In this document: in pieces, positions 1-64,000 of the stretch
Position numbering within the stretch: the stretch's first letter is position 1
Layout of the letters: the number at the start of each line of letters is the position of its first letter
Made by a program: the position numbers and the translations under genes
From: Enterobacteria phage RB33
DNA: 64,000 nucleotides
Sequence record: KM607001
Strand: one strand, 5' to 3'
The notes under the pieces: generated by a model
The model's input: the letters and a program-made list of their open reading frames with translations, nothing else
The model's database searches: none
What the model was told of the DNA's origin: nothing

Positions 1-2178
1 TTAGGCCGCAAGGGCCTTCATAGTTTTAGCGATTTGGGAAACTTCATCATCACTTAAAGAGTTGCGATAACCGATGAAGTCGGAAACAATACGGAATTTC
101 TTGGTAAACTCAGCAACCATTTTATCACTGTTTTTTGAAGCATTATTTGATAATACATCAAAAAGATTAGTTACTGTCCAGATGTCATGACCAATGGTAT
201 CTTTTCCACCATTAAAATATACACCCTGTAATGAACTAACCATATTAGCGAGTCGTGTATATTCTTCAGAAACTTCATCTACACTGAAGTACTTCATCAT
301 AAAATCTAGCTCAGGATACTTGATAATTTTATCAATATATCGTTTAGCTGAACTTGAATAACCTACATACTTATCATAATCTACATCATCAAAAGCATCT
401 ACATATAAATCACGTAAAGCTTCAAAAATACATTGGCACTGACCGAGTTCTTTTACCTTTTTCTGTAAAAGCGGACGAATAACATAAAATTCATTAATGC
501 CAATAAGATTAGCCATACGAATCAAAATATTCATAGATGGATGACAAAGAGATGTAGTACCATCCATAGAGAAAATATCAGAACGATGCATATACGCTAC
601 ATAACCAGTAATTTCATCTGCTTCTGACGTGAGCGTAAATAATTCCTCTTTTTCCCAGCGCCCGTCTTTAATTTCAAACTTAAATGCTGTAGCAGCTTTA
701 GGACGAGGAGCTTTACTTTTAACTACCTTTGGAATATAGCTTTTAACTAAAGCTTCAATTTCTGACAAATAATGAATGTTAACTTCATCACTTTCAAACA
801 TCGCCATAATGTCAGGAAGCAAATCAATCTGCGATTCTACTTCTGGATTAATAAACAGAAGGCGTTCGTTGTGATGAATATTTAAAGTGTTATTAAATTC
901 ACTATCATCTAACGCATGTGCTAATCCACGGACAATATTAACACGATTTTTAATATTATCAATAACGATATTAATTTTTGTTGTATTAATACCAAACAGA
1001 CGATAACTTGATGCAATGGCTGAAGTTTCATGACTTTGCTTAATGCGTTTCAGTCGAGGGTCAAGATTTACTTCATACACAACTCCTGCATTGCATAACT
1101 TACTGTCAGGTTCAAACATGCTTTGCATCTTTTTATATGACAGATTTTTAGTCGTGAATTTGACTGAATTACTAATCATATAATCTCGAGCAGAATACCC
1201 CATCTTCATCAATTCACGGTATGTGTGACGAGGAGATGTAGATTCTTTAAATCGTTTTACATCTTCATTAAATGCTTTCTCACTAAGCTCTTTAACTCGT
1301 TCAATAATATTTTTACGAGTACGATCATCCAGTGAAAGAGCTTCACGAGATGGAGCAATATCAAGTGAACCCATTGGAAACTTAATGTAATTCACTTCAT
1401 TGCGAATGCTTAGCCAGTTACGGTCTCTAATAACACCATCGATAGGATAAACAATACCACCATAGATAGCATATAATCCACCACGATCAGGCCAGTATCT
1501 TTCTGGATTTACGCCGTAATAATCATCAAAATCCGGAAAATAATCAATTTCGCGGTCAAGACCATTAATGATAGCCAAATCTTTGAATGGTCGCATGATA
1601 TAAGAAACTTCATAAGCAAAGTTTCTAAAGTCTTTTTCTTCAACTGGAACTACGATTTCAATACCAGTTTTATCATCTGGACCCATTTCTTTTACGAATG
1701 TAGGTTTAATCTGTGGTCCATCACCATCCATGTAAGCTACATAACCACGAATTTCACCTTTATGATACGAAGTAATACTAAACGTATCAGTATAACTAAA
1801 CGGAGATTTAGAACCTAAACCAAATCCGCCAATGAAATCGTTAGATTCAGCCTTAGATGAACTGAAGTATGAATTATACAGACCAGGAGAATTATCATCA
1901 CCCTGAATATCAAAATCACTCATACCCGGACCAAAATCTCGACAAACAAATCGCGGATCTAAACGTCCAGGAACTTGTATAATAAATTTTTCAGGATTTC
2001 CATTAAGTGCATGAGCATCAATCATGTTAGTAATCAATTCACGGACTACTGCGCGAATCTTGTTTGTATACAAATCAGATGACAGAATTTTAAATACTTT
2101 AGGAGATGCTGTGATGCTAAATGCTTTTGATTTAGAACCATTACCAAGAATTGTTTCTTTTTCAGTGGTGATAATCAT
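1..2178 (-). CDS. rIIA: rIIA protein, complete (725 aa); stop codon at window edge
   Basis: 725-aa ORF; N-terminus [16 protein letters not shown] and length match T4 rIIA as remembered. Confidence 0.9.
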
Positions 2179-2188
2179 AATTTCCTCA

Positions 2189-2392
2189 TTAATTCATATT
2201 ACGCTTAATAACTTCAGCAACTTCTAGTAGTTCATCTTTAGTTGCGGTGTCAGATTGAATTTTATCTCTAATATCTTTAAAGCGGTTTTTAAATTCTTCG
2301 GCTTCTCCCATATCGAAAAAGCGTTGAATGATTCTATATTCTCGATGAACTGCTTTATCAAAAAGTTCTAAATTTACTTTATATGATTTCAT
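2189..2392 (-). CDS. hypothetical small protein (rIIA.1 position)
   Basis: 67-aa ORF in track, immediately upstream of rIIA on the same strand. Confidence 0.6.
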
Positions 2393-2417
2393 TTCAATAT
2401 CCTCATTTGCCCAATTA

Positions 2418-2447
2418 ATTATACCACATCCTTGTGGTAAAGTAAAC
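2418..2447 (-). promoter_or_regulatory. T4-type early promoter (GTTTAC-18 bp-TATAAT) upstream of rIIA.1/rIIA
   Basis: minus strand reads GTTTACtttaccacaaggatgtggTATAAT; hexamers at 2442-2447 and 2418-2423. Confidence 0.6.
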
Positions 2448-4267
2448 TACTGGCTCATCCATTCTTTACGAAGGTCAGCGTTATCTCCCATGAGCATTTC
2501 AAAAAGCTCTTTCCAGTTCTCAGGAAGTTTAACAACATCATATACTGGATTTTGAATCATCTCACGATATTCAGATTTTTCCAAAGAGCCAAGTCCTTTA
2601 ATATAACGGATGCTATGTTTAGGTAGAGCATCTTTGGCACTCTCATATTCAGCGACTGTATAAAACCATTCTTGTTTTTTGCCGACCTGAGCGATGATTA
2701 CAGGAGTTTTGACAAAACGAATTCGTCCTTGCTCAAACAATTCTGGCCAATTACTAAAAAATCCGAGCAGAGAAGGATAAATGCTTCCTAGACCATCATG
2801 GTCAGCATCAGTCATAATAGCAATATTATGATAATTCAAGTTTTCAGCTTTTTCACCAAGAACTAATCCAGTGATTGCGCAAATATCAAATAGTTCTTTG
2901 TTTTTAAGCATATCAGCATATGACATACCCCAACTGTTGAGAACTTTACCACGTAATGGATAACCACCATGAAGTTCTTTATCACGAACATCAATAAGAT
3001 ATCCGATAGCCGAATCACCCTCAGTCAAGAACAATGTAGTATCAGCATCTTTACCACAAAGATTCGCTTTAATATGTTTATGAACCTTAGCTTTAGAAGC
3101 CTTTTTAGCTGCTTTAGTTTCTGCTGCTTTTTCTGCCGCCAATTTACGAGCCAAAGCAGCTTCAATAATCGGCATTAAAATTGCTTCATTATTTAGAATA
3201 GCACGTGAAATCTTTTTAGCATCAAGTTGAATATGACTACGAATTTCGCCAAATGGAGAAGTCAAACGCTCTTTAGTTTGAGAATCAAATCGCATGTTTT
3301 TCATATCACGAACAAACATAACGATAGTCAAACATTCTTTGACACGTGCTTTAGTTACATCAATTTTGAACTTACGTTTGATTTGTGGAATAAGGTCTTC
3401 ACAAATATCATCCATAACACAGTCAATGTGATGGCCACCATTCTTAGTGTGAATGTTATTCACGTAAGTTAATTGACGAAATCCATCCGGTGAACGACCA
3501 ACCGCAATAGAACAATTTTCTTGCTCTTGAACAATAGCATGTTCATCATACTGCCGTGCATATTTCTTAAAATTACCCTGAACCTTTTTACCATTAAAGG
3601 TAAATTGAATATCAGGATAAACAACAGCAAGTGTCTGGAGACGATCTAATGTAATGTCAAGATAAACTTGGGACAACTCATTAGTTTCAAATGACATAAA
3701 ATCAGGAATGAAAGTAACACGAGTTCCTTTCCATTTTCCAGGAATATCTTCCCATGATTTATTTTCCATGCCATTTGAACAACGAACTACAATATTATTT
3801 TGACCATCACCAGTTTCACCGACAAACATCACAGAAAAAATGTTTGTCAAACTAGAACCAACACCGTTCATACCGCCGGTGACGCGTTCTTTATCATCAC
3901 CGAAGTTACCACCTGCTTTTGGAATAGTCCATGCAGCAACAGGACCAGGAATTTCTTCACCGGTAGGTGTTTTAACCATCGCCTGTGGAATACCGCGACC
4001 GTTATCTTCAACTGTTACTTGATTGTTTTTAATAGTAACATTAATTTTATTTGCGAATTTAAACTTAGTACGAATACCTTCATCTACTGAGTTATCGATA
4101 ATTTCATCAATAAGCTTAACAAGACCAGGTACATACTGAACACTTTCCCATTTACCAAACAGAAAGCGCTCATGCATTTCATTAGCTGAAGAGCCAATGT
4201 ACATGCCGCTACGCTTTTTGATATGTTCAATATCGCTCAGAATTTTAATTTCATTCTTAATCATCAC
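2447..4267 (-). CDS. 39: DNA topoisomerase II large subunit (GyrB-like ATPase), contiguous gene 39 (606 aa)
   Basis: 606-aa ORF with GHKL ATPase and toprim-like motifs (NGRGIP, TEGDSA); one uninterrupted reading frame. Confidence 0.9.
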   Translation of the reverse strand: MMIKNEIKILSDIEHIKKRSGMYIGSSANEMHERFLFGKWESVQYVPGLVKLIDEIIDNSVDEGIRTKFKFANKINVTIKNNQVTVEDNGRGIPQAMVKTPTGEEIPGPVAAWTIPKAGGNFGDDKERVTGGMNGVGSSLTNIFSVMFVGETGDGQNNIVVRCSNGMENKSWEDIPGKWKGTRVTFIPDFMSFETNELSQVYLDITLDRLQTLAVVYPDIQFTFNGKKVQGNFKKYARQYDEHAIVQEQENCSIAVGRSPDGFRQLTYVNNIHTKNGGHHIDCVMDDICEDLIPQIKRKFKIDVTKARVKECLTIVMFVRDMKNMRFDSQTKERLTSPFGEIRSHIQLDAKKISRAILNNEAILMPIIEAALARKLAAEKAAETKAAKKASKAKVHKHIKANLCGKDADTTLFLTEGDSAIGYLIDVRDKELHGGYPLRGKVLNSWGMSYADMLKNKELFDICAITGLVLGEKAENLNYHNIAIMTDADHDGLGSIYPSLLGFFSNWPELFEQGRIRFVKTPVIIAQVGKKQEWFYTVAEYESAKDALPKHSIRYIKGLGSLEKSEYREMIQNPVYDVVKLPENWKELFEMLMGDNADLRKEWMSQ

Positions 4268-4319
4268 TTATCCTCGTTTGGTTTCGGGAATATTATACTC
4301 CAATAATCATAAAGCTAAA

Positions 4320-4335
4320 GGCCCGAAGGCCTTTT
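4320..4335 (-). terminator. GGCC-CGAA-GGCC hairpin followed by T-run
   Basis: aaaGGCCCGAAGGCCtttt directly downstream of the 4334..4603 ORF. Confidence 0.5.
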
Positions 4336-4603
4336 ATTTAAAACGAATAGTCGAATCCTTGAAGAATAGTCCAGAACATACTGTTCCTTCTACTTTCTGC
4401 CCAGTAGGTCCAATAGCACGAAATCCAGTATGCTGGAAATCATTTTCAGAGCAACCGAACCAATTATATCCAGTGATTTCAATATTAGTAAAACCGCTTG
4501 AAGACAAAACTTTGGTTGCATTATCAGCATCAGTACATCCTATTAAAGACACTGCTAATACTAATGCTGCAATAGAACGATTAACATATTTCATAATTTT
4601 CAC
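4334..4603 (-). CDS. putative lipoprotein (signal peptide + lipobox LIGC)
   Basis: 89-aa ORF; N-terminal hydrophobic segment ending LIGCTD. Confidence 0.6.
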   Translation of the reverse strand: MKIMKYVNRSIAALVLAVSLIGCTDADNATKVLSSSGFTNIEITGYNWFGCSENDFQHTGFRAIGPTGQKVEGTVCSGLFFKDSTIRFK

Positions 4604-4971
4604 TTAAATTTAATGGCTTGAAGAAGACTAATAACTCTCAAGCGACTTCTTTCATCTTTAACTGTAAAGGAAAGAGGGTCACCAGATTTCATAGTGATAG
4701 TGCATCCAAAATCAAAATCTTCTGTAACTTCTTCGAATAGGTCAAATTCTTCATCATAAATTAGAACATTACTCTGAAAACTGTGAAGAATTTTTCCATC
4801 ATTTCCAGATGCTGTACTAATCATTGTAACATTATTACCTTTCATATCTTCAACGATAAATTCGCTTGTAGATATTACATTACTAATAGAACCATTCCTA
4901 TAAATAGCAGAAAATAGATATTTCTTTTCTTCACCTTCGCGAATGCGATATTTCTTACCGATTTTAAACAT
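4600..4971 (-). CDS. hypothetical protein
   Basis: ORF in track (4600..4977); start moved to the ATG at 4971 because the track start is GTG. Confidence 0.5.
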   Translation of the reverse strand: MFKIGKKYRIREGEEKKYLFSAIYRNGSISNVISTSEFIVEDMKGNNVTMISTASGNDGKILHSFQSNVLIYDEEFDLFEEVTEDFDFGCTITMKSGDPLSFTVKDERSRLRVISLLQAIKFK

Positions 4972-4973
4972 AA

Positions 4974-5150
4974 TCACCCTTTAAGTAAGTCGTAAAATCC
5001 ACCATTCACATGCTTAGGAGCGGAAACTAACCGAATAGCAATCCGATGACAATCAGGACATACATCAGTATCTCTTTCAGAAATTTTCTTGATTTTTTCG
5101 TATTCTTTTGCACAGTCTTTGGATTGACATTTATAATCATAAAGAGGCAT
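4974..5150 (-). CDS. small zinc-ribbon protein (58 aa; CxxxxC...CxxC)
   Basis: hand translation checked by coordinates: MPLYDYKCQSKDCAKEYEKIKKISERDTDVCPDCHRIAIRLVSAPKHVNGGFYDLLKG; below the 60-aa track cutoff; fills the gap between flanking genes. Confidence 0.55.
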   Translation of the reverse strand: MPLYDYKCQSKDCAKEYEKIKKISERDTDVCPDCHRIAIRLVSAPKHVNGGFYDLLKG

Positions 5151-5152
5151 AA

Positions 5153-5566
5153 TTATTCCTTAAAGTGAGCTTTCAACATCTGATACAAGGACCATGCTTG
5201 TTCATTATTTTCAATAGTAACTTTCATTACCGGGAATTCAGATGGTTCAGTTACTGGTGCAGGGTCTTCCTGCTCTTCAGCAGCCTGATATGGATTTTCC
5301 ACTTCATTAAAGAACTCGGCTTCGTTGCTAGAAAGCCAGATAAAGTTTTCGTCAATGACTGTACCTCGTGATGAATATCCAACTATGCCAGTAGATGTCA
5401 CAATTTTAGTAGGACGCCCGTAATAGTCAACATCTAAAATTTTAAAAGGTTCCATACCTAAACGCCGCGCATAGATTCCGTTATCAGTATGGTCTTTAAT
5501 AAAATTTTCTTGAGCTTGTTTATTTTTGAATTGATACCATTTATTAACTTCAAATTTAATAGCCAT
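5153..5566 (-). CDS. hypothetical protein (goF position)
   Basis: ORF in track; start moved to internal Met (MAIKFEV) that abuts the upstream gene. Confidence 0.5.
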
Positions 5567-5781
5567 TAATAAATTTCCTTCCAATAAGTTGTGCCATTTT
5601 CAGTAATTTCACGAAATACACCATAAATTGGTTGTTTATCACCGACTTTCTCATACACATAAACAGAAGTCAAGTGAGTAAACTTGCTAGTATGTTCCTT
5701 TTGAACTACTACCAAATTTGGATCAAATAATACATCTTCAAATTCATCATTAGTGCAATTCTGAACAATTTTACGTTTCAT
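5566..5781 (-). CDS. hypothetical 71-aa protein (cef position)
   Basis: ORF in track, co-directional with neighbours. Confidence 0.5.
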
Positions 5782-5952
5782 TACAATTTCCTCATTAATT
5801 GAACATTGGAGCGATGCGTTTCAGAAGAGTAGCAGCACCTTTGGCGAATTTTCCATTTTATTCTCCAAGTTGTTTTCTGTATCAGTAGTTGATATTGATA
5901 TAGTACCATAATCAACTACTGATGTATATAGTTTTATGAAAAATTTTAAACT

Positions 5953-6450
5953 TTATGCACAGCGAGCTTTGCTATAGTGTTTAATCCAACTTTCAGGAAT
6001 GACTTTGTATGTTCCTAAAAATACCGCATTGTACAGCTTAACACCATCTTCTACCCATTGATCGGTAATGTATGCACACATAGCGCGAGTACGATGTTTT
6101 TGAACAACCCCTTCCTCATCTTCGGTAAATTCGAATTCATAAGGAGCAATGAACTTAATAGCCTGACCGAGTTTCCACTTAAAGTCTACACCTACGTGCG
6201 AAGTATCAATCGTTTCAATTCCTTTAGCAGGAACAGCTTTCAAAAACGCAGATTCAAGAAATTTCGCACGAACATAGCCAAACTGAGGTTTAGACTTTCC
6301 ATCTTTAGGAATGATACGCACTTTTACTTCAGAATCTTCATCTTTAACACCATGCTTAAGCTGAATGCTTACAATTTCGACCAATTTTCCTGCTGCTTTA
6401 GAACGGGATTTATCAGATACACGAGCAATTTCACCAATATTAATAATCAT
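5953..6450 (-). CDS. motB: MotB-like protein (165 aa)
   Basis: size and position between the 39 region and dexA as in T4; shares a C-terminal domain with the next ORF. Confidence 0.55.
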   Translation of the reverse strand: MIINIGEIARVSDKSRSKAAGKLVEIVSIQLKHGVKDEDSEVKVRIIPKDGKSKPQFGYVRAKFLESAFLKAVPAKGIETIDTSHVGVDFKWKLGQAIKFIAPYEFEFTEDEEGVVQKHRTRAMCAYITDQWVEDGVKLYNAVFLGTYKVIPESWIKHYSKARCA

Positions 6451-6526
6451 AGTTATCTCTCACTTGTTAAAAAGATTTTATACTCCACAGGACCATTATA
6501 CTCTGGTCCCAAGAGTTTGTAAACTA

Positions 6527-7066
6527 TTAATTCAAAATAGCTACCACTGCACTACGAGGTACTACGCTAAAATCACCTGCATGAACAACGTTCAGAAGTT
6601 CAACGCCATCTTCAATCCATTGGTCTGTTACCCAGCCACAGACCGAAATAAATGGAGTCTTGATAGCTACCGCACGAGTCAGAAGGTCAGTAGGATCAAC
6701 TTCTTGGAAGAGGATAATCTCTGCTTCAAAGACTATAGTTTTAATTACTTCATCATTATCTAAGCGGTGTACTCGAATCGCATAAGCTTTATTCTTATTA
6801 TACCAGTTACTTTTTGAAAAGCTTTTAACCACAAACTCGCCTTCACCAAAAACATTAGTCAATGCTTTATAACCCAAATTTAGTTCAGTAGTTTTAATTT
6901 CAGTTTCAACCAGTTTGTAGGTTTTGCCGATTTCAATAGCGGTAGTCATAGTAGGTTCCTTAATTTCCAGTGGTTTAACAGGGCATACATAAGTGCTTAC
7001 AACATCAAAATCAATCAGTTTAGCTACCGGATTTGGTATGTATTCAGGATTATAATTAAATTTCAT
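6527..7066 (-). CDS. MotB paralogue (motB.1 position), 179 aa
   Basis: C-terminal region (VTDQWIEDGVELLNVV) similar to ITDQWVEDGVKLYNAV of the 5953..6450 product. Confidence 0.55.
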   Translation of the reverse strand: MKFNYNPEYIPNPVAKLIDFDVVSTYVCPVKPLEIKEPTMTTAIEIGKTYKLVETEIKTTELNLGYKALTNVFGEGEFVVKSFSKSNWYNKNKAYAIRVHRLDNDEVIKTIVFEAEIILFQEVDPTDLLTRAVAIKTPFISVCGWVTDQWIEDGVELLNVVHAGDFSVVPRSAVVAILN

Positions 7067-7068
7067 AA

Positions 7069-7688
7069 TTATCTCATTTCAATAAAATCTACGAGTTCGG
7101 CATAGGATTTACGGAACATTACTTGATGCCCACCAATGATAACTTGGTCATCTGGTACTTCGTATACAGCAAGATAAAATCCTTTCGAAGATAATTCTTC
7201 CCGCTCTTCTCGCGTGAACCATCTCATCATATCATACTCACTAGCGAAAGCAAAATGATAAAGAGCTATAAACCATCCTGGAATATGATATTCTACTCCA
7301 ACATAATCTTTCTTGAACTTAGTATTAATTACTATATTAGCGTTTTTAACTAATAGTTTATCTTCGTGTGGTAAAGGAATTCTTTTATTATTATCGCTAT
7401 GATGCGATATTCTACTCCAACATAATCTTTCTTGAACTTAGTATTAATTACTATATTAGCGTTTTTAACTAATAGTTTATCTTCGTGTGGTAAAGGAATT
7501 CTTTTATTATTATCGCTATGATGCATAAAATTAGGTCTGTCATAACCTACGTGTAATAGCCACTCTTCACTCCATGAATCTATTATACTCCTGTACGGCG
7601 TTATTTGAACACAAAGATTTCGACGTATTGTTATAGCATCTTCATAATCAAGAATACTAAACGATGATTCAACACGATAAATTTTCAT
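7069..7688 (-). pseudogene. motB.2-position gene disrupted by a 119-bp tandem duplication (frameshift, premature TAG at 7350)
   Basis: ORF from ATG 7688 reads through copy 7406-7524 in frame, then out of frame in copy 7287-7405; removing one copy restores a 166-codon ORF ending at TAA 7069-7071. Confidence 0.6.
7287..7524. repeat. perfect tandem duplication, 2 x 119 bp
   Basis: 7287-7405 and 7406-7524 are identical base for base. Confidence 0.9.
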
Positions 7689-7751
7689 TTTATTATCCTC
7701 AGTAGCTATGGTGTTATAATACCACAACTAACCGAGGAAGTAAATAACTTT

Positions 7752-8435
7752 TTATCGTTTTGTTGGAAGAGACAGAGGATCGCAATCTTCCTCTGACGGA
7801 GCATCTTCAAGACCCATAGCGTATCGCAAAGCATACTTCATCATCAGGATGTCTTTCGCACAGTCATGAATAGAATTATGCGCAACGAATCCATCTAAAG
7901 TTCCCTTTGGAAGGGGACACGTTGTCATATCACGAACAAGCAGAAGTGCTTCAATTCTGGTACGAATATCACGCTGATTCCAGAATTTACATGGTTCTAA
8001 CTTAAATGTATCAAGCTCATTCTCGGAAACGCCGTTAAGACGTTGAATATCGCGAATGAGATCGACTAAAATTGGAAAATCAAACGACATTCCACGGCAC
8101 CAGCCTTGAGATTTCCAAGGATCGATATTATGTGCATTGATGTAATCATTAAATTTTGCAATACCATCAATGGTGCTTACATCTTCATCTGATGGTGCAA
8201 TATTTTTTCGAGCTTCAGGAGATTGATTCTTCCACCATTCGATAGTGCTTTTAGTAAAAAGACGATGTCCTTTTTGGCTTTTTAAATCAAACTTGATTTT
8301 AATGCCGCGTGAAACTAATTCATCAAATGTTTCAACTACTTCTGGATTAGGGTCAAAGGCAATAACAGCCAAATCAATAACAGCTGCCTTTTCACCGCTT
8401 CCCATTGTTTCAAAATCTATAATAAAATCAAACAT
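7752..8435 (-). CDS. dexA: exonuclease A (DnaQ-like 3'-5' exonuclease), 227 aa
   Basis: 227-aa ORF with DEDD-type motifs (FIIDFETMG, HNSIHDCAKD); length as T4 DexA. Confidence 0.85.
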   Translation of the reverse strand: MFDFIIDFETMGSGEKAAVIDLAVIAFDPNPEVVETFDELVSRGIKIKFDLKSQKGHRLFTKSTIEWWKNQSPEARKNIAPSDEDVSTIDGIAKFNDYINAHNIDPWKSQGWCRGMSFDFPILVDLIRDIQRLNGVSENELDTFKLEPCKFWNQRDIRTRIEALLLVRDMTTCPLPKGTLDGFVAHNSIHDCAKDILMMKYALRYAMGLEDAPSEEDCDPLSLPTKR

Positions 8436-8677
8436 TAAATTTTCCTCGCTAAATCGCGAATTTGGCCTACAGTATAGTCTTGAATATAAACTTTATTAAT
8501 AGGTTCATCAATAAATTTTGCCATAGATTCAATATCTTTTTGCATCTCTTCAAGACTGTATATTATCTTTAAAGCTTTTTCGCGAATAGTAATATTTTCA
8601 GGACCAGAATTTTTCTCAATGACAGCTTTAACATTTGTCATAAGAGATTTAAACTGACACCAACTTAATTCAATCAT
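8435..8677 (-). CDS. hypothetical protein
   Basis: ORF in track; start moved to internal ATG that overlaps the upstream stop (ATGATTGA). Confidence 0.45.
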   Translation of the reverse strand: MIELSWCQFKSLMTNVKAVIEKNSGPENITIREKALKIIYSLEEMQKDIESMAKFIDEPINKVYIQDYTVGQIRDLARKI

Positions 8678-8930
8678 TAATAACCGCCTTATAAAGATGG
8701 CTAATTTCACCTAAAATGTAATCACTGATTGTAACAGTTTTTACTTCACCACAAAAGAATTCTAACGCAATCAAATCTCGTTCAATTTCTTCCAATTGAA
8801 GCATTAACTTGCCTGATTCAGTTTTCACATTTTTGCGATTTTTGCTATAAGCTATTTCATAAATTTCGCTTACTTTATCTTGAAGAAGATAAAACTGATC
8901 TTTAGTTATTTCCACGAATAGCTTCCTCAA
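8670..8930 (-). CDS. hypothetical protein
   Basis: 86-aa ORF in track. Confidence 0.5.
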   Translation of the reverse strand: MRKLFVEITKDQFYLLQDKVSEIYEIAYSKNRKNVKTESGKLMLQLEEIERDLIALEFFCGEVKTVTISDYILGEISHLYKAVIND

Positions 8931-8936
8931 ATTTAA

Positions 8937-10256
8937 TCATACATAAAACACATCATAACGACCACGGGTAACACCAACATAAAGAAGCTGCTGTGCTAGT
9001 TCAGCATCTGCATAATGAATACAAGGTGTATAAATGAAAGCACGATCTACAGACATGCCCTGAGCTTTATGGAATGTTGACGCAGGAAGTGCTTTCACTT
9101 TACTGAACTGTGATTTAGCATCCCAAAAATCACTCCACGGAGCTTTTCCGCCTTTGTTCCAATTTTTATAAGTTTCTGCCGTTTTACCTAAAAATAAATT
9201 AAACTTATATAGCTCTTCATCAGATGAAATTATTTTAATCTTTTCACGATAATATTCATCATCGCCGTAAGTTTCTACTGTTAAATCCCAATGACGAATT
9301 AAGTATTCTCCAGAAACACCACGAGCTTTAACAAAGGTTGATGTATACTCTGCTTCTATAATACGAACTAATTGTCCGTTATTAAAAATAATTTCTGACA
9401 CAGGCTTTCCATCAATTTTATATGTTTTAATTAATGGTTCCTGCATTACAATAATTTCACCGACAATAAAATCTTTATCAGTTTCAAAAATCTTTTTACG
9501 AATAATGCTATTTAACTTGTCAACAGATTTATTCGTAAATGCCATTACGCGATTTTCAAACAAATCATCTAGTGATTTGACGATTGAAAAATAATTTACC
9601 ATAAAATCGCGTAAAGCGGTATCACCAGTAAATCCACGTACTCCATGCCCGTCAACAACTTTATCATAAATCCACTTACCATTACGAACATCAGTAGCTA
9701 CATCAATAATAGGAGCATTACTGCGTTTAACTTCAGTAAGTTCACACTGATAAAAATCTTTGTGTGTAAAGAATGGACTGATATAAGCAGTGTTTTCTCC
9801 TGGGTCAACAGGTCTGATTTGCTTATTATCACCTATTCCAATTATGGTACACCATGGCGGGATAGTTGAAAGCAGAATTTTAAATAGCTTTCTATCATAC
9901 ATTGACACTTCGTCGCAGATTAATACCCTGCATTTAGCTAAATCTGGTACTTCCTTCTGTTCAAAAAGAACATTTTCTTCATATGTTACCGGGTTAATTT
10001 TAAGAATGCTGTGAATAGTACTCGCTTCTTTCCCCGACAGTTTTGAAAGAATCTTTTTAGCTGCATGTGTAGGAGCTGCCAAAATGATACCAGTTTCGCC
10101 TGTTGATATTAAAGCTTCAATGATGAACTTAGTAAGAGTAGTCTTACCAGTACCAGCAGGTCCATTAATAGTTACATGATGTTTCTTTTCTTTAATAGCC
10201 CTCATAACGATGTTAAAGGCATTTTTCTGGCCTTCTGTCAAATCATCAAATGTCAT
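8937..10256 (-). CDS. dda: Dda DNA helicase (SF1B), 439 aa
   Basis: Walker A GPAGTGKT; 439 aa as T4 Dda. Confidence 0.9.
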   Translation of the reverse strand: MTFDDLTEGQKNAFNIVMRAIKEKKHHVTINGPAGTGKTTLTKFIIEALISTGETGIILAAPTHAAKKILSKLSGKEASTIHSILKINPVTYEENVLFEQKEVPDLAKCRVLICDEVSMYDRKLFKILLSTIPPWCTIIGIGDNKQIRPVDPGENTAYISPFFTHKDFYQCELTEVKRSNAPIIDVATDVRNGKWIYDKVVDGHGVRGFTGDTALRDFMVNYFSIVKSLDDLFENRVMAFTNKSVDKLNSIIRKKIFETDKDFIVGEIIVMQEPLIKTYKIDGKPVSEIIFNNGQLVRIIEAEYTSTFVKARGVSGEYLIRHWDLTVETYGDDEYYREKIKIISSDEELYKFNLFLGKTAETYKNWNKGGKAPWSDFWDAKSQFSKVKALPASTFHKAQGMSVDRAFIYTPCIHYADAELAQQLLYVGVTRGRYDVFYV

Positions 10257-10564
10257 CGTAAATTCCCTGCAATTGGTATACTAACAATACGCCCAGTATC
10301 TAAAATTCGCTGATATAATCTTTGTGTGTCTACGTCAGGCTTAACATGTTTAACTTCTATTTTATTAAACCAAAACTTGCGTGGAGTCTCAACTAATCTT
10401 GGAATTCCCTTACCTAAAGCTAGTTGATACTGCTCTTTAAGAGTGGTAAATACTTTATCAGCAATCTTCCATTCAAAAAATACAGCAGGACGATGTTCAT
10501 CAAGCGGAACTGGCGCCGTAAATCCGTCTTTGTCTCGGTAAACTATCGCATATACATAAACCAT
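10253..10564 (-). CDS. hypothetical protein (dda.1 position)
   Basis: 103-aa ORF; ATGA overlap with dda. Confidence 0.55.
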   Translation of the reverse strand: MVYVYAIVYRDKDGFTAPVPLDEHRPAVFFEWKIADKVFTTLKEQYQLALGKGIPRLVETPRKFWFNKIEVKHVKPDVDTQRLYQRILDTGRIVSIPIAGNLR

Positions 10565-10565
10565 A

Positions 10566-11312
10566 TTATCCTCGGATAAGTTTAAAAATTGAACAATCTA
10601 GCGGGTATCCTCTTTTTAATTTGAGTTTATCAATAAATGACAAGTTTTGAAACCGCTCTACACCTTGAATAATTTTATCACACATATCATATTGCATTTC
10701 TGCTTCTGACAACTTTTTCACAATTTTCCAATCCGAGCCTTTAAGAAGAACGTTCAGTTTAACAACTTCAGCGCCTTCTGCTATGCGAGAACCATCAATA
10801 CGAGCTTTAAGTGCTATAATCGTTAGCTTAACGTCAGAAGTTTGTTTTGATTTAGAAAGCTGAGAAATGTGTTCAATTCGGTTTTCACGTTTTTTCTGTA
10901 TAGCTTTAATTTGATTATAAGTCTTTTTGATTTTAGCCCATTTCTTTTCATCTAAATTTAGTTTATGAACTTTTTTCGCAGATGAACGACCAATTCGCAA
11001 AGCAAACAAATCACGTTTTTCAATTAACTCCTCTAAAGTATAATCAGAACGAAATGTATTATACTTTTTCTTTACTGCAATAACATTCCCTTTAATGTAT
11101 CCAACGTTATTATCAAAACGTTCTAATGATAATTTCTCTCCTTCAATACGATTATCAAAAGGTTCTCCCGAGTAAGCACAAACTTTTTGGTCTAAAATGT
11201 TCTTAATGTAATTGAAGTCTAAGTTAAAATCTTTAGAACGTCTTTTTGCAGATGCCTGAGTATGCTCTAAACGACGTTTAATTTTACGAATTTGATTATT
11301 AGACAGCTTCAT
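10566..11312 (-). CDS. srd: Srd-like protein, 248 aa
   Basis: size and position between dda and modA as in T4; name not verified. Confidence 0.5.
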   Translation of the reverse strand: MKLSNNQIRKIKRRLEHTQASAKRRSKDFNLDFNYIKNILDQKVCAYSGEPFDNRIEGEKLSLERFDNNVGYIKGNVIAVKKKYNTFRSDYTLEELIEKRDLFALRIGRSSAKKVHKLNLDEKKWAKIKKTYNQIKAIQKKRENRIEHISQLSKSKQTSDVKLTIIALKARIDGSRIAEGAEVVKLNVLLKGSDWKIVKKLSEAEMQYDMCDKIIQGVERFQNLSFIDKLKLKRGYPLDCSIFKLIRG

Positions 11313-11350
11313 ATTTTTCTCACATCTTACGGACGATTTAATACTTTATT

Positions 11351-11380
11351 ACTATAACATTTTTACCTTAACTTGTAAAC
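11351..11380 (-). promoter_or_regulatory. T4-type early promoter upstream of srd-like gene
   Basis: minus strand GTTTACaagttaaggtaaaaatgtTATAGT, 18-bp spacer. Confidence 0.55.
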
Positions 11381-11393
11381 AACTTTATGTAAA

Positions 11394-11420
11394 AATGCTT
11401 TAAAAATTTCATGGTATAAT
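11394..11420 (+). promoter_or_regulatory. MotA-box middle-promoter-like motif on the plus strand
   Basis: aaaTGCTTTA-12 bp-TATAAT at 11394-11420; points antisense into the 3' end of modA. Confidence 0.35.
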
Positions 11421-11437
11421 GAATCTAAGTCCTTCCA

Positions 11438-12040
11438 TTATAGATTAAATCCTTCAAAATCAAGAGTATAGATAGTGTATGTTGAATACTTTTTGTACTC
11501 ATATCTATCTGCAATTCTAAATACACTTCCAGCTGGTATCATTACTTCTTGTTCATCTGAAACTAATTCCATATTACGATAGCGATGACTATCCGGAAAC
11601 TTAAAGTTTGGATTGTATTCTTTACAGCGTAGAGCTTTTATAGCATACTCCTGGAAATTGAATACCATAGGAGCTTTGAATTCAAAAATAACTTGTGTGT
11701 TATACTCTAAACCAGAAGCAAAATGTAGAGCTATATTTTTATCATATGAAGCTGATACGACTTTATCAAATGTAATAATATCAATTCCTTGATTTAATAC
11801 TTGCTTAGTCTCGACTGGAACACCTCTCCAAAGAGGTTTATCGTTTGGAACCAAACGAGATTTGATTATTTCATTTAACCAAGTATGGTCATCTGGTTTG
11901 TTGGTAATACAATGAATTAAAAGTTCAATTTCAGATAAATTAAACCCTTCAGAAAGTAATTCTTCACGAATAGAAGCACGCACCGATGCATCCATTGATT
12001 TTATTTTAAAATCTTTTAGTTGCATTACTGAGTATTTCAT
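11438..12040 (-). CDS. modA: ADP-ribosyltransferase ModA, 200 aa
   Basis: 200-aa ORF paralogous to adjacent 207-aa ORF; size and position as T4 ModA. Confidence 0.8.
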   Translation of the reverse strand: MKYSVMQLKDFKIKSMDASVRASIREELLSEGFNLSEIELLIHCITNKPDDHTWLNEIIKSRLVPNDKPLWRGVPVETKQVLNQGIDIITFDKVVSASYDKNIALHFASGLEYNTQVIFEFKAPMVFNFQEYAIKALRCKEYNPNFKFPDSHRYRNMELVSDEQEVMIPAGSVFRIADRYEYKKYSTYTIYTLDFEGFNL

Positions 12041-12660
12041 TCAACTACCTCAATATCATAAACTTTAAATGTTCCAAATGAATCGTGTAATTTTTCTTTT
12101 GAAATAGAAGTTATTCTATACTTTCCAATTGGAATCATCCATTCTTGTTCACGCACAATCATCATTAAGTTATCAGTACGTTCTGAATCTAATCCATCAG
12201 TATCTTCATACGTGTACTTAAACTCAGTATTAGGAGAAGAAAGTATAATATCGCTGATATGGTCAGAATAATTAAAAGCTTTATCAGTTTTTAAGCGAAA
12301 TATTATTTCAGTGAAATACTCAACATAAGAAAAACCACATGCTGTGTGCAAACTAGTAGTAAATGAATCTACCCTGTTCGTTGAAAACACTTCTCCAACT
12401 TGTAAATCTTTAATGAGTTCTTTTGTCGATTTTGATATACCACGATATAACTGATATGGTGATTTAGTTAAATGCTTTTTAATGATTTTATTCAACTGCC
12501 TATGAAGAGCTTCATTCTTTTTGGCTTCCATACATTGCCAAAGAATTGACTGTTCAAAGTCAGTAAATTTTTCACAGACCTTTTTATACATATCATATTG
12601 AAAATCAACGCTTTCAGCTTTTATAGATAACTGTTCAACATCTGCAAGATTAATAATCAT
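12037..12660 (-). CDS. modB: ADP-ribosyltransferase ModB, 207 aa
   Basis: 207-aa paralogue of ModA; ATGA overlap. Confidence 0.8.
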   Translation of the reverse strand: MIINLADVEQLSIKAESVDFQYDMYKKVCEKFTDFEQSILWQCMEAKKNEALHRQLNKIIKKHLTKSPYQLYRGISKSTKELIKDLQVGEVFSTNRVDSFTTSLHTACGFSYVEYFTEIIFRLKTDKAFNYSDHISDIILSSPNTEFKYTYEDTDGLDSERTDNLMMIVREQEWMIPIGKYRITSISKEKLHDSFGTFKVYDIEVVE

Positions 12661-12686
12661 GATAGCCTCCGTATACTTCAGAAGCT

Positions 12687-12716
12687 ATCATATCATTGTT
12701 AGAAAGGAAAGTAAAC
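12687..12716 (-). promoter_or_regulatory. T4-type early promoter upstream of modB
   Basis: minus strand GTTTACtttcctttctaacaatgaTATGAT. Confidence 0.55.
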
Positions 12717-12727
12717 AACTTTTTGAA

Positions 12728-12910
12728 TTATTTTGCCCAGGGAGCCCAAGGCGGAGGGTCAAGATGGTATGAAGCTAGTTCTTCTAGAAGAGCATCTGGG
12801 GCTTCAATTCCATAATTCTGTAATACTATACGGTACTCTTTCTTATAATCACTAGAATCATTCTGGTTATTCGTAGAATGATTATCTTCTAACATCTCAA
12901 ATAAATCCAT
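12728..12910 (-). CDS. hypothetical small protein
   Basis: 60-aa ORF in track. Confidence 0.45.
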   Translation of the reverse strand: MDLFEMLEDNHSTNNQNDSSDYKKEYRIVLQNYGIEAPDALLEELASYHLDPPPWAPWAK

Positions 12911-12918
12911 ATTAATTC

Positions 12919-13389
12919 CTAGCGATAAAAACCAAAATGACGATTAGCTTCAGCAATCTTTCTTTCTTCTTCGGACATTCTCCAGCGTAGTCCAACATCA
13001 AAATGAGCCCAGACCATCTTAACAAATGCATTTATATCTTTAATATCTTCAATAATGAATGTTTTACTTTTAAAAGGCTGACTCGCTAATTTAACTTTAT
13101 CATCTTCAAACAGGTCAAAAAGACCATATTCGTGAGCTCTTTTATAGCCTTTAATAGTTAAAGCTTCAGAAGAAGAAAATGGTGAATCTGTATTCTGCAA
13201 AATATCTTCAGTATGCTTTATAATTAGAATAATATTTTCTGGATATTTTCTTTCTTTTATATCTTTAATTAAAATATCCGGATTTTCTGCTAAAGGAATA
13301 ATTAACGAGCAATTTTTATCAAGTGTATTTACTGATTTACCTTCTTTAGACATAAATCCTATTGAATACAGTTTTGCTACTTCAATCAT
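12919..13389 (-). CDS. hypothetical protein
   Basis: 156-aa ORF in track. Confidence 0.55.
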
Positions 13390-13542
13390 GTGATTTCCTC
13401 TTGCCTACTAATGGACCATCAGGAATTTTGTTTTCCTGGATATACTTCTCATTTTCTTCCATCATTTTACTACCGATTTTAAGAAGCAAATCCAACGCTT
13501 CATTTGCTTTAACCTTAGCTTCTTCTAATGTCATATCTTTGT

Positions 13543-13746
13543 TCACGATTTATCCCCATAGATGTCTCTCATCAATTTAAGCGCTGAGCGTTCTAGTTTC
13601 TTTTCTTTCTCAGCACTAATCATTGATTTCATCCATTCTTCTGATTCGTTCTGCATTTCTTTATTTGCTTGTTCAACCCAACCATCGTCAATGTACATTG
13701 AGTTTGGTCTATTGAACCATTCAAACATTTTCTTCAGAACTTTCAT
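13543..13746 (-). CDS. hypothetical protein, 67 aa
   Basis: ORF in track; its start lies inside the proximal copy of the 91-bp duplication. Confidence 0.55.
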
Positions 13747-13868
13747 TTGTTTTACCTAAAACAACAGTAGGAGCATCGTCAATGTACATTGAGTTTGGTC
13801 TATTGAACCATTCAAACATTTTCTTCAGAACTTTCATTTGTTTTACCTAAAACAACAGTAGGAGCATC
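13683..13868. repeat. perfect tandem duplication, 2 x 91 bp with 4-bp CATC junction microhomology
   Basis: positions p and p+91 identical for p = 13683..13777. Confidence 0.9.
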
Positions 13869-14309
13869 ATCAAATTCATGAATTTTTAGCAAATTTGGAT
13901 GTAAACTATTCCATACAGAAGAAATAAAGTATGATAACGCATCTTCACTCGCAATTATAAATTTGTTTCCTTTGTCTATTTTCCAGTTATATACTGAATC
14001 GTACGAATAAAAAGATAAGGGTTTATCATTATATTGTTCTGCGCTAACATTAATGTATTCGGATTTAGTAAATGCTTCAATTGCTCTAAATGGAATATTT
14101 GGTACAGTTTCAATAATACCAATCTTTTTAAGTTTTATTTCAGCATCTTCTGGAACTGGCATTGAAACGAAATTTTCTACGAGATACATTGGGTCACAAT
14201 AACCCTTATCAATCATTACGGCTACAGTAATTGGAACATCTTTAGCAAACGACATGCTATTACTGCTAATATACATTTCAAACAAAATCGCTTCCATAAT
14301 TTTCCTCAA
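13812..14309 (-). CDS. hypothetical protein, 165 aa (mrh position)
   Basis: ORF in track; C-terminus and stop lie in the distal copy of the 91-bp duplication. Confidence 0.55.
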
Positions 14310-14650
14310 TCACAAGATGTAGATGAACAACTAGAATCACAAGAACTTCCGCATGAATCGCCCGTCCATACATGAACAGGAACATTAGTATCATATGAAT
14401 CAGAACTAGACTGTGTATTCTGTGTGTTAGATGATGTAGTAGGTGTTGACCAGCGCCAAGGATTTTTATAATATTCTTGGGCTTCTTCATAAGTCATAGT
14501 AACTGCTTCTACTGTTCCATCTCCCATATAAACATACTCAACTACAGTTAAAGGAAGGTAGTCATTTGAAATAGGAACTACACCTTCCCCAGGAGTCGTA
14601 GAGAAAAAATCCGTAAAGAAACTTTTAAACCAATTAAAGATAAACATCAC
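14306..14650 (-). CDS. hypothetical protein with Cys/Ser-rich C-terminus
   Basis: 114-aa ORF; ends [15 protein letters not shown]. Confidence 0.5.
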
Positions 14651-14859
14651 AAAAATCCTCTTTGAAATTCGACTCTTTGAAATCCACCCCAGTCAGTATA
14701 TCGCATTTCAGCATTGAACTCGACTGAACCATCTGCATGCATCATGAATGAATGCGTGACGACATCACAATCCCAGCTTTTCATACCCCATTTATCAGCG
14801 ATAGCTTTATCAAGAACCTTCTGGAGGTCTTCATTTGGTTTAATCCAACGATTTAACAT
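14647..14859 (-). CDS. hypothetical protein
   Basis: 70-aa ORF in track. Confidence 0.5.
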   Translation of the reverse strand: MLNRWIKPNEDLQKVLDKAIADKWGMKSWDCDVVTHSFMMHADGSVEFNAEMRYTDWGGFQRVEFQRGFL

Positions 14860-14957
14860 AGTGTTCTCCTCTATAAGATATTTTTATTATACCACACTCA
14901 TTTTGACATGTAAACCATAAAATGAAAAAAGGAATCCCGGAGGATTCCTTAAATTAT

Positions 14958-15215
14958 TTAACCACCGACACCAGGTGTCGGTGTAACAGTCCAAAGACCT
15001 TCATTAGCAGTGATCCATCCAGTACGCTGATTTTCTTCATATACTGTAGAATATGCTGCTTTTTCAGAAGGGAATGTCTGATAATGAGCACCAGAAATTT
15101 TGTGAACATCAGAATAAAGAGGGAAAGCTACAGAAATTTCTTTACCCTGAATTGTACCACCATCAACTGCTTGGTCAAATGTTTTGATATTAACATAACC
15201 GCGAGTACTAGCCAT
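14958..15215 (-). CDS. soc: small outer capsid protein Soc
   Basis: 85-aa ORF recalled as similar to T4 Soc (AFPLYSDVHKISGAHYQTFPSEKAAYSTVYEENQRT). Confidence 0.85.
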   Translation of the reverse strand: MASTRGYVNIKTFDQAVDGGTIQGKEISVAFPLYSDVHKISGAHYQTFPSEKAAYSTVYEENQRTGWITANEGLWTVTPTPGVGG

Positions 15216-15245
15216 GTAATTCTCCTTTTATTTAAATTACATGAT

Positions 15246-15253
15246 TATTTATA
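15246..15253 (-). promoter_or_regulatory. late promoter TATAAATA upstream of soc
   Basis: exact TATAAATA on minus strand about 30 nt upstream of the soc ATG. Confidence 0.6.
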
Positions 15254-15283
15254 ATAAATTCTCGCGGCTTTTAAGACGAACTG

Positions 15284-15802
15284 TTAATAACCTCGGTCTT
15301 GACGAGCAAAGTTTTCAGCATTTTTCAGATAATAAAGTTTAAAGATTTCTTCTGCTGTAAGACCAAGACCTTGGAACATGTTCAGAACGAAATGGAGAAT
15401 ATCAATCATTTCAAATTTAATTTCCAATTGGTCTTGTGGAGACAAATCAGTAATCAGAGTTTCACGGCGTTCACCATGCTGCGACTTCCAAGGCTTCCAT
15501 ACAGCAGATGCATCTTTTTCACCATTGCTCATACCACCAAGAGAAGTCAGAAGTTCGCGGAATTCATCATCAATATAATCTTTCTGATTGCGTAGCCAAT
15601 CAACAACTTCACCTGCAGTAGCCAAGTCATCAGGATGACGATTATATTCAGGTTTATCTTTAGCTAAACGAACCTGCAAAGATTTCTGCATATCAAGCAT
15701 AACCTGCAGCGGGTCTTTTTCATCACCGAGAATATCCCAATATTCATTTTGAGCTTTATCAGCGCCTTCAATCAGTTGTGAACATTCGTTAAAGTAAGCC
15801 AT
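15284..15802 (-). CDS. 56: dCTPase / dCTP pyrophosphatase gp56 (MazG-like), ~172 aa
   Basis: MazG-like protein; start moved from track (15895) to MAYFNE Met preceded by AAGGA. Confidence 0.8.
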   Translation of the reverse strand: MAYFNECSQLIEGADKAQNEYWDILGDEKDPLQVMLDMQKSLQVRLAKDKPEYNRHPDDLATAGEVVDWLRNQKDYIDDEFRELLTSLGGMSNGEKDASAVWKPWKSQHGERRETLITDLSPQDQLEIKFEMIDILHFVLNMFQGLGLTAEEIFKLYYLKNAENFARQDRGY

Positions 15803-15836
15803 TATTTTTCCTTTCAATTCATGGGTTAGTAGATTA

Positions 15837-15861
15837 ATTATACAATAAATATATAAAGCAA
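15837..15861 (-). promoter_or_regulatory. MotA-dependent middle promoter of gene 56
   Basis: minus strand TTGCTTTA-11 bp-TATAAT. Confidence 0.5.
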
Positions 15862-15873
15862 TAAGGAGGACAT

Positions 15874-16074
15874 ATGGTACAAAAATTAATGGCACTTGTT
15901 AATGCCATCAAAGGTAATAAAAAGCGTATAGCTTTTACTATTTCTGTTATGGTAGGAATTTTACTCTGGAACTTTATTTTATCACCAATTGCAATTGCGC
16001 ATGGTGTTAATATTCCAGTAGTTACTCTTGATACATTTGTAGATTTAGCATTTGCTTTAGTTGGGTTAATTTAA
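15874..16074 (+). CDS. small hydrophobic protein (66 aa, about 2 TM), plus strand
   Basis: AAGGAGG 4 nt before ATG; ORF fills the gene-56 to gene-61 gap exactly and its stop overlaps the gene 61 stop. Confidence 0.45.
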   Translation: MVQKLMALVNAIKGNKKRIAFTISVMVGILLWNFILSPIAIAHGVNIPVVTLDTFVDLAFALVGLI

Positions 16075-17099
16075 ATCTTAGCATATTTAGATAACCGCAT
16101 TTTAGCCATTAACCCCTGGGCAATATTATTTTTCATATATTCCATAATTTGTTCAGGGGTTGCACCTTCCTTTCTAATCATATCATTAACATCTTTTGAT
16201 TTCCAGGGAGATTTATCCCAAAACATAACCCTTTCTCCTGCATCAACTAATTTAGTCATCCGTTTAATAGTGTCAGGGTGACGAGGTTCATTATCTAAGA
16301 CCCACACTCGTCTATCTTTAAATGGAACAATTTCTAGGTCTAATTGACCACCCGTAATAGCTATACCATTTTCAATGAAAAGGGAATCGATAGGTCCTTC
16401 TAGAACATATACATCGCCATCTTTAACTCGTTCGACTCCATAGATTTTTGTTGCCTCAGGATAAGCTTTGATGGTGATATATTTTTGAGGAGCATCTTTC
16501 TTTAATGCACGCCCTTGAAACGACTCGGCTTTTCCGTTAGCATTATAAATTGGAATAACAAGACGAGGCTCAGGTATTTCCTTTTTATATGTTCCCGGTG
16601 CTATGCTATTAACTAATTTAGGCCATTCGGTTGTAAACCAAAGATATTTCCATTTATCCTTTGGAATACAACGAGCTTTTACATATTTTATAATTGCATG
16701 GTCTTCCGCCAGTTTATCTAATCTAACGCATGACGGAAGAGATTTAATTATTTTCTTCTCAGGTTGTTTAGGAAGTTCTTTAGGTTTTTCTACTGGACGA
16801 CTTTTACCTTTTTCTTTTCTTATTTCAAAGATATACTCACGATATAAATCAGGTTCAAACTCCTTTAAATATATTCCGATTGGTGCATGATAGTTACAGT
16901 TATAGCAATGAATATTTCCTTCATTATTATCACCATAATACCATCCACGAGCTTTATTCTGGTCGGTTTTTGAATCTCCACAAACAGGGCATCTAAACCG
17001 TAATTTAAAAGTTGAACTATTATTTACTTGTGTGAATTTAGGTAAATGAGCTAATGCACGATACGCAAATTCATTATCAATCCAAGGTATTGATGACAT
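16071..17099 (-). CDS. 61: DNA primase gp61, 342 aa
   Basis: N-terminal zinc ribbon CPVCGDSK...CYNC and toprim-type core; 342 aa as T4 gp61. Confidence 0.9.
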   Translation of the reverse strand: MSSIPWIDNEFAYRALAHLPKFTQVNNSSTFKLRFRCPVCGDSKTDQNKARGWYYGDNNEGNIHCYNCNYHAPIGIYLKEFEPDLYREYIFEIRKEKGKSRPVEKPKELPKQPEKKIIKSLPSCVRLDKLAEDHAIIKYVKARCIPKDKWKYLWFTTEWPKLVNSIAPGTYKKEIPEPRLVIPIYNANGKAESFQGRALKKDAPQKYITIKAYPEATKIYGVERVKDGDVYVLEGPIDSLFIENGIAITGGQLDLEIVPFKDRRVWVLDNEPRHPDTIKRMTKLVDAGERVMFWDKSPWKSKDVNDMIRKEGATPEQIMEYMKNNIAQGLMAKMRLSKYAKI

Positions 17100-17101
17100 T
17101 T

Positions 17102-17266
17102 TTACTCTTCTTTTTCTTTAGATTCCTCTTTTTTCTTTTTAGGAATCTGTTCAGGACCTTTATTTACTACAGCGCCTGATGTTGTTCCAGTAGAGATATT
17201 TTCAGGACTACCACCTGAATCTCCAGCGACCATATCTTCTTTGATAAATTCTTTATATGTTTTCAT
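17102..17266 (-). CDS. 54-aa mini-protein with internal-protein-like capsid-targeting N-terminus
   Basis: coordinate-checked translation MKTYKEFIKEDMVAGDSGGSPENISTGTTSGAVVNKGPEQIPKKKKEESKEKEE; below the track cutoff. Confidence 0.5.
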   Translation of the reverse strand: MKTYKEFIKEDMVAGDSGGSPENISTGTTSGAVVNKGPEQIPKKKKEESKEKEE

Positions 17267-17670
17267 ATTAACCTCTATTCATAAAAGCATTAAAAATTTG
17301 GTCATCAATAGATGGCGCAGTAATATTTTCTGCATCATTTAGCAAATCATTAATTTCATCAGATAGCATAACACATGTACCTTTATTTCCTGTAATTGTT
17401 ACTGCGCAATTACGAACGTTTTCTTTATTAAATTTTAGGTTAATATTTTCGTAATGAAAATCCTTTAATGCTGAATATATTTTTAAAATAAAATTGTCTT
17501 TTACTACAATAAACCCAACCTCACTATTAAAACGTGGTTCATGGAAACTGTAATAAACCTTTTCATCTATAAAATCGTATGAAATTTTTTCCATTTTTAA
17601 ATATGAAAATTCAGAACTATACATATTAACCTTTATTCATAAAAGCATTAAAAATTTGGTCATCAATAGA
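17264..17670. repeat. 49-bp direct repeat (48/49 identical) at the 3' ends of two paralogous genes
   Basis: catattaacctCtattcataaaagcattaaaaatttggtcatcaataga at 17264-17312 and 17622-17670. Confidence 0.8.
17268..17624 (-). CDS. hypothetical protein (61.1 position), 118 aa
   Basis: ORF in track; C-terminus DDQIFNAFMNRG shared with the next ORF. Confidence 0.6.
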   Translation of the reverse strand: MYSSEFSYLKMEKISYDFIDEKVYYSFHEPRFNSEVGFIVVKDNFILKIYSALKDFHYENINLKFNKENVRNCAVTITGNKGTCVMLSDEINDLLNDAENITAPSIDDQIFNAFMNRG

Positions 17671-18246
17671 AACATTTACTTTAGACTGTTTTTCTGATGG
17701 TAATTCATATCCACATATTACAATTTTGTGATCAATATCAAAATACACAGAAGCAATATGATTAATGATGTTTTCAGTAAAGTCTAAATCAACATCAATA
17801 TCTTTTTGACCACAGCCCAAAGGATAAATAATGCGAGTAATTCGATTATCTTTAACAAATATTCCACCGACATACTCTGTGCTGCGTTTAAAGTCTACAC
17901 GCCGACGAAATGAAAAATATTCAGGCTCTCTATGAGCTCGGCTCATAGGACACAACGAGTAACTAGAATAAGAGATGTCAAATCCTACGCCTTCGATATG
18001 AGCCAAAGTGTCATGATTAAACCAATTATAATCGTACGCCAAATCCATTAGATTATAATATGTAAAAGGCACCGGATTAACATCATTAGTCACAAGCATG
18101 TAATTAGCAACTGCTATAATTTCATTGTTTTTAACGAATACAAACCGTGATTGATGCGAATGACCTGGACCCGCGTTTTCACGATTAATGATATAACACT
18201 GAGACTTTTTATATTTGTAAGAATCATACTTATACATTTGAAACAT
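17626..18246 (-). CDS. hypothetical protein (61.2 position), 206 aa
   Basis: ORF in track; C-terminal half paralogous to the 118-aa ORF. Confidence 0.6.
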   Translation of the reverse strand: MFQMYKYDSYKYKKSQCYIINRENAGPGHSHQSRFVFVKNNEIIAVANYMLVTNDVNPVPFTYYNLMDLAYDYNWFNHDTLAHIEGVGFDISYSSYSLCPMSRAHREPEYFSFRRRVDFKRSTEYVGGIFVKDNRITRIIYPLGCGQKDIDVDLDFTENIINHIASVYFDIDHKIVICGYELPSEKQSKVNVSIDDQIFNAFMNKG

Positions 18247-18539
18247 TATTCACCTACCACTTCAGCAATGATATTTTTGTTATTAAAGTTTTTATCGCAA
18301 TACAGAACATAATTATACTGCATTACACCACCAGACTTAAGCTGTTTTTGCACTTCAGCTTTCATTTCAGGACGATCACGCTTAACGATATTCATAATAT
18401 CTGCTTCAATTTGAGTTTCAACCTCAGTCTGATCCGCAGTCATAGACCATTCGCACAAATCTTTATCATAACCTGCCATAGCAGGCTGAGCAGCACAAGA
18501 AGCTAAAGCAAAAATTGTGGCAAAGATAAATTTTTTCAT
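18246..18539 (-). CDS. sp: Spackle-like periplasmic protein, 97 aa with signal peptide
   Basis: start moved to MKKFIFATIFALASCAAQPAMA preceded by GAGGAG; size and position as T4 Sp. Confidence 0.65.
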   Translation of the reverse strand: MKKFIFATIFALASCAAQPAMAGYDKDLCEWSMTADQTEVETQIEADIMNIVKRDRPEMKAEVQKQLKSGGVMQYNYVLYCDKNFNNKNIIAEVVGE

Positions 18540-18600
18540 GATTAATCTCCTCAGTAGTTTATGTTTATATAGTATCTCAATTTCCAATAAAAGTAAACAG

Positions 18601-18861
18601 TTATTTTAAAACTTTTGCGTAATCACATGTTACAAACTGTTTCTCTAGCTTAACGATCTTACGAAAATACCTTTTACACTGACGAATCTGTCGCTTCGTA
18701 GGACGTACAGCAAACTTAATAAATTCCACTCGACCAAATGGAGGACTTTCTTCTGCTGGAATATCTAACACCAATTCCCACGTATCTGCAATAAGTGCTT
18801 TGAATTGCGTATTTTTCCTGACGTTATACGGAGTAGTAGGTTTAAATAAAACAATATGCAT
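18601..18861 (-). CDS. hypothetical protein (61.4 position)
   Basis: ORF in track; start moved to MHIVLFK. Confidence 0.5.
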   Translation of the reverse strand: MHIVLFKPTTPYNVRKNTQFKALIADTWELVLDIPAEESPPFGRVEFIKFAVRPTKRQIRQCKRYFRKIVKLEKQFVTCDYAKVLK

Positions 18862-18862
18862 A

Positions 18863-19045
18863 TTATCCTCGGCAATCCACTTCGCACACTTTCTTGTCAT
18901 CAATGAAAGCTTTAACTAATGCTTTATTAACTTCAGCATACTGAGTAGTAGCCCATTGAACGTCATCTTTCATCATTGTGGTTTCTTTAGTAAACATGCT
19001 TTCATTCTTAAACCACCCCATAAAAACTACCTTTACCAATTCCAT
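18863..19045 (-). CDS. dmd: Dmd-like antitoxin (inhibitor of RnlA/LsoA), 60 aa
   Basis: 60-aa ORF next to gene 41; sequence recalled as Dmd-like. Confidence 0.65.
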   Translation of the reverse strand: MELVKVVFMGWFKNESMFTKETTMMKDDVQWATTQYAEVNKALVKAFIDDKKVCEVDCRG

Positions 19046-19074
19046 AACAATCTCCTCATTTAACCAACAAGACT

Positions 19075-19104
19075 ACTATACCATAGTCTCGTCAGCTTGT
19101 AAAC
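19075..19104 (-). promoter_or_regulatory. T4-type early promoter upstream of dmd
   Basis: minus strand GTTTACaagctgacgagactatggTATAGT. Confidence 0.55.
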
Positions 19105-20531
19105 TAAAATTTTAATTCATTTGCCAAAGCATCTAACTGAGCTCGAGTCGATTCGTTTCTTTGATAGCGATTCTGTTCAGCCTGAATCTGCTGTGAACCT
19201 GCTACCTCACTCACTTCACTTGGAGTAGAATCTTGTTCAATTTCTACCCATTTCTGATTTCCTTTTTGAACACCCATCAAAAACTTATTCCATTTGTTCT
19301 TATCACCATATCGTGATTTGATTTGCTTAATAAGTTGTTGTTCAGCAGCTGCTAACTCCTCGGTTTCAATGACCGCAAGCATAAAATCAGCTGTTGCTGG
19401 AAGACCGGCAGATTCTGCGATATCGCTCATGTTAACATCAGAAGAATCCCAAGCTTGTTTACCAACCTGTGCTGCAGTCCAAAGAACAGTTTCGGTTTCA
19501 ACAGCCAGAGCACGCAATTCCTCTGCAATAGCTTTAACAGTTGTGTAACTATTTTCTGAATAAACCCGGATGCGACAAGATTTACAAATACCTAGATAGT
19601 CGACAATAATGATTGTTGGAACAAAATTCTTCTTGAGCTTCAATTCGTTTAAAAGTGATCGAAATGTATTAGCGTCTGCTCCACCAGTAGGATACTGTTT
19701 AACGATTAAACGACCGAGAGTAGATTTCTCACGCCATTTTTCCATTTTTCCTTTATACTCAGCGTAAGAAATATGCCCATCATCAATGTCATCAAGAGAA
19801 ACATCAAGCATATTAGCATCAATACGCTTAGCGCAGACTTCTTCTGCCATTTCCATGGAAATGTAAAGAACATTATGTCCGAGCTGTAAATAATCTGCCG
19901 CCAATGAACACAGACCTAATGATTTACCAACGTTAACGCCAGCCATTAAAACGTTCAGTGTTCCAGTTTCAGCTCCGCCTTTCGTAATTTTGTTTAGAAT
20001 TCTGAGTTTAAATGGAACCTTACGAGCTTTATTCATATAAGATAGCCAACGTGCTTCGTAGTCATCCATCCAATCATGACCAACGTAACTATCAAATGAA
20101 ATTGATAATGCCTGGCGCATGATGTCAGGAATAGCACCTACATCTGGCATTTTCTTATTTCGTTTTTCCGGAGGAAGTTCAGCATTAGTTTGAATTTCGA
20201 TTATTTTAGACGTAGCATTAAACATCGCCCTTTGCTGAACATATTTTTCTGTTTCTTTTACTAACCAGCTGTGGTCTTCCGGAGAATCAGCCAGTTTTGA
20301 AATAAGTGTTTTTACACCAGAATATTCTGTTTCAGTAAATGAACTATTTTCTAATGCAACATTTAACGCATTAATAGATGGAACGCTATGATACTCATTG
20401 ACATGAGATTTAATTAATTTGAATGTATTTTTAGCTGGACCACTTTCAAAATATTCTGAATCCATATATGGCCAAACTTTTGAAAAATAAGCTTGATCAA
20501 ATATGAGATGAGAAAGAATAATTTCTACCAC
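19104..20531 (-). CDS. 41: replicative DNA helicase gp41 (DnaB-like), 475 aa
   Basis: Walker A GVNVGKS; 475 aa as T4 gp41. Confidence 0.9.
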   Translation of the reverse strand: MVEIILSHLIFDQAYFSKVWPYMDSEYFESGPAKNTFKLIKSHVNEYHSVPSINALNVALENSSFTETEYSGVKTLISKLADSPEDHSWLVKETEKYVQQRAMFNATSKIIEIQTNAELPPEKRNKKMPDVGAIPDIMRQALSISFDSYVGHDWMDDYEARWLSYMNKARKVPFKLRILNKITKGGAETGTLNVLMAGVNVGKSLGLCSLAADYLQLGHNVLYISMEMAEEVCAKRIDANMLDVSLDDIDDGHISYAEYKGKMEKWREKSTLGRLIVKQYPTGGADANTFRSLLNELKLKKNFVPTIIIVDYLGICKSCRIRVYSENSYTTVKAIAEELRALAVETETVLWTAAQVGKQAWDSSDVNMSDIAESAGLPATADFMLAVIETEELAAAEQQLIKQIKSRYGDKNKWNKFLMGVQKGNQKWVEIEQDSTPSEVSEVAGSQQIQAEQNRYQRNESTRAQLDALANELKF

Positions 20532-20540
20532 ACTTACTCC

Positions 20541-20885
20541 TTAAAAGAATTTAAATTTTTTCTTTGACCTTTTATTAAATGCATCTTGTAGTTGCATTGT
20601 AATACATTTTTCTACATGAGGAGCTAACTCAGCTTTTCTTTCTTGGTCAAGAACAGCAAAGTCCATTACAACCTTTCCATCAACCCAATCTAATTTTGTC
20701 ACATACACAATGTGTGTAGAACCATCTTCTAGTTTAATGACAATCTCCTGGATAACATTTTCCATGGCAGATTTAATTATCTTAAGAGACTCATTAAAAA
20801 GACGCTCTTTTCTTTCTTCTTCCCCCTCCGAAGAGGGGGATTCATCGATAATTTCTAGATCTAAATCTAAATCATCTTTATTCAT
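20541..20885 (-). CDS. 40: gp40-like protein, ~114 aa
   Basis: position between uvsX and 41; start moved to MNKDDLDL. Confidence 0.6.
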   Translation of the reverse strand: MNKDDLDLDLEIIDESPSSEGEEERKERLFNESLKIIKSAMENVIQEIVIKLEDGSTHIVYVTKLDWVDGKVVMDFAVLDQERKAELAPHVEKCITMQLQDAFNKRSKKKFKFF

Positions 20886-22059
20886 TAAATTCTTCCATAT
20901 CACTTAACTGCTCGAGGTCAGTTTCTAAATCAGCTGCTGATTTACTTTTACTTTCTGGAGATTTAAATTTTTCAACCTTTGAGTTAATCAATTCATCAAC
21001 TTCAGCTTCAACAATTTCATTACTATCAATAGCACCTAACTGATAAGCGCGTTTAATAGCATCTCGGAATGGTTGATGCTTAAATAAAGGACCCCAGAAT
21101 GTAGTGCAGTTGGTATCTTTTGCACGCCAAGATTTTTCTTCGCGAATCATCTCGCCGGTTTCTTCGTCAAGAAATTCACGAGCATACCAGCCATTTTTAG
21201 GTTTTACTACAAATCCTAATTCTAGAGCCATATCTAACAATCCAGAATAAGGATCGATACCACCGTCAAATTTAACATCAATAAAGAATTTACTTTTTTC
21301 TTTAACGGTACGAGATTTTTCTACATTTAGAACAAATTGATACCCTTGAAGATCAGAACCATCTTTAATCTGACGTTTACCGATAATGAATACAGTATCA
21401 GCCGAATACATTACGCCTGTACCACCTGTCATCACGGTTTTACTAAACATTTCAATTGTTTCAATTGTATGGTTAACCGCAACGCATGGAATATTTTTAA
21501 TGCTAAAATAAGGAGTAACAATACGGAATAATGACTTCAGTGATTTAGCACGAGTCATATCTGCCACAGATTTTTCATTCAAGGCATCTTCCGTTTCTTT
21601 CTTAGAAGCCATATTACCGATTGAGTCGATGAATACAATAACCTTTTCACCACGCTCAATAGCTTCAAGCTGGTTCACCATATCAATTTTCAGTTGTTCA
21701 ACTGACTGAATTGGCGTATGAATTACACGTTCCGGGTCAACTCCCATGGATCGCAAATAAGCTGGAGTAATACCAAATTCGCTATCATAGAATAGACAAA
21801 CCGCGTCAGGATATTTGTTCAAATATGCCGCAACCATAGTCAAAGACATATTTGATTTAAAGTGTTTAGAAGGCCCTGCAAAAATAGTTAAACCAGATTG
21901 CATACCGCCATCAATCGCACCAGAAATAGCAATATTAAGCATTGGGATTTTTGTACGGATTACATCCTTTTCATTAAAGAATTTAGATGTAGTCAGTTCA
22001 GCAGTCATTTTAGAAGTGGAAGCTTTAATCAAACGGGATTTTAAATCTGCAATAGACAT
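20878..22059 (-). CDS. uvsX: UvsX recombinase (RecA/Rad51 family)
   Basis: 393-aa ORF recalled as highly similar to T4 UvsX along its length. Confidence 0.95.
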   Translation of the reverse strand: MSIADLKSRLIKASTSKMTAELTTSKFFNEKDVIRTKIPMLNIAISGAIDGGMQSGLTIFAGPSKHFKSNMSLTMVAAYLNKYPDAVCLFYDSEFGITPAYLRSMGVDPERVIHTPIQSVEQLKIDMVNQLEAIERGEKVIVFIDSIGNMASKKETEDALNEKSVADMTRAKSLKSLFRIVTPYFSIKNIPCVAVNHTIETIEMFSKTVMTGGTGVMYSADTVFIIGKRQIKDGSDLQGYQFVLNVEKSRTVKEKSKFFIDVKFDGGIDPYSGLLDMALELGFVVKPKNGWYAREFLDEETGEMIREEKSWRAKDTNCTTFWGPLFKHQPFRDAIKRAYQLGAIDSNEIVEAEVDELINSKVEKFKSPESKSKSAADLETDLEQLSDMEEFNE

Positions 22060-22137
22060 TCATTTTTTTCCATAGGCATCATTATATTTTCCTCACTGGT
22101 TAAAGATAGAGTAATTATAACACAATAAATTTAGGCA

Positions 22138-22986
22138 TTAATCAACTACTATTGGATGAATAGCATTAAACTTATGAAATGCTTCTGATTTTTCTTTACG
22201 CGAAACACACATGCGAAGAACCTTTAATGGCTCGTCTTCTTCACCCAACGATTTTCGTTTTTCAATATTCGATGTTTTCCAACGAGCTTGCTCTGGAAAC
22301 TCTCTATTGATTTGCTCAAGCGCTCTATTATGTTTAGAATTACTACGAATTGAACTGCACCCGCCAGGAGCTTGTGCTTTTCCAGATACAACTAGATATT
22401 TGAACAAGGCCAAATGCGGATAACCTTGATTAATTAAATTGAGAAATGCATACATATCTTCACATAAATCAATTTTTCCATACCCAATTTGTTCTGTCGT
22501 AAGTTTTCCGAGGTCATACCATGTATTCGTGAATCCATATGAGTTTTCACGATAATTACCCCAAGATGAAGTAATTTTAAAAATTGGTAGACGAGCATGA
22601 CCGTGATAATACCCGCAATCCATGGCATCTTCAACATATTGAATCAATTCATAGAACTGTTCACGGGTTAATTGATTGACTTTATCTACACAGCGACGAT
22701 CATCTCTTTTTCGCATTGAACTCATACGAATAGTAGTATCATCGTCAATCATCCAGATTCGTTGACCTGCATACATATCAGTAATTGCTTTACGAGTACC
22801 GGCAATTCCATTAACATCATCAGGAATAGTTACAATTTTAGCTTTAGACCCATAGGCATCATAATAAGCTTTTTCTTCATGTTCACGCACTACAATATGG
22901 GGTTCATAATCAGTCGGAAACATATCAAGGGCAGAAACTGCCCCTACACGTTGATAGCTCGGAATTACGAATTGAATCATTTCCAC
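22138..22986 (-). CDS. GT-A-type glycosyltransferase, likely DNA glucosyl-HMC glucosyltransferase (T2/T6 beta-alpha-gt type)
   Basis: 282 aa; FVIPSYQR and IDDDTT (DxD) motifs; occupies the T4 beta-gt position between 42 and uvsX. Confidence 0.55.
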   Translation of the reverse strand: MEMIQFVIPSYQRVGAVSALDMFPTDYEPHIVVREHEEKAYYDAYGSKAKIVTIPDDVNGIAGTRKAITDMYAGQRIWMIDDDTTIRMSSMRKRDDRRCVDKVNQLTREQFYELIQYVEDAMDCGYYHGHARLPIFKITSSWGNYRENSYGFTNTWYDLGKLTTEQIGYGKIDLCEDMYAFLNLINQGYPHLALFKYLVVSGKAQAPGGCSSIRSNSKHNRALEQINREFPEQARWKTSNIEKRKSLGEEDEPLKVLRMCVSRKEKSEAFHKFNAIHPIVVD

Positions 22987-23717
22987 TCACCGTTATAATC
23001 TTTTTTCACAATATGAGTTTCGCCAGTATTCCACCAATGATCAACCAAGTAAAAATGACGAGAATATACATGAAGACTTCCAACATTCCATATAATAGAA
23101 CCTGCTTTATACTGACGAGTTGAATCGCCTGCATTCAAATCAGATACTAATTTATCTAATACGTATTTTTGCCATGCATAATCATTACGGAATCCGAAGA
23201 CCACGTCATTTGAGCGCATGTTAACAACCGCATTGATTTTCTTGTCACGAATCAGATACTGTACGGTATTCGTACACATGAAATCTGACATGCCATCTTT
23301 ATTGTAGTCAAACTGCATAGATGGACGAGTATAAATCATGATACCACGTCGAGAATCAGGATTTTGACCAAGTTCAGCTAAACACATGTCATATTGAGCA
23401 TAGTTATCTTCTGACCAGATAGCCCAACCATAATTCGAGTTAATTTCACCTTTAGAAGATGCTACCTGCTGCCAAATCTTCGGTGTTTCACCTGGAATAT
23501 CTTTAACAAACAGACTTTGAGACTTATACCATTCAAGTTCACGCTGAATGTATTCATCATTAAGAGCGCCAAAAATAAACGGTTCATCTGCTACAAATGA
23601 TGCGCCAATAATTTCAATAGTTTTAACACCAGTTTTATCAATTACGAAATCTTTTTCCTTTAATGCAATTCCCAAATGAAGACGGATTTCTTCAACTGTC
23701 AAAGAGTCATTAATCAT
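22977..23717 (-). CDS. 42: dCMP hydroxymethylase gp42, 246 aa
   Basis: thymidylate-synthase-like fold protein, 246 aa as T4 gp42. Confidence 0.85.
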   Translation of the reverse strand: MINDSLTVEEIRLHLGIALKEKDFVIDKTGVKTIEIIGASFVADEPFIFGALNDEYIQRELEWYKSQSLFVKDIPGETPKIWQQVASSKGEINSNYGWAIWSEDNYAQYDMCLAELGQNPDSRRGIMIYTRPSMQFDYNKDGMSDFMCTNTVQYLIRDKKINAVVNMRSNDVVFGFRNDYAWQKYVLDKLVSDLNAGDSTRQYKAGSIIWNVGSLHVYSRHFYLVDHWWNTGETHIVKKDYNGEWK

Positions 23718-23870
23718 TTAAACCTCAATTGATACATTCATATTTAAATTGTAACAGTAATAAACCCCACCCTATGATAAGAGTTGGAATCATAGCAGGA
23801 ACTGTTACGCTATAGTATATACTTATTATAACCATCAAGATTAAAAGCAATGCTGTTATAATTTTGCTTT

Positions 23871-24122
23871 TCATTCCTTCTCTCTGATGATAATTACCTG
23901 ATTTGGCTGCGCAGACTTTTTAGTTTCACCTGCAATTGACCAAATAAATGTAATAAACCAACCAATAATTGACCAGTTAAACAGTAAAGATGTGAAAAAG
24001 ATTCCTACTGTCGATTTTGACCCACGCATCAAGGCGATAAACCATGGAAGCATGTATATAATAATAGCCAACACGCCTGAAACTAAAACCATAAAAATTG
24101 AACCTGCTACTAAAGTTTCCAT
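23871..24122 (-). CDS. imm: Imm superinfection immunity membrane protein, 83 aa
   Basis: 83-aa two-TM protein between 42 and 43. Confidence 0.75.
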   Translation of the reverse strand: METLVAGSIFMVLVSGVLAIIIYMLPWFIALMRGSKSTVGIFFTSLLFNWSIIGWFITFIWSIAGETKKSAQPNQVIIIREKE

Positions 24123-24129
24123 GTTTTCC

Positions 24130-24522
24130 TCACTTAGTCAAATTTTTTACACATGAATTATAAGAATTCACTACATACTCCATCGGAGCATTTTTACCTG
24201 TACGCCATTGGTAATTATTAGCCCAATTTGCCCAAAGTTCTGCGCAGTAGTTTTCAATTTTTTCTTCGCGTGTAATTACATCCGAATTACGATATGCTTG
24301 AGCAGATTCATCTGGACGAATAGCTTCGTCAAAATTCGCCTGCATTTGTTCTACTGTTTGCTTTGAAGCTTCTTTATAACACTTGACATTAGGATTATAA
24401 AATTTGCTTGAACAGTTTACAATTTTTCCTGCATCAGACTGATTTACTACCGGTCCTTGAGCTACACAACCAGTAAGACCTAATGCAATAACCAAAATAG
24501 CGATTTTCATTTCATTCTCCAA
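24130..24522 (-). CDS. putative lipoprotein (imm.1 position)
   Basis: signal peptide with lipobox LTGC. Confidence 0.55.
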   Translation of the reverse strand: MENEMKIAILVIALGLTGCVAQGPVVNQSDAGKIVNCSSKFYNPNVKCYKEASKQTVEQMQANFDEAIRPDESAQAYRNSDVITREEKIENYCAELWANWANNYQWRTGKNAPMEYVVNSYNSCVKNLTK

Positions 24523-24544
24523 ATCCGTATTAGTTGATAGTTGT

Positions 24545-24574
24545 ATAGTACCATGGAAGAACAGTCTTGTAAAC
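24545..24574 (-). promoter_or_regulatory. T4-type early promoter (GTTTAC-18 bp-TACTAT)
   Basis: member of a conserved ~60-bp early promoter module. Confidence 0.5.
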
Positions 24575-24661
24575 AGTTTTGTGAAAAATTTTTAGGGAAT
24601 CCAAAGGGTCCAGAATCATCTGTTTTTCATAAGTATAGATTTATATTACTTGTATGAAAAA

Positions 24662-24677
24662 GGGACCTGGAGGTCCC
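24662..24677 (-). terminator. GC hairpin GGGACC-TGGA-GGTCCC
   Basis: between imm.1-position gene and gene 43. Confidence 0.45.
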
Positions 24678-24690
24678 TAGATTTATTCTA

Positions 24691-27387
24691 TCAGCCAAAC
24701 AGGAAGTCTAACGAAGCTTTTTCTTCATAGTCCATGCCAGCCGATTCACACATACCCGCAAGCGGTTTAACAAACGATTTTTGGAACAAAGTTGAGTGGT
24801 CAATCCAAGATAGTACGTCAGAACGAATTTCTTTTGGAAGTTCTGTACCCGATGGCCAAGCAATGCACTTGTCACCAAATGGATTTCCTTCACGTAATGG
24901 AAGAACCATTACTTTATTTCCATCCAAAATTGGAGCTACACCCAGACCACTAACAGCTCGACGATAAGTTAGCACACCGCGAATATGGAACGGGCATTTA
25001 AATCCTGGCCAACCTTTATCATCATATTTCGCTATATCGTTCGCAGTTTTTACTTCAGCAATAACTTTATAGTCGAGTTGACGATATTCTTTCTCGAAGT
25101 TCTTGTAATATTCTTGGACAGACTCTTCGCCTTCCTGAAGAATACGACGAATACTTTCTTCGAGAGCTTCTTGCACTGCTTTTGGTGTTGAACTCTGCTG
25201 AGTTTCCATACCCATAATTTTTAGATGCGGTTCAGCAAATCGTTTATCTTCCATATCATAAACGTTCAGAGCATAACGCTTTTTCGCTTTCCAAAATCCA
25301 CCAACGCCCTTTGAACCAAGTGGAGGACAAGAAATAGCTTCACGGTCCATATGCATCAGATGCTCGCGGTTATTCATATAATCGCATAACTCACGATATG
25401 CAACATCAATCATAGGTTCCATCTTTTTCTTACCGAACTGATTCATAAATTCAACCAAATCGTTCTGCTCTTTGAATCGGTCAAGACCAACTTTTTCAAT
25501 AACTTTATCTACACAAACATATACCGAATCAGTATCACCTGCTGCGATGAAATCTTCATCATTAGTTCCGCATACTTTATTCAGATATTCATTAATTTTA
25601 CGAGCAATCCACTGAATACCGACTTGGCCAAAAATTGTGATAGCAGTAGCATTTCGCAAATCATAGTAACGGAAATGAATATTACCAAGAGCACCATAAA
25701 GACTGTTAATAAGAATTTTACGGTTCAGCTGATTTGTATTAGCAAGTGTAGCAGCTTTTTCACATTCCTCAATCAGACTATTGAGAACAGATTCAGTATA
25801 ATTCGACAGTTCATTTAAGAAATCATCATTGAACTTAACATATCGTTCAACTTCTGGTTTAGTTGAACAGGACCCTGCGCCTTTCATAATAATCTTTTTA
25901 ATAGCTTCGGCATTCATTTCTTCAGCGAACATTTTCTTTTTCCAGTCTTTACGCTGGAAAAATACTTTAGCGATTTCCTTTGGAATGATACCTTCTTGAT
26001 GCTTATCATACATCCATCCATTCGGAGAACAAGAATATTCATCACTCGGTTTAGGAGCTGTTCCTGCGATATATTCATGAATTGGATGAACTTTAAACTG
26101 CCCACGAATAGTCTCAGGACTAATGTTAACCTGACGAATAATGCTCGGATACAGAGACGTCAAGTCAAAACTCATAATATATCGACGAGCAATTGGTTTA
26201 GGTTCAAATACAAATGCACCCGGAAAACTTTGTTTAACGTGTGAACCTTGTTGAGGAATAACCTTATGTTCACCTTTCAATGAGTTAAAAATAATAGCAT
26301 CCCAAGTTTTAATAGGACTCATTACACCGGAAAAAGGCATTTTAGCGTAATAAGACATACTTAAAACTAGATCAATAAACCCACGAATTTTATCAATTGC
26401 TTGAACTGATTCTACGTCAATGATGTTATAACTAATGTATCGTTGATGATTAGTCTCACGAAGTTTATTAATAGGACCGTCGTATGGTAATTTACCCTTT
26501 TTGGTTTCATGTTGAGCAACTGATTCCAAAGAGAATGACGGCAAATTAGTAAAAGCGAATTTCTTGTACAAATCTAAATAATCAAGAATAGATACGCCAT
26601 CAATAGAATAAATTTCTTTGCTACCGTACATATTTTGAATTAGTTTAGATTTTACTCGACCGATTGGAGAGAAGCGTTTCATACTACGTTCACCGAGAAC
26701 CATTTTAACGCGATTCATGATATACGGAACGTCAAATCCCTCAATATTCCAACCAGTAAAAATAGCAGGTCGTTTCTGTTCCCAGAGATTGATATATTCC
26801 ATGAGCATATCACGCTCATTATCGAATGGCATATAAATTACTCGGTCAAGAATTTCTTGAGGAACTTCATCACCACCTTCGCAGTCGAGCTTAGCAGCTA
26901 ACTTTGCATCCCATTTTGATACTGAACCGTACATTGAATTCAACAAATCAAAGACGTAAAAACGATCGTCAATTGAATCATAATGAGTGATAGCATCAAT
27001 TTCATATTCTGCTTTCATTGGGTCAGGAAATTTATCACCAGTAACCTCAATGTCGCAGTTAGCTACACGAACAAATTTTCGGTCATAAACAATTTCTGAA
27101 CCATATGTATCACTGATGTAAGCGAGTTTAAAATCGTTCATACCGAGAGCTTCGAGACCGATGTCTTCCATTCGCTTCATCCAGTCTCGCGCATCTTTCA
27201 TTGATGGAAATTTTTGAGGAGCGCAATTTTTACCATAAATGTCTTTGTATTTTGACTCTTCCTTACAATGTCTAAACATAGTTGGAAGATATTCTACTTC
27301 GCGAGTACGTTCCTTTCCATTTTCATCAATATAACGTTCAACAATATTATTTCCGACTGTTTCGATAGAGATATAAAATTCTTTCAT
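24691..27387 (-). CDS. 43: DNA polymerase gp43 (family B), 898 aa
   Basis: exo motifs FDIE/DxE, pol motifs DTDS and KILINSLYG; 898 aa as T4 gp43. Confidence 0.95.
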   Translation of the reverse strand: MKEFYISIETVGNNIVERYIDENGKERTREVEYLPTMFRHCKEESKYKDIYGKNCAPQKFPSMKDARDWMKRMEDIGLEALGMNDFKLAYISDTYGSEIVYDRKFVRVANCDIEVTGDKFPDPMKAEYEIDAITHYDSIDDRFYVFDLLNSMYGSVSKWDAKLAAKLDCEGGDEVPQEILDRVIYMPFDNERDMLMEYINLWEQKRPAIFTGWNIEGFDVPYIMNRVKMVLGERSMKRFSPIGRVKSKLIQNMYGSKEIYSIDGVSILDYLDLYKKFAFTNLPSFSLESVAQHETKKGKLPYDGPINKLRETNHQRYISYNIIDVESVQAIDKIRGFIDLVLSMSYYAKMPFSGVMSPIKTWDAIIFNSLKGEHKVIPQQGSHVKQSFPGAFVFEPKPIARRYIMSFDLTSLYPSIIRQVNISPETIRGQFKVHPIHEYIAGTAPKPSDEYSCSPNGWMYDKHQEGIIPKEIAKVFFQRKDWKKKMFAEEMNAEAIKKIIMKGAGSCSTKPEVERYVKFNDDFLNELSNYTESVLNSLIEECEKAATLANTNQLNRKILINSLYGALGNIHFRYYDLRNATAITIFGQVGIQWIARKINEYLNKVCGTNDEDFIAAGDTDSVYVCVDKVIEKVGLDRFKEQNDLVEFMNQFGKKKMEPMIDVAYRELCDYMNNREHLMHMDREAISCPPLGSKGVGGFWKAKKRYALNVYDMEDKRFAEPHLKIMGMETQQSSTPKAVQEALEESIRRILQEGEESVQEYYKNFEKEYRQLDYKVIAEVKTANDIAKYDDKGWPGFKCPFHIRGVLTYRRAVSGLGVAPILDGNKVMVLPLREGNPFGDKCIAWPSGTELPKEIRSDVLSWIDHSTLFQKSFVKPLAGMCESAGMDYEEKASLDFLFG

Positions 27388-27403
27388 AGATATTCCTTAG
27401 TTT

Positions 27404-27426
27404 ATAGCCCGAGTTATTAGGCTCTT
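27404..27426 (-). promoter_or_regulatory. hairpin upstream of the gene 43 SD, candidate gp43 translational operator
   Basis: minus-strand RNA GAGCCUAAUAACUCGGGCU just 5' of AAGGA-ATG of gene 43. Confidence 0.45.
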
Positions 27427-27447
27427 GATATATTATACTCCAAATAA

Positions 27448-27461
27448 GGGGCCGAAGCCCC
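27448..27461 (-). terminator. GGGGC-CGAA-GCCCC hairpin
   Basis: between 27466..27687 ORF and gene 43. Confidence 0.45.
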
Positions 27462-27465
27462 TTGC

Positions 27466-27687
27466 TTAAATTAATACCAGTTGTCGGTGAAAAATTGTCA
27501 ATCCATCTGCATTAATTGACTTAACGACTGCTGTAAAATGTTTTTGTTCTGGATGAACTAGTTTTTGAAATTCTACTTGAAATTTTAGTTGGAGGTTTTC
27601 TGGTAAATCAAAAAGTGTTTCTGTCGCAGAAAGATTATATTTTTCTTTAAGAGACGTCATGTATTCTTGTGGAGTTATAGCAGTCAT
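27466..27687 (-). CDS. hypothetical protein (~73 aa)
   Basis: ORF in track; start moved to MTAITPQEY. Confidence 0.45.
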   Translation of the reverse strand: MTAITPQEYMTSLKEKYNLSATETLFDLPENLQLKFQVEFQKLVHPEQKHFTAVVKSINADGLTIFHRQLVLI

Positions 27688-27688
27688 A

Positions 27689-28057
27689 TTAATTACCAAT
27701 CGTATATTTAGGAACGAGTTTCCATTCATGTTTTTGTTTAAAAGAAATAACTCGGAAGTTATTAGTTAAATCTTTCATAAAAGTTCTTTGACCAGGAACG
27801 ATTTCAATCAGTCCCCAATCTTCTAACAGCCATGCAATCGAATCACGACGAACTTCATCTTCTTCTGTCATTTCAACTTGGCGACCATCCATACGAAGCA
27901 TTTCTTTAAAATGAACGATATAGTATAGTCCTTTTTTCTGAAGAATATGACAGGACTGATACAGAACTTTATCTTTATTATTAGCAATTCCCATACGAGT
28001 CAAAGTTTCTTTTACTTTCAGAAAATCTTCAGGTTTTTTAAGAGTAATTTCAATCAT
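27689..28057 (-). CDS. regA: RegA translational repressor, 122 aa
   Basis: 122 aa, position between 62 and 43. Confidence 0.8.
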   Translation of the reverse strand: MIEITLKKPEDFLKVKETLTRMGIANNKDKVLYQSCHILQKKGLYYIVHFKEMLRMDGRQVEMTEEDEVRRDSIAWLLEDWGLIEIVPGQRTFMKDLTNNFRVISFKQKHEWKLVPKYTIGN

Positions 28058-28058
28058 T

Positions 28059-28622
28059 TTACCATTCCAATGCTAGTTTTTTGAGTTGTTTCTGTTCTTT
28101 TACGTTCTTAGTCACTTCTTTCAAAAAATCATCCGTGACTAAACCTTTTAGTTCTTTTAATACTAAAGGAAGTTTTCCATTTTTAGTAAGAATTGATTTA
28201 TAGTTAATTGCATCATTTGTATTAACTTGATACCGCTTAGCAAGTAACTTAATAATCAATACTTCGGTAGAATCTTCAACCAGTTTTGCCCATTTACCAT
28301 ATCTTTTACCCCGAGGAACAGCAGCCATCAGATAATTAAAATGGGCTTCATCACTTAAACCTGATCCAATTAAATTCATAGCATATACAGCTGGCATGCA
28401 TTCAGGAAATTGTGATAATGCATTCTCAACCATGTATTTTGAATAATCTTTTTGAGCAATAGAGCATTTAGTTTTATTATTAATAGCTCCAATTATTTCA
28501 AAAAATTCATTTTCAGCTTTTTCTTTAAAAGAATCAGCAGCGGATTGGACAGCTGTCCAATCTTTTGAATACCAAGCAACTTGATGCTCGTTTAATTGAA
28601 TATCATCTTCAAATAAGCTCAT
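28059..28622 (-). CDS. 62: clamp loader small subunit gp62, 187 aa
   Basis: size and position; start moved to MSLFEDD. Confidence 0.8.
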
Positions 28623-28623
28623 A

Positions 28624-29583
28624 TCACTTCCACTGCATTTCACATGCCAATTGAATGAAAAGATATGCTAAATGCAATTCAGTATTAGCTGCAATACCAT
28701 GATACTGGTTATTTTCACCAACAATTTCATACATACGAATAATACTTTGCGGAGTTACGCGTGTATAGATTTCTTCGGCAAGTTTACCTACGAACCACGA
28801 ATAATCAGCTGCATATTTTGGTGCTAAAGCTCTGAGCTGTTTAACATCTTTATTTTTGAGAGACTCAAGAACATCATCAATAGCACCACGATCGTTAGTA
28901 ACCAGTGATAAAATACCAGCATCCAAAACACCTTTAGATGAATAACTATCGAGCTCGCCAATAGTTTTACGAAAATCAGGAAAATTCTTTTTAACCAAAG
29001 CTGCTACAACTTTCATATCAGCTATAGCAATTCCTTCACGCTTGCAGATTTCAGTCAATCGACGAATCATCTGCTTCATCATTTCAATTTTATCTTCATC
29101 GGTCGGTTGACCGAATGTAATAACTCGGGAGCGTGACTGAAGCGGTTTAATAATACCATCAATATTGTTAGCAGTAATAATAATACTACAGTTTGAGCTA
29201 TAAGCTTCCATAAAGGAACGAAGATGTCGCTGAGACTCTGCTAACCCTGAGCGGTCAAATTCATCAATAACGATTACTTTTTGACGACCATCAAATGAAG
29301 CGGCGCTGGCAAAATTAGTCAAAGGACCACGAACGAAATCAATTTTACAATCTGATCCATTCACAAACATCATATCAGCATTTACATCATGACACAATGC
29401 TTTTGCTACAGTTGTTTTACCTGTTCCTGGAGAAGGAGAATGAAGAATAATATGTGGAATCTTACCTTTACTTGTAATAGATTTAAAGGTTTCTTTATCA
29501 AAGGCGGGAAGAATACATTCATCGATAGTAGATGGACGATATTTCTGTTCAAGAATGTGTTCTTTTTCATTTACGGTAATCAT
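28624..29583 (-). CDS. 44: clamp loader large subunit gp44 (AAA+), 319 aa
   Basis: Walker [11 protein letters not shown], Walker B VIVIDEFD. Confidence 0.9.
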
Positions 29584-29618
29584 AATTTCCTCATTCAAGT
29601 TTTAGTGTAAATTATAAA

Positions 29619-29634
29619 GGGCCGAAGCCCTTTA
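29619..29634 (-). terminator. GGGC-CGAA-GCCC hairpin between genes 45 and 44
   Basis: aaaGGGCCGAAGCCCttt. Confidence 0.45.
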
Positions 29635-30321
29635 TTAAAAATCGTGGGTAGAATCAGCTTCAAGAGCTACCACATAATTCGCGTGTTCACCTTCAAATTT
29701 AGCAGCACCTTGTTTACCTTTTGCCCAGAGCAGAAGTTTATAATTTCCTGGTTGCATTTTCATATTTGCCATATTGATAATGAAATTAAATGTATTTTCA
29801 CCATCATAATCACCAAGAGTCAAAGAATATTTAACACGGGTCAGAGCAGAATCTTCTACTTTATTAAAACCGTTAATTACGATTTTACCTTCTTTTACCG
29901 TGATAGCAATTGTATCAATTTGCAGACCACGAGATACACGCAACAGTTGTTGAAGGTCTTCAGCTTTAATTTCAGTAACAACAGATGCTACCGGGAATGG
30001 AATTGGTTTATTAGGAGCAACTACTGTACTCGGATCGGCTGCTGGCCAAAAAATTGTTGAGCGAGCATCAGCAATTTTAATATTACCATCTTCTGACTGG
30101 GAAATTTCTGCATCATCATTAACTAGAGACAGAATACCGAGAAAACCGTTCAAATCGTAAATTGCTACATCAAAATCAATAACGTCAGAAATATTTGCTT
30201 CCGCATAAGTTGTACCATTAACTGCGCGAGTCATAATAAATTGACCGGATTTAAGCATAATACCAGAGTTAATAGTAGCGAAATTTTTAAGCAGAGCAGT
30301 AGTATCTTTAGACAGTTTCAT
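29635..30321 (-). CDS. 45: sliding clamp gp45, 228 aa
   Basis: 228 aa as T4 gp45; position. Confidence 0.9.
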   Translation of the reverse strand: MKLSKDTTALLKNFATINSGIMLKSGQFIMTRAVNGTTYAEANISDVIDFDVAIYDLNGFLGILSLVNDDAEISQSEDGNIKIADARSTIFWPAADPSTVVAPNKPIPFPVASVVTEIKAEDLQQLLRVSRGLQIDTIAITVKEGKIVINGFNKVEDSALTRVKYSLTLGDYDGENTFNFIINMANMKMQPGNYKLLLWAKGKQGAAKFEGEHANYVVALEADSTHDF

Positions 30322-30352
30322 GTAATTTCCTTCAATTCAAATGAGATTTAAT

Positions 30353-30375
30353 TTTATAACTAATTTAATAAAGCA
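30353..30375 (-). promoter_or_regulatory. MotA-dependent middle promoter of gene 45
   Basis: minus strand TTGCTTTA-10/12 bp-TATAAA(A)T. Confidence 0.45.
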
Positions 30376-30376
30376 A

Positions 30377-30766
30377 TTAACGATTAAAATCAGCCGCAAT
30401 TGTTTCGGCAACAATTTGAGCAGCAACAATCAGACGTTCATCTGCATTGCCGCAATAATCATCTTCAAGGCGTTCATGACCATGTGCCATAAGAACCTTA
30501 GCACCGGCGTTTAGGGATTCTGTAGTATGTTTGCGCATTAGTTCAATCCATTTATTACTTACTTCACGATCGATAGCTTCATAATACGCATGACGAGCAG
30601 GTGCAGATTTAATTTTGTTCTGAATAACTTCCATTGCGTTATCAGAAAGAGACAAAACCCATGCGCGACGAATTTTATTTTGGTTTTGTGGATTTGATTC
30701 AGAACGCACGTGTTTTGGCTGAATATCTTTTACATCAACAGTATAATTCACAGTAATTTTAGTCAT
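30377..30766 (-). CDS. rpbA: RpbA-like protein, 129 aa
   Basis: size and position downstream of 45; contains [10 protein letters not shown] motif shared with the internal-protein gene. Confidence 0.5.
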
Positions 30767-30775
30767 AATACACCT

Positions 30776-30967
30776 TTAGTCATAATAATCAGTAACAGTC
30801 CAAGCTTCATTTCTATTGGACATTATTTTTGTATATTCTGCTTTAAATGCATTCCTAAGCATAGATTCAGTAACTATATGCTCTTCATTAGAAAAATTAT
30901 TTCTCAGAATATATCGTTTTATTTCAGGAATAGTTAATAGATGCTGTCCAGTTGAATATTCTGCCAC
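30776..30967 (-). CDS. hypothetical protein (45.2 position)
   Basis: 63-aa ORF in track. Confidence 0.5.
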   Translation of the reverse strand: MAEYSTGQHLLTIPEIKRYILRNNFSNEEHIVTESMLRNAFKAEYTKIMSNRNEAWTVTDYYD

Positions 30968-30977
30968 AGTTCCTCCG

Positions 30978-30985
30978 TATAAATA
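30978..30985 (+). promoter_or_regulatory. late promoter TATAAATA on plus strand upstream of the HNH gene
   Basis: exact TATAAATA about 34 nt upstream of ATG 31019. Confidence 0.5.
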
Positions 30986-31018
30986 TGTTTATCACTCGCT
31001 GTATCAAAAGGATATGTT

Positions 31019-31735
31019 ATGAATTATAAACTAATTTATGAAAAGTTAATCTCTAATGCTAAATCTCGAAAACTTGATTGCTATACTGAATCTCATCACA
31101 TTATACCACGCTGTTTAAATGGCAGCGATGATGCTTCAAACTTAGTAGATTTAACACCAGAAGAGCACTATGTAGCTCATCAACTTTTAGTAAAAATTTA
31201 TCCTTCTGAACCAAAATTAGTCTATGCTGCTAACATGATGACAGTTTCTACGAAATACGCTAAACGCAACAATAAAACTTTCGGTTGGATTCGTCGTAAA
31301 CTCTGGGAATTAGAAAAGAATAAAGAATTCTCCCAGGAGACACGAAAGAAAATGTCTGATGCAGTAGCTAATAAAGCAAGACTAACTTGTCCTCATTGCG
31401 GTAAGTCTGGATTAAGCGGGAATATGAATCGTTGGCATTTTGATAACTGCCCAAATCACCCTAATCCTAAAGTTAGACCACCAATGTCTAAAGAACACAG
31501 AAATAATATCTCAAACGGGCTTAAAGCAATCGTTCTTGAAGAAACATCCTGCGAATTCTGCGGAATGATAGGCAAGAAATGCGTTATCGCAGCGCATAGA
31601 AATTTCTGCAAGAAAAATCCAAATGGACGCAAGAAAACTGAAAAGACTGGTACTTGCGTCCATTGCGGTAAAGTTACCACTTTCGGAAATTTATCAAGGT
31701 GGCATAATGATAACTGTAAATATAAACCTAGCTAA
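31019..31735 (+). CDS. free-standing HNH homing endonuclease with C-terminal zinc-finger repeats, 238 aa
   Basis: HNH core ESHHIIPRCLNGSDDASNLVDLTPEEHYVAH; CPHCGK...WHFDNC and CVHCGK...WHNDNC; AAGGA before ATG. Confidence 0.8.
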   Translation: MNYKLIYEKLISNAKSRKLDCYTESHHIIPRCLNGSDDASNLVDLTPEEHYVAHQLLVKIYPSEPKLVYAANMMTVSTKYAKRNNKTFGWIRRKLWELEKNKEFSQETRKKMSDAVANKARLTCPHCGKSGLSGNMNRWHFDNCPNHPNPKVRPPMSKEHRNNISNGLKAIVLEETSCEFCGMIGKKCVIAAHRNFCKKNPNGRKKTEKTGTCVHCGKVTTFGNLSRWHNDNCKYKPS

Positions 31736-33416
31736 TCTTAGCTAAACTAAATCTACCAACTTTTTCCATCTGAATATGCTGACCATATTCTTGTGGGTCA
31801 TGGTCTTTATGCGAAATTATGAAGAAGTTGGTATCCTTCAAACCATCTAAAATTTTAGCTACATTTTTAATGCCTTCAGCATCAAATGCACCATCATACA
31901 CTTCATCAAGAAATAAACAACTTATTTTAACACCTGAAACTTTTTCAGCAATATCACGCCAAGTAAATAAAAGAGCAATATCAATTCGCGCTTTTTCACC
32001 TTGACTAAATGAAGCATAACTAAAATCTTCACGACCACGGGATTTAATTGTCTCATTAAATTCTTCATCTAATGTAAACACATAATCTGCTTCCATTATT
32101 TTAAGATAATGGTTAATCTGCTTATTAAATAATGGAATGTACTTTTTAATAATAGCACCTTTAATACCAGAATCTTTGAGCATATCAGTCAAAATTCCTC
32201 GGTGGTATTTTTCCATTACTAAATTAGTTTTTGTCTTAACAATTTTATCAAGTTCTTCTTGAAGCAGTGCTATTTCATCAGCATGGTCAATAAATTCAGA
32301 AGATGCTTTTTCTATAGCCGCTTTAACTTTTTTAGCTTTATCTACCGTCGTGATTAGAGATTGCTTTTTATTGCGAATATCATTTGCCAACGTCTGCTGG
32401 GTTTTAATATTATCTCGGTATTCATCAACAAGAACTTTTAAATTATCACGATGTGTTGAAAGCTGTTCAAATGAATGTGTGCATTCAGAAACTTTATCTT
32501 TAATTTTAGAAACAACTTTATCACCGGAACTTAATTGTGACAAACAGGTTGGACATAATCCACCTTCGTGATACATATTAATGACTTTATTATACGAGTC
32601 AATTTTTGATTTAATTAAAACTGCTTCTTGACCGATTTTATTAAATGCATCAGTAGGGTCTTCATCCAAAACAATATTAACTAATCTTTCATTAGCTTCT
32701 TCTATTTCCGATTTTAGCGTTCTAGCTTCTTTTGCCAAATCATCATACATATTTTGCAGACGAGTAAGGTTGTCACCCGTTAATTTTTTCTGGCGTTCAA
32801 CGTTATCATTATATATTTTAATTTGTTGGATAATACTATCTTTTTTAACATCAAGCACTTGGTTTTGTGAATTTAATTCACGTATTAGTGCTTTATTAAG
32901 CTTATCCATTTCAGCTAATGTTCCTACCTCAAGCAGGTCTTCCACAAGCTTTCTTCGCGCAGGGGTCGACAAACCCATGAAAGGGGTATACCCTGCTGTA
33001 CCAAGGACAACAATCTGCTTGAAACTGGCATATGACATTCCGATAAGCTGTTCAAATTCTGCTTGGAAATCTTTACTGCTGGCAGATTCATTAAGACGTG
33101 TACCGTTAATGGTGATTTCAAAAACGTTCGGTTTTTGTCCTCTTTTGATATAGTACTTTTTCTCATCATATTCCATCCACAGTTCAACTAAAAGTTCTTT
33201 CTTATTTGTGCTGTTTATTAATTGACCTTTCTTTACATCACGAAATGGCTTACCAAAAAGCCCAAATGTGATGGCTTCTAACATAGTAGACTTACCACCG
33301 CCATTTCGTCCAGTAATAAGAGTTTTTTGAACCTTATCTAATTGAATGTCAATAGGATTTCCACCTACTGACATTATATTTTGATACCTAACTCGGTTTA
33401 GTTTAAAATTCTTCAC
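31728..33416 (-). CDS. 46: recombination endonuclease subunit gp46 (Rad50/SbcC-like), 562 aa
   Basis: Walker A GRNGGGKST, signature SQGE, Walker B LFLDE. Confidence 0.9.
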   Translation of the reverse strand: MKNFKLNRVRYQNIMSVGGNPIDIQLDKVQKTLITGRNGGGKSTMLEAITFGLFGKPFRDVKKGQLINSTNKKELLVELWMEYDEKKYYIKRGQKPNVFEITINGTRLNESASSKDFQAEFEQLIGMSYASFKQIVVLGTAGYTPFMGLSTPARRKLVEDLLEVGTLAEMDKLNKALIRELNSQNQVLDVKKDSIIQQIKIYNDNVERQKKLTGDNLTRLQNMYDDLAKEARTLKSEIEEANERLVNIVLDEDPTDAFNKIGQEAVLIKSKIDSYNKVINMYHEGGLCPTCLSQLSSGDKVVSKIKDKVSECTHSFEQLSTHRDNLKVLVDEYRDNIKTQQTLANDIRNKKQSLITTVDKAKKVKAAIEKASSEFIDHADEIALLQEELDKIVKTKTNLVMEKYHRGILTDMLKDSGIKGAIIKKYIPLFNKQINHYLKIMEADYVFTLDEEFNETIKSRGREDFSYASFSQGEKARIDIALLFTWRDIAEKVSGVKISCLFLDEVYDGAFDAEGIKNVAKILDGLKDTNFFIISHKDHDPQEYGQHIQMEKVGRFSLAKIS

Positions 33417-33628
33417 AAAAGATTCCTTTTAATGTATCTTTTAGACCATTCTATCATATCATCATAATCTAAAAAGTATTCATCAAATTCAGCCATGCAA
33501 ACAACACCTTGTGCTGTTTTTGATGTAATATAAATTATTCCAACATATCTAGAATCTTCTTCGGTATAATCAATGTTTGCTATGAATTCATCATTAATGT
33601 CAAATGTCGAAAACTTCACAGTATGCAT
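33413..33628 (-). CDS. hypothetical protein (46.1 position)
   Basis: ORF in track; start moved to MHTVKF. Confidence 0.45.
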   Translation of the reverse strand: MHTVKFSTFDINDEFIANIDYTEEDSRYVGIIYITSKTAQGVVCMAEFDEYFLDYDDMIEWSKRYIKRNLL

Positions 33629-33863
33629 CCTTAATACAAGATACGGCCATATCTCGCAATGATTTAGGTGTGTCATTATCTAAAATGTTGAAGTTAAAAG
33701 ATACAGCCCAGTCAGTGCAGACCGTGACCTTTTTAATACAATTATCTTCAACCTCTAGCGGTTCAAACCAATATTCAATAATTTCTTTATGACCAATATC
33801 ATCTTTTACTTCGCATTCAAAATGCTGACTCATCATAACATTTTTAAATTCATCAAAAGTCAT
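33600..33863 (-). CDS. hypothetical protein (46.2 position)
   Basis: 87-aa ORF in track. Confidence 0.5.
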   Translation of the reverse strand: MTFDEFKNVMMSQHFECEVKDDIGHKEIIEYWFEPLEVEDNCIKKVTVCTDWAVSFNFNILDNDTPKSLRDMAVSCIKDAYCEVFDI

Positions 33864-34879
33864 TGTGTTGCCTCTACATATAGCTGATTTGCATATTGAA
33901 TAAGTGCTTCACGGTCAGAATCAGTGATGTCTGGAATTGCATTAATGTATTCTTCCATCAACGTCTGAAGAGATTGAACTTCAACTTCTTCACTGTCATC
34001 TGACTCGACAGAGTTATCAATTTTTGACACAACTCGTAATGAATGCACAACTTTTTCTAGTTCAGATTCGAACTTCGTTAGATTTTTGTCTACCTCAATT
34101 ACTATAACACGTACTGATAGATTTGTAAAATCTTTATAGTCAATTTTTCCTTTAAATGGATAATGAATTCTACGATGCCAGGTAGTATTGTTTGGAATAA
34201 ATTCCATTCGTTCTGTTTCTGTATCAAACATCCAGAACCCGCGAGGGTCATTCTCGTCACCTGCAGTTAGTGTCCATGGTGTCCCAATATATCTGACGTT
34301 TGCAGCCTCAGAAATAGTATGGAAGTGACCAGACCACACTTCTTTATAAGTCTTAAGGAAATCAGGTTCAAGACCGTGAGATTTCATTCCTTTATAAAAA
34401 TAAAATCCATTCAGTTCCCAGTGACCGACGCAAAAAGAAGCAGATGAAGTTTTGATGTGCTCAAGAATTTCACCAGTATTTTCTTCACACATCCAAGGAA
34501 TTAAATCAATTAAACATCCGTCAAAATCTACTGTAGTAGGCTTATCATATACTTTAACATTAGGATATTTAGCCAAAAGCTCAGTAGAGGCATTTGGAGT
34601 TAAAGTATTTTTAAAGTGCATATCATGGTTTCCTACAACAGTATGTAGGGTAATACCAGCATCATCAAGCATTTGAACTATTTCACGAGCGAACTCCATA
34701 GTTTTATGCGTGATTGCTTTTCGCACATCAAAAATATCGCCATATTGAATCCAGGTAGTAATTCCATTTTTCTTAGAATATTCTATGGCTTGTTTAATTC
34801 CATCCAACTGAATGGATTGAACCCACTCATCATCGGCTTTAACGCCTAAATGCCAATCACCTAAATTTAAAATTTTCAT
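33860..34879 (-). CDS. 47: recombination endonuclease subunit gp47 (Mre11/SbcD-like), 339 aa
   Basis: phosphoesterase motifs DWH, GDIFD, GNHD. Confidence 0.9.
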   Translation of the reverse strand: MKILNLGDWHLGVKADDEWVQSIQLDGIKQAIEYSKKNGITTWIQYGDIFDVRKAITHKTMEFAREIVQMLDDAGITLHTVVGNHDMHFKNTLTPNASTELLAKYPNVKVYDKPTTVDFDGCLIDLIPWMCEENTGEILEHIKTSSASFCVGHWELNGFYFYKGMKSHGLEPDFLKTYKEVWSGHFHTISEAANVRYIGTPWTLTAGDENDPRGFWMFDTETERMEFIPNNTTWHRRIHYPFKGKIDYKDFTNLSVRVIVIEVDKNLTKFESELEKVVHSLRVVSKIDNSVESDDSEEVEVQSLQTLMEEYINAIPDITDSDREALIQYANQLYVEATQ

Positions 34880-35016
34880 ATATCAAGAACCGTCATTGAA
34901 ATGCAAAATAAAATTATTGAAATAAATCCATCTGGAGTGCTAAAGAACCCAATCCAACATGCTCTAGTGAATAGATAAAATGCAAGAAAAAGTATCACAT
35001 ATCCAAGAAATATCAT
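34876..35016 (-). CDS. small hydrophobic protein (46 aa) overlapping the gene 47 start (ATGA)
   Basis: hand translation MIFLGYVILFLAFYLFTRACWIGFFSTPDGFISIILFCISMTVLDI; stop and start codons checked by coordinates. Confidence 0.4.
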   Translation of the reverse strand: MIFLGYVILFLAFYLFTRACWIGFFSTPDGFISIILFCISMTVLDI

Positions 35017-35042
35017 TATATCAAACTCCGTATAAAGCTAAA

Positions 35043-35058
35043 GGGCCGAAGCCCTTTA
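35043..35058 (-). terminator. GGGCC-GAAG-CCC hairpin downstream of a-gt
   Basis: aaaGGGCCGAAGCCCttta overlapping the a-gt stop. Confidence 0.45.
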
Positions 35059-36258
35059 TTTTGTAATAATGTCAAATTGCTCTTTAAAGCAGAAGCTTGA
35101 ATCTTGATGCTGATACAAAAATTCATATGCTTTTTCTCGCTCACGGTCATAAAGAGCTCGGTCAGATGACAGTTCTTTAATACGCTCGAATGTTGATTCC
35201 ATGTCATTTTCATCAAACCAAATGATACCGCTATCATGCGAGGTCAAAGGAGTATTATCAACACGGAATTTCAAATTATCACCCGTTGATTTCCAGAAAA
35301 CAGGAATTGTACCGCAAGCACCAAGCTCGAGATGAGTATATTCTAAAGAACGTTGTAGATATTTTTTGTCCAACTTACTCAACTGATAACCAAATCCGGA
35401 TTTACTCATGCGTTCAAGCATTTCGCTATTTACATAACGGTCAAGAATTTGCGTTGGCAAATTAGGAGCAATTTTAATTTGGTCTACTTGATGAAGACGA
35501 TAATACTCGTATGGAATTCCTTTTTCTTTAATAGGAATGAACGCTGGAGAACGTTCCAGACCTTCCATAATAGTACTTAGTCCTGCAGGTTTAAGATGTT
35601 TTTCATGAAAATCAAACATCTGATAAAAACCTTTCCATGTAGTCGTACGACCAATCCAACGGTTGATATTCATGTTAATTTCAGAAACATCTTTCCAGTA
35701 GGTTGATCTAACCTTCGCAATATCCATAGGAGGCTGAAAGTTATATACTGTCGGCGCTTCTTCAATATCATCAAACAAAGAAACTGTTTCAGGATACCAT
35801 TCTTTCATCAGAACTTTATTAAAATCGCCATTATCAGAATGACTAAAAATAACATCAGCTCGACGAACAGTTTCTTCTAATCCCAAATTTCGACGCAAAG
35901 AAAGAGAAGAATGGTCATGTTGATAAACTACAACACGAACCGAAGGTTTAATGTTATCAATAATTTTTTTATAGTTATTAATTGTGTCTTCTTCAACTGA
36001 AGTAGCAGGAACTGAATTGATAATTAGAATATCACAATCATTTACCAGCTTAAGCGTTTTATCGTATTCTTTTGCCAATAAAACCGGAATTGAAAATGAT
36101 TTATAATCATGCGCACAGTTACGAGTAAATGATTTATCTTTAGCATAAACCAAAGTTACTTCATGACCATTTTTAATAAACCAATCACGCTGCTCAAGAG
36201 AAAATTTAGTTACACCGCAACCTTCAAGACCTCGAGCCATAAAAATACATACTTTCAT
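35056..36258 (-). CDS. a-gt: DNA alpha-glucosyltransferase, 400 aa
   Basis: 400 aa; position between 47 and 55 as T4 a-gt. Confidence 0.8.
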   Translation of the reverse strand: MKVCIFMARGLEGCGVTKFSLEQRDWFIKNGHEVTLVYAKDKSFTRNCAHDYKSFSIPVLLAKEYDKTLKLVNDCDILIINSVPATSVEEDTINNYKKIIDNIKPSVRVVVYQHDHSSLSLRRNLGLEETVRRADVIFSHSDNGDFNKVLMKEWYPETVSLFDDIEEAPTVYNFQPPMDIAKVRSTYWKDVSEINMNINRWIGRTTTWKGFYQMFDFHEKHLKPAGLSTIMEGLERSPAFIPIKEKGIPYEYYRLHQVDQIKIAPNLPTQILDRYVNSEMLERMSKSGFGYQLSKLDKKYLQRSLEYTHLELGACGTIPVFWKSTGDNLKFRVDNTPLTSHDSGIIWFDENDMESTFERIKELSSDRALYDREREKAYEFLYQHQDSSFCFKEQFDIITK

Positions 36259-36501
36259 TTAATATCCTCATTGTTTTGGTTTATTTTACCAAAAATTTAT
36301 AAAGCAATATAGGAGCCGAAGCTCCTATCCGCATAATACGCCATACAAAGGCTCGTTAGAGCTTCTAAATTTTATACGCTTATATGTTATAGTTCCTTCT
36401 GCTTTAGCTTTATCATGAGACTCTTTAAAGCGTCTCATCATTTCTACTTTAGAGGAACGAATTTTATTATAATCTATTTCAGAAGTCTGGGTGTTCATCT
36501 T

Positions 36502-36705
36502 TCACAGTTGCCACCATTTTTTGACTTGATAAGAATCAACCCACACTTTCATATTAGGGTCTGCTCTTACAATAGGAGGATTAACTTCTTTAATTGAACT
36601 ATCATGGTATTCTTTTTCAGAAATTTTCACACAAAGATGACCATTCAAAGATTCAGTAAATCCTGCATTAATTTTAAGACGCTTGAATTTTACGTGTGTA
36701 AGCAT
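36502..36705 (-). CDS. hypothetical protein
   Basis: ORF in track; ATG at 36705, overlaps upstream ORF by ~32 nt. Confidence 0.45.
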   Translation of the reverse strand: MLTHVKFKRLKINAGFTESLNGHLCVKISEKEYHDSSIKEVNPPIVRADPNMKVWVDSYQVKKWWQL

Positions 36706-36991
36706 CAATCATATCCTCAATCTGCGATCTAGTAGTCTTCCAAAGAATACTGATGAGTTCATCGTTATATGGCTGTTTTAGAATATCCCGACTTTTCTTG
36801 ATAGCATATTCGTATTGAGCAAAATTATTATTTTCAGCTGCAATCTGAGCGTGCTTATAAAGACGATTCAGTTCGCGTTTGTTTTTAGACAATAACTTAT
36901 TTGCTTTTCTTTCTGCTTCAAGACGGTTCTTTTCTTCAATAGAAGAAATAAGCTTTTCCACTTCATCATTAATTTCGGGTTTATCAGTCAT
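36674..36991 (-). CDS. hypothetical protein
   Basis: 105-aa ORF in track. Confidence 0.5.
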   Translation of the reverse strand: MTDKPEINDEVEKLISSIEEKNRLEAERKANKLLSKNKRELNRLYKHAQIAAENNNFAQYEYAIKKSRDILKQPYNDELISILWKTTRSQIEDMIDAYTRKIQAS

Positions 36992-36992
36992 A

Positions 36993-37211
36993 TTATTTCT
37001 CTAATATAAAATAAAAATCATCATCTGTTAAATGATACCGATAGTTTAATTCTACACCATTAGATTTAAAAGCGGTATCATACGGATTTTCTGGATCAAT
37101 ATCAATGTCAAGAGCTAAAACTTCCCTGAGATACATTTTAAGTAAATAGGGAATAGCTTCAACTTCAGGTATTTCTTCCAAGAATCCGGAGAGGTTAATC
37201 GTTAGCCTCAT
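36993..37211 (-). CDS. hypothetical protein
   Basis: 72-aa ORF in track. Confidence 0.5.
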
Positions 37212-37758
37212 ATAAAAAATCCAAACTAGGAGAATCGTCTACAACACTTTTCTTTTCAGCCCCCGGTGTTCTATAGGTTGATTCTTCGTAATGCGTCATT
37301 TTATCGTAGATGTCTTGAATAAAAGTTTCATCTACTAACGCAACCATATCGTCGTCACGGCTGTCATAGACATTGTGAACGAAGTAACTATATTTCTTTG
37401 CAACTTCCTTACGTTCTTTTTTAATACGTTGGACGAATGCATTAAAACAAGCTTGAGTTATATACGCATGTGGGTTTTTATATTTCGTTTCATCAAAATT
37501 ATGAAGCCCCTTAATAGAAGCTTCTATACCATCTGCAATCATTTCTTGTTTCCAAGACTGGGTGTATCCTGAAAAGTTGAAACGTTTAGATAAGCCTTCT
37601 GCAATAAGCATAATGGCTAATCCGATAGTATCATTCTGACGAACTACTTTATTTGGGTCTTTATTATTTGCTAATTCTGTTTTCCAATCAATAATAGCTT
37701 GTAAAAGCTCTTTATTGTTTACGTAATTATATTTAGGCTTAGTTTCTGACATTTTCAC
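37195..37758 (-). CDS. 55: late sigma factor gp55 (~185 aa; true start probably Met at 37752)
   Basis: size, position and sequence consistent with T4 gp55. Confidence 0.85.
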
Positions 37759-37834
37759 CTCTTAGCTCAATTCATAGATCTATTATATCATAATATTTGA
37801 AGATCTATCTTAAAGCACAGAGGATGAATCAATT

Positions 37835-38056
37835 TCAAGCATTCATCAGCTTAGCTGCTCCAAGAGCTGCATCTAGTGAATCAAATTGGTCAACATATTC
37901 AATCAATTCGCCGTAATTAGCATATAACCACCATTGGCTAAATTCATACTCAAGGATGAATCCATTTCCTTCAATTTGAGTTAAACCAATGCCATTTGTA
38001 TTTACTTCATATCCGGCAAGACGCAAATCGTTAATAAGAGCTTCGTTCATATTCAT
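37835..38056 (-). CDS. hypothetical protein
   Basis: 73-aa ORF in track. Confidence 0.5.
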   Translation of the reverse strand: MNMNEALINDLRLAGYEVNTNGIGLTQIEGNGFILEYEFSQWWLYANYGELIEYVDQFDSLDAALGAAKLMNA

Positions 38057-38379
38057 ACCTTAGCAATTTTCAGGTCTGTAAATTTTTTCTTGCGTTGATT
38101 TTTCATGCGACGAATAGTCTTATCGGAAATTTCATGCTTTTGATAAGCTTTAGATTCTACACCAAAAGCTTTAACATCAAATTCTGACAAGATATATTGA
38201 ACCAGCAATTCACGGACAGTATTGCGTCCAATCTTCTGATCATTTTGTTTCATCGTCTGATGAAGCTCTTTTTCCCATTTATCCAAAATTTGAGGAGTTA
38301 CAATATCGCCTTTTTCTAGCAAAGAAACTACTTTATCATATGCGTAAGAATTAATGACGTTTTTAATTTGAATAGTCAC
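38053..38379 (-). CDS. hypothetical protein
   Basis: 108-aa ORF in track. Confidence 0.5.
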   Translation of the reverse strand: MTIQIKNVINSYAYDKVVSLLEKGDIVTPQILDKWEKELHQTMKQNDQKIGRNTVRELLVQYILSEFDVKAFGVESKAYQKHEISDKTIRRMKNQRKKKFTDLKIAKV

Positions 38380-38417
38380 ACATTATCCTCAATTACGTTA
38401 AAAATTTTATTATCCAA

Positions 38418-38436
38418 AAAGGGCCGAAGCCCTTAG
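38418..38436 (-). terminator. GGGCC-GAAG-CCC hairpin
   Basis: aaaGGGCCGAAGCCCtt at the end of the 38433..38633 ORF. Confidence 0.4.
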
Positions 38437-38633
38437 CTAAACTTTTTGGCACCCTTCCAGCCTTCATACATCATTGCGGCTGATATTAATATTGCTCCTG
38501 AGCAACTTGAATATTTGTGATTCCAAAACCAGTTTAGAAAAACTTCATCATCAATACCTTGGGCTATCATATTTTCAAAGAACTGACGACGAGCTTCGGC
38601 AATTCGCTGCGATAATTTAGATTCAGGATTCAT
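38433..38633 (-). CDS. hypothetical protein
   Basis: 66-aa ORF in track. Confidence 0.5.
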   Translation of the reverse strand: MNPESKLSQRIAEARRQFFENMIAQGIDDEVFLNWFWNHKYSSCSGAILISAAMMYEGWKGAKKFS

Positions 38634-38849
38634 TTAAATTTCCCAATTGCCATTTTCATCAATAAATTTAATCCAGTCATTTACTGACCACTTGGTCGTA
38701 TCGCCTTTTGGAGTAACATTTAAAGTGTATAGCCCTTGCTTAAAAAGCATTCGTTTGATATTCATAATTTCCTCAGCTATAACGATAACACTCGTTTGAT
38801 TTACGTTTAGCAACTCGTTGAGAAGTATTATAATCAAAATCATCGTCAA
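38634..38849 (-). CDS. hypothetical protein (true start may be internal Met near 38765)
   Basis: ORF in track. Confidence 0.4.
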   Translation of the reverse strand: MTMILIIILLNELLNVNQTSVIVIAEEIMNIKRMLFKQGLYTLNVTPKGDTTKWSVNDWIKFIDENGNWEI

Positions 38850-39111
38850 TGTAAACTGATTTTTTCAACTTTCTTACTTCACCGCGTAATTGACGATTTA
38901 GCTCATCTTTAACTTCTGAATCAATGCCTTTCATTCTACGCCATTTATCTGAGCGAAAAATGTTTTCAACCATATCTTTATGACTTACACCATCAGGAGC
39001 TTTACGCTTTCCGAAATAGTCATAATCACGCACTTTTAAGTCTTTACGACGATACGTTTTACCCATGGAGTTTAATTTCCTTAGCAACTGAACTAAATAC
39101 AGCACGGTCAC
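38773..39111 (-). CDS. hypothetical basic protein
   Basis: 112-aa ORF in track. Confidence 0.5.
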   Translation of the reverse strand: MTVLYLVQLLRKLNSMGKTYRRKDLKVRDYDYFGKRKAPDGVSHKDMVENIFRSDKWRRMKGIDSEVKDELNRQLRGEVRKLKKSVYIDDDFDYNTSQRVAKRKSNECYRYS

Positions 39112-39241
39112 AAATCATGTGTTTATGTAACTTAAGTATAAGATAATAAACATCATAACCATTTACGTAAGTAACGCGAACAGCATTACCATTAATAAGA
39201 TAATACTGTCCCTTTTTAATTTCTTTATCAATCATAACCAT
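39059..39241 (-). CDS. hypothetical small protein
   Basis: 60-aa ORF in track. Confidence 0.4.
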   Translation of the reverse strand: MVMIDKEIKKGQYYLINGNAVRVTYVNGYDVYYLILKLHKHMICDRAVFSSVAKEIKLHG

Positions 39242-39382
39242 ATCAATTCCTCAAAGGCAATTCATGTGTTAATAATACCGCAGTTTGAGCTCGTTGTAAA
39301 CAACTTTGCGAAAATTATTTTAGGGAATGATAAGAAAGGAACGATAGCTTAGAATGGTAATATACAGAATGTGAGAAAGAAA

Positions 39383-39396
39383 GGCCCAGAGGGCCC
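39383..39396 (-). terminator. GGGCC-TCT-GGGCC hairpin followed by U-rich tract, downstream of nrdH
   Basis: minus strand GGGCCCUCUGGGCCUUUCUUUCUC. Confidence 0.55.
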
Positions 39397-39399
39397 GTC

Positions 39400-39708
39400 T
39401 TAATCTTCTATGATATCTCTATCATATCCAAGTGAAATGAGAGTTTCTTTGAAGTGTTTAATGTTCTTTTGTCTAGAATCATTAATGAAAATGACTGGAT
39501 AACGAATGTTAAGAGATGTGAATCCAGCGCGTTTAGCAAGAGATACAATCAGTGGACGATCATACTCAATCTTACCGTTATTTGTAAGAACTTTATAGAA
39601 AGTAAAAGGAGCATTAAGCTCCTTTAGAAGTTTTGTAACTGATTGACATCCAGGACAACGACCTACTTCATCTGGAATTCCATAGACTTCAATCTTATTT
39701 TGTTTCAC
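39400..39708 (-). CDS. nrdH: glutaredoxin-like protein NrdH, 102 aa
   Basis: CPGC redox motif; position upstream of nrdG/nrdD. Confidence 0.75.
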   Translation of the reverse strand: MKQNKIEVYGIPDEVGRCPGCQSVTKLLKELNAPFTFYKVLTNNGKIEYDRPLIVSLAKRAGFTSLNIRYPVIFINDSRQKNIKHFKETLISLGYDRDIIED

Positions 39709-39710
39709 AA

Positions 39711-39923
39711 CTATTCCTTACTAAGAGCAGCATTCAGCTTGTTAGTAATTTTATCCAGACGCTCATTAAACTCACTAGAAGATAAGCCCTTTTCTGGAGA
39801 AATCAAACTAATCACGAAAAATATAGCAATAAAAGGAATAAGGAAAATAGCTCCAACTGCCATAAACAGAAAGAATGTTACAGTTGTAAGAAAATCAGCT
39901 AAACCTTTACGAAATTTATACAT
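39711..39923 (-). CDS. hypothetical membrane protein
   Basis: 70-aa ORF with hydrophobic core. Confidence 0.5.
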   Translation of the reverse strand: MYKFRKGLADFLTTVTFFLFMAVGAIFLIPFIAIFFVISLISPEKGLSSSEFNERLDKITNKLNAALSKE

Positions 39924-40038
39924 ATTTTACCCTTAATTAATTAACCAAGCATTGATAAGCACTAAACTATATTGGGAATAAAATTCTGGACCAAAATGAA
40001 AAATCATATCATTTATAGTATCCATAATGTAATTCAAT

Positions 40039-40509
40039 TTAATCATGTTTCCACACCCCATCGGTATTTGACCAAAGCCGCTGATTATCTGATCCTCGCC
40101 ACAGCTTTTTGGTCGGAAGATTTTTCTCATACTTCCCATCAATAATAACATCAACATATTTAAGCATTTCTAGTTGTTTAATATCTTCAAACTTATATCC
40201 TGTCCACAACCAAATGCTTTTATTGGGATAAAGATTTTTTACTGTTTGAACAATGCAATGAATAACATCTCGGTTATCAGGATAGAGAGGGTCACCTCCA
40301 GTTATAGTCAATCCTTCTATATAATCATTATTCAAACATTCAATTAATTGCTCTAGTGTTTCACCAGTGAATGGAATACCATTTCTAGCATTCCATGTTG
40401 ATTTATTATAACACCCTTCACATTTATGCAAACAACCTGTAACGAAAAGAACGGTCCTGCAGCCAGGACCATTAATAAAATCGCAAGGATAAAATCTATC
40501 ATAATTCAT
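40039..40509 (-). CDS. nrdG: anaerobic ribonucleotide reductase activating protein NrdG (radical SAM), 156 aa
   Basis: radical-SAM-type cysteine motif CLHKCEGC; ATGA overlap with nrdD. Confidence 0.85.
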   Translation of the reverse strand: MNYDRFYPCDFINGPGCRTVLFVTGCLHKCEGCYNKSTWNARNGIPFTGETLEQLIECLNNDYIEGLTITGGDPLYPDNRDVIHCIVQTVKNLYPNKSIWLWTGYKFEDIKQLEMLKYVDVIIDGKYEKNLPTKKLWRGSDNQRLWSNTDGVWKHD

Positions 40510-42323
40510 TGGTGTTTAACCCTATGCATGATTTCTTTATTTTTGCCGAGATTAAATCCGCGTTCGTTCGGATTTCCCAAATAACCACACGTTCTTCTTA
40601 TTGTGTTCATCTTTTTAGGATCAGTTTCTCCACAAATAGAACAAACAAATCCGTTTTCAGTAGGAGTCATTTCATGGGTACTTCCGCATGTAAAACACTT
40701 ATCTACTGGCATATTAACACCAAAATAATCTAAATGTTGTGCAGCATAATCCCATACAGCCTCAAGACCTTTTAGGTTATTTTTCATATCAGGAAGTTCA
40801 ACATAAGAAATGTGACCACCTGTCGCAATGAAATGATATGGCGCTTCACGAGAAATCTTTTCAAACGGAGTAACATTTTCTTCTACTGAAACGTGGAAAC
40901 TGTTAGTGTACCAGCCTTTATCGGTAACATCTTTTACGCTTCCATATTTTTCTGTATCAAGTTTACAGAAGCGATAACAAAGGTTTTCAGCAGGAGTCGA
41001 ATACAAACTAAAAGCAAACCCAGTTCTTTCAGTCCACTGTTTAAGATGAGCATTCATTTTAGTTAAAATTTCTCGTCCAATATCACGACCGACAAGAATA
41101 TTCAATTCGTGAATACCAATGTATCCTAGGGACACTGAACTTCTACCGTTTTTAAATAACTCAATTATGTCGTCATCAGGTTTAAGACGAACCCCGAATG
41201 CACCTTCTTGGTAAAGAATAGGAGCAACAGTAGCTTTAACTCCTTTTAAGGAACTAATTCTACACATCAAAGCTTCAAAACACAAATCCATACGTTCATT
41301 GAATAATTCAACAAATTTCTGTTCGTTAAATTGTGTTCCAATATAAGAATCTAATGCAATGCGAGGAAGATTCAGTGTTACAACACCAAGATTATTACGT
41401 CCATCAAGAATTTCATTACCAGTCGAATCTTTCCATACGCTCAAGAAACTACGGCAACCCATTGGAGAAACAGGAATAGATGAACCGGTGATAGCTTTAT
41501 TATTCTTAACTGAAATAATATCAGGATACATCCTTTTGCTTGCACACTCTAGAGCAAGCTGCTTAATATCATAGTTCGGATCGTCTTTATAAAGATTAAC
41601 GCCTTCTTCAACGAACATAACAAGTTTAGGAAAAATAGGAGTTATCCCATCACGACCAAGACCTTTAATACGATTTTTCAAAATTGCTTTCTGAATCATT
41701 CGTTCAGTCCAGTCAGTTCCCGTACCAAATGTAATTGTTACAAAAGGAGTCTGTCCGTTTGAACTAAAGAGAGTATTTACTTCATATTCATAAGCTTGGA
41801 ATGCATCGTATACGTCTTTTTCTGTTTTAGATTGGGCATAATTCAGTGCATCGGCGATTTGCCATTTTTCTGCGTCCTCGATATGTTTTGCATAGGTGCG
41901 TTTAACATAAGGAGAAAGTACTTTATCTACATTCGCAAAAGTCGTTCCGCCGTATTGGTGAGAAGCAACCTGTGCGGTAATTTGTGCCATAATTGCAGTA
42001 GCAACGCCAATTGATTTAGGAGTTTCAATCTGCGCATTACCAAGCTTAAATCCGTTCTCAAGCATTCCTTTTAAATCTACTAAACAACAATTAGTAAATG
42101 GAAGAGCAGGGGAATAATCAATATCATGAAAATGAATAATTCCGCTTTCATGCGCTTTCATAATAAAAGACGGGACCTTATTTTTGGCAATGTGTTTAGA
42201 CACAATACCAGCCATAAGGTCCCGTTGAGTTGGAAAAACACGAGAATCTTTATTAGCATTCTCGTTTAAAAGGTCTTTATTAGTTTTATGAATCAATCCT
42301 TCAATTTCTTTTTCAATTGTCAT
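40506..42323 (-). CDS. nrdD: anaerobic ribonucleoside-triphosphate reductase NrdD (glycyl radical enzyme), 605 aa, uninterrupted
   Basis: 605-aa ORF; C-terminal zinc ribbon CFTCGS...CSICG and glycyl radical region. Confidence 0.9.
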   Translation of the reverse strand: MTIEKEIEGLIHKTNKDLLNENANKDSRVFPTQRDLMAGIVSKHIAKNKVPSFIMKAHESGIIHFHDIDYSPALPFTNCCLVDLKGMLENGFKLGNAQIETPKSIGVATAIMAQITAQVASHQYGGTTFANVDKVLSPYVKRTYAKHIEDAEKWQIADALNYAQSKTEKDVYDAFQAYEYEVNTLFSSNGQTPFVTITFGTGTDWTERMIQKAILKNRIKGLGRDGITPIFPKLVMFVEEGVNLYKDDPNYDIKQLALECASKRMYPDIISVKNNKAITGSSIPVSPMGCRSFLSVWKDSTGNEILDGRNNLGVVTLNLPRIALDSYIGTQFNEQKFVELFNERMDLCFEALMCRISSLKGVKATVAPILYQEGAFGVRLKPDDDIIELFKNGRSSVSLGYIGIHELNILVGRDIGREILTKMNAHLKQWTERTGFAFSLYSTPAENLCYRFCKLDTEKYGSVKDVTDKGWYTNSFHVSVEENVTPFEKISREAPYHFIATGGHISYVELPDMKNNLKGLEAVWDYAAQHLDYFGVNMPVDKCFTCGSTHEMTPTENGFVCSICGETDPKKMNTIRRTCGYLGNPNERGFNLGKNKEIMHRVKHQ

Positions 42324-42793
42324 TTTAAACTCTTTCTAAGCTGCTTCTTAAATGAAGCTATTAATTGTGTTTTGGTGTCAGATTCATTATATTCAAATCC
42401 TCTTTGAAGCATCTCGGCCATCATTTCCTCTTTTCCTAAACGAGAAAATTCCTTTGATTTATCTCCAACAAAGTTAGGGTGAATATTATTTTGGGTGTAA
42501 TCGGATTTTAAATAAGTAAGTAAATTTTCTAACCATTCAAGATAATCAACACCTTGTCCCTTTAAGCCAGAACGATTAAATTTATGCTTCATTTGACCTT
42601 CTGCGGCATTGCATAGATTACAAAGCAATCCACGTACCTTTCCTGCTTTTGGTCCATTTAATTCATGGTCATGATCAAGATGATTAGCTTGAACATCAGG
42701 ATTTAGTTCTCGTTGGCAAATTAAGCATTTACCGTTTTGTGCATTATAAAATTTCTGTTTTTCTTCTTTGTATAATTTGCCAGTCAATAACAT
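42320..42793 (-). CDS. 49: endonuclease VII (Holliday junction resolvase) gp49, 157 aa
   Basis: zinc-binding CLICQ...CNLCN and H-N-H-like core; 157 aa as T4 gp49. Confidence 0.9.
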   Translation of the reverse strand: MLLTGKLYKEEKQKFYNAQNGKCLICQRELNPDVQANHLDHDHELNGPKAGKVRGLLCNLCNAAEGQMKHKFNRSGLKGQGVDYLEWLENLLTYLKSDYTQNNIHPNFVGDKSKEFSRLGKEEMMAEMLQRGFEYNESDTKTQLIASFKKQLRKSLK

Positions 42794-42835
42794 AATAAAA
42801 CCCTTACCTTAAATAGATAAGGGTATTTATTATTT

Positions 42836-43125
42836 TTAAGTATTGTAAAACATTCGATGCAATCGTTTATACTGTCGAATCATCTTTTTAGTAGGACGAG
42901 AATAGGTTCCTACGCAAGTGGTCATATGAGGGTCCGTAGAATGTCCTTTAATAAAAAGTTTCCAAACCTTACCGCCATTTAACTTTTCAGTATAAACCAA
43001 TTCGGTTTTCATTAAAATGTCCTGTCAGAAAAAGAATTTTGAGTTTTTTCAAGTATTATAAAACATTTGATGCAATCGCTTATATTGCCGAATCATTTGG
43101 TCAGAAAAAGAATTTTGAGTTTCAA
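42836..43125. repeat. imperfect direct repeats flanking a degenerate small ORF next to pin
   Basis: ~46-bp segment at 42839-42883 and 43051-43096 (about 5 mismatches); 22-bp segment tcagaaaaagaattttgagttt at 43025-43047 and 43101-43122. Confidence 0.7.
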
Positions 43126-43534
43126 GCCATTCAATATATTCTGCCGCAGCTTGCATCAGGTTACCTTCATAGCCATCGTTATTTTCTTGCGCAGCTAATT
43201 TAGCTAATGCGTATGAAATACGTTCACCTTGAAAAGAGGCTTCAGGCTTCTGAACAACTTGATTAGTTCGCTCTACAACTTCTTCAATTTCGCCATTTTC
43301 AACGGATTCAGTATTCCACAAGCACCAATACGTAATTGGCTTATCATAGATATTAATAATCTTTCCACCAGAAAGTTCAATTTCAATAATTCCAGTATCA
43401 GGCTCTATATCATCTTCACATTCTTTTGTAAGTTCACGAACTTTAAAGACAGTACCTGCACTAAGTTCCGGCCAGTAATTACACAGCCCTGTATCAGCAC
43501 GATTAATTCTAAACCACTTATCTACTGTAATCAT
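43049..43534 (-). CDS. pin: Pin-like protein (inhibitor of host Lon protease), 161 aa
   Basis: 161 aa from ATG 43534 (track start is TTG); size and position as T4 Pin. Confidence 0.6.
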   Translation of the reverse strand: MITVDKWFRINRADTGLCNYWPELSAGTVFKVRELTKECEDDIEPDTGIIEIELSGGKIINIYDKPITYWCLWNTESVENGEIEEVVERTNQVVQKPEASFQGERISYALAKLAAQENNDGYEGNLMQAAAEYIEWLETQNSFSDQMIRQYKRLHQMFYNT

Positions 43535-43829
43535 GTCCCATCTCCATATCAATTAAGTCATTTATCGTTGGTTCATTATATACTGTTTCTTCATCAGTGT
43601 AAACCGGTTCTTCCGGCTCTGGCTCTACAGTTTCCCATCTAGCCGCCCACCAGGGTTTAACCCCGAAGCTTATTAAGTTCTTCATAATCAATCCAGGATT
43701 CTAGTCCTGATGGCAAATCAGATTCAATTTCCCAAAGAAGTTCTTCAATTTTCTGAAGACGATCTAATTCTTCAGCTGGAATAGTAACCATTGATGGAGT
43801 TCTTGATACACTAATATCGTAAATCATAT

Positions 43830-44045
43830 TTACCCCAGTTTAACCATGCAATCGCCGTATTTCCACTTAGAAATAGACTTTTCGCCATTAGAATAATAAA
43901 CTTCGAGTTTAGCACGGTTATTTTTAATTTGAATAATCTTTGCTGTCATCAAAGTTCCATACCCATAGTAAACTGCAACTTCATCACCTACATATACCGC
44001 GCTTCCGCGGTAATCATGGATATAATCAGTTCCTTCGAGCATCAT
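43830..44045 (-). CDS. hypothetical protein
   Basis: 71-aa ORF in track. Confidence 0.45.
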   Translation of the reverse strand: MMLEGTDYIHDYRGSAVYVGDEVAVYYGYGTLMTAKIIQIKNNRAKLEVYYSNGEKSISKWKYGDCMVKLG

Positions 44046-44305
44046 TTAAAGTATTCCCGCAATTGGTCAAATCCACCAATATAACTTCCATCAGGAGCAA
44101 ATACCTGAGGCATTGTCAAGCCGATTTGAGTATCACGACCTAGTTTCGTCAGAAGCTCAGCAATTTTCTCATCATCAAAAACACCTTTTTCCGGCATAAT
44201 GTTGATAAATTCAAACGGCTGTTTCTTCACGGTCAAAAGACGTTTTGCATTATCACAATACACGCATTTATGAATGTTGCTATCATAACCATATACTTTA
44301 AACAT
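44042..44305 (-). CDS. nrdC: thioredoxin NrdC, 87 aa
   Basis: CVYC active site; 87 aa as T4 NrdC. Confidence 0.85.
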   Translation of the reverse strand: MFKVYGYDSNIHKCVYCDNAKRLLTVKKQPFEFINIMPEKGVFDDEKIAELLTKLGRDTQIGLTMPQVFAPDGSYIGGFDQLREYFK

Positions 44306-44306
44306 A

Positions 44307-44549
44307 TTATTCCTTAATTCCTAGTACTTGTTTAAAAGTCTCGTCGTAATCAAGACTTTGGCCCGTTTGTTCTTTATATTTGTATATAATATCACTTACT
44401 TCTGATAGCATATTTTTATATGAACGAGTTAAAGCAGATTTAAGCACGCTGTATCTATCAGGAAATTTACCATGTTCATTATAATAAGCTATTGTTAATT
44501 CACGGACTGCCTTTTCAGCAGTCTCCATATATTCTTTACGCTTGGTCAT
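44307..44549 (-). CDS. hypothetical protein
   Basis: ORF in track (44307..44690); start moved to internal Met MTKRKEY. Confidence 0.45.
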
Positions 44550-44850
44550 TTTCTTCTCGGTCAAATCGGTGTTTACAATGACGACATTTATAACGAAGAT
44601 TACTAGTCTGCCAATGGACCAATTGCACCTGTTCAGTTCCACATTCAGGGCAATTAGGAACGTTTTTAGAAGCCCTTTCGCGACGTTCAACCATGACCAT
44701 TACAGAATCCCAATTAACAGGAGGGCTATAATCATCACAACCATGAATCTTTCCACGCATTTCCAGATCGTCTTCTTCACCAGCCATAATAATTTTAATT
44801 AGACTAGAATTACTTGAAGCTGCAATGTCTTCTAATAGACGCTTTTTCAT
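44536..44850 (-). CDS. zinc-ribbon protein
   Basis: CPECG...CRHCKH motif. Confidence 0.5.
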
Positions 44851-45773
44851 TTCAATACCTCAATAGCATTGCGTAAACCATTTGCTTTGGCGGTTAAAGC
44901 CTTAAGAACTTTAGTATGCTCTTCAATTTGTTTTTCAACTTCAATCAAACGAGCATTGAGATATTCGCGTTCTTCTTTCATAGTATCATTCCCATGATTG
45001 GATTTTGGTGTAGGTTTAAATTCACTAGGGTCCTTTAATTTAATAACAAATTTAGTTTCAAACAGCGAAAGACCATAATTCGTATTATCATCAAAGGATT
45101 TGACTACATCCATATCAGATAATAACACGCGTAAATTATAAGCCAAAGAACTAATAGTTTCATTGTGTTTATTAGCTTCGCGTGGTTTCATATACGGAAG
45201 ATTTTTATATATCTCGTGCGGAGCACAAATGATAATTGACAATTCAAATTGCCCATTCTGGGACGATGGAGTGAATTTAGCCGTAACCCAGTCTTTTACA
45301 TTCACATTAATAGTACGGTTATCACCATGACAAAACAGTCTACGAGAATGCTTAAAAAGCATATTCACGTTATTATTGAATTCGTGTGAAAATTCACTAG
45401 CAAATTTTTCTTTACTATCTTTAGAAAACCATTCTTCTAAATAAGTTCTTTTCACGTCGTTAATAATATTAAATGTAACAACACTAGCATTTGATACATT
45501 AGTCTCAATGTAGCTTGGATACATAAATTTTTTAACATTATTAACAGCTATCACAGAAGATAGTAATCGGGAACGTTTGAACCACTCGAGCAAAGAACCA
45601 AGAGAATGTGAATACGCATTTTGTGTATCTTTACAAATATGGTTTTCCCATCCAATATAGTCTAAAAAATCACGAAGAATATTATTGATTACTGCTCTGT
45701 GCCCGATCTGATAATTACGGTGTTTAGTAATAAGACTGTCAAAATAATCAATATAATGTTTACGAGTTTTCAT
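44847..45773 (-). CDS. protein with C-terminal coiled coil (family member 1), 308 aa
   Basis: ORF in track; same architecture as the next three ORFs. Confidence 0.6.
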   Translation of the reverse strand: MKTRKHYIDYFDSLITKHRNYQIGHRAVINNILRDFLDYIGWENHICKDTQNAYSHSLGSLLEWFKRSRLLSSVIAVNNVKKFMYPSYIETNVSNASVVTFNIINDVKRTYLEEWFSKDSKEKFASEFSHEFNNNVNMLFKHSRRLFCHGDNRTINVNVKDWVTAKFTPSSQNGQFELSIIICAPHEIYKNLPYMKPREANKHNETISSLAYNLRVLLSDMDVVKSFDDNTNYGLSLFETKFVIKLKDPSEFKPTPKSNHGNDTMKEEREYLNARLIEVEKQIEEHTKVLKALTAKANGLRNAIEVLK

Positions 45774-45825
45774 ATTCTTCTCACTTGGTTAATGGTTTAT
45801 ACTCCGAGCCATCCTTGGCTTTAAA

Positions 45826-46827
45826 TTACTTAATTAACTGTAAAGCTTGTTCAAGACGATCAAGACGATTAACGGATTCTTCCCAAATCTTTTTAGCCTG
45901 CTCATATTCTTTCTGCGCTTTATTAGAAATTTCTAGAACTTCTTTATAAGCTTTTTCTAGTGCAATAACTTCTGGACGAATTTCTATCGGTTCAGGTGAA
46001 TCATCAAGACATTCCATTAGTTCCTCAAGGGTAGTTTCTTCTTTAGGAGTATTCACAATTTCATCACATTTTTGTTGGTAAATTTCTTTATCAGTAGGTG
46101 AATAAGCACATTTCACTTCACGAAGGCTAATTATAATTTTATATCCTTCCCAACCACACATATTTTTGAAAGGATATGTATGAATACTTTTTACAGTTTC
46201 CATACAGCCCAAAACCGCCTCTAATTGATAAGTTATAGTGCTAGCAATTGAGAAAAATTTATTAATGCTCTTTTGGTTAGCTTCTGGTGTAAAAAATCCA
46301 TAATTCACAAAAATAGATACTTTATTTTTATCAAGTTCATATTCTTTTATGATAATCATATCAGAAGCCAAAGGATGAATTTGACGATAATCGCCATAAC
46401 ATAATTTAGAAGCTGATTTTAGAATTTGTCCTTTGAAAAGTCTGAAATTACTAATCCAACGACGAGTAAAAATATTCTCAGGGTCTTCTTTATTATTGAG
46501 ATGATAAGAATTAACATCACCGAACCAATTATATCCTACTACATCTTTAGTTCGTTTAATTTCTTTCCCAAAATTACCAAGAATATCCCGATTAACCAAA
46601 TATGAAAGAAGACGAGACTCTTTAAAGGTTTTCTTGATAACATCTTTATCTACACGGCTAGAAATTTTACGAACTTCATGAATAAATTTGCCGGAAGAAA
46701 CAATACCTGCATCAACACTATTGAGCCATTGATTGATAATAGAAAGAACGCTATTTTGGCCAAACATCGGTATAGCTTTATCATCAATAACGCTATTGAA
46801 TGATTTGATATATTCGTTACGAGTCAT
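45826..46827 (-). CDS. protein with C-terminal coiled coil (family member 2), ~333 aa
   Basis: start moved to MTRNEY after GAGGAG; early promoter lies inside the track ORF extension. Confidence 0.6.
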   Translation of the reverse strand: MTRNEYIKSFNSVIDDKAIPMFGQNSVLSIINQWLNSVDAGIVSSGKFIHEVRKISSRVDKDVIKKTFKESRLLSYLVNRDILGNFGKEIKRTKDVVGYNWFGDVNSYHLNNKEDPENIFTRRWISNFRLFKGQILKSASKLCYGDYRQIHPLASDMIIIKEYELDKNKVSIFVNYGFFTPEANQKSINKFFSIASTITYQLEAVLGCMETVKSIHTYPFKNMCGWEGYKIIISLREVKCAYSPTDKEIYQQKCDEIVNTPKEETTLEELMECLDDSPEPIEIRPEVIALEKAYKEVLEISNKAQKEYEQAKKIWEESVNRLDRLEQALQLIK

Positions 46828-46855
46828 ATTAATCTCCTCAGTAGAAAGTAAGAAC

Positions 46856-46885
46856 ATTATACCACATCCTTGTGGCAAAGTAAAC
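46856..46885 (-). promoter_or_regulatory. T4-type early promoter
   Basis: minus strand GTTTACtttgccacaaggatgtggTATAAT. Confidence 0.6.
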
Positions 46886-47907
46886 TAGTTCAGTGCATTT
46901 AGTGCATTGTTCAGTTTAGAACGTTGCTTTGTCAGATTTTGAACCCTTGACTGAGCTTGTTCTAACGCCTTTTCAGCTTCTAGCACTTCATTGGTAGCTT
47001 TAACGAGTTCATCATCTACTGCCTTAAGAGACTTCTCAATCGCGTCAGCGTGCCATTTTTCTACAGGTTTAAAATTTGAATTTTCAGTAGGAAGAAAACT
47101 CACTTTATTAAGTTTACATGCATCTATATTGCTTGAGCTATACATCCAAAATTTAGGATCGTTTGATAAGTAATTGGATAAATTTAAGTTATCTTGCACT
47201 TCCTGCTTTTTCTCTTGCGGGACTTCGTCCTTTCTCAAAAAATCGTATTTAAATGAAACGATCATATCAAGTTCATATGTTGTTGTATGTTCCCAATTTC
47301 GCTCAAAACGAGGTAAAATCTTAGATTGAACAGCAGCAACAACATCCATATACTTAAATGCTTCTGTCAGCTGTGATTTAAGACATTCACAAATTGAAAG
47401 AGAATTTTTAGTATTAGGCTTAAAGCTAATTCGTGCAGTTCTATTATTTTCTTTTAACGGTCTTACTTCCATCTGAAGAGTATAACCATCAAATTTCAGA
47501 TTCTTTAAGTTAATATCAGAGCCTTTTAATCGACTAGCAGTAGACAAAATTTGCTTTAATTGTCTACGGAACAGAGCAATAAATCTCCATTCAATACGAT
47601 AATGATTTGGATTGAAAAATCCAGATGATAAATCGACCTTACTTTGACCAACGCCTTGAACAATCAAAGGATTTTTATAATCAATAGTTTTACAGAAATC
47701 GGTGAGCTGTTCACGAGCAGTCATTTGTGTAATATACCCTGCTTTACTAAAATTACGCACCCATTCACTGCTATTCGTATACTTAAAGTGATGAATAACA
47801 CGATTAACTTTATCAGGGTCTAAATTATTTTGGCACAAAAATGTCATAACATCACGAGTATAACTGGCATTACGAACCATATCTTCAATTTGAGAACGAG
47901 TTTTCAT
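46885..47907 (-). CDS. protein with C-terminal coiled coil (family member 3), 340 aa
   Basis: ORF in track. Confidence 0.6.
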   Translation of the reverse strand: MKTRSQIEDMVRNASYTRDVMTFLCQNNLDPDKVNRVIHHFKYTNSSEWVRNFSKAGYITQMTAREQLTDFCKTIDYKNPLIVQGVGQSKVDLSSGFFNPNHYRIEWRFIALFRRQLKQILSTASRLKGSDINLKNLKFDGYTLQMEVRPLKENNRTARISFKPNTKNSLSICECLKSQLTEAFKYMDVVAAVQSKILPRFERNWEHTTTYELDMIVSFKYDFLRKDEVPQEKKQEVQDNLNLSNYLSNDPKFWMYSSSNIDACKLNKVSFLPTENSNFKPVEKWHADAIEKSLKAVDDELVKATNEVLEAEKALEQAQSRVQNLTKQRSKLNNALNALN

Positions 47908-47915
47908 AGTGTTCC

Positions 47916-48827
47916 TTAAGATTTAAGTAAATCAACAATTTTAATTAACTTTTCACGCTCAGATTTAGCTTTACTACTCAGTCCAGATAGTCTGAAAATT
48001 TCATCATCATATTGTTGAATAGAAATATTCAGCTCTTCAATTTGCTTATTAAAATAATCAATTTGCTCAGAATGTTTTTCGTTACTACGAACTGGTACAG
48101 GGTTTGTAGGCAATTTAGTTAAACTGGATTCATCCGGGCGATAAATTAAAATGCAATTTGAACCAATCGGGCATTTAGCACCAGATGAATATTCTAATGT
48201 TCCAGATTCTTTTAAAACTTCAAAAGCTAAACAGAGATGATGCCCCATATTGACATAATCTGTAGAGTGAGCTCTGATATAATAATCATCGCCGCGAATA
48301 CTAAATTTAAAGCATTTAAGGTCTTCTGTATTATTGGTCTTAAAAATCATTTGTTTATCTAGACCTTTAGCTAATCGAGCGCCTAATGCTAATAATCGTC
48401 GTTGATTTTCCCACAAATCTGCGATCATTTGACCAAATGATAATTTCGGCATTAGTCGACCATAAAGGTCATATCCTTTATTATAATTGCGAAGGATTTC
48501 ACTCGCATTAATACGAGACAATGCTCCAATTTTATTAAGGGCTTTCATGATGCGATTAGATAAACTCATTCCAGACCCGTTTGTTCGCTGTAAATGTTTT
48601 TCTAATCCAAATCCAATATCAACTTTAAATTTATCTAAAATTTCAGCATGAACATCTCTGTCAATAACATTCAAATCCAAAGTTGGGTTAAATCTATGAA
48701 AAAATTTATCTGGCTCTCCACGACGAAATACAGTCCATTCATTCATCATTTTTTTATTAACTAAAGATTTAATTACTGCATTGACATTATTAATTACGAC
48801 TGACATATTTTCCTCACTCAATTTCAA
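47916..48827 (-). CDS. protein with C-terminal coiled coil (family member 4), 303 aa
   Basis: ORF in track. Confidence 0.6.
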   Translation of the reverse strand: MKLSEENMSVVINNVNAVIKSLVNKKMMNEWTVFRRGEPDKFFHRFNPTLDLNVIDRDVHAEILDKFKVDIGFGLEKHLQRTNGSGMSLSNRIMKALNKIGALSRINASEILRNYNKGYDLYGRLMPKLSFGQMIADLWENQRRLLALGARLAKGLDKQMIFKTNNTEDLKCFKFSIRGDDYYIRAHSTDYVNMGHHLCLAFEVLKESGTLEYSSGAKCPIGSNCILIYRPDESSLTKLPTNPVPVRSNEKHSEQIDYFNKQIEELNISIQQYDDEIFRLSGLSSKAKSEREKLIKIVDLLKS

Positions 48828-49221
48828 TTTTACTAAATATACAGAATAAGATGGAACAGACTATATAAGCACCACACACAGATTGAACTAATACCATTCC
48901 AAAGAACCAAACAATATTATCAAACAATGTCTGTTTTACGTCGAAAGGACGTAAACTTACAGTAATATTATCACCTTTTTCTATTGAAGAATACATCTCT
49001 GGGGAAATATATTCACTAAATCTATAACCGTCTTTGAGTTCATATACAGCAATAAACGATAAACTAGACCCCTTTCCTTGAGTTCCTGTAAGGGTATTAA
49101 CTACAGTAACATCATAATCTTTATAATGCATATAATCATTAATTGCGTAATAACCATATGCAATTACTATACATAAACAACATATCAATAAATTCAATCT
49201 TTTAATTATCAACTGTTTCAT
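48814..49221 (-). CDS. hypothetical membrane protein, 135 aa
   Basis: two hydrophobic segments. Confidence 0.55.
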   Translation of the reverse strand: MKQLIIKRLNLLICCLCIVIAYGYYAINDYMHYKDYDVTVVNTLTGTQGKGSSLSFIAVYELKDGYRFSEYISPEMYSSIEKGDNITVSLRPFDVKQTLFDNIVWFFGMVLVQSVCGAYIVCSILFCIFSKIEIE

Positions 49222-49276
49222 AATAATCTCAATTAAAAGGGCTTAGAACCATTATACCATCCTTGGTATAAAGCGG

Positions 49277-49804
49277 TTATGCGAGTACCGTCTTTAACCG
49301 TTCTTCAAACTTCCGAAGAGTATTCTGGCGTTCAGCTCTTTGCTTTTTGTAAGTTTCAATACGCTCTGAAATGAGAGTGTATCGTTCATTTACTGATTCT
49401 TTCATAAAATCAGGAATTTCACGAGAAGCTTTAATCTCATCAAATTTATCAATAACAACTTGCTCTTCAGCAATTAAGTTATCATACATTAAAATATCTT
49501 TCTTGATGAACTCAATATCTTCTTGAGTTACACGAGATAATTTAGATGCTTTATCCTTTTTGTACTGTTCATTAGTATCACGAGACCAGTGTAATGTACG
49601 ATTTTTATTCGTATTCTTGTAAATTTCTACAATACCAATCTCATCGATAATAACGATCCAATTCCAACGGGATTTGTAAATTTGTCCTCCATCAACCGTG
49701 ATTTCACCTCCAATTGAGATGTCATTAAAGAACTTGCTTTGTGCTTCAGATTTAAATTTACCATCGTTGTAATTTACCAGGTTGAAAATATCTTTAGCGT
49801 TCAT
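49277..49804 (-). CDS. hypothetical protein with C-terminal coiled coil, 175 aa
   Basis: ORF in track. Confidence 0.55.
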   Translation of the reverse strand: MNAKDIFNLVNYNDGKFKSEAQSKFFNDISIGGEITVDGGQIYKSRWNWIVIIDEIGIVEIYKNTNKNRTLHWSRDTNEQYKKDKASKLSRVTQEDIEFIKKDILMYDNLIAEEQVVIDKFDEIKASREIPDFMKESVNERYTLISERIETYKKQRAERQNTLRKFEERLKTVLA

Positions 49805-49831
49805 TTTGTGTTCCTCCGTAGTTGATAGTTG

Positions 49832-49861
49832 TATAGTACCACAGAGGAACAGTCTTGTAAA
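49832..49861 (-). promoter_or_regulatory. T4-type early promoter (conserved module)
   Basis: GTTTAC-18 bp-TACTAT upstream of 49804. Confidence 0.5.
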
Positions 49862-49864
49862 CCA

Positions 49865-50179
49865 CTAAAAGAAACTTCTTTTACAATTTTTTCCACTGAA
49901 CCATGCGCTCACTGCTTTCTTAGTCTCAGGAGCAGTGTTATCCATAAACCATTCAAAGGCAGCCTTTTTATGATTCTGGAGGGCTTCTCGGGCTTTAATC
50001 TGCTCACGGTCTATTAACACTAACATATGAGCCTTTCTTGTCACCAAGGGCTTCTTATGATTTTTTGAATACTCCCAATCATTTGTCCATCGCATCGTTG
50101 TTGCGAATTGAAGTACAGCTTCTTTAATTTTAGTTTCGTAAATTTCACGAGCCTTTGAGTATAACATCATTACCTCCAT
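49865..50179 (-). CDS. hypothetical protein
   Basis: 104-aa ORF in track. Confidence 0.5.
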   Translation of the reverse strand: MEVMMLYSKAREIYETKIKEAVLQFATTMRWTNDWEYSKNHKKPLVTRKAHMLVLIDREQIKAREALQNHKKAAFEWFMDNTAPETKKAVSAWFSGKNCKRSFF

Positions 50180-50249
50180 TTACCAGTTTAATTCTAGTCA
50201 TCTTTTTGATGGCAGTCCATATAATCTATTTCTGAACTGCCTTTTTGTC

Positions 50250-50969
50250 TTAGGATTCTTCTAAATGTCTTTTCTGAAAAGTTGATACCATACTACGATA
50301 CGGTTCATTTGGATATCCGTGTTTTATAGCTTCCTTTGTAAATTTTCTCCATCCATATTTAGTTTCTTTCCAAAGCTCGAATAATTCATCTTCATACTGC
50401 CATATAGTTAAATGAGAACGCTTTGCAGCTTTAATTCCATTAATATGCTTTTCTTTTACTGCAGGATTGTTTAGTTTCTTTTTAATAATATTACTAACTT
50501 TTCTAACAAAAACTGGGTCCTTATATCGTTGCGAAGTTTTTATTGAAGTGTTTAATTTAGCTTCCGGCGTGGATGTGACCTCTTTCATCTTTTTCTTCAT
50601 ATGCTGTATATGATTAGGATTTTTCCATAAATTTATAGAATGCTTTTTGCATTTTATCCTAGTTTCATCTGCAACCTTTCCTCCTTCACCCCCGTATGAC
50701 AGGTTAACACAGTTTTTTCCATATTTCAATTTACCTGCCATGATATATAATATTTCAGCTTGTACCATTTTATCATAATTATCAAAAACTTCTAAAACCG
50801 TTTTTGATAATATGTGGTCATTTGACACTTTTACACGTTCTATATAATTTCCACTACCAACATACGAATCATTGATGTTATTAGTTATATGTCGACCATA
50901 ATAGTATTTCTTAATACCTGTCTTTAAATTTAATATTTCAGTTTTATAGATAGTAAAATATTTTTTCAT
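50250..50969 (-). CDS. putative GIY-YIG homing endonuclease with NUMOD-like C-terminal repeats, 239 aa
   Basis: N-terminal TIY-(x11)-YYYG-RH pattern; lysine-rich repeats resembling Seg/I-TevI DNA-binding modules. Confidence 0.5.
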   Translation of the reverse strand: MKKYFTIYKTEILNLKTGIKKYYYGRHITNNINDSYVGSGNYIERVKVSNDHILSKTVLEVFDNYDKMVQAEILYIMAGKLKYGKNCVNLSYGGEGGKVADETRIKCKKHSINLWKNPNHIQHMKKKMKEVTSTPEAKLNTSIKTSQRYKDPVFVRKVSNIIKKKLNNPAVKEKHINGIKAAKRSHLTIWQYEDELFELWKETKYGWRKFTKEAIKHGYPNEPYRSMVSTFQKRHLEES

Positions 50970-51946
50970 TTTAATAATACCGTTTCAGCGATTTCTTCCC
51001 AACCGTTTTTGTCGGTCATAATAAAGTCAGCAAGATAAAGAGCAGTACGCAGTGAAACATTGCGTAAACGATTAACATTGACTTTCATCCATGATAATGC
51101 TTTATAAGTTTCTTCATCAGAAAGACCGCGCTTTTGCATCATGTCGGTTGAAAGAATAACATCTTCAACCCTGACCATAATTTCTTCATTAGTGTGAACA
51201 CCCAAATCCAAATAAACCGAGCGGGACACTAATGCTTGTAAATGTGGAGCAAGTTTAGTACCACGGTCTAATTCGCGGTCAATGTCAACGTTTGTGATAA
51301 AAACAATCGTTCCTTTAAATTCAAACTCACGCTCAATGCCTTTTTCTTCTAAGTAAGAAGATGCAGTGCTCCAGCAGACTTTACGGGTCTCTCCAGTGTC
51401 CAGAGCAGCTTTCAGAAGATTAAGAATGTCCATATCAGAGAAAACATCCACATCATCAATCAAAAGGACAGAATTCTCTTCACGATTATTCCAAAGCTGC
51501 TCATAAAGACCAATACCAGAGATTTTACCATTAATGCTTTTATATTCAATGTATCCAATATCATTTGCTTTATTTAAAGCTTTATCTAAAGAATATGTTT
51601 TACCTATACCTGCCGCACCAGAGATAATTAATGAACGAATGTTTCCGTTAATAATACCATTCGTCATCATTCCCATAACATTAAATCTTTTATTAATGCG
51701 GGTTTTCATATCTTCATATGATTCTTTAACTTCTTCAACTTTTACACCATCATATGAAATGTCTGATTTGTAAACCCAAACACCGCGACGCTTACCGTCA
51801 ATTTCAACAAAAACTTTACCATCTCCTTGTGCATCTACCGGAGCATTATCTGGGAACCATTCACCTAAGAGCTCAAAAGTTCCAGAGATTTCTTTACCAA
51901 AGTAGATACCCTTATTGATAGTTACAGTTTTCATTTTATTCTCCAA
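50966..51946 (-). CDS. P-loop ATPase (AAA+-like), 326 aa
   Basis: Walker A GAAGIGKT, Walker B LLIDDVD. Confidence 0.65.
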   Translation of the reverse strand: MENKMKTVTINKGIYFGKEISGTFELLGEWFPDNAPVDAQGDGKVFVEIDGKRRGVWVYKSDISYDGVKVEEVKESYEDMKTRINKRFNVMGMMTNGIINGNIRSLIISGAAGIGKTYSLDKALNKANDIGYIEYKSINGKISGIGLYEQLWNNREENSVLLIDDVDVFSDMDILNLLKAALDTGETRKVCWSTASSYLEEKGIEREFEFKGTIVFITNVDIDRELDRGTKLAPHLQALVSRSVYLDLGVHTNEEIMVRVEDVILSTDMMQKRGLSDEETYKALSWMKVNVNRLRNVSLRTALYLADFIMTDKNGWEEIAETVLLK

Positions 51947-51968
51947 ATCCGTATCAGTTGATAGTTGT

Positions 51969-51998
51969 ATAGTACCATAAAGCTTTATGCTTGTAAAC
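51969..51998 (-). promoter_or_regulatory. T4-type early promoter (conserved module)
   Basis: GTTTAC-18 bp-TACTAT upstream of 51946. Confidence 0.5.
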
Positions 51999-52028
51999 CG
52001 TTTTGTGAAAAATTTTTGAAATAAAAAA

Positions 52029-52046
52029 GGGAGCCCGAAGGCTCCC
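52029..52046 (-). terminator. GGGAGCC-CGAAG-GCTCCC hairpin
   Basis: downstream of the nucleotidyltransferase-like gene. Confidence 0.5.
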
Positions 52047-52048
52047 TA

Positions 52049-53062
52049 TCATTTATAATAACTTCGGTGGTTTTCAAGATAGACCTTCTCAAGGAAGTCA
52101 TCCCAGAAACCCATGTCTACTTTTTGCTGCATACCGTTCTTAGAAGCTTCAGTAGATGCTGCTTCTACTTGATCGACCACATCTTCCAAAAACTCTTGAA
52201 CTGTTTTAAATGGATGTTTACCCAACTTCACGTCGAGAATAAATGGAGCATCTTGGAGTGGATAAACCAAGTCACCAGTTTTGTAAATTTCCAATAGTTG
52301 AAGTCCACCACGACAAGCATGACTCAGAGCTTTCCAGTCAATGCCTTCATTGGCTTCGGCCTTACGAGCGCGTTCACCATATTCAGCATCTAATTTGTTC
52401 AGTGACTGCTTAAGCTCAATAAGAGAAAGAGTTGTCTGATATTTACGACCCAACACAGTGTAGAACGTTTGTGGGCCTGTTTTCTCATGATTATGGAACA
52501 CCCATTCACAGAATTCGTTTTCTGGAAGACGATGCTTAATATCTTCAACTTTAGTACGACGCTGCTTAATGGAACCGTCTTCTTGGTAATCAACCCATTG
52601 CTCAGGGATTTGATTAACTACTTTCAATACATCGCGTAATGCAGCCAAACGAGAACCCTTGACGCCATATTTAGAAGCTTGCTTACGGACATATCCTAAA
52701 TAGGATTTCATGTTAGTCGTATAAAAACGAGAACGGTTGTCTTGAATAAACTTCCACACATCAGGCAAATCAGATTTAACCACTAATTCAGGTGGAGTGT
52801 GAAGCATATCCAATGCTACAGTTTCACCATCTGCTGCTAATTTAAAGAAATATTTAAGACTATATAGTTCATGGTCAATATCATCTTTAGTGTTTTTAGA
52901 TGATGTGTTGTTGGTATTTTTACTCATATGCTCTTTAACATTTCCGATAAGAATATCGCGAGCAGGAGGAACAAAAATTTCTTTAAAATCTACATCAGAT
53001 TCTGGGGTAGAAGTTCCATAAAGATGACTACCAAAATAGCTTTTCATTACTGTTTTCATCAT
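52049..53062 (-). CDS. predicted nucleotidyltransferase (Pol-beta-like fold), 337 aa
   Basis: N-terminal GS-x10-DVD motif (FGSHLYGTSTPESDVDF) with downstream acidic residue (DDIDHE). Confidence 0.55.
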   Translation of the reverse strand: MMKTVMKSYFGSHLYGTSTPESDVDFKEIFVPPARDILIGNVKEHMSKNTNNTSSKNTKDDIDHELYSLKYFFKLAADGETVALDMLHTPPELVVKSDLPDVWKFIQDNRSRFYTTNMKSYLGYVRKQASKYGVKGSRLAALRDVLKVVNQIPEQWVDYQEDGSIKQRRTKVEDIKHRLPENEFCEWVFHNHEKTGPQTFYTVLGRKYQTTLSLIELKQSLNKLDAEYGERARKAEANEGIDWKALSHACRGGLQLLEIYKTGDLVYPLQDAPFILDVKLGKHPFKTVQEFLEDVVDQVEAASTEASKNGMQQKVDMGFWDDFLEKVYLENHRSYYK

Positions 53063-53520
53063 TCAGCCTTATATTCAATAACAGGACATACTTTAGCTTT
53101 ACGAGCTTTTAAAAATTCAACGATAATCGATTTCTTGGGTTGAATAGGAGGTAAACCTTTATACGCCCTATCAATATTTTCTACGTGTAAAGCATAATCC
53201 TTTTTCCATTTATAATCTTTATATTTTTCACGCAAATGTACAGGAATAACAAATGAACCAATAATAAGTAAAACAACCAAAAGCGCAAGTATAAATGCTG
53301 ATGGAAGCAAAGTCCATAAACTACCAAAAATAAGCCAACGCTGTAGGCTTTCTGCACAAATAATTGTTAGCCCTACGAGTATAGCACATCCAAAAATAGA
53401 AACGAAAAATGTAGGAATGGCAATAGACCAAAAATATGCGCATAGTGTCTTAGGTCGTTGCCATTCATCGTTAAACATTTTGAATAATTTATAGTGCCAA
53501 GAGTTTTCATTAATAATCAT
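53059..53520 (-). CDS. hypothetical membrane protein, 153 aa
   Basis: about 3 predicted TM helices. Confidence 0.55.
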   Translation of the reverse strand: MIINENSWHYKLFKMFNDEWQRPKTLCAYFWSIAIPTFFVSIFGCAILVGLTIICAESLQRWLIFGSLWTLLPSAFILALLVVLLIIGSFVIPVHLREKYKDYKWKKDYALHVENIDRAYKGLPPIQPKKSIIVEFLKARKAKVCPVIEYKAE

Positions 53521-53522
53521 AA

Positions 53523-54044
53523 TTATCCTTTCATTGAAGGCGTAACGGTTGTTAAATACTTAATCATAGCTTCAGCTTCTGATTTTGATAATGAAATTTC
53601 TCCATTGTTTTGACGAATAGAAATAAAATCCGGATGACGGTCACCACCAGCTTTTAAAACACACATATAAGTATCAGTTTCATCTTCAATATTTGAAATG
53701 ATTGAAGCAGTTCCACATGAATGCGGTTTTTGATAAATCAATACAGCTTTTCTTCCGCCATTTGACTGTTCATAGGCTTTTAATACATCAAACAAATCAG
53801 TTCTTTTATCAATAGCTAAAATGTTATTTTCATCTTCAATGTTAAATCCTTCGGATACTTCATAAAGCGTTACCCATAAATCACCGATGTCAATAACAGC
53901 ATTTACTTTTCCACGGCTTTCAAGAATATGACAAATTTTCTTGATTTCGTCATAGCTCATTTTAATAATATCATCTCCTTGACTAAGAAAGATGTCATTT
54001 TTAAATTCAACGCGAATTAAACCGCTTCCACTTGAAATAAACAT
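53523..54044 (-). CDS. hypothetical protein (paralogue pair member), 173 aa
   Basis: C-terminus similar to the 54051..54608 product. Confidence 0.55.
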   Translation of the reverse strand: MFISSGSGLIRVEFKNDIFLSQGDDIIKMSYDEIKKICHILESRGKVNAVIDIGDLWVTLYEVSEGFNIEDENNILAIDKRTDLFDVLKAYEQSNGGRKAVLIYQKPHSCGTASIISNIEDETDTYMCVLKAGGDRHPDFISIRQNNGEISLSKSEAEAMIKYLTTVTPSMKG

Positions 54045-54050
54045 ATTTCC

Positions 54051-54608
54051 TCACTTTGAAATCATAGTTGGAATGACAGAATCAAGATAAGTCTTTAGTG
54101 CAATAGCTTCGTCTTTGTTTAATGTAATGATATGTGATCGAAAATCGTCAATTTGACGAATAGATACTACATCTCCCTCTTCATAGCATTTTGAAACATT
54201 TAAAATAGTTTCATCATTCTGATTACAGGAGTTAGTAATAATAGCATTACAATTTTTGAGCCATTTTAAACTATGTTTTCTTTCATTAGAATAATAAAAA
54301 TATTTAATCTTAGCTATAAAACTATCCCAATGGATAACTGATAAACACATTGACTCACTTTTAATATTAAATCCTGGGCATGAAGAATAAAAATGAATTT
54401 TGTGCTCATCATTGATGCTTACTATTTTATCAGTATAAGGATATTCAATTTGGGTTAAATGAATGATTTCACTAGGCGTAAAATATAGCATATCGTCTTC
54501 TTGCGTCAAACGATACATGTTATTTACTTTTTCTATAGCCAATTCACCAAAAAGCGGACTAACTTCTAATACTAATCGTTTCATATTGATTCTCTTCGAC
54601 TCACTCAC
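54051..54608 (-). CDS. hypothetical protein (paralogue pair member), 185 aa
   Basis: ORF in track. Confidence 0.55.
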   Translation of the reverse strand: MSESKRINMKRLVLEVSPLFGELAIEKVNNMYRLTQEDDMLYFTPSEIIHLTQIEYPYTDKIVSINDEHKIHFYSSCPGFNIKSESMCLSVIHWDSFIAKIKYFYYSNERKHSLKWLKNCNAIITNSCNQNDETILNVSKCYEEGDVVSIRQIDDFRSHIITLNKDEAIALKTYLDSVIPTMISK

Positions 54609-54743
54609 AATTACATACTCCTTTGAATAATATCAATAATGTTGTTCACCAGATTATAAGTAAACATTGGGTAATTATATTGAATCATTACATACACAAC
54701 AAACAAAACTTTCATTCTCTTCTCCTTGACAGTTGACAAGATT

Positions 54744-54773
54744 ACTATACCATAACCTTGCCAACTTGTAAAC
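54744..54773 (-). promoter_or_regulatory. T4-type early promoter
   Basis: minus strand GTTTACaagttggcaaggttatggTATAGT. Confidence 0.55.
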
Positions 54774-54938
54774 CGTTAAATGTTGTTTTCAATAAAATTT
54801 TGAAGCTTTGTGTGAGCATCAACCATGATTTTCATTTCTTCTTTGGCGAAAGCTGTACCTCTTTCCCGAGCAGAATACTCATAGTCAGAAACTGCATTAG
54901 CATATTCTTCAATTAGCTTCATTAAAAACATCTGCTTT

Positions 54939-55133
54939 TCAGTTTTCATTATTCCACCTAATCATTTCAAGATATTGAACTAACTTAGCTTTAGATTTAT
55001 CCAAATCCCTTTTAGCTGATTCTATACCATCGTATGAATATCCTTCACAATGCTCAACTGCTAATTGGTATGAATCTATTTCAATATCATGCGCTAATTT
55101 AATGATTTTTTCAAACTGTTCGCGTGTTAGCAT
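54939..55133 (-). CDS. hypothetical small protein
   Basis: 64-aa ORF in track. Confidence 0.5.
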   Translation of the reverse strand: MLTREQFEKIIKLAHDIEIDSYQLAVEHCEGYSYDGIESAKRDLDKSKAKLVQYLEMIRWNNEN

Positions 55134-55135
55134 AA

Positions 55136-55339
55136 TTAAACTCTCGTATTATGATCGATAATTTCATCAAGAAACATATCTAACGCTTCTAAAGCATTAT
55201 CAACTTTAGCTTCAAGTTCATCAATGCCTTTATTTGCAATGCCTGACGAAAACCAAGCAAAGTCACTAAGTTCCTCGTCTGCTTTACGAATTAAAGCTAC
55301 CAATTCCTTAATTTTATCCGCTTGTTCGATACTAATCAT
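55136..55339 (-). CDS. hypothetical small protein
   Basis: ORF in track; start moved to MISIEQ. Confidence 0.45.
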   Translation of the reverse strand: MISIEQADKIKELVALIRKADEELSDFAWFSSGIANKGIDELEAKVDNALEALDMFLDEIIDHNTRV

Positions 55340-55572
55340 TATTCCACCACATATGAAAGAGAGAATATTGCACACGCCATGTGAGTTGCAACTTCATCAC
55401 ACATATTATAACGTTTCTTAAGAAGTTCTACAAGTTCTTCACTAGTAACTTCATCCATGTCGACGAAAAAATCACCATTAATGATGACGTAGATATTTCC
55501 TTCTTGATTAAGTGCTTCAATTTTCATGATGTTCTCCTCTTTATCCGATGGTTGTATAGTATCACAGCTCAA
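55339..55572 (-). CDS. hypothetical small protein
   Basis: 77-aa ORF in track. Confidence 0.5.
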
Positions 55573-55585
55573 ATGGAAAGTAAAC
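55556..55585 (-). promoter_or_regulatory. T4-type early promoter
   Basis: GTTTAC-18 bp-TACTAT upstream of 55572. Confidence 0.5.
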
Positions 55586-55600
55586 CGTTTAAATGAAAAA

Positions 55601-55618
55601 AGTCTCCCGAAGGAGACT
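55601..55618 (-). terminator. AGTCTCC-CGAA-GGAGACT hairpin
   Basis: downstream of the rI.-1-position gene. Confidence 0.5.
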
Positions 55619-55622
55619 AACG

Positions 55623-56009
55623 TTATTCGAGGGAAAGAAGATATTTACTCTGGTAAAACATTCCAGTAATATCATCTATCGTGCTTTGAATGGCTGGAGG
55701 CATTTCTTTGTAAATGCTGTTAGATTGGTCTAGTATGCGATCAATCATTTTAATTGTGTCGGTAGGAAGTTTACTGGCATCTGGAATTGAAGGTGTGTAT
55801 TTTCTACCAGAATACCCCAAATATTGCTCACCAAATTTATCAATCAAATCTGGCAACTCGGAGAAAATAAAATCGTATGCTTTGTGTCTAGCATAATTTT
55901 TAGTTTCAAAATGTGCAGAATGAAAATAAGCTTGTGCAGCCATTAATAAACCTAAGTATTCATCTGCCTTTGAAGGTTTTCCACTTTGTGAAAAGTCGCT
56001 GAATTTCAT
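55623..56009 (-). CDS. hypothetical protein (rI.-1 position)
   Basis: 128-aa ORF in track. Confidence 0.55.
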
Positions 56010-56299
56010 TCAGTCTCCAATTTAATGTTCATAATTCTAGCGTATGATTGTGCCATCTCCGCGCCTCGCTCTATACATTCAAAATCAGAAGAGCACGGGT
56101 CATTTTTATAGGTCGTTCTCATAAAACTATAGAATTGTTCAGACGATTCTACGCTTTTATTTTCAAAAAGTGTATAAACGTGCCTAATACCAGATTCCAT
56201 AAATTTATCAAAATGAGGATCGACATTCGCTTCAATCGATGGAGATAAAACAAATGACAATCCTAGCATGGCAAAAAGTGCCGTTGCTTTTAAGGCCAT
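56006..56299 (-). CDS. rI: lysis inhibition regulator rI, 97 aa
   Basis: 97-aa protein with N-terminal signal anchor; sequence recalled as near-identical to T4 RI. Confidence 0.85.
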   Translation of the reverse strand: MALKATALFAMLGLSFVLSPSIEANVDPHFDKFMESGIRHVYTLFENKSVESSEQFYSFMRTTYKNDPCSSDFECIERGAEMAQSYARIMNIKLETE

Positions 56300-56311
56300 A
56301 AAGGCCTCCTA

Positions 56312-56524
56312 TCATTTTTGTCCTGTATTTACTTTATGCCGGTGCACGGCCTTAACTTTATCAAGGTATTTTTCAAAATTTCGCAATCTAGTATAGTCTG
56401 CCGGAGATTGGTTGAGCGATACTTCTCGACGCAAAGCTGAAATGATATTTCCAACTTCCCTACGAATTTCATCTAATTGAAGCACAGTAAGATTGCGAAG
56501 TTGCTTTTCAGTTAATTGTAGCAT
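56312..56524 (-). CDS. hypothetical protein (rI.1 position)
   Basis: 70-aa ORF in track. Confidence 0.5.
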
Positions 56525-56566
56525 ATATACCCCTTTAGTTAGATAAACCTATTTATAACTTTTGCA

Positions 56567-57148
56567 CTAACCGAGTTTTTTAGTTAATTCATTCCAATGT
56601 TTTCTACACAAAGAAACATAAATTTCATCACCAATACAGATTTGATTACCTTCTTTAACGGGTGTTCCATCTTCCATTAATCGAGCTGTCATAATAGCTT
56701 TTTTACCACAATGACAAACTGCCTTTAGTTCAATAAGTTTATCTGCAATCGCCAAAAGTTCTTTAGAACCTTCAAACAATTTTCCAGCGAAATCAGTCCT
56801 TAATCCATAAGCCATAACAGGAACATTATATGTATCAACAATTCGGCTCAATTGATGCACCTGTTCAGTTTTTAAAAACTGGGCTTCATCTACAAATACG
56901 CAATGAATATCTTTTTGTGCTTCAGCCCATTTATAGAACTCGAAAATATCCATATCATCTGTAATAATATTCGCTTCCTGCTTAATTCCAATGCGAGAAA
57001 CGACTTCACAGACAGAATCACGAGTATCAATAGCAGGCTTAAGAACTAATACACTCATTCCACGTTCTTTATAATTGTGTGCAGCAGTCAAAAGAGAAGC
57101 AGATTTTCCAGCATTCATTGCTGCATAAGTAAAAATTAAACTCGCCAT
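56567..57148 (-). CDS. tk: thymidine kinase, 193 aa
   Basis: P-loop AMNAGKS and C-terminal zinc-ribbon cysteines. Confidence 0.9.
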   Translation of the reverse strand: MASLIFTYAAMNAGKSASLLTAAHNYKERGMSVLVLKPAIDTRDSVCEVVSRIGIKQEANIITDDMDIFEFYKWAEAQKDIHCVFVDEAQFLKTEQVHQLSRIVDTYNVPVMAYGLRTDFAGKLFEGSKELLAIADKLIELKAVCHCGKKAIMTARLMEDGTPVKEGNQICIGDEIYVSLCRKHWNELTKKLG

Positions 57149-57149
57149 C

Positions 57150-57338
57150 TTAGTCCTTAGTTAAATTTTCTAAATATGTTTCTAAATCATTTTCAGCTTT
57201 ATCGATAGATTTTACTAATTCATAATATGTTTCGGCATCTCCATAATCAGAAGATAATTCAAAAGACAAATCCTTTTCTAAACTAATAATTTCACCAACT
57301 AAAAATAATATTTCGTTCTTTTGTTCGCGAGTAATCAT
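57150..57338 (-). CDS. hypothetical small protein
   Basis: 62-aa ORF. Confidence 0.5.
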   Translation of the reverse strand: MITREQKNEILFLVGEIISLEKDLSFELSSDYGDAETYYELVKSIDKAENDLETYLENLTKD

Positions 57339-57520
57339 AAGGAATTTATATAATTAATAAGTTCTTGTTCTTTATTATCGAATTCTTTAGAAAGTTCTTC
57401 GTACTCGTTTGCACTAAAAGGACCGCATTCATTACAAACTTTTTCCAATTCACTATTTTTATCCATAACTTCATGGATAAGAGAAAAGAGTTTGTCTTTT
57501 TGTTCTTTGCTTAGGCTCAT
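57335..57520 (-). CDS. hypothetical small protein
   Basis: 61-aa ORF. Confidence 0.5.
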   Translation of the reverse strand: MSLSKEQKDKLFSLIHEVMDKNSELEKVCNECGPFSANEYEELSKEFDNKEQELINYINSL

Positions 57521-57686
57521 ATATTAATTTCCAGAAGTTTTAAAATAATTCGCTTTTGCTTAAATATTTCCATAGTTAAATGATCAGTATCTTTTTGACC
57601 AATTCCAATAGCAAAACCTTTATTAGCAACGAGTTCAATTAAATTATCAAGTTCACGTGACACTTCATATTGTAACTCAGAACTAT

Positions 57687-57899
57687 TCATTTCGGTTTAC
57701 CTTCTTTAACGAAATCTGGATAAGGATAAAATCCCGAATAAAATCCTTCACCTTTATGATTGATGCATCCTTTATTAGAACAATAGCACCAATAATCGAA
57801 ATCACAAGCCATTTCATCATTACATAAAGCAAAAACAACCGGCCATTTACACTTTTCACAATGGGCATTTTTAAGAATACTAGTTTGGCTCATAACCAT
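57687..57899 (-). CDS. cysteine-rich small protein
   Basis: about 8 Cys in 70 aa (CEKCKW...CNDEMACDFDYWCYCSNKGC). Confidence 0.5.
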   Translation of the reverse strand: MVMSQTSILKNAHCEKCKWPVVFALCNDEMACDFDYWCYCSNKGCINHKGEGFYSGFYPYPDFVKEGKPK

Positions 57900-58102
57900 G
57901 TAACCTTTAAGCAATATTCTTCTACATGTTGTTTACGACCTTTCTTATCAATAAAGGTATATTCAACGAATGTTCCAATGTAGTCTTTATCTACATCATG
58001 TGGACTATTAATTGGACATTTAGTACGACAAATGCGTTCCCATTGACGAATAATTACTGTCTTATTCTTTGGGTCATATGGATGTGGATAATGTATATTC
58101 AT
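57890..58102 (-). CDS. hypothetical small protein
   Basis: ORF in track; start moved to MNIHYPH. Confidence 0.45.
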   Translation of the reverse strand: MNIHYPHPYDPKNKTVIIRQWERICRTKCPINSPHDVDKDYIGTFVEYTFIDKKGRKQHVEEYCLKVTWL

Positions 58103-58566
58103 AATAATGGTTCCCAATCAACAATCACAATTTCTAATTTAGAGGAATATGTATCTAAAATCCCCTCAATAATATCCCAGTTCCCTTTACCTATGCCTGC
58201 ACCAATCCTAGGCATATAGATTGTAGGTTTAGTCAGTTTATTTTCACCAAACTCATTTAATTCTAACATACAATTCATTAAAGCGGAATACTCAAAATTT
58301 GGCCCTGGTTGAAATTGAGTATAAAGATTAAAGCAATACGCTTTATGAGTCCTAAAGTATTTTTCATAGACTGAGTAAGAACCGAGTTTAGTTACATCAC
58401 CACATTCAGTCTGTAATTTATCAGCTTCCAAAATTTTAGGGAAAGCTTTGGTTAATTGACCCGCTACACCTGAACCCATAGTATGAAAACAATTGCATCC
58501 ATGCGCAATATTTTTACCTTCAGCGAAAAGGGCGACAATATCGCCCTTGATATATTTTACAATCAT
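58099..58566 (-). CDS. macro domain protein (ADP-ribose binding / hydrolase-like), 155 aa
   Basis: KGDI..., GCNCFHTMGSGVAGQL and RIGAGIGKG match macro-domain glycine-rich motifs by eye. Confidence 0.55.
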   Translation of the reverse strand: MIVKYIKGDIVALFAEGKNIAHGCNCFHTMGSGVAGQLTKAFPKILEADKLQTECGDVTKLGSYSVYEKYFRTHKAYCFNLYTQFQPGPNFEYSALMNCMLELNEFGENKLTKPTIYMPRIGAGIGKGNWDIIEGILDTYSSKLEIVIVDWEPLL

Positions 58567-58910
58567 CTAGTACTCAATCCTCGATTATAAGAATCTACCA
58601 AACGGTCAACCATTGAATGACAAGCGGCTTTATCTTTCTCCTCCGCAACTGAACATTCTAAGGTATTCCACTTTTTAGCATATCGTTTTAATAATGTATC
58701 GTTTTTGTATCTGCTTGATTTATCTCTTTCTCCGTCTTTATATGCATATATTAATTTCTGTGCAAATTCAGCTTGGCATGCTTTATTTTTCCCACAATAA
58801 TCTGCCGCAGTGCGGTTTACATATTCTCTAATTTCAGTATATGATGTATCTGCTGACGCAGAAGCAGAAAATGAAATTAATCCTATACATAAAACCAAAA
58901 TTTTAGTCAT
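58563..58910 (-). CDS. secreted small protein with signal peptide, 115 aa
   Basis: N-terminal signal MTKILVLCIGLISFSASASA. Confidence 0.55.
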   Translation of the reverse strand: MTKILVLCIGLISFSASASADTSYTEIREYVNRTAADYCGKNKACQAEFAQKLIYAYKDGERDKSSRYKNDTLLKRYAKKWNTLECSVAEEKDKAACHSMVDRLVDSYNRGLSTR

Positions 58911-59448
58911 TTACTATTTCCAAAAGTTTATTATTTTTAAGGTAATTAGCCTTTTCTAGGACTTCAGAAGCATATTTAGAACCTGCTTTAACATTCCATC
59001 CCGAATTATAAGAGGATATTGCTTTTCTTATATCGCCCTTATGTATATTTAACCAATAAGAAAGTTCAATGTACGCCCAGGAAGCTGAATTGGATCGTTT
59101 ATTCAACATTCTTTTTATTTCAGCATCGGTCATATTATAACCAAGTTCCTTAACTCTTGCTCGCATAGTAGGCAAATAATTTTGGAACATTCCGTAGGCA
59201 TGATGCTTTGGTTTAGATTTTAAATTAACTCCGCCAGAGCTTTCTTGCCATAAAATAGCAGCCATTATATGACCTAATCCGCTCTTGTGGATATTTTTAT
59301 GTGTTTTATATTTTCCATCCTTAGAAAATTGTTCCCCGAATTGATACGCGTAACGCATGTTATCGAGTTGGACATTACTGAAAGTATGCTCGGAGCTATG
59401 TGCCATCATTGAAATGGCCAATAGACCAGCGAGTAGTGCTTTTCTCAT
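58903..59448 (-). CDS. periplasmic lytic-transglycosylase-like (SLT) protein, 181 aa
   Basis: signal peptide; SLT-like ILWQESSGG motif. Confidence 0.55.
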   Translation of the reverse strand: MRKALLAGLLAISMMAHSSEHTFSNVQLDNMRYAYQFGEQFSKDGKYKTHKNIHKSGLGHIMAAILWQESSGGVNLKSKPKHHAYGMFQNYLPTMRARVKELGYNMTDAEIKRMLNKRSNSASWAYIELSYWLNIHKGDIRKAISSYNSGWNVKAGSKYASEVLEKANYLKNNKLLEIVND

Positions 59449-59455
59449 GCTTACC

Positions 59456-59917
59456 TCATTGAGTTTTAATTACTGCTTTAGAAGCCTTTCCTGGTAAACG
59501 ACGACTATTGATAATTGCCATCCTGCACTGAAGTGACGGGTCTTTGAACTTCGCATTAGGTTTACAAACTGTAAATCCAAGCCAAAGATTTCCATCTGTG
59601 ATTTCTAAACGTCCAGGACGATATTCAACCCCATCAATAAAATCCTCGTCAATGTCAGGACGCGGAGGCATACTCAGGAATTCATTAACTTCTAAAACAT
59701 GGTCTTTTATTTTATGGAATAATTCAAAAACGTATGTCTCATCAATCTCCCGTTGAATTGCGCGATCAAGAAGATGCTGAGAATATTTTAGATGAAACGA
59801 TGAGACCCCTGCTGCTTTTGATGCCTCACGAATCTCATTGTTAATTTGACGAAACTCCGACTCAAAGTGACGACGAAGCTTATTTCGACGGATAAAAACT
59901 TCTGTATTGATAGTCAT
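59456..59917 (-). CDS. regB: RegB endoribonuclease, 153 aa
   Basis: 153 aa; size and position as T4 RegB. Confidence 0.8.
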   Translation of the reverse strand: MTINTEVFIRRNKLRRHFESEFRQINNEIREASKAAGVSSFHLKYSQHLLDRAIQREIDETYVFELFHKIKDHVLEVNEFLSMPPRPDIDEDFIDGVEYRPGRLEITDGNLWLGFTVCKPNAKFKDPSLQCRMAIINSRRLPGKASKAVIKTQ

Positions 59918-59944
59918 GTTATTCTCCTCTTAACTGATAGAAAA

Positions 59945-59974
59945 ATTATACCACAGTCAAGAGGAAAAGTAAAC
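59945..59974 (-). promoter_or_regulatory. T4-type early promoter upstream of regB
   Basis: minus strand GTTTACttttcctcttgactgtggTATAAT. Confidence 0.6.
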
Positions 59975-59976
59975 AA

Positions 59977-60255
59977 TTATTCTTTAAATCTAATCAATTT
60001 ATTCATAGACTTTGAAACTTCTGCACGAACCTCATGTAGATTTTTGAGCTGTTCAAGACGCTGCGTATAGTAAGCAATTTCATCTTCTTCGAGACAGTCC
60101 TGTGAATCTTCTTTAAGATAACGTGTATAGTCCTGAAAAGCGTTACGAACTACTTCCTGGAAATCATCAAGACTTTGAATTTTCTTAGTAGCAGCAGATA
60201 CATGACGAGGGGCAGTATAATACTCATAACCAAACCCTGCGCTTAATTGAGCCAT
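59977..60255 (-). CDS. hypothetical protein (vs.3 position)
   Basis: ORF in track; start moved to MAQLSAGF. Confidence 0.45.
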
Positions 60256-60521
60256 TAGTATTTTTCCTCTGGTTGGAACACTGCACGACAAGCCCACATA
60301 CTGGCTTCTTTGAGTTTCGTTTTAGCAATAGTTAACTGATCGAGGCTTTCGGCGTAATTCTTCACGAGTTCATCATCTTCACAATTATCTAGTGCTTCCC
60401 AGAATTCATCATACAAAGCATCAAAGATAAGTCCTAAACGAACTTCAGCATCTTTGATAGCATTCACTTTACTGATTTTATCGTCAGTATGTGGCTTATA
60501 ACCTTTAATGTCTTCAATCAT
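60255..60521 (-). CDS. hypothetical protein (vs.4 position; possible Acb2-like cyclic-nucleotide sponge)
   Basis: position only; start moved to MIEDIKGYK; identity not verified. Confidence 0.35.
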
Positions 60522-60735
60522 ATTTGACTTCCTCACCAGTACATAAATCGTATTCAACTAAACGAATAGGTTCATGAATGCCATATCCCTGAACAGAAAT
60601 TTCTGTCGTAGGATAAATTCCGTCAATATCACCCATATTCCACGCTTCATTAAATTGCTGTTCGCCTGAATTACTAAACCACTCGGCGAAAGCATTTAGA
60701 ACATCTTTAGAACCTTCAATAATTATCTTTGCCAT
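60514..60735 (-). CDS. hypothetical protein (vs.5 position)
   Basis: 73-aa ORF. Confidence 0.5.
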   Translation of the reverse strand: MAKIIIEGSKDVLNAFAEWFSNSGEQQFNEAWNMGDIDGIYPTTEISVQGYGIHEPIRLVEYDLCTGEEVKYD

Positions 60736-61097
60736 TACAAACTCTCGGTGAAGGTACGAGCGATAACGTCGCGCTGCTGTTCCGGAGTCAGAGAGTTAAA
60801 GCGAACTGCATAACCGGATACACGGATGGTCAGCTGCGGATATTTTTCCGGATGCTTAACTGCATCTTCCAGAGTTTCACGACGCAGAACGTTAACGTTC
60901 AGGTGTTGACCACCTTCAATTTTAACTGTAGGCTGTGGCTCAATTTCAATTTCACGGGCATGCAAACCATAGAAAATTTCTGGGTCTACAAAAGAGTCCT
61001 CTTTAAAGGTTTTAGAAACGATAATTCGTGCTTGAATACCATCTTCAAAATAAATAGTACCTTTATGTGTGCCTTCAAGAATTTGATATGCTTTCAT
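60735..61097 (-). CDS. GrcA/YfiD-like autonomous glycyl radical cofactor, 120 aa
   Basis: C-terminal ~60 aa ([55 protein letters not shown]) recalled as matching E. coli GrcA/PflB C-terminus. Confidence 0.8.
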
Positions 61098-61104
61098 ATA
61101 AACC

Positions 61105-61434
61105 TCAATTAGAAAATAAATTTATCCAAGATTGTTCTTTAATTAAAAATGGCTCAGAATCATATGCCATTAAACTTTGCGTAATTAATCCTTTAAAAGG
61201 TCCATCAATAAATTCCATGGTAAAATATGGAATTTTATTCATTAGCCGTGCATTAGGAGCCGTGCACAAAACTCTGCATCCTTTGAATACACCTTTTTGT
61301 AATTTGTATTGCTTGGGATAAAATTCGCTCAAAATGTTATTATTTGCTAAAATTTCAAAATGATTCACCAATTTATTTTTAATAGTTTTTGGCGAAAAAT
61401 AAAGATATTCGAAAAGCTGAGTGTCTGTCATCAT
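61105..61434 (-). CDS. hypothetical protein (vs.7 position)
   Basis: ORF in track; start moved to MMTDTQ. Confidence 0.45.
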
Positions 61435-61970
61435 TGCATTCCGATTACGAAAAACTGTGGACGAGTAATACCACCAATACAACATTTAATATTACAGCAG
61501 CAGTGTACAGTGTCAATATGGACACTATAAATCTTATCCATATCAGGAGATTTGACGGGCTCATCAATTATATACAAAATTCGCGAAAGCGATAAACCTC
61601 TGAACTTGCTTCCTTTATTACCAATAAAACTGCGCACAGAATCAGTAAATAAACGAAAACGTATATCATCATTAGAATAACGCGAAAATTCCTTTTTAAT
61701 GTTATTTGCAGAAATTTTAGCGTAAGCTGAAGTATTAGAAAGAACAATAACTGTTCCGCCATCATACAACCAATTAGCAGCAAAGTTAGTCACAGCAATT
61801 GATTTACCGGATTGACGTCCACCATCTAGTCGAAGTGTGCAATACTGTTTAAGTAAGTCTTCAAATGGTGGAATATAATCGTTTTTACAAATTTCTTCTA
61901 CTCTAGCATCAGAATGGTGTGTAAAAGCATTCATCAGGGATAGATAAGGACCAGTTAAAAATGTTCTCAT
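61431..61970 (-). CDS. P-loop NTPase-like protein (vs.8 position), ~179 aa
   Basis: Walker A-like GGRQSGKS and Walker B-like ILYIIDEP; start moved to MRTFLTG. Confidence 0.5.
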   Translation of the reverse strand: MRTFLTGPYLSLMNAFTHHSDARVEEICKNDYIPPFEDLLKQYCTLRLDGGRQSGKSIAVTNFAANWLYDGGTVIVLSNTSAYAKISANNIKKEFSRYSNDDIRFRLFTDSVRSFIGNKGSKFRGLSLSRILYIIDEPVKSPDMDKIYSVHIDTVHCCCNIKCCIGGITRPQFFVIGMQ

Positions 61971-62123
61971 TTTATTCTCTCTAGGTTTGGGCCATTCCAT
62001 GGCGCATGAATTGTCCATTTCTGTATTTACCCATTACCGCACTTGGGCTCGACCTTATTACAGGTTGGCGGGAATCCCTCACAGAATCATGAGGTCCAGC
62101 TTGTTCCCATATTTCTTATTTGC

Positions 62124-62597
62124 TTATTTGAATGATTTAACGTACTGAATAGAACCTTTACTATTCACGAAAGCGATTTTACCATTTTTATTATACATTG
62201 TAGCAGTACGTTGATAGCCATAAGTTTGTTTACCAGATTGATAACCAACTAATGCGAAATTATCTTCACCCATTTTATTCTGTTTAGCGCGAATACGTTC
62301 ATGACCATGTGCCATAAGAACCTTAGCATCACCGGTTGCAATGGATCGACGAGTTTTTTCATCTTCAACTGTATTAACAAAGTCGTCAAATGAATCAAAT
62401 TTAGCATGAGATTTATTATACAGTTTTCCATCTACTGCATAATTATATCCCTGTACATCCATCTCAACTTCTGTACCATCATCCAGTACAGCAGTGATTT
62501 TCTGTCCTTTTTTAAATTTCAAAAGATCAGTAAAAGATTCAGCAATAATTTGAGAATTAATAGCTGCTTCAGTAATAAATTCTTGATATGTTTTCAT
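62124..62597 (-). CDS. internal protein (IPII/IPIII family) with capsid-targeting N-terminus, 157 aa
   Basis: N-terminus MKTYQEFITEAA matches the internal-protein CTS as remembered; position before e. Confidence 0.6.
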   Translation of the reverse strand: MKTYQEFITEAAINSQIIAESFTDLLKFKKGQKITAVLDDGTEVEMDVQGYNYAVDGKLYNKSHAKFDSFDDFVNTVEDEKTRRSIATGDAKVLMAHGHERIRAKQNKMGEDNFALVGYQSGKQTYGYQRTATMYNKNGKIAFVNSKGSIQYVKSFK

Positions 62598-62657
62598 GTG
62601 TATCCTTTAAATGTAAATATTTTAATTAATAATTTATCTCTTCAAGTAACTGTGAAT

Positions 62658-62687
62658 ATACTATCACAATTCTAGAAGAAAGTAAAC
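62658..62687 (-). promoter_or_regulatory. T4-type early promoter upstream of the internal protein gene
   Basis: minus strand GTTTACtttcttctagaattgtgaTAGTAT. Confidence 0.5.
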
Positions 62688-62691
62688 AACT

Positions 62692-63664
<973 letters not shown>

Positions 63665-63730
63665 TTTAATTTCCTACAATCACTCACAAACTCTTTCATT
63701 GATTCATTTTCAATATAAGACATGTAGCTA

Positions 63731-64000
63731 TTATATTCTTTTAATTGTATTTTGTAATCTTTTTTTTTTTCTTTGCCAATTTATTTTAAAATTATCATAA
63801 TGAAAATATAACATGGTACCAAAGAATGAAAATAATGAAATAATTTTAGTATAGTGAAGTTCACTCCAAACTTCTATTATATTTACTGTGCCGTCGATGT
63901 TTAAAATAAGACAGTCAATTAACAATCCAAAAAGACTACCCGCAAGAGCTGCAGCCAACGCCACAGCAAAAATTAAAAATGACTCAGGAAGCGAATATTT
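63731..64000 (-). CDS. membrane protein, 5' end beyond window (partial)
   Basis: reading frame stays open to the window end; hydrophobic N-terminal region. Confidence 0.45.
   Translation of the reverse strand, partial: KYSLPESFLIFAVALAAALAGSLFGLLIDCLILNIDGTVNIIEVWSELHYTKIISLFSFFGTMLYFHYDNFKINWQRKKKRLQNTIKRI

What the first reader, a model, noticed from the sequence alone, without database searches (positions are those of the whole stretch)
61971..62123. GC-rich structured noncoding island where T4 carries denV
About 150 bp between the vs.8-position gene and the internal-protein gene has no credible ORF on either strand and is much more GC-rich than the surrounding genome. It contains nested inverted repeats (GGGCTCGACC...GGTCCAGC, CCTCA-N8-TGAGG, GGGAATCCC). 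From memory, T4 has denV and ipII here and T2 lacks denV function. The island could be a deletion scar, a small structured RNA or a recombination hotspot.
Basis: partly seen in the sequence, partly recalled or inferred. Interest (0 to 1): 0.5.

Follow-up and report, generated by a model that had tools for sequence, protein, structure and literature searches.

The report
New conserved structured phage RNA
The GC-rich gap between the internal-protein gene and vs.8 of phage RB32 holds a folded RNA element of about 80-120 nt that is also present in T4 and in many unrelated phages, often inside their tRNA gene arrays; it matches no catalogued RNA family and its function is unknown.

Summary
The window is phage RB32. 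The island is real: 45% GC against 34% for the window, with no conserved ORF.

It is not a denV deletion scar. T4 carries the same sequence between denV and vs.8, hidden inside an over-long vs.8 annotation.

The island contains a ~41-nt three-way junction (window 62069-62029, minus strand, which is the mRNA sense). It is preceded by a helix-plus-hairpin domain (62108-62070). In T4-like phages it is followed by a small hairpin (62003-61991).

The core is 90-100% identical in more than 1000 phage records. These include Tevenvirinae genera, rV5-like phages, Vibrio and Pseudomonas phages, a tRNA-less 44-kb siphovirus and a jumbo contig.

In 70 distinct sequences the closing helix P1 and the P3 hairpin covary. 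89% of cells are paired, against 30-41% when the partners are slid. G.U pairs pick the sense strand.

Outside the T4-like phages, 25 of 42 loci have a same-strand tRNA within 600 nt.

No Rfam 15 family, tRNA, terminator or promoter matches. No bacterial copy was found.

Best reading: a new small RNA gene that acts by binding a conserved cellular partner. The partner and the function are unproven.

The parts
62104..62108 (-). H1 5' strand, GGGAA
   Evidence: Pairs with UUCCC (62074-62070) and is recovered by MFE. Compensatory variants seen by hand alignment and 80 outputs: GGGAG/CUCCC (L045), GGGG/CCCC (rV5-like), GGAAC/GUUCC (L048), GCGU/ACGC (L206), AAAGCUA/UAGCUUU (JD18). A helix flush with the 3' end appears in the MFE of 26 of 65 upstream segments, against 14 +/- 3.5 in shuffles.
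62095..62103 (-). Asymmetric internal loop J, CAAGCUGGA
   Evidence: Semi-conserved across groups: CAAGCC, CAGCCAG, CAGGGUA, UGAACC. Its role is unknown.
62077..62094 (-).
   Evidence: The stem is kept while the loop changes in size and sequence: T4 GAUUAU, L045 AUAC. Other groups carry a different hairpin at the same position, for example CACAU-GACG-AUGUG and CAUG-GAAA-CAUG.
62070..62074 (-). H1 3' strand, UUCCC, directly abutting P1
   Evidence: See H1 5' strand.
62066..62069 (-). P1 5' strand, GCCA
   Evidence: Pair counts in 70 distinct sequences: 9:44 AU32 UA18 CG9 UG7 GC3; 8:46 CG48 GC10 UA5 AU4 GU2; 7:47 CG48 GC12 AU8. Each pair has at most 2 unpaired cells.
62052..62065 (-). P2 hairpin, ACCU-GUAAUA-AGGU, the most conserved block
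   Evidence: C11, C12, U15, A19, A20, G21 and G22 are invariant in 70 sequences. The closing pair is AU67 GC2 GU1. Loop consensus is G-U-R-R-N-A. It is the only helix RNAalifold predicts de novo.
62049..62051 (-). Junction J2/3, CGA (consensus C-(N)-A)
62039..62048 (-). P3 hairpin, GC-CCAAGU-GC (short variable stem-loop)
   Evidence: Stem variants: GC/GC, GU/AC, GG/CC, GUC/GAC, GCC/GGC, GUA/UAC, AGC/GCU. Pair 29:36 is CG54 UA10 GC2. More variants come from metagenomes: GGC/GCC, GA/UC.
62034..62038 (-). Junction J3/1, GGUAA
   Evidence: UAA is invariant and GG is at least 90% conserved.
62029..62033 (-). P1 3' strand, U(G)GGU, with a conserved bulged G at 62032
   Evidence: With the bulge, P1 pairs in every phage group.
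61991..62003 (-). T4-like-specific 3' hairpin, GCCAU-GGA-AUGGC, 21 nt upstream of the vs.8 ATG
   Evidence: Conserved in Tevenvirinae with compensatory forms: NP4 GCCG..CGG(G)C, PM2 GGCA..UGCC. Absent from the other phage groups.
61431..61970 (-). vs.8 (179 aa, unknown function), the gene downstream of the RNA in T4-like phages
62124..62597 (-). Ip4 internal virion protein gene (DUF7412), upstream neighbour

Best explanation
The island is RB32's copy of an uncatalogued, phage-borne structured RNA, read from the minus strand within the leftward early transcript that runs from Ip4 into vs.8.

Anatomy, 5' to 3':
- Helix H1 encloses an asymmetric loop and hairpin P0.
- H1's 3' strand runs straight into a compact three-way junction.
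- The junction consists of P1 (3-5 bp with a bulged G), P2 (ACCU/AGGU capped by a G-U-R-R-N-A hexaloop) and P3 (a 2-3 bp variable hairpin).
- The junction strands C-(N)-A and GGUAA are nearly invariant.

Shown:
- The sequence and these helices are under selection across unrelated phages.
- The structured strand is the mRNA-sense strand.
- It does not code for protein.
- It is single-copy, or a tandem pair, per genome.
- No copy was found in bacterial genomes, a limited test that used only the strictest form of the motif.
- Outside the T4-like phages it usually sits among tRNA genes.

Inferred:
- It is an RNA gene rather than an mRNA signal.
- It is cut out of the polycistronic precursor, as tRNAs and T4 species 1/2 RNAs are, to give a stable RNA of about 80-120 nt.
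- Its invariant P2 and junction surface binds a conserved cellular partner. That partner could be a protein or RNA of the translation or RNA-processing apparatus, or an RNA-directed defence nuclease.
- The RNA would then act as a decoy or modulator during infection.
For: - Conservation: the 176-nt island hits 1033 phage records and the 61-nt core hits 1061, across Tequatro-, Mosig-, Dhaka-, Jiaoda-, Karam-, Moon-, Winkler-, Gelderland-, Teguna-, Mosuguk- and Kanagawavirus, Vequintavirus, and Pseudomonas phage PsgM04F. Vibrio phages also carry it.
- Further members: a 359-kb contig and many 24-100-kb viral or metagenomic contigs.
- Structure: on 70 distinct sequences 89.0% of cells are paired, against 30-41% for slid partners. 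The covariation score is 0.411 against at most 0.10 for slid partners, and 0 of 500 shuffles reach it.
- Tandem second copies keep the architecture with P2 A-U changed to G-C and a different P3.
- Strand: the G.U/U.G pairs in P1 and P3 would be A.C on the other strand. All neighbouring genes and tRNAs lie on the same strand.
- RNA-gene context: 25 of 42 non-T4-like loci have a same-strand tRNA within 600 nt. Some copies sit inside arrays, and some lie 45-55 nt after a tRNA.
- Intrinsic terminators follow the element about 30 nt downstream in L183 and L238 and about 90 nt downstream in L241. Sigma-70-like promoters follow it in the rV5-like and CCP1 groups.
- Independence from neighbours: the downstream feature differs by group (vs.8, an IP gene, tRNAs, a terminator or a promoter). 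EcoPhCCP1 has the RNA but no tRNA at all.
- No known family: Rfam 15 E-value scans of the island and of 8 homologous loci find nothing at the element.
Against: - No transcript, 5'/3' end or stability data were available. Excision and trans action are inference only.
- In all Tevenvirinae except the Jiaodavirus-type the RNA lies directly upstream of vs.8, which also fits a cis-acting leader.
- Thermodynamics gives no support. MFE z-scores are about 0. RNAalifold recovers only P2. RB32's MFE prefers an alternative pairing for the 3' half: -21.3 kcal/mol against -12.5 for the proposed fold. P1 and P3 are therefore too short to stand alone and rest on covariation.
- P2 is almost invariant, so its pairing is supported by only 3 of 70 sequences. 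All members were found through patterns or BLAST anchored on P2, which is an ascertainment bias.
- No candidate partner was identified.
Confidence: 0.5

Rival explanations
1. Cis-acting RNA-processing module: a new small self-cleaving ribozyme, or a dedicated RNase recognition fold, that cuts the polycistronic RNA between units (tRNA/tRNA, tRNA/mRNA, Ip4/vs.8).
For: - It is a small three-way junction with nearly invariant junction strands and variable stems, the pattern typical of small ribozymes.
- It is in sense orientation inside arrays of RNAs that must all be excised.
- It is independent of the neighbouring genes.
- Established knowledge: small ribozymes are common in phage genomes.
Against: - There is no match to hammerhead, twister, twister-sister, pistol, hatchet or HDV-like models at E<=10.
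- The invariant P2 stem sequence is atypical for ribozyme stems.
- No cleavage data exist.
- One copy per genome gives only one cut.
Confidence: 0.2
2. Cis-regulatory 5' leader of vs.8 (a riboswitch or protein-binding operator) in T4-like phages, reused before other genes elsewhere.
For: - It lies immediately upstream of vs.8 in nearly all Tevenvirinae, with an extra conserved hairpin and GGA motifs 20-60 nt before the start codon.
- In L183 the element plus a terminator precedes a Shine-Dalgarno sequence and a start codon.
Against: - In JD18 it precedes an IP gene instead.
- In other groups it is followed by tRNAs, by a terminator at the end of a tRNA operon, or by the promoter of the next unit.
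- No conserved expression platform overlaps P1.
- No known aptamer class matches.
Confidence: 0.12
3. Ordinary punctuation: an intrinsic terminator or mRNA-stabilising hairpin downstream of the IP gene, as annotated in vB_EcoM_SA21RB.
For: - The SA21RB record annotates a 'rho-independent terminator' over the P0/P2 region.
- The element follows a stop codon by 15 nt.
Against: - There is no U-tract, and the terminator scan finds none in 61300-62800.
- Terminators do not keep about 30 invariant nucleotides across unrelated phage families, nor a covarying three-way junction.
- Where real terminators occur (L183, L238) they are separate hairpins downstream of the element.
Confidence: 0.05
4. DNA-level feature: a denV deletion scar, a recombination or module-shuffling junction, or a protein-binding DNA site.
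For: The IP/denV cassettes immediately upstream differ between phages while the island stays put. It therefore lies at a boundary of modular exchange.
Against: - T4 and other denV-carrying phages have the element.
- Compensatory changes with G.U pairs on one strand indicate RNA.
- It is single-copy, unlike repeated shuffling cassettes.
- It is present in phage families that have no IP or denV genes.
Confidence: 0.04
5. Protein-coding: an N-terminal extension of Vs.8 (T4 219 aa; RB32 189 aa as annotated), or a small upstream ORF (PVIRSSPSAVMG...).
For: - T4's reading frame is open from the element into vs.8.
- One of the three sense frames is open through the core.
Against: - In RB32 that frame ends at TAG 61983-61981, before the vs.8 ATG.
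- The other two sense frames contain the invariant UAA triplets.
- Conserved blocks are separated by P3 segments whose lengths differ by steps of one nucleotide.
- Substitutions cluster in the P3 loop and are radical at the protein level.
- PHROG 1488 starts at MRTFL.
- The element occurs in tRNA arrays with no ORF.
Confidence: 0.02

Closest known systems
GOLLD and ROOL RNAs (large ornate phage/prophage ncRNAs; Rfam RF01998, RF03087; PMC5737381, PMC12286853)
   Same: Structured non-coding RNAs of unknown function carried by phages and typically located next to tRNA genes.
   Different: Those RNAs are 400-800 nt, occur mostly in Firmicutes and rumen phages, and form multimeric cages. This element is about 80-120 nt with a 41-nt core. 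It occurs in phages of Gammaproteobacteria, and no Rfam model matches it.
T4 stable RNAs species 1 and 2 (rnaC, rnaD)
   Same: Small phage RNAs of unknown function, co-transcribed and co-processed with tRNAs. This is the model for how the element could be excised.
   Different: They lie at a different locus (T4 70.9-71.2 kb against 64.9 kb). The covariance model finds nothing in the rnaC/rnaD/tRNA region.
Small self-cleaving ribozymes found in phage genomes (hammerhead, twister-sister, pistol, hatchet, HDV-like 'theta')
   Same: Similar size. Multi-helix junction with invariant junction nucleotides and variable stems. Phage and tRNA-proximal contexts.
   Different: No model matches. The conserved core sequence is unlike any of them. 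Catalysis was not tested.
23S rRNA GTPase-associated centre, H44 hexaloop GUAAUA (1093-1098), and 16S rRNA 1497-1506 GUAACAAGGU
   Same: RB32's P2 loop is identical to the H44 hexaloop, and GGUCGAG also follows it in 23S rRNA. The C-variant of P2 shares a 10-mer with the 16S rRNA 3' domain in 20 of 70 sequences. The invariant U...A in the loop fits a T-loop-like fold (from memory, not tested).
   Different: The loop position that creates each identity varies among U, A and C in homologues. The helix order differs from the GTPase-associated centre. Model R2 scores the whole rrn operon at noise, at most 5 bits with E about 5. This is a resemblance, not homology.
Anonymous 'csRNA' candidates from IMG/VR (PMC10690425, 10,006 candidate structured RNAs in viruses)
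   Same: Same kind of evidence (comparative covariation in viral contigs). The element may be among them.
   Different: The paper names no T4-like or vs.8 motif and its sequence tables were not available. No paper in the library contains the core sequence in an RNA-motif context.

Membership tests
tRNA / tmRNA | Cloverleaf detectable by ARAGORN or Rfam RF00005 | tested here: not met
   ARAGORN finds 0 genes in the window. In the homologous loci all tRNA hits lie outside the element.
Any Rfam 15 family (4227 models, including all small ribozymes, riboswitches, GOLLD, ROOL, C4, YrlA) | cmscan match at or near the gathering score | tested here: not met
   Island plus flanks at E<=10 give only two snoRNA chance hits outside the core. 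Eight homologous loci at E<=1 give nothing at the element.
Intrinsic (rho-independent) terminator | GC-rich hairpin followed directly by a U-tract | tested here: not met
   No site in 61300-62800. P0 is followed by GAUUCCCGCC.
Sigma-70 / T4 early promoter cassette (PeSL-type promoter plus stem-loop) | -35/-10 hexamers with 16-18 nt spacing inside the element; multiple copies per genome | tested here: not met
   No promoter-like site in 61971-62123. There is one copy in the 64-kb window.
Protein-coding sequence (Vs.8 N-terminus or small ORF) | Open frame with a start codon kept across homologues; indels in multiples of three | tested here: not met
   TAG closes the frame in RB32. P3 segment lengths differ by single nucleotides. 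PHROG 1488 begins at the short start.
denV deletion scar | Sequence absent from genomes that retain denV at this locus | tested here: not met
   T4, FJ1, JS98, Merlin, PM2 and TG1 have both denV and the element.
Conserved structured RNA (generic criterion) | Helices kept through compensatory changes beyond controls | tested here: met
   P1 pairs show 3-5 pair types and are at least 97% paired. P3 29:36 is CG54/UA10/GC2. The covariation score is 0.411 against at most 0.10 for slid partners, and 0 of 500 shuffles reach it. P2 is supported only weakly (3 of 70). RNAalifold alone recovers only P2.
T4 species 1/2 stable RNAs | Sequence and structure similarity to rnaC/rnaD | tested here: not met
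   cmsearch with filters off on T4 69.5-74.5 kb gives a best score of 7.6 bits.
rRNA mimic (23S GTPase-associated centre or 16S 3' domain) | Model-level similarity to the rRNA segment; the identity-making nucleotides conserved in the family | tested here: not met
   R2 on the rrnH operon scores at most 5 bits. Loop position 5 is U, A or C across the family.
Self-cleaving ribozyme (as a function, not a named class) | Site-specific self-scission in vitro | not testable with these tools
   Needs a transcription and cleavage assay.
Riboswitch | Ligand-dependent structure coupled to an expression platform upstream of a consistent gene class | tested here: inconclusive
   Downstream features are heterogeneous, which argues against this. 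Ligand binding is not testable here.

The most novel reading that the evidence does not exclude
The element is a new functional RNA class, either a catalytic (self-cleaving) fold or a high-affinity decoy for a conserved host factor such as a tRNA/rRNA-directed defence nuclease or a translation factor. It would be present in T4 itself, hidden under the vs.8 annotation, and spread horizontally among lytic phages of Enterobacterales, Vibrio and Pseudomonas as part of their RNA-gene islands.
Probability: 0.3. Interest if true: 0.9.

Novelty: categorically new. Interest (0 to 1): 0.75.

Why it matters
T4 is the most thoroughly annotated phage, yet this element sits unnoticed inside an over-extended ORF annotation. 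A roughly 40-nt core kept almost letter-for-letter across phage families that share no genes implies a strong, general selective demand during infection of Gammaproteobacteria.

It adds a small, tractable member to the unexplained group of phage RNAs that live in tRNA arrays (GOLLD, ROOL, T4 species 1/2). Unlike those, it can be knocked out and tested in T4 on E. coli.

Practical consequences:
- The vs.8 start codons in the T4 and RB32 records should be corrected.
- The 'terminator' annotations over the element should be removed.
- Covariance model R2, or a refined version, can annotate the element in more than 1000 phage genomes.

Tried and rejected
1. Known RNA families. Rfam E-value scans of the island and of 8 homologous loci, and ARAGORN, all found nothing.
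2. Thermodynamic signal. z-scores are about 0 on both strands. RNAalifold on A2 predicts only P2. The first P3 register (a 5-bp CGAGC/GYGCG stem) was abandoned because divergent members break it. A 2-3 bp stem with C-(N)-A / GGUAA junctions fits all members.
3. P1 without a bulge gave only 70% pairing. With the bulged G it is 97-99% for the three inner pairs.
4. Host origin. No match in 5,426 E. coli genomes. The 116 pattern hits in 185,579 species genomes all lack the extended motif. That number is what chance predicts for 16 fixed bases in 596 Gb. That scan used only the strictest form of the motif, so divergent bacterial copies are not excluded.
5. Hammerhead-like reading of the T4-like 5' domain (CUGAGUGA...GAAC). 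The spacing is wrong and there is no Rfam hit.
6. Homology to T4 rnaC/rnaD: none.
7. rRNA mimicry (16S 1497-1506; 23S H44): real short identities, but not conserved in the family and not seen by the model.
8. Pseudoknot between the P2 loop and the 3' tail (GUAA/UUAC, with one compensatory GUGA/UCAC in L177). It is present only in some T4-like and Vibrio-type groups, so it is not a family feature.
10. Partner-protein search by neighbourhood. Vs.8, Ip4 and the rV5-like downstream ORF share no family.
11. Literature. Nothing on vs.8/denV RNA, no paper containing the core sequence in an RNA-motif context, and the 2023 viral csRNA catalogue's tables were not held.

Full report

The window is Escherichia phage RB32, at 100% identity over 1301 nt. 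Window position equals record position plus 119.

All genes here are on the minus strand. Their order is e lysozyme, Ip4 (62124-62597), the island, vs.8 (61431-61970), then vs.7 to vs.3 and regB.

The island 61971-62123 is exactly the Ip4-vs.8 gap.
- It is 45.1% GC, with a core (62029-62108) of 53.7%. The window is 34.4% GC.
- Only 0.9% of 153-nt windows are as GC-rich.
- The quoted repeats are all present.
- Folding energy alone is unremarkable, with z = +0.14 and -0.45 on the two strands.
- No sigma-70 promoter or intrinsic terminator is detected in the island.

2. NOT A denV SCAR

T4 has the same sequence.
- In record X04567 it lies between denV and 'ORF 64.0'.
- In NC_000866 it is buried in a 219-aa vs.8 annotation.
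- It scores 67.6 bits with my covariance model.

Phages with denV nearby (vB_EcoM_FJ1, JS98, Merlin, PM2, TG1) have the element too. What varies is the IP/denV cassette upstream. The element and vs.8 stay fixed.

No denV homologue occurs in the 64-kb window.

3. CONSERVATION FAR BEYOND T4-LIKE PHAGES

- The 176-nt island matches 1033 phage records. A 61-nt core matches 1061.
- About 44 nt (62029-62072) are 86-95% identical in rV5-like Vequintavirus and 92% identical over 38 nt in Pseudomonas phage PsgM04F.
- Pattern scans of IMG/VR and of metagenomes add several groups:
  - a 120-140-kb group;
  - 46-70-kb contigs;
  - a 44-kb siphovirus group (EcoPhCCP1);
  - a 359-kb jumbo contig;
  - several 24-100-kb groups.
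- One of these groups matches Vibrio phages.
- E. coli genomes have no match.
- The 116 pattern hits in species-representative bacterial genomes all lack the extended motif. That number is what chance predicts.

4. STRUCTURE

I collected 70 distinct sequences. The architecture, written in RNA sense (the window minus strand), is:

[P1 5']-N | R-CCU-(G-U-R-R-N-A)-AGG-Y | C-(N)-A-[P3 hairpin]-GG-UAA | N-(bulged G)-[P1 3']

Pair counting:
- 89.0% of cells are paired, against 30-41% when partners are slid by 1-3 columns.
- The covariation score is 0.411, against at most 0.10 for slid partners, and 0 of 500 shuffles reach it.
- P1 pair 9:44: AU32 UA18 CG9 UG7 GC3.
- P1 pair 8:46: CG48 GC10 UA5 AU4 GU2.
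- P1 pair 7:47: CG48 GC12 AU8.
- P3 pair 29:36: CG54 UA10 GC2. Many whole-stem variants exist, such as GUC/GAC, GCC/GGC, GG/CC and GUA/UAC (more).
- P2 is almost invariant, with a closing pair of AU67 GC2 GU1.

Tandem second copies occur in Karam/Kanagawa-like phages and in L223. They keep the plan with different P2-closing and P3 sequences.

The G.U pairs identify the minus strand as the folded strand.

Caveats:
- RNAalifold on its own recovers only P2.
- RB32's MFE prefers another pairing for the 3' half.
- P1 and P3 are therefore short helices that rest on covariation.
- Every member was found through P2-anchored searches.

Upstream domain. Helix H1 encloses an asymmetric loop and hairpin P0, and its 3' strand abuts P1.
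- In RB32, H1 is GGGAA 62108-62104 paired with UUCCC 62074-62070. P0 spans 62094-62077.
- The same topology recurs with different sequences: GGGAG/CUCCC, GGGG/CCCC, GGAAC/GUUCC, GCGU/ACGC, AAAGCUA/UAGCUUU.
- A simple MFE test gives modest support: 26 of 65 against 14 +/- 3.5 in shuffles.

T4-like phages add a 3' hairpin, GCCAU-GGA-AUGGC (62003-61991), which has compensatory variants.

5. NOT CODING

- Two sense frames contain the invariant UAA triplets.
- The third frame is closed by TAG in RB32.
- Conserved blocks are separated by segments whose lengths differ by single nucleotides.
- PHROG 1488 aligns from the short Vs.8 start.
- The element occurs in tRNA arrays without ORFs.

6. CONTEXT

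- In 25 of 42 non-T4-like loci a tRNA gene lies within 600 nt on the same strand. Examples:
  - inside arrays: PsgM04F, L231, L233;
  - 45-55 nt after a tRNA: L205, L238;
  - upstream of arrays: the rV5-like group, L019, L036.
- The element may be followed by an intrinsic terminator, about 30 nt downstream in L183 and L238 and about 90 nt downstream in L241. In the rV5-like and CCP1 groups it is followed by the next promoter.
- EcoPhCCP1 has one copy and no tRNA in its whole genome. The tie to tRNAs is therefore one of location (RNA-gene islands), not of necessity.
- In Tevenvirinae the element sits in the early region rich in internal-protein genes, which vary between phages.

7. COMPARISON WITH KNOWN ELEMENTS

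- Nothing in Rfam 15 matches. That covers all small ribozymes, riboswitches, GOLLD and ROOL.
- T4 rnaC and rnaD are unrelated.
- Short identities to rRNA are real: 16S 1497-1506, and the 23S H44 GUAAUA loop with GGUCGAG. They depend on a loop position that varies in the family, and the model scores the rrn operon at noise.
- No paper in the library contains the core sequence in an RNA-motif context.
- A 2023 catalogue of 10,006 anonymous viral RNA candidates may include the element, but this could not be checked.

8. INTERPRETATION

Shown:
- It is a selected, sense-strand, non-coding RNA structure.
- It is single-copy or a tandem pair per genome.
- It was found only in phage records and viral or metagenomic contigs, and is shared across unrelated families of Gammaproteobacteria phages.
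- It usually sits among RNA genes.

Inferred (about 0.5): it is an RNA gene. Its product would be excised like tRNAs and would act through its invariant P2 and junction surface on a conserved cellular partner.

Rivals:
- cis-acting ribozyme or processing module (0.2);
- vs.8 leader (0.12);
- terminator or stabiliser (0.05);
- DNA-level feature (0.04);
- coding (0.02).

9. VERDICT

Its 'structured RNA' option is right. Its denV-scar framing is wrong.

The element appears to be a new RNA class. It is present in T4 itself and its function is open.

Noticed in passing
window 61968-62018 (and T4 NC_000866 64253-64912): The vs.8 start codon is annotated inconsistently. RB32 starts at window 62000 (189 aa). 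T4 is annotated as 219 aa, covering the whole RNA. Most relatives start at the equivalent of 61970 (179 aa). The PHROG 1488 profile supports the short form.
   Followed up: yes
L003 2168-2195 (vB_EcoM_SA21RB), equivalent to window ~62067-62094: The record annotates a 'rho-independent terminator' over P0/P2 of the RNA. There is no U-tract, and my scan finds no terminator.
   Followed up: yes
window 62124-63186 versus L002, L003, L006, L008, L009: The IP/denV cassette between e and the RNA is reshuffled among relatives. RB32 has Ip4 only; FJ1 has denV + Ip4; SA21RB has ipIII + Ip4; T4 has ipIII-ipII-denV; in JD18 the RNA lies between two IP genes. The RNA and vs.8 keep their place throughout.
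   Followed up: partly
L004 1364-1462; L010 362-460; L040 1714-1812; L234 270-367: The rV5-like tRNA arrays contain a 98-99-nt ARAGORN 'tRNA-???' with a four-base anticodon (atcc). It could be a frameshift-suppressor-like or degenerate tRNA.
   Followed up: no
L178 9535-9610: A 70-kb viral contig carries a tRNA with a CUA anticodon (an amber suppressor, called 'Pyl' by ARAGORN), in the same array region as the RNA.
   Followed up: no
L034 5093-5139 and 5204-5252; L186 9019-9067 and 9133-9179; L200 1248-1296 and 1386-1432; L223 828-877 and 914-962: Tandem duplications of the whole RNA unit, including the 5' domain, with diverged second copies. These were useful for covariation and hint at dosage or sub-functionalisation.
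   Followed up: partly
L004 ~2560-2620; L048 ~60-80 and ~195-215: A box GAGGGCUUGAWAGUGC lies upstream of the RNA in the rV5-like and L048-group contigs. It recurs downstream in the L048 group. It is unexplained.
   Followed up: no
window 61991-62020: The T4-like 3' extension carries two GGA motifs: AAAUGGACA, and the hairpin loop AUGGAAU (in relatives ACAUGGAUGA). These resemble CsrA binding sites. This rests on memory of the consensus and was not tested.
   Followed up: no
L332 1768-1777 (16S 1497-1506) and 23S 1093-1112: E. coli 16S GUAACAAGGU equals the C-variant of the P2 hairpin. The 23S H44 loop GUAAUA followed by GGUCGAG resembles the RB32 variant. The covariance model sees no homology.
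   Followed up: yes
window 60735-61097: vs.6 is annotated in relatives as an autonomous glycyl-radical cofactor (GrcA-like). The vs.3-vs.8 block downstream of the RNA consists mostly of small proteins of unknown function.
   Followed up: no
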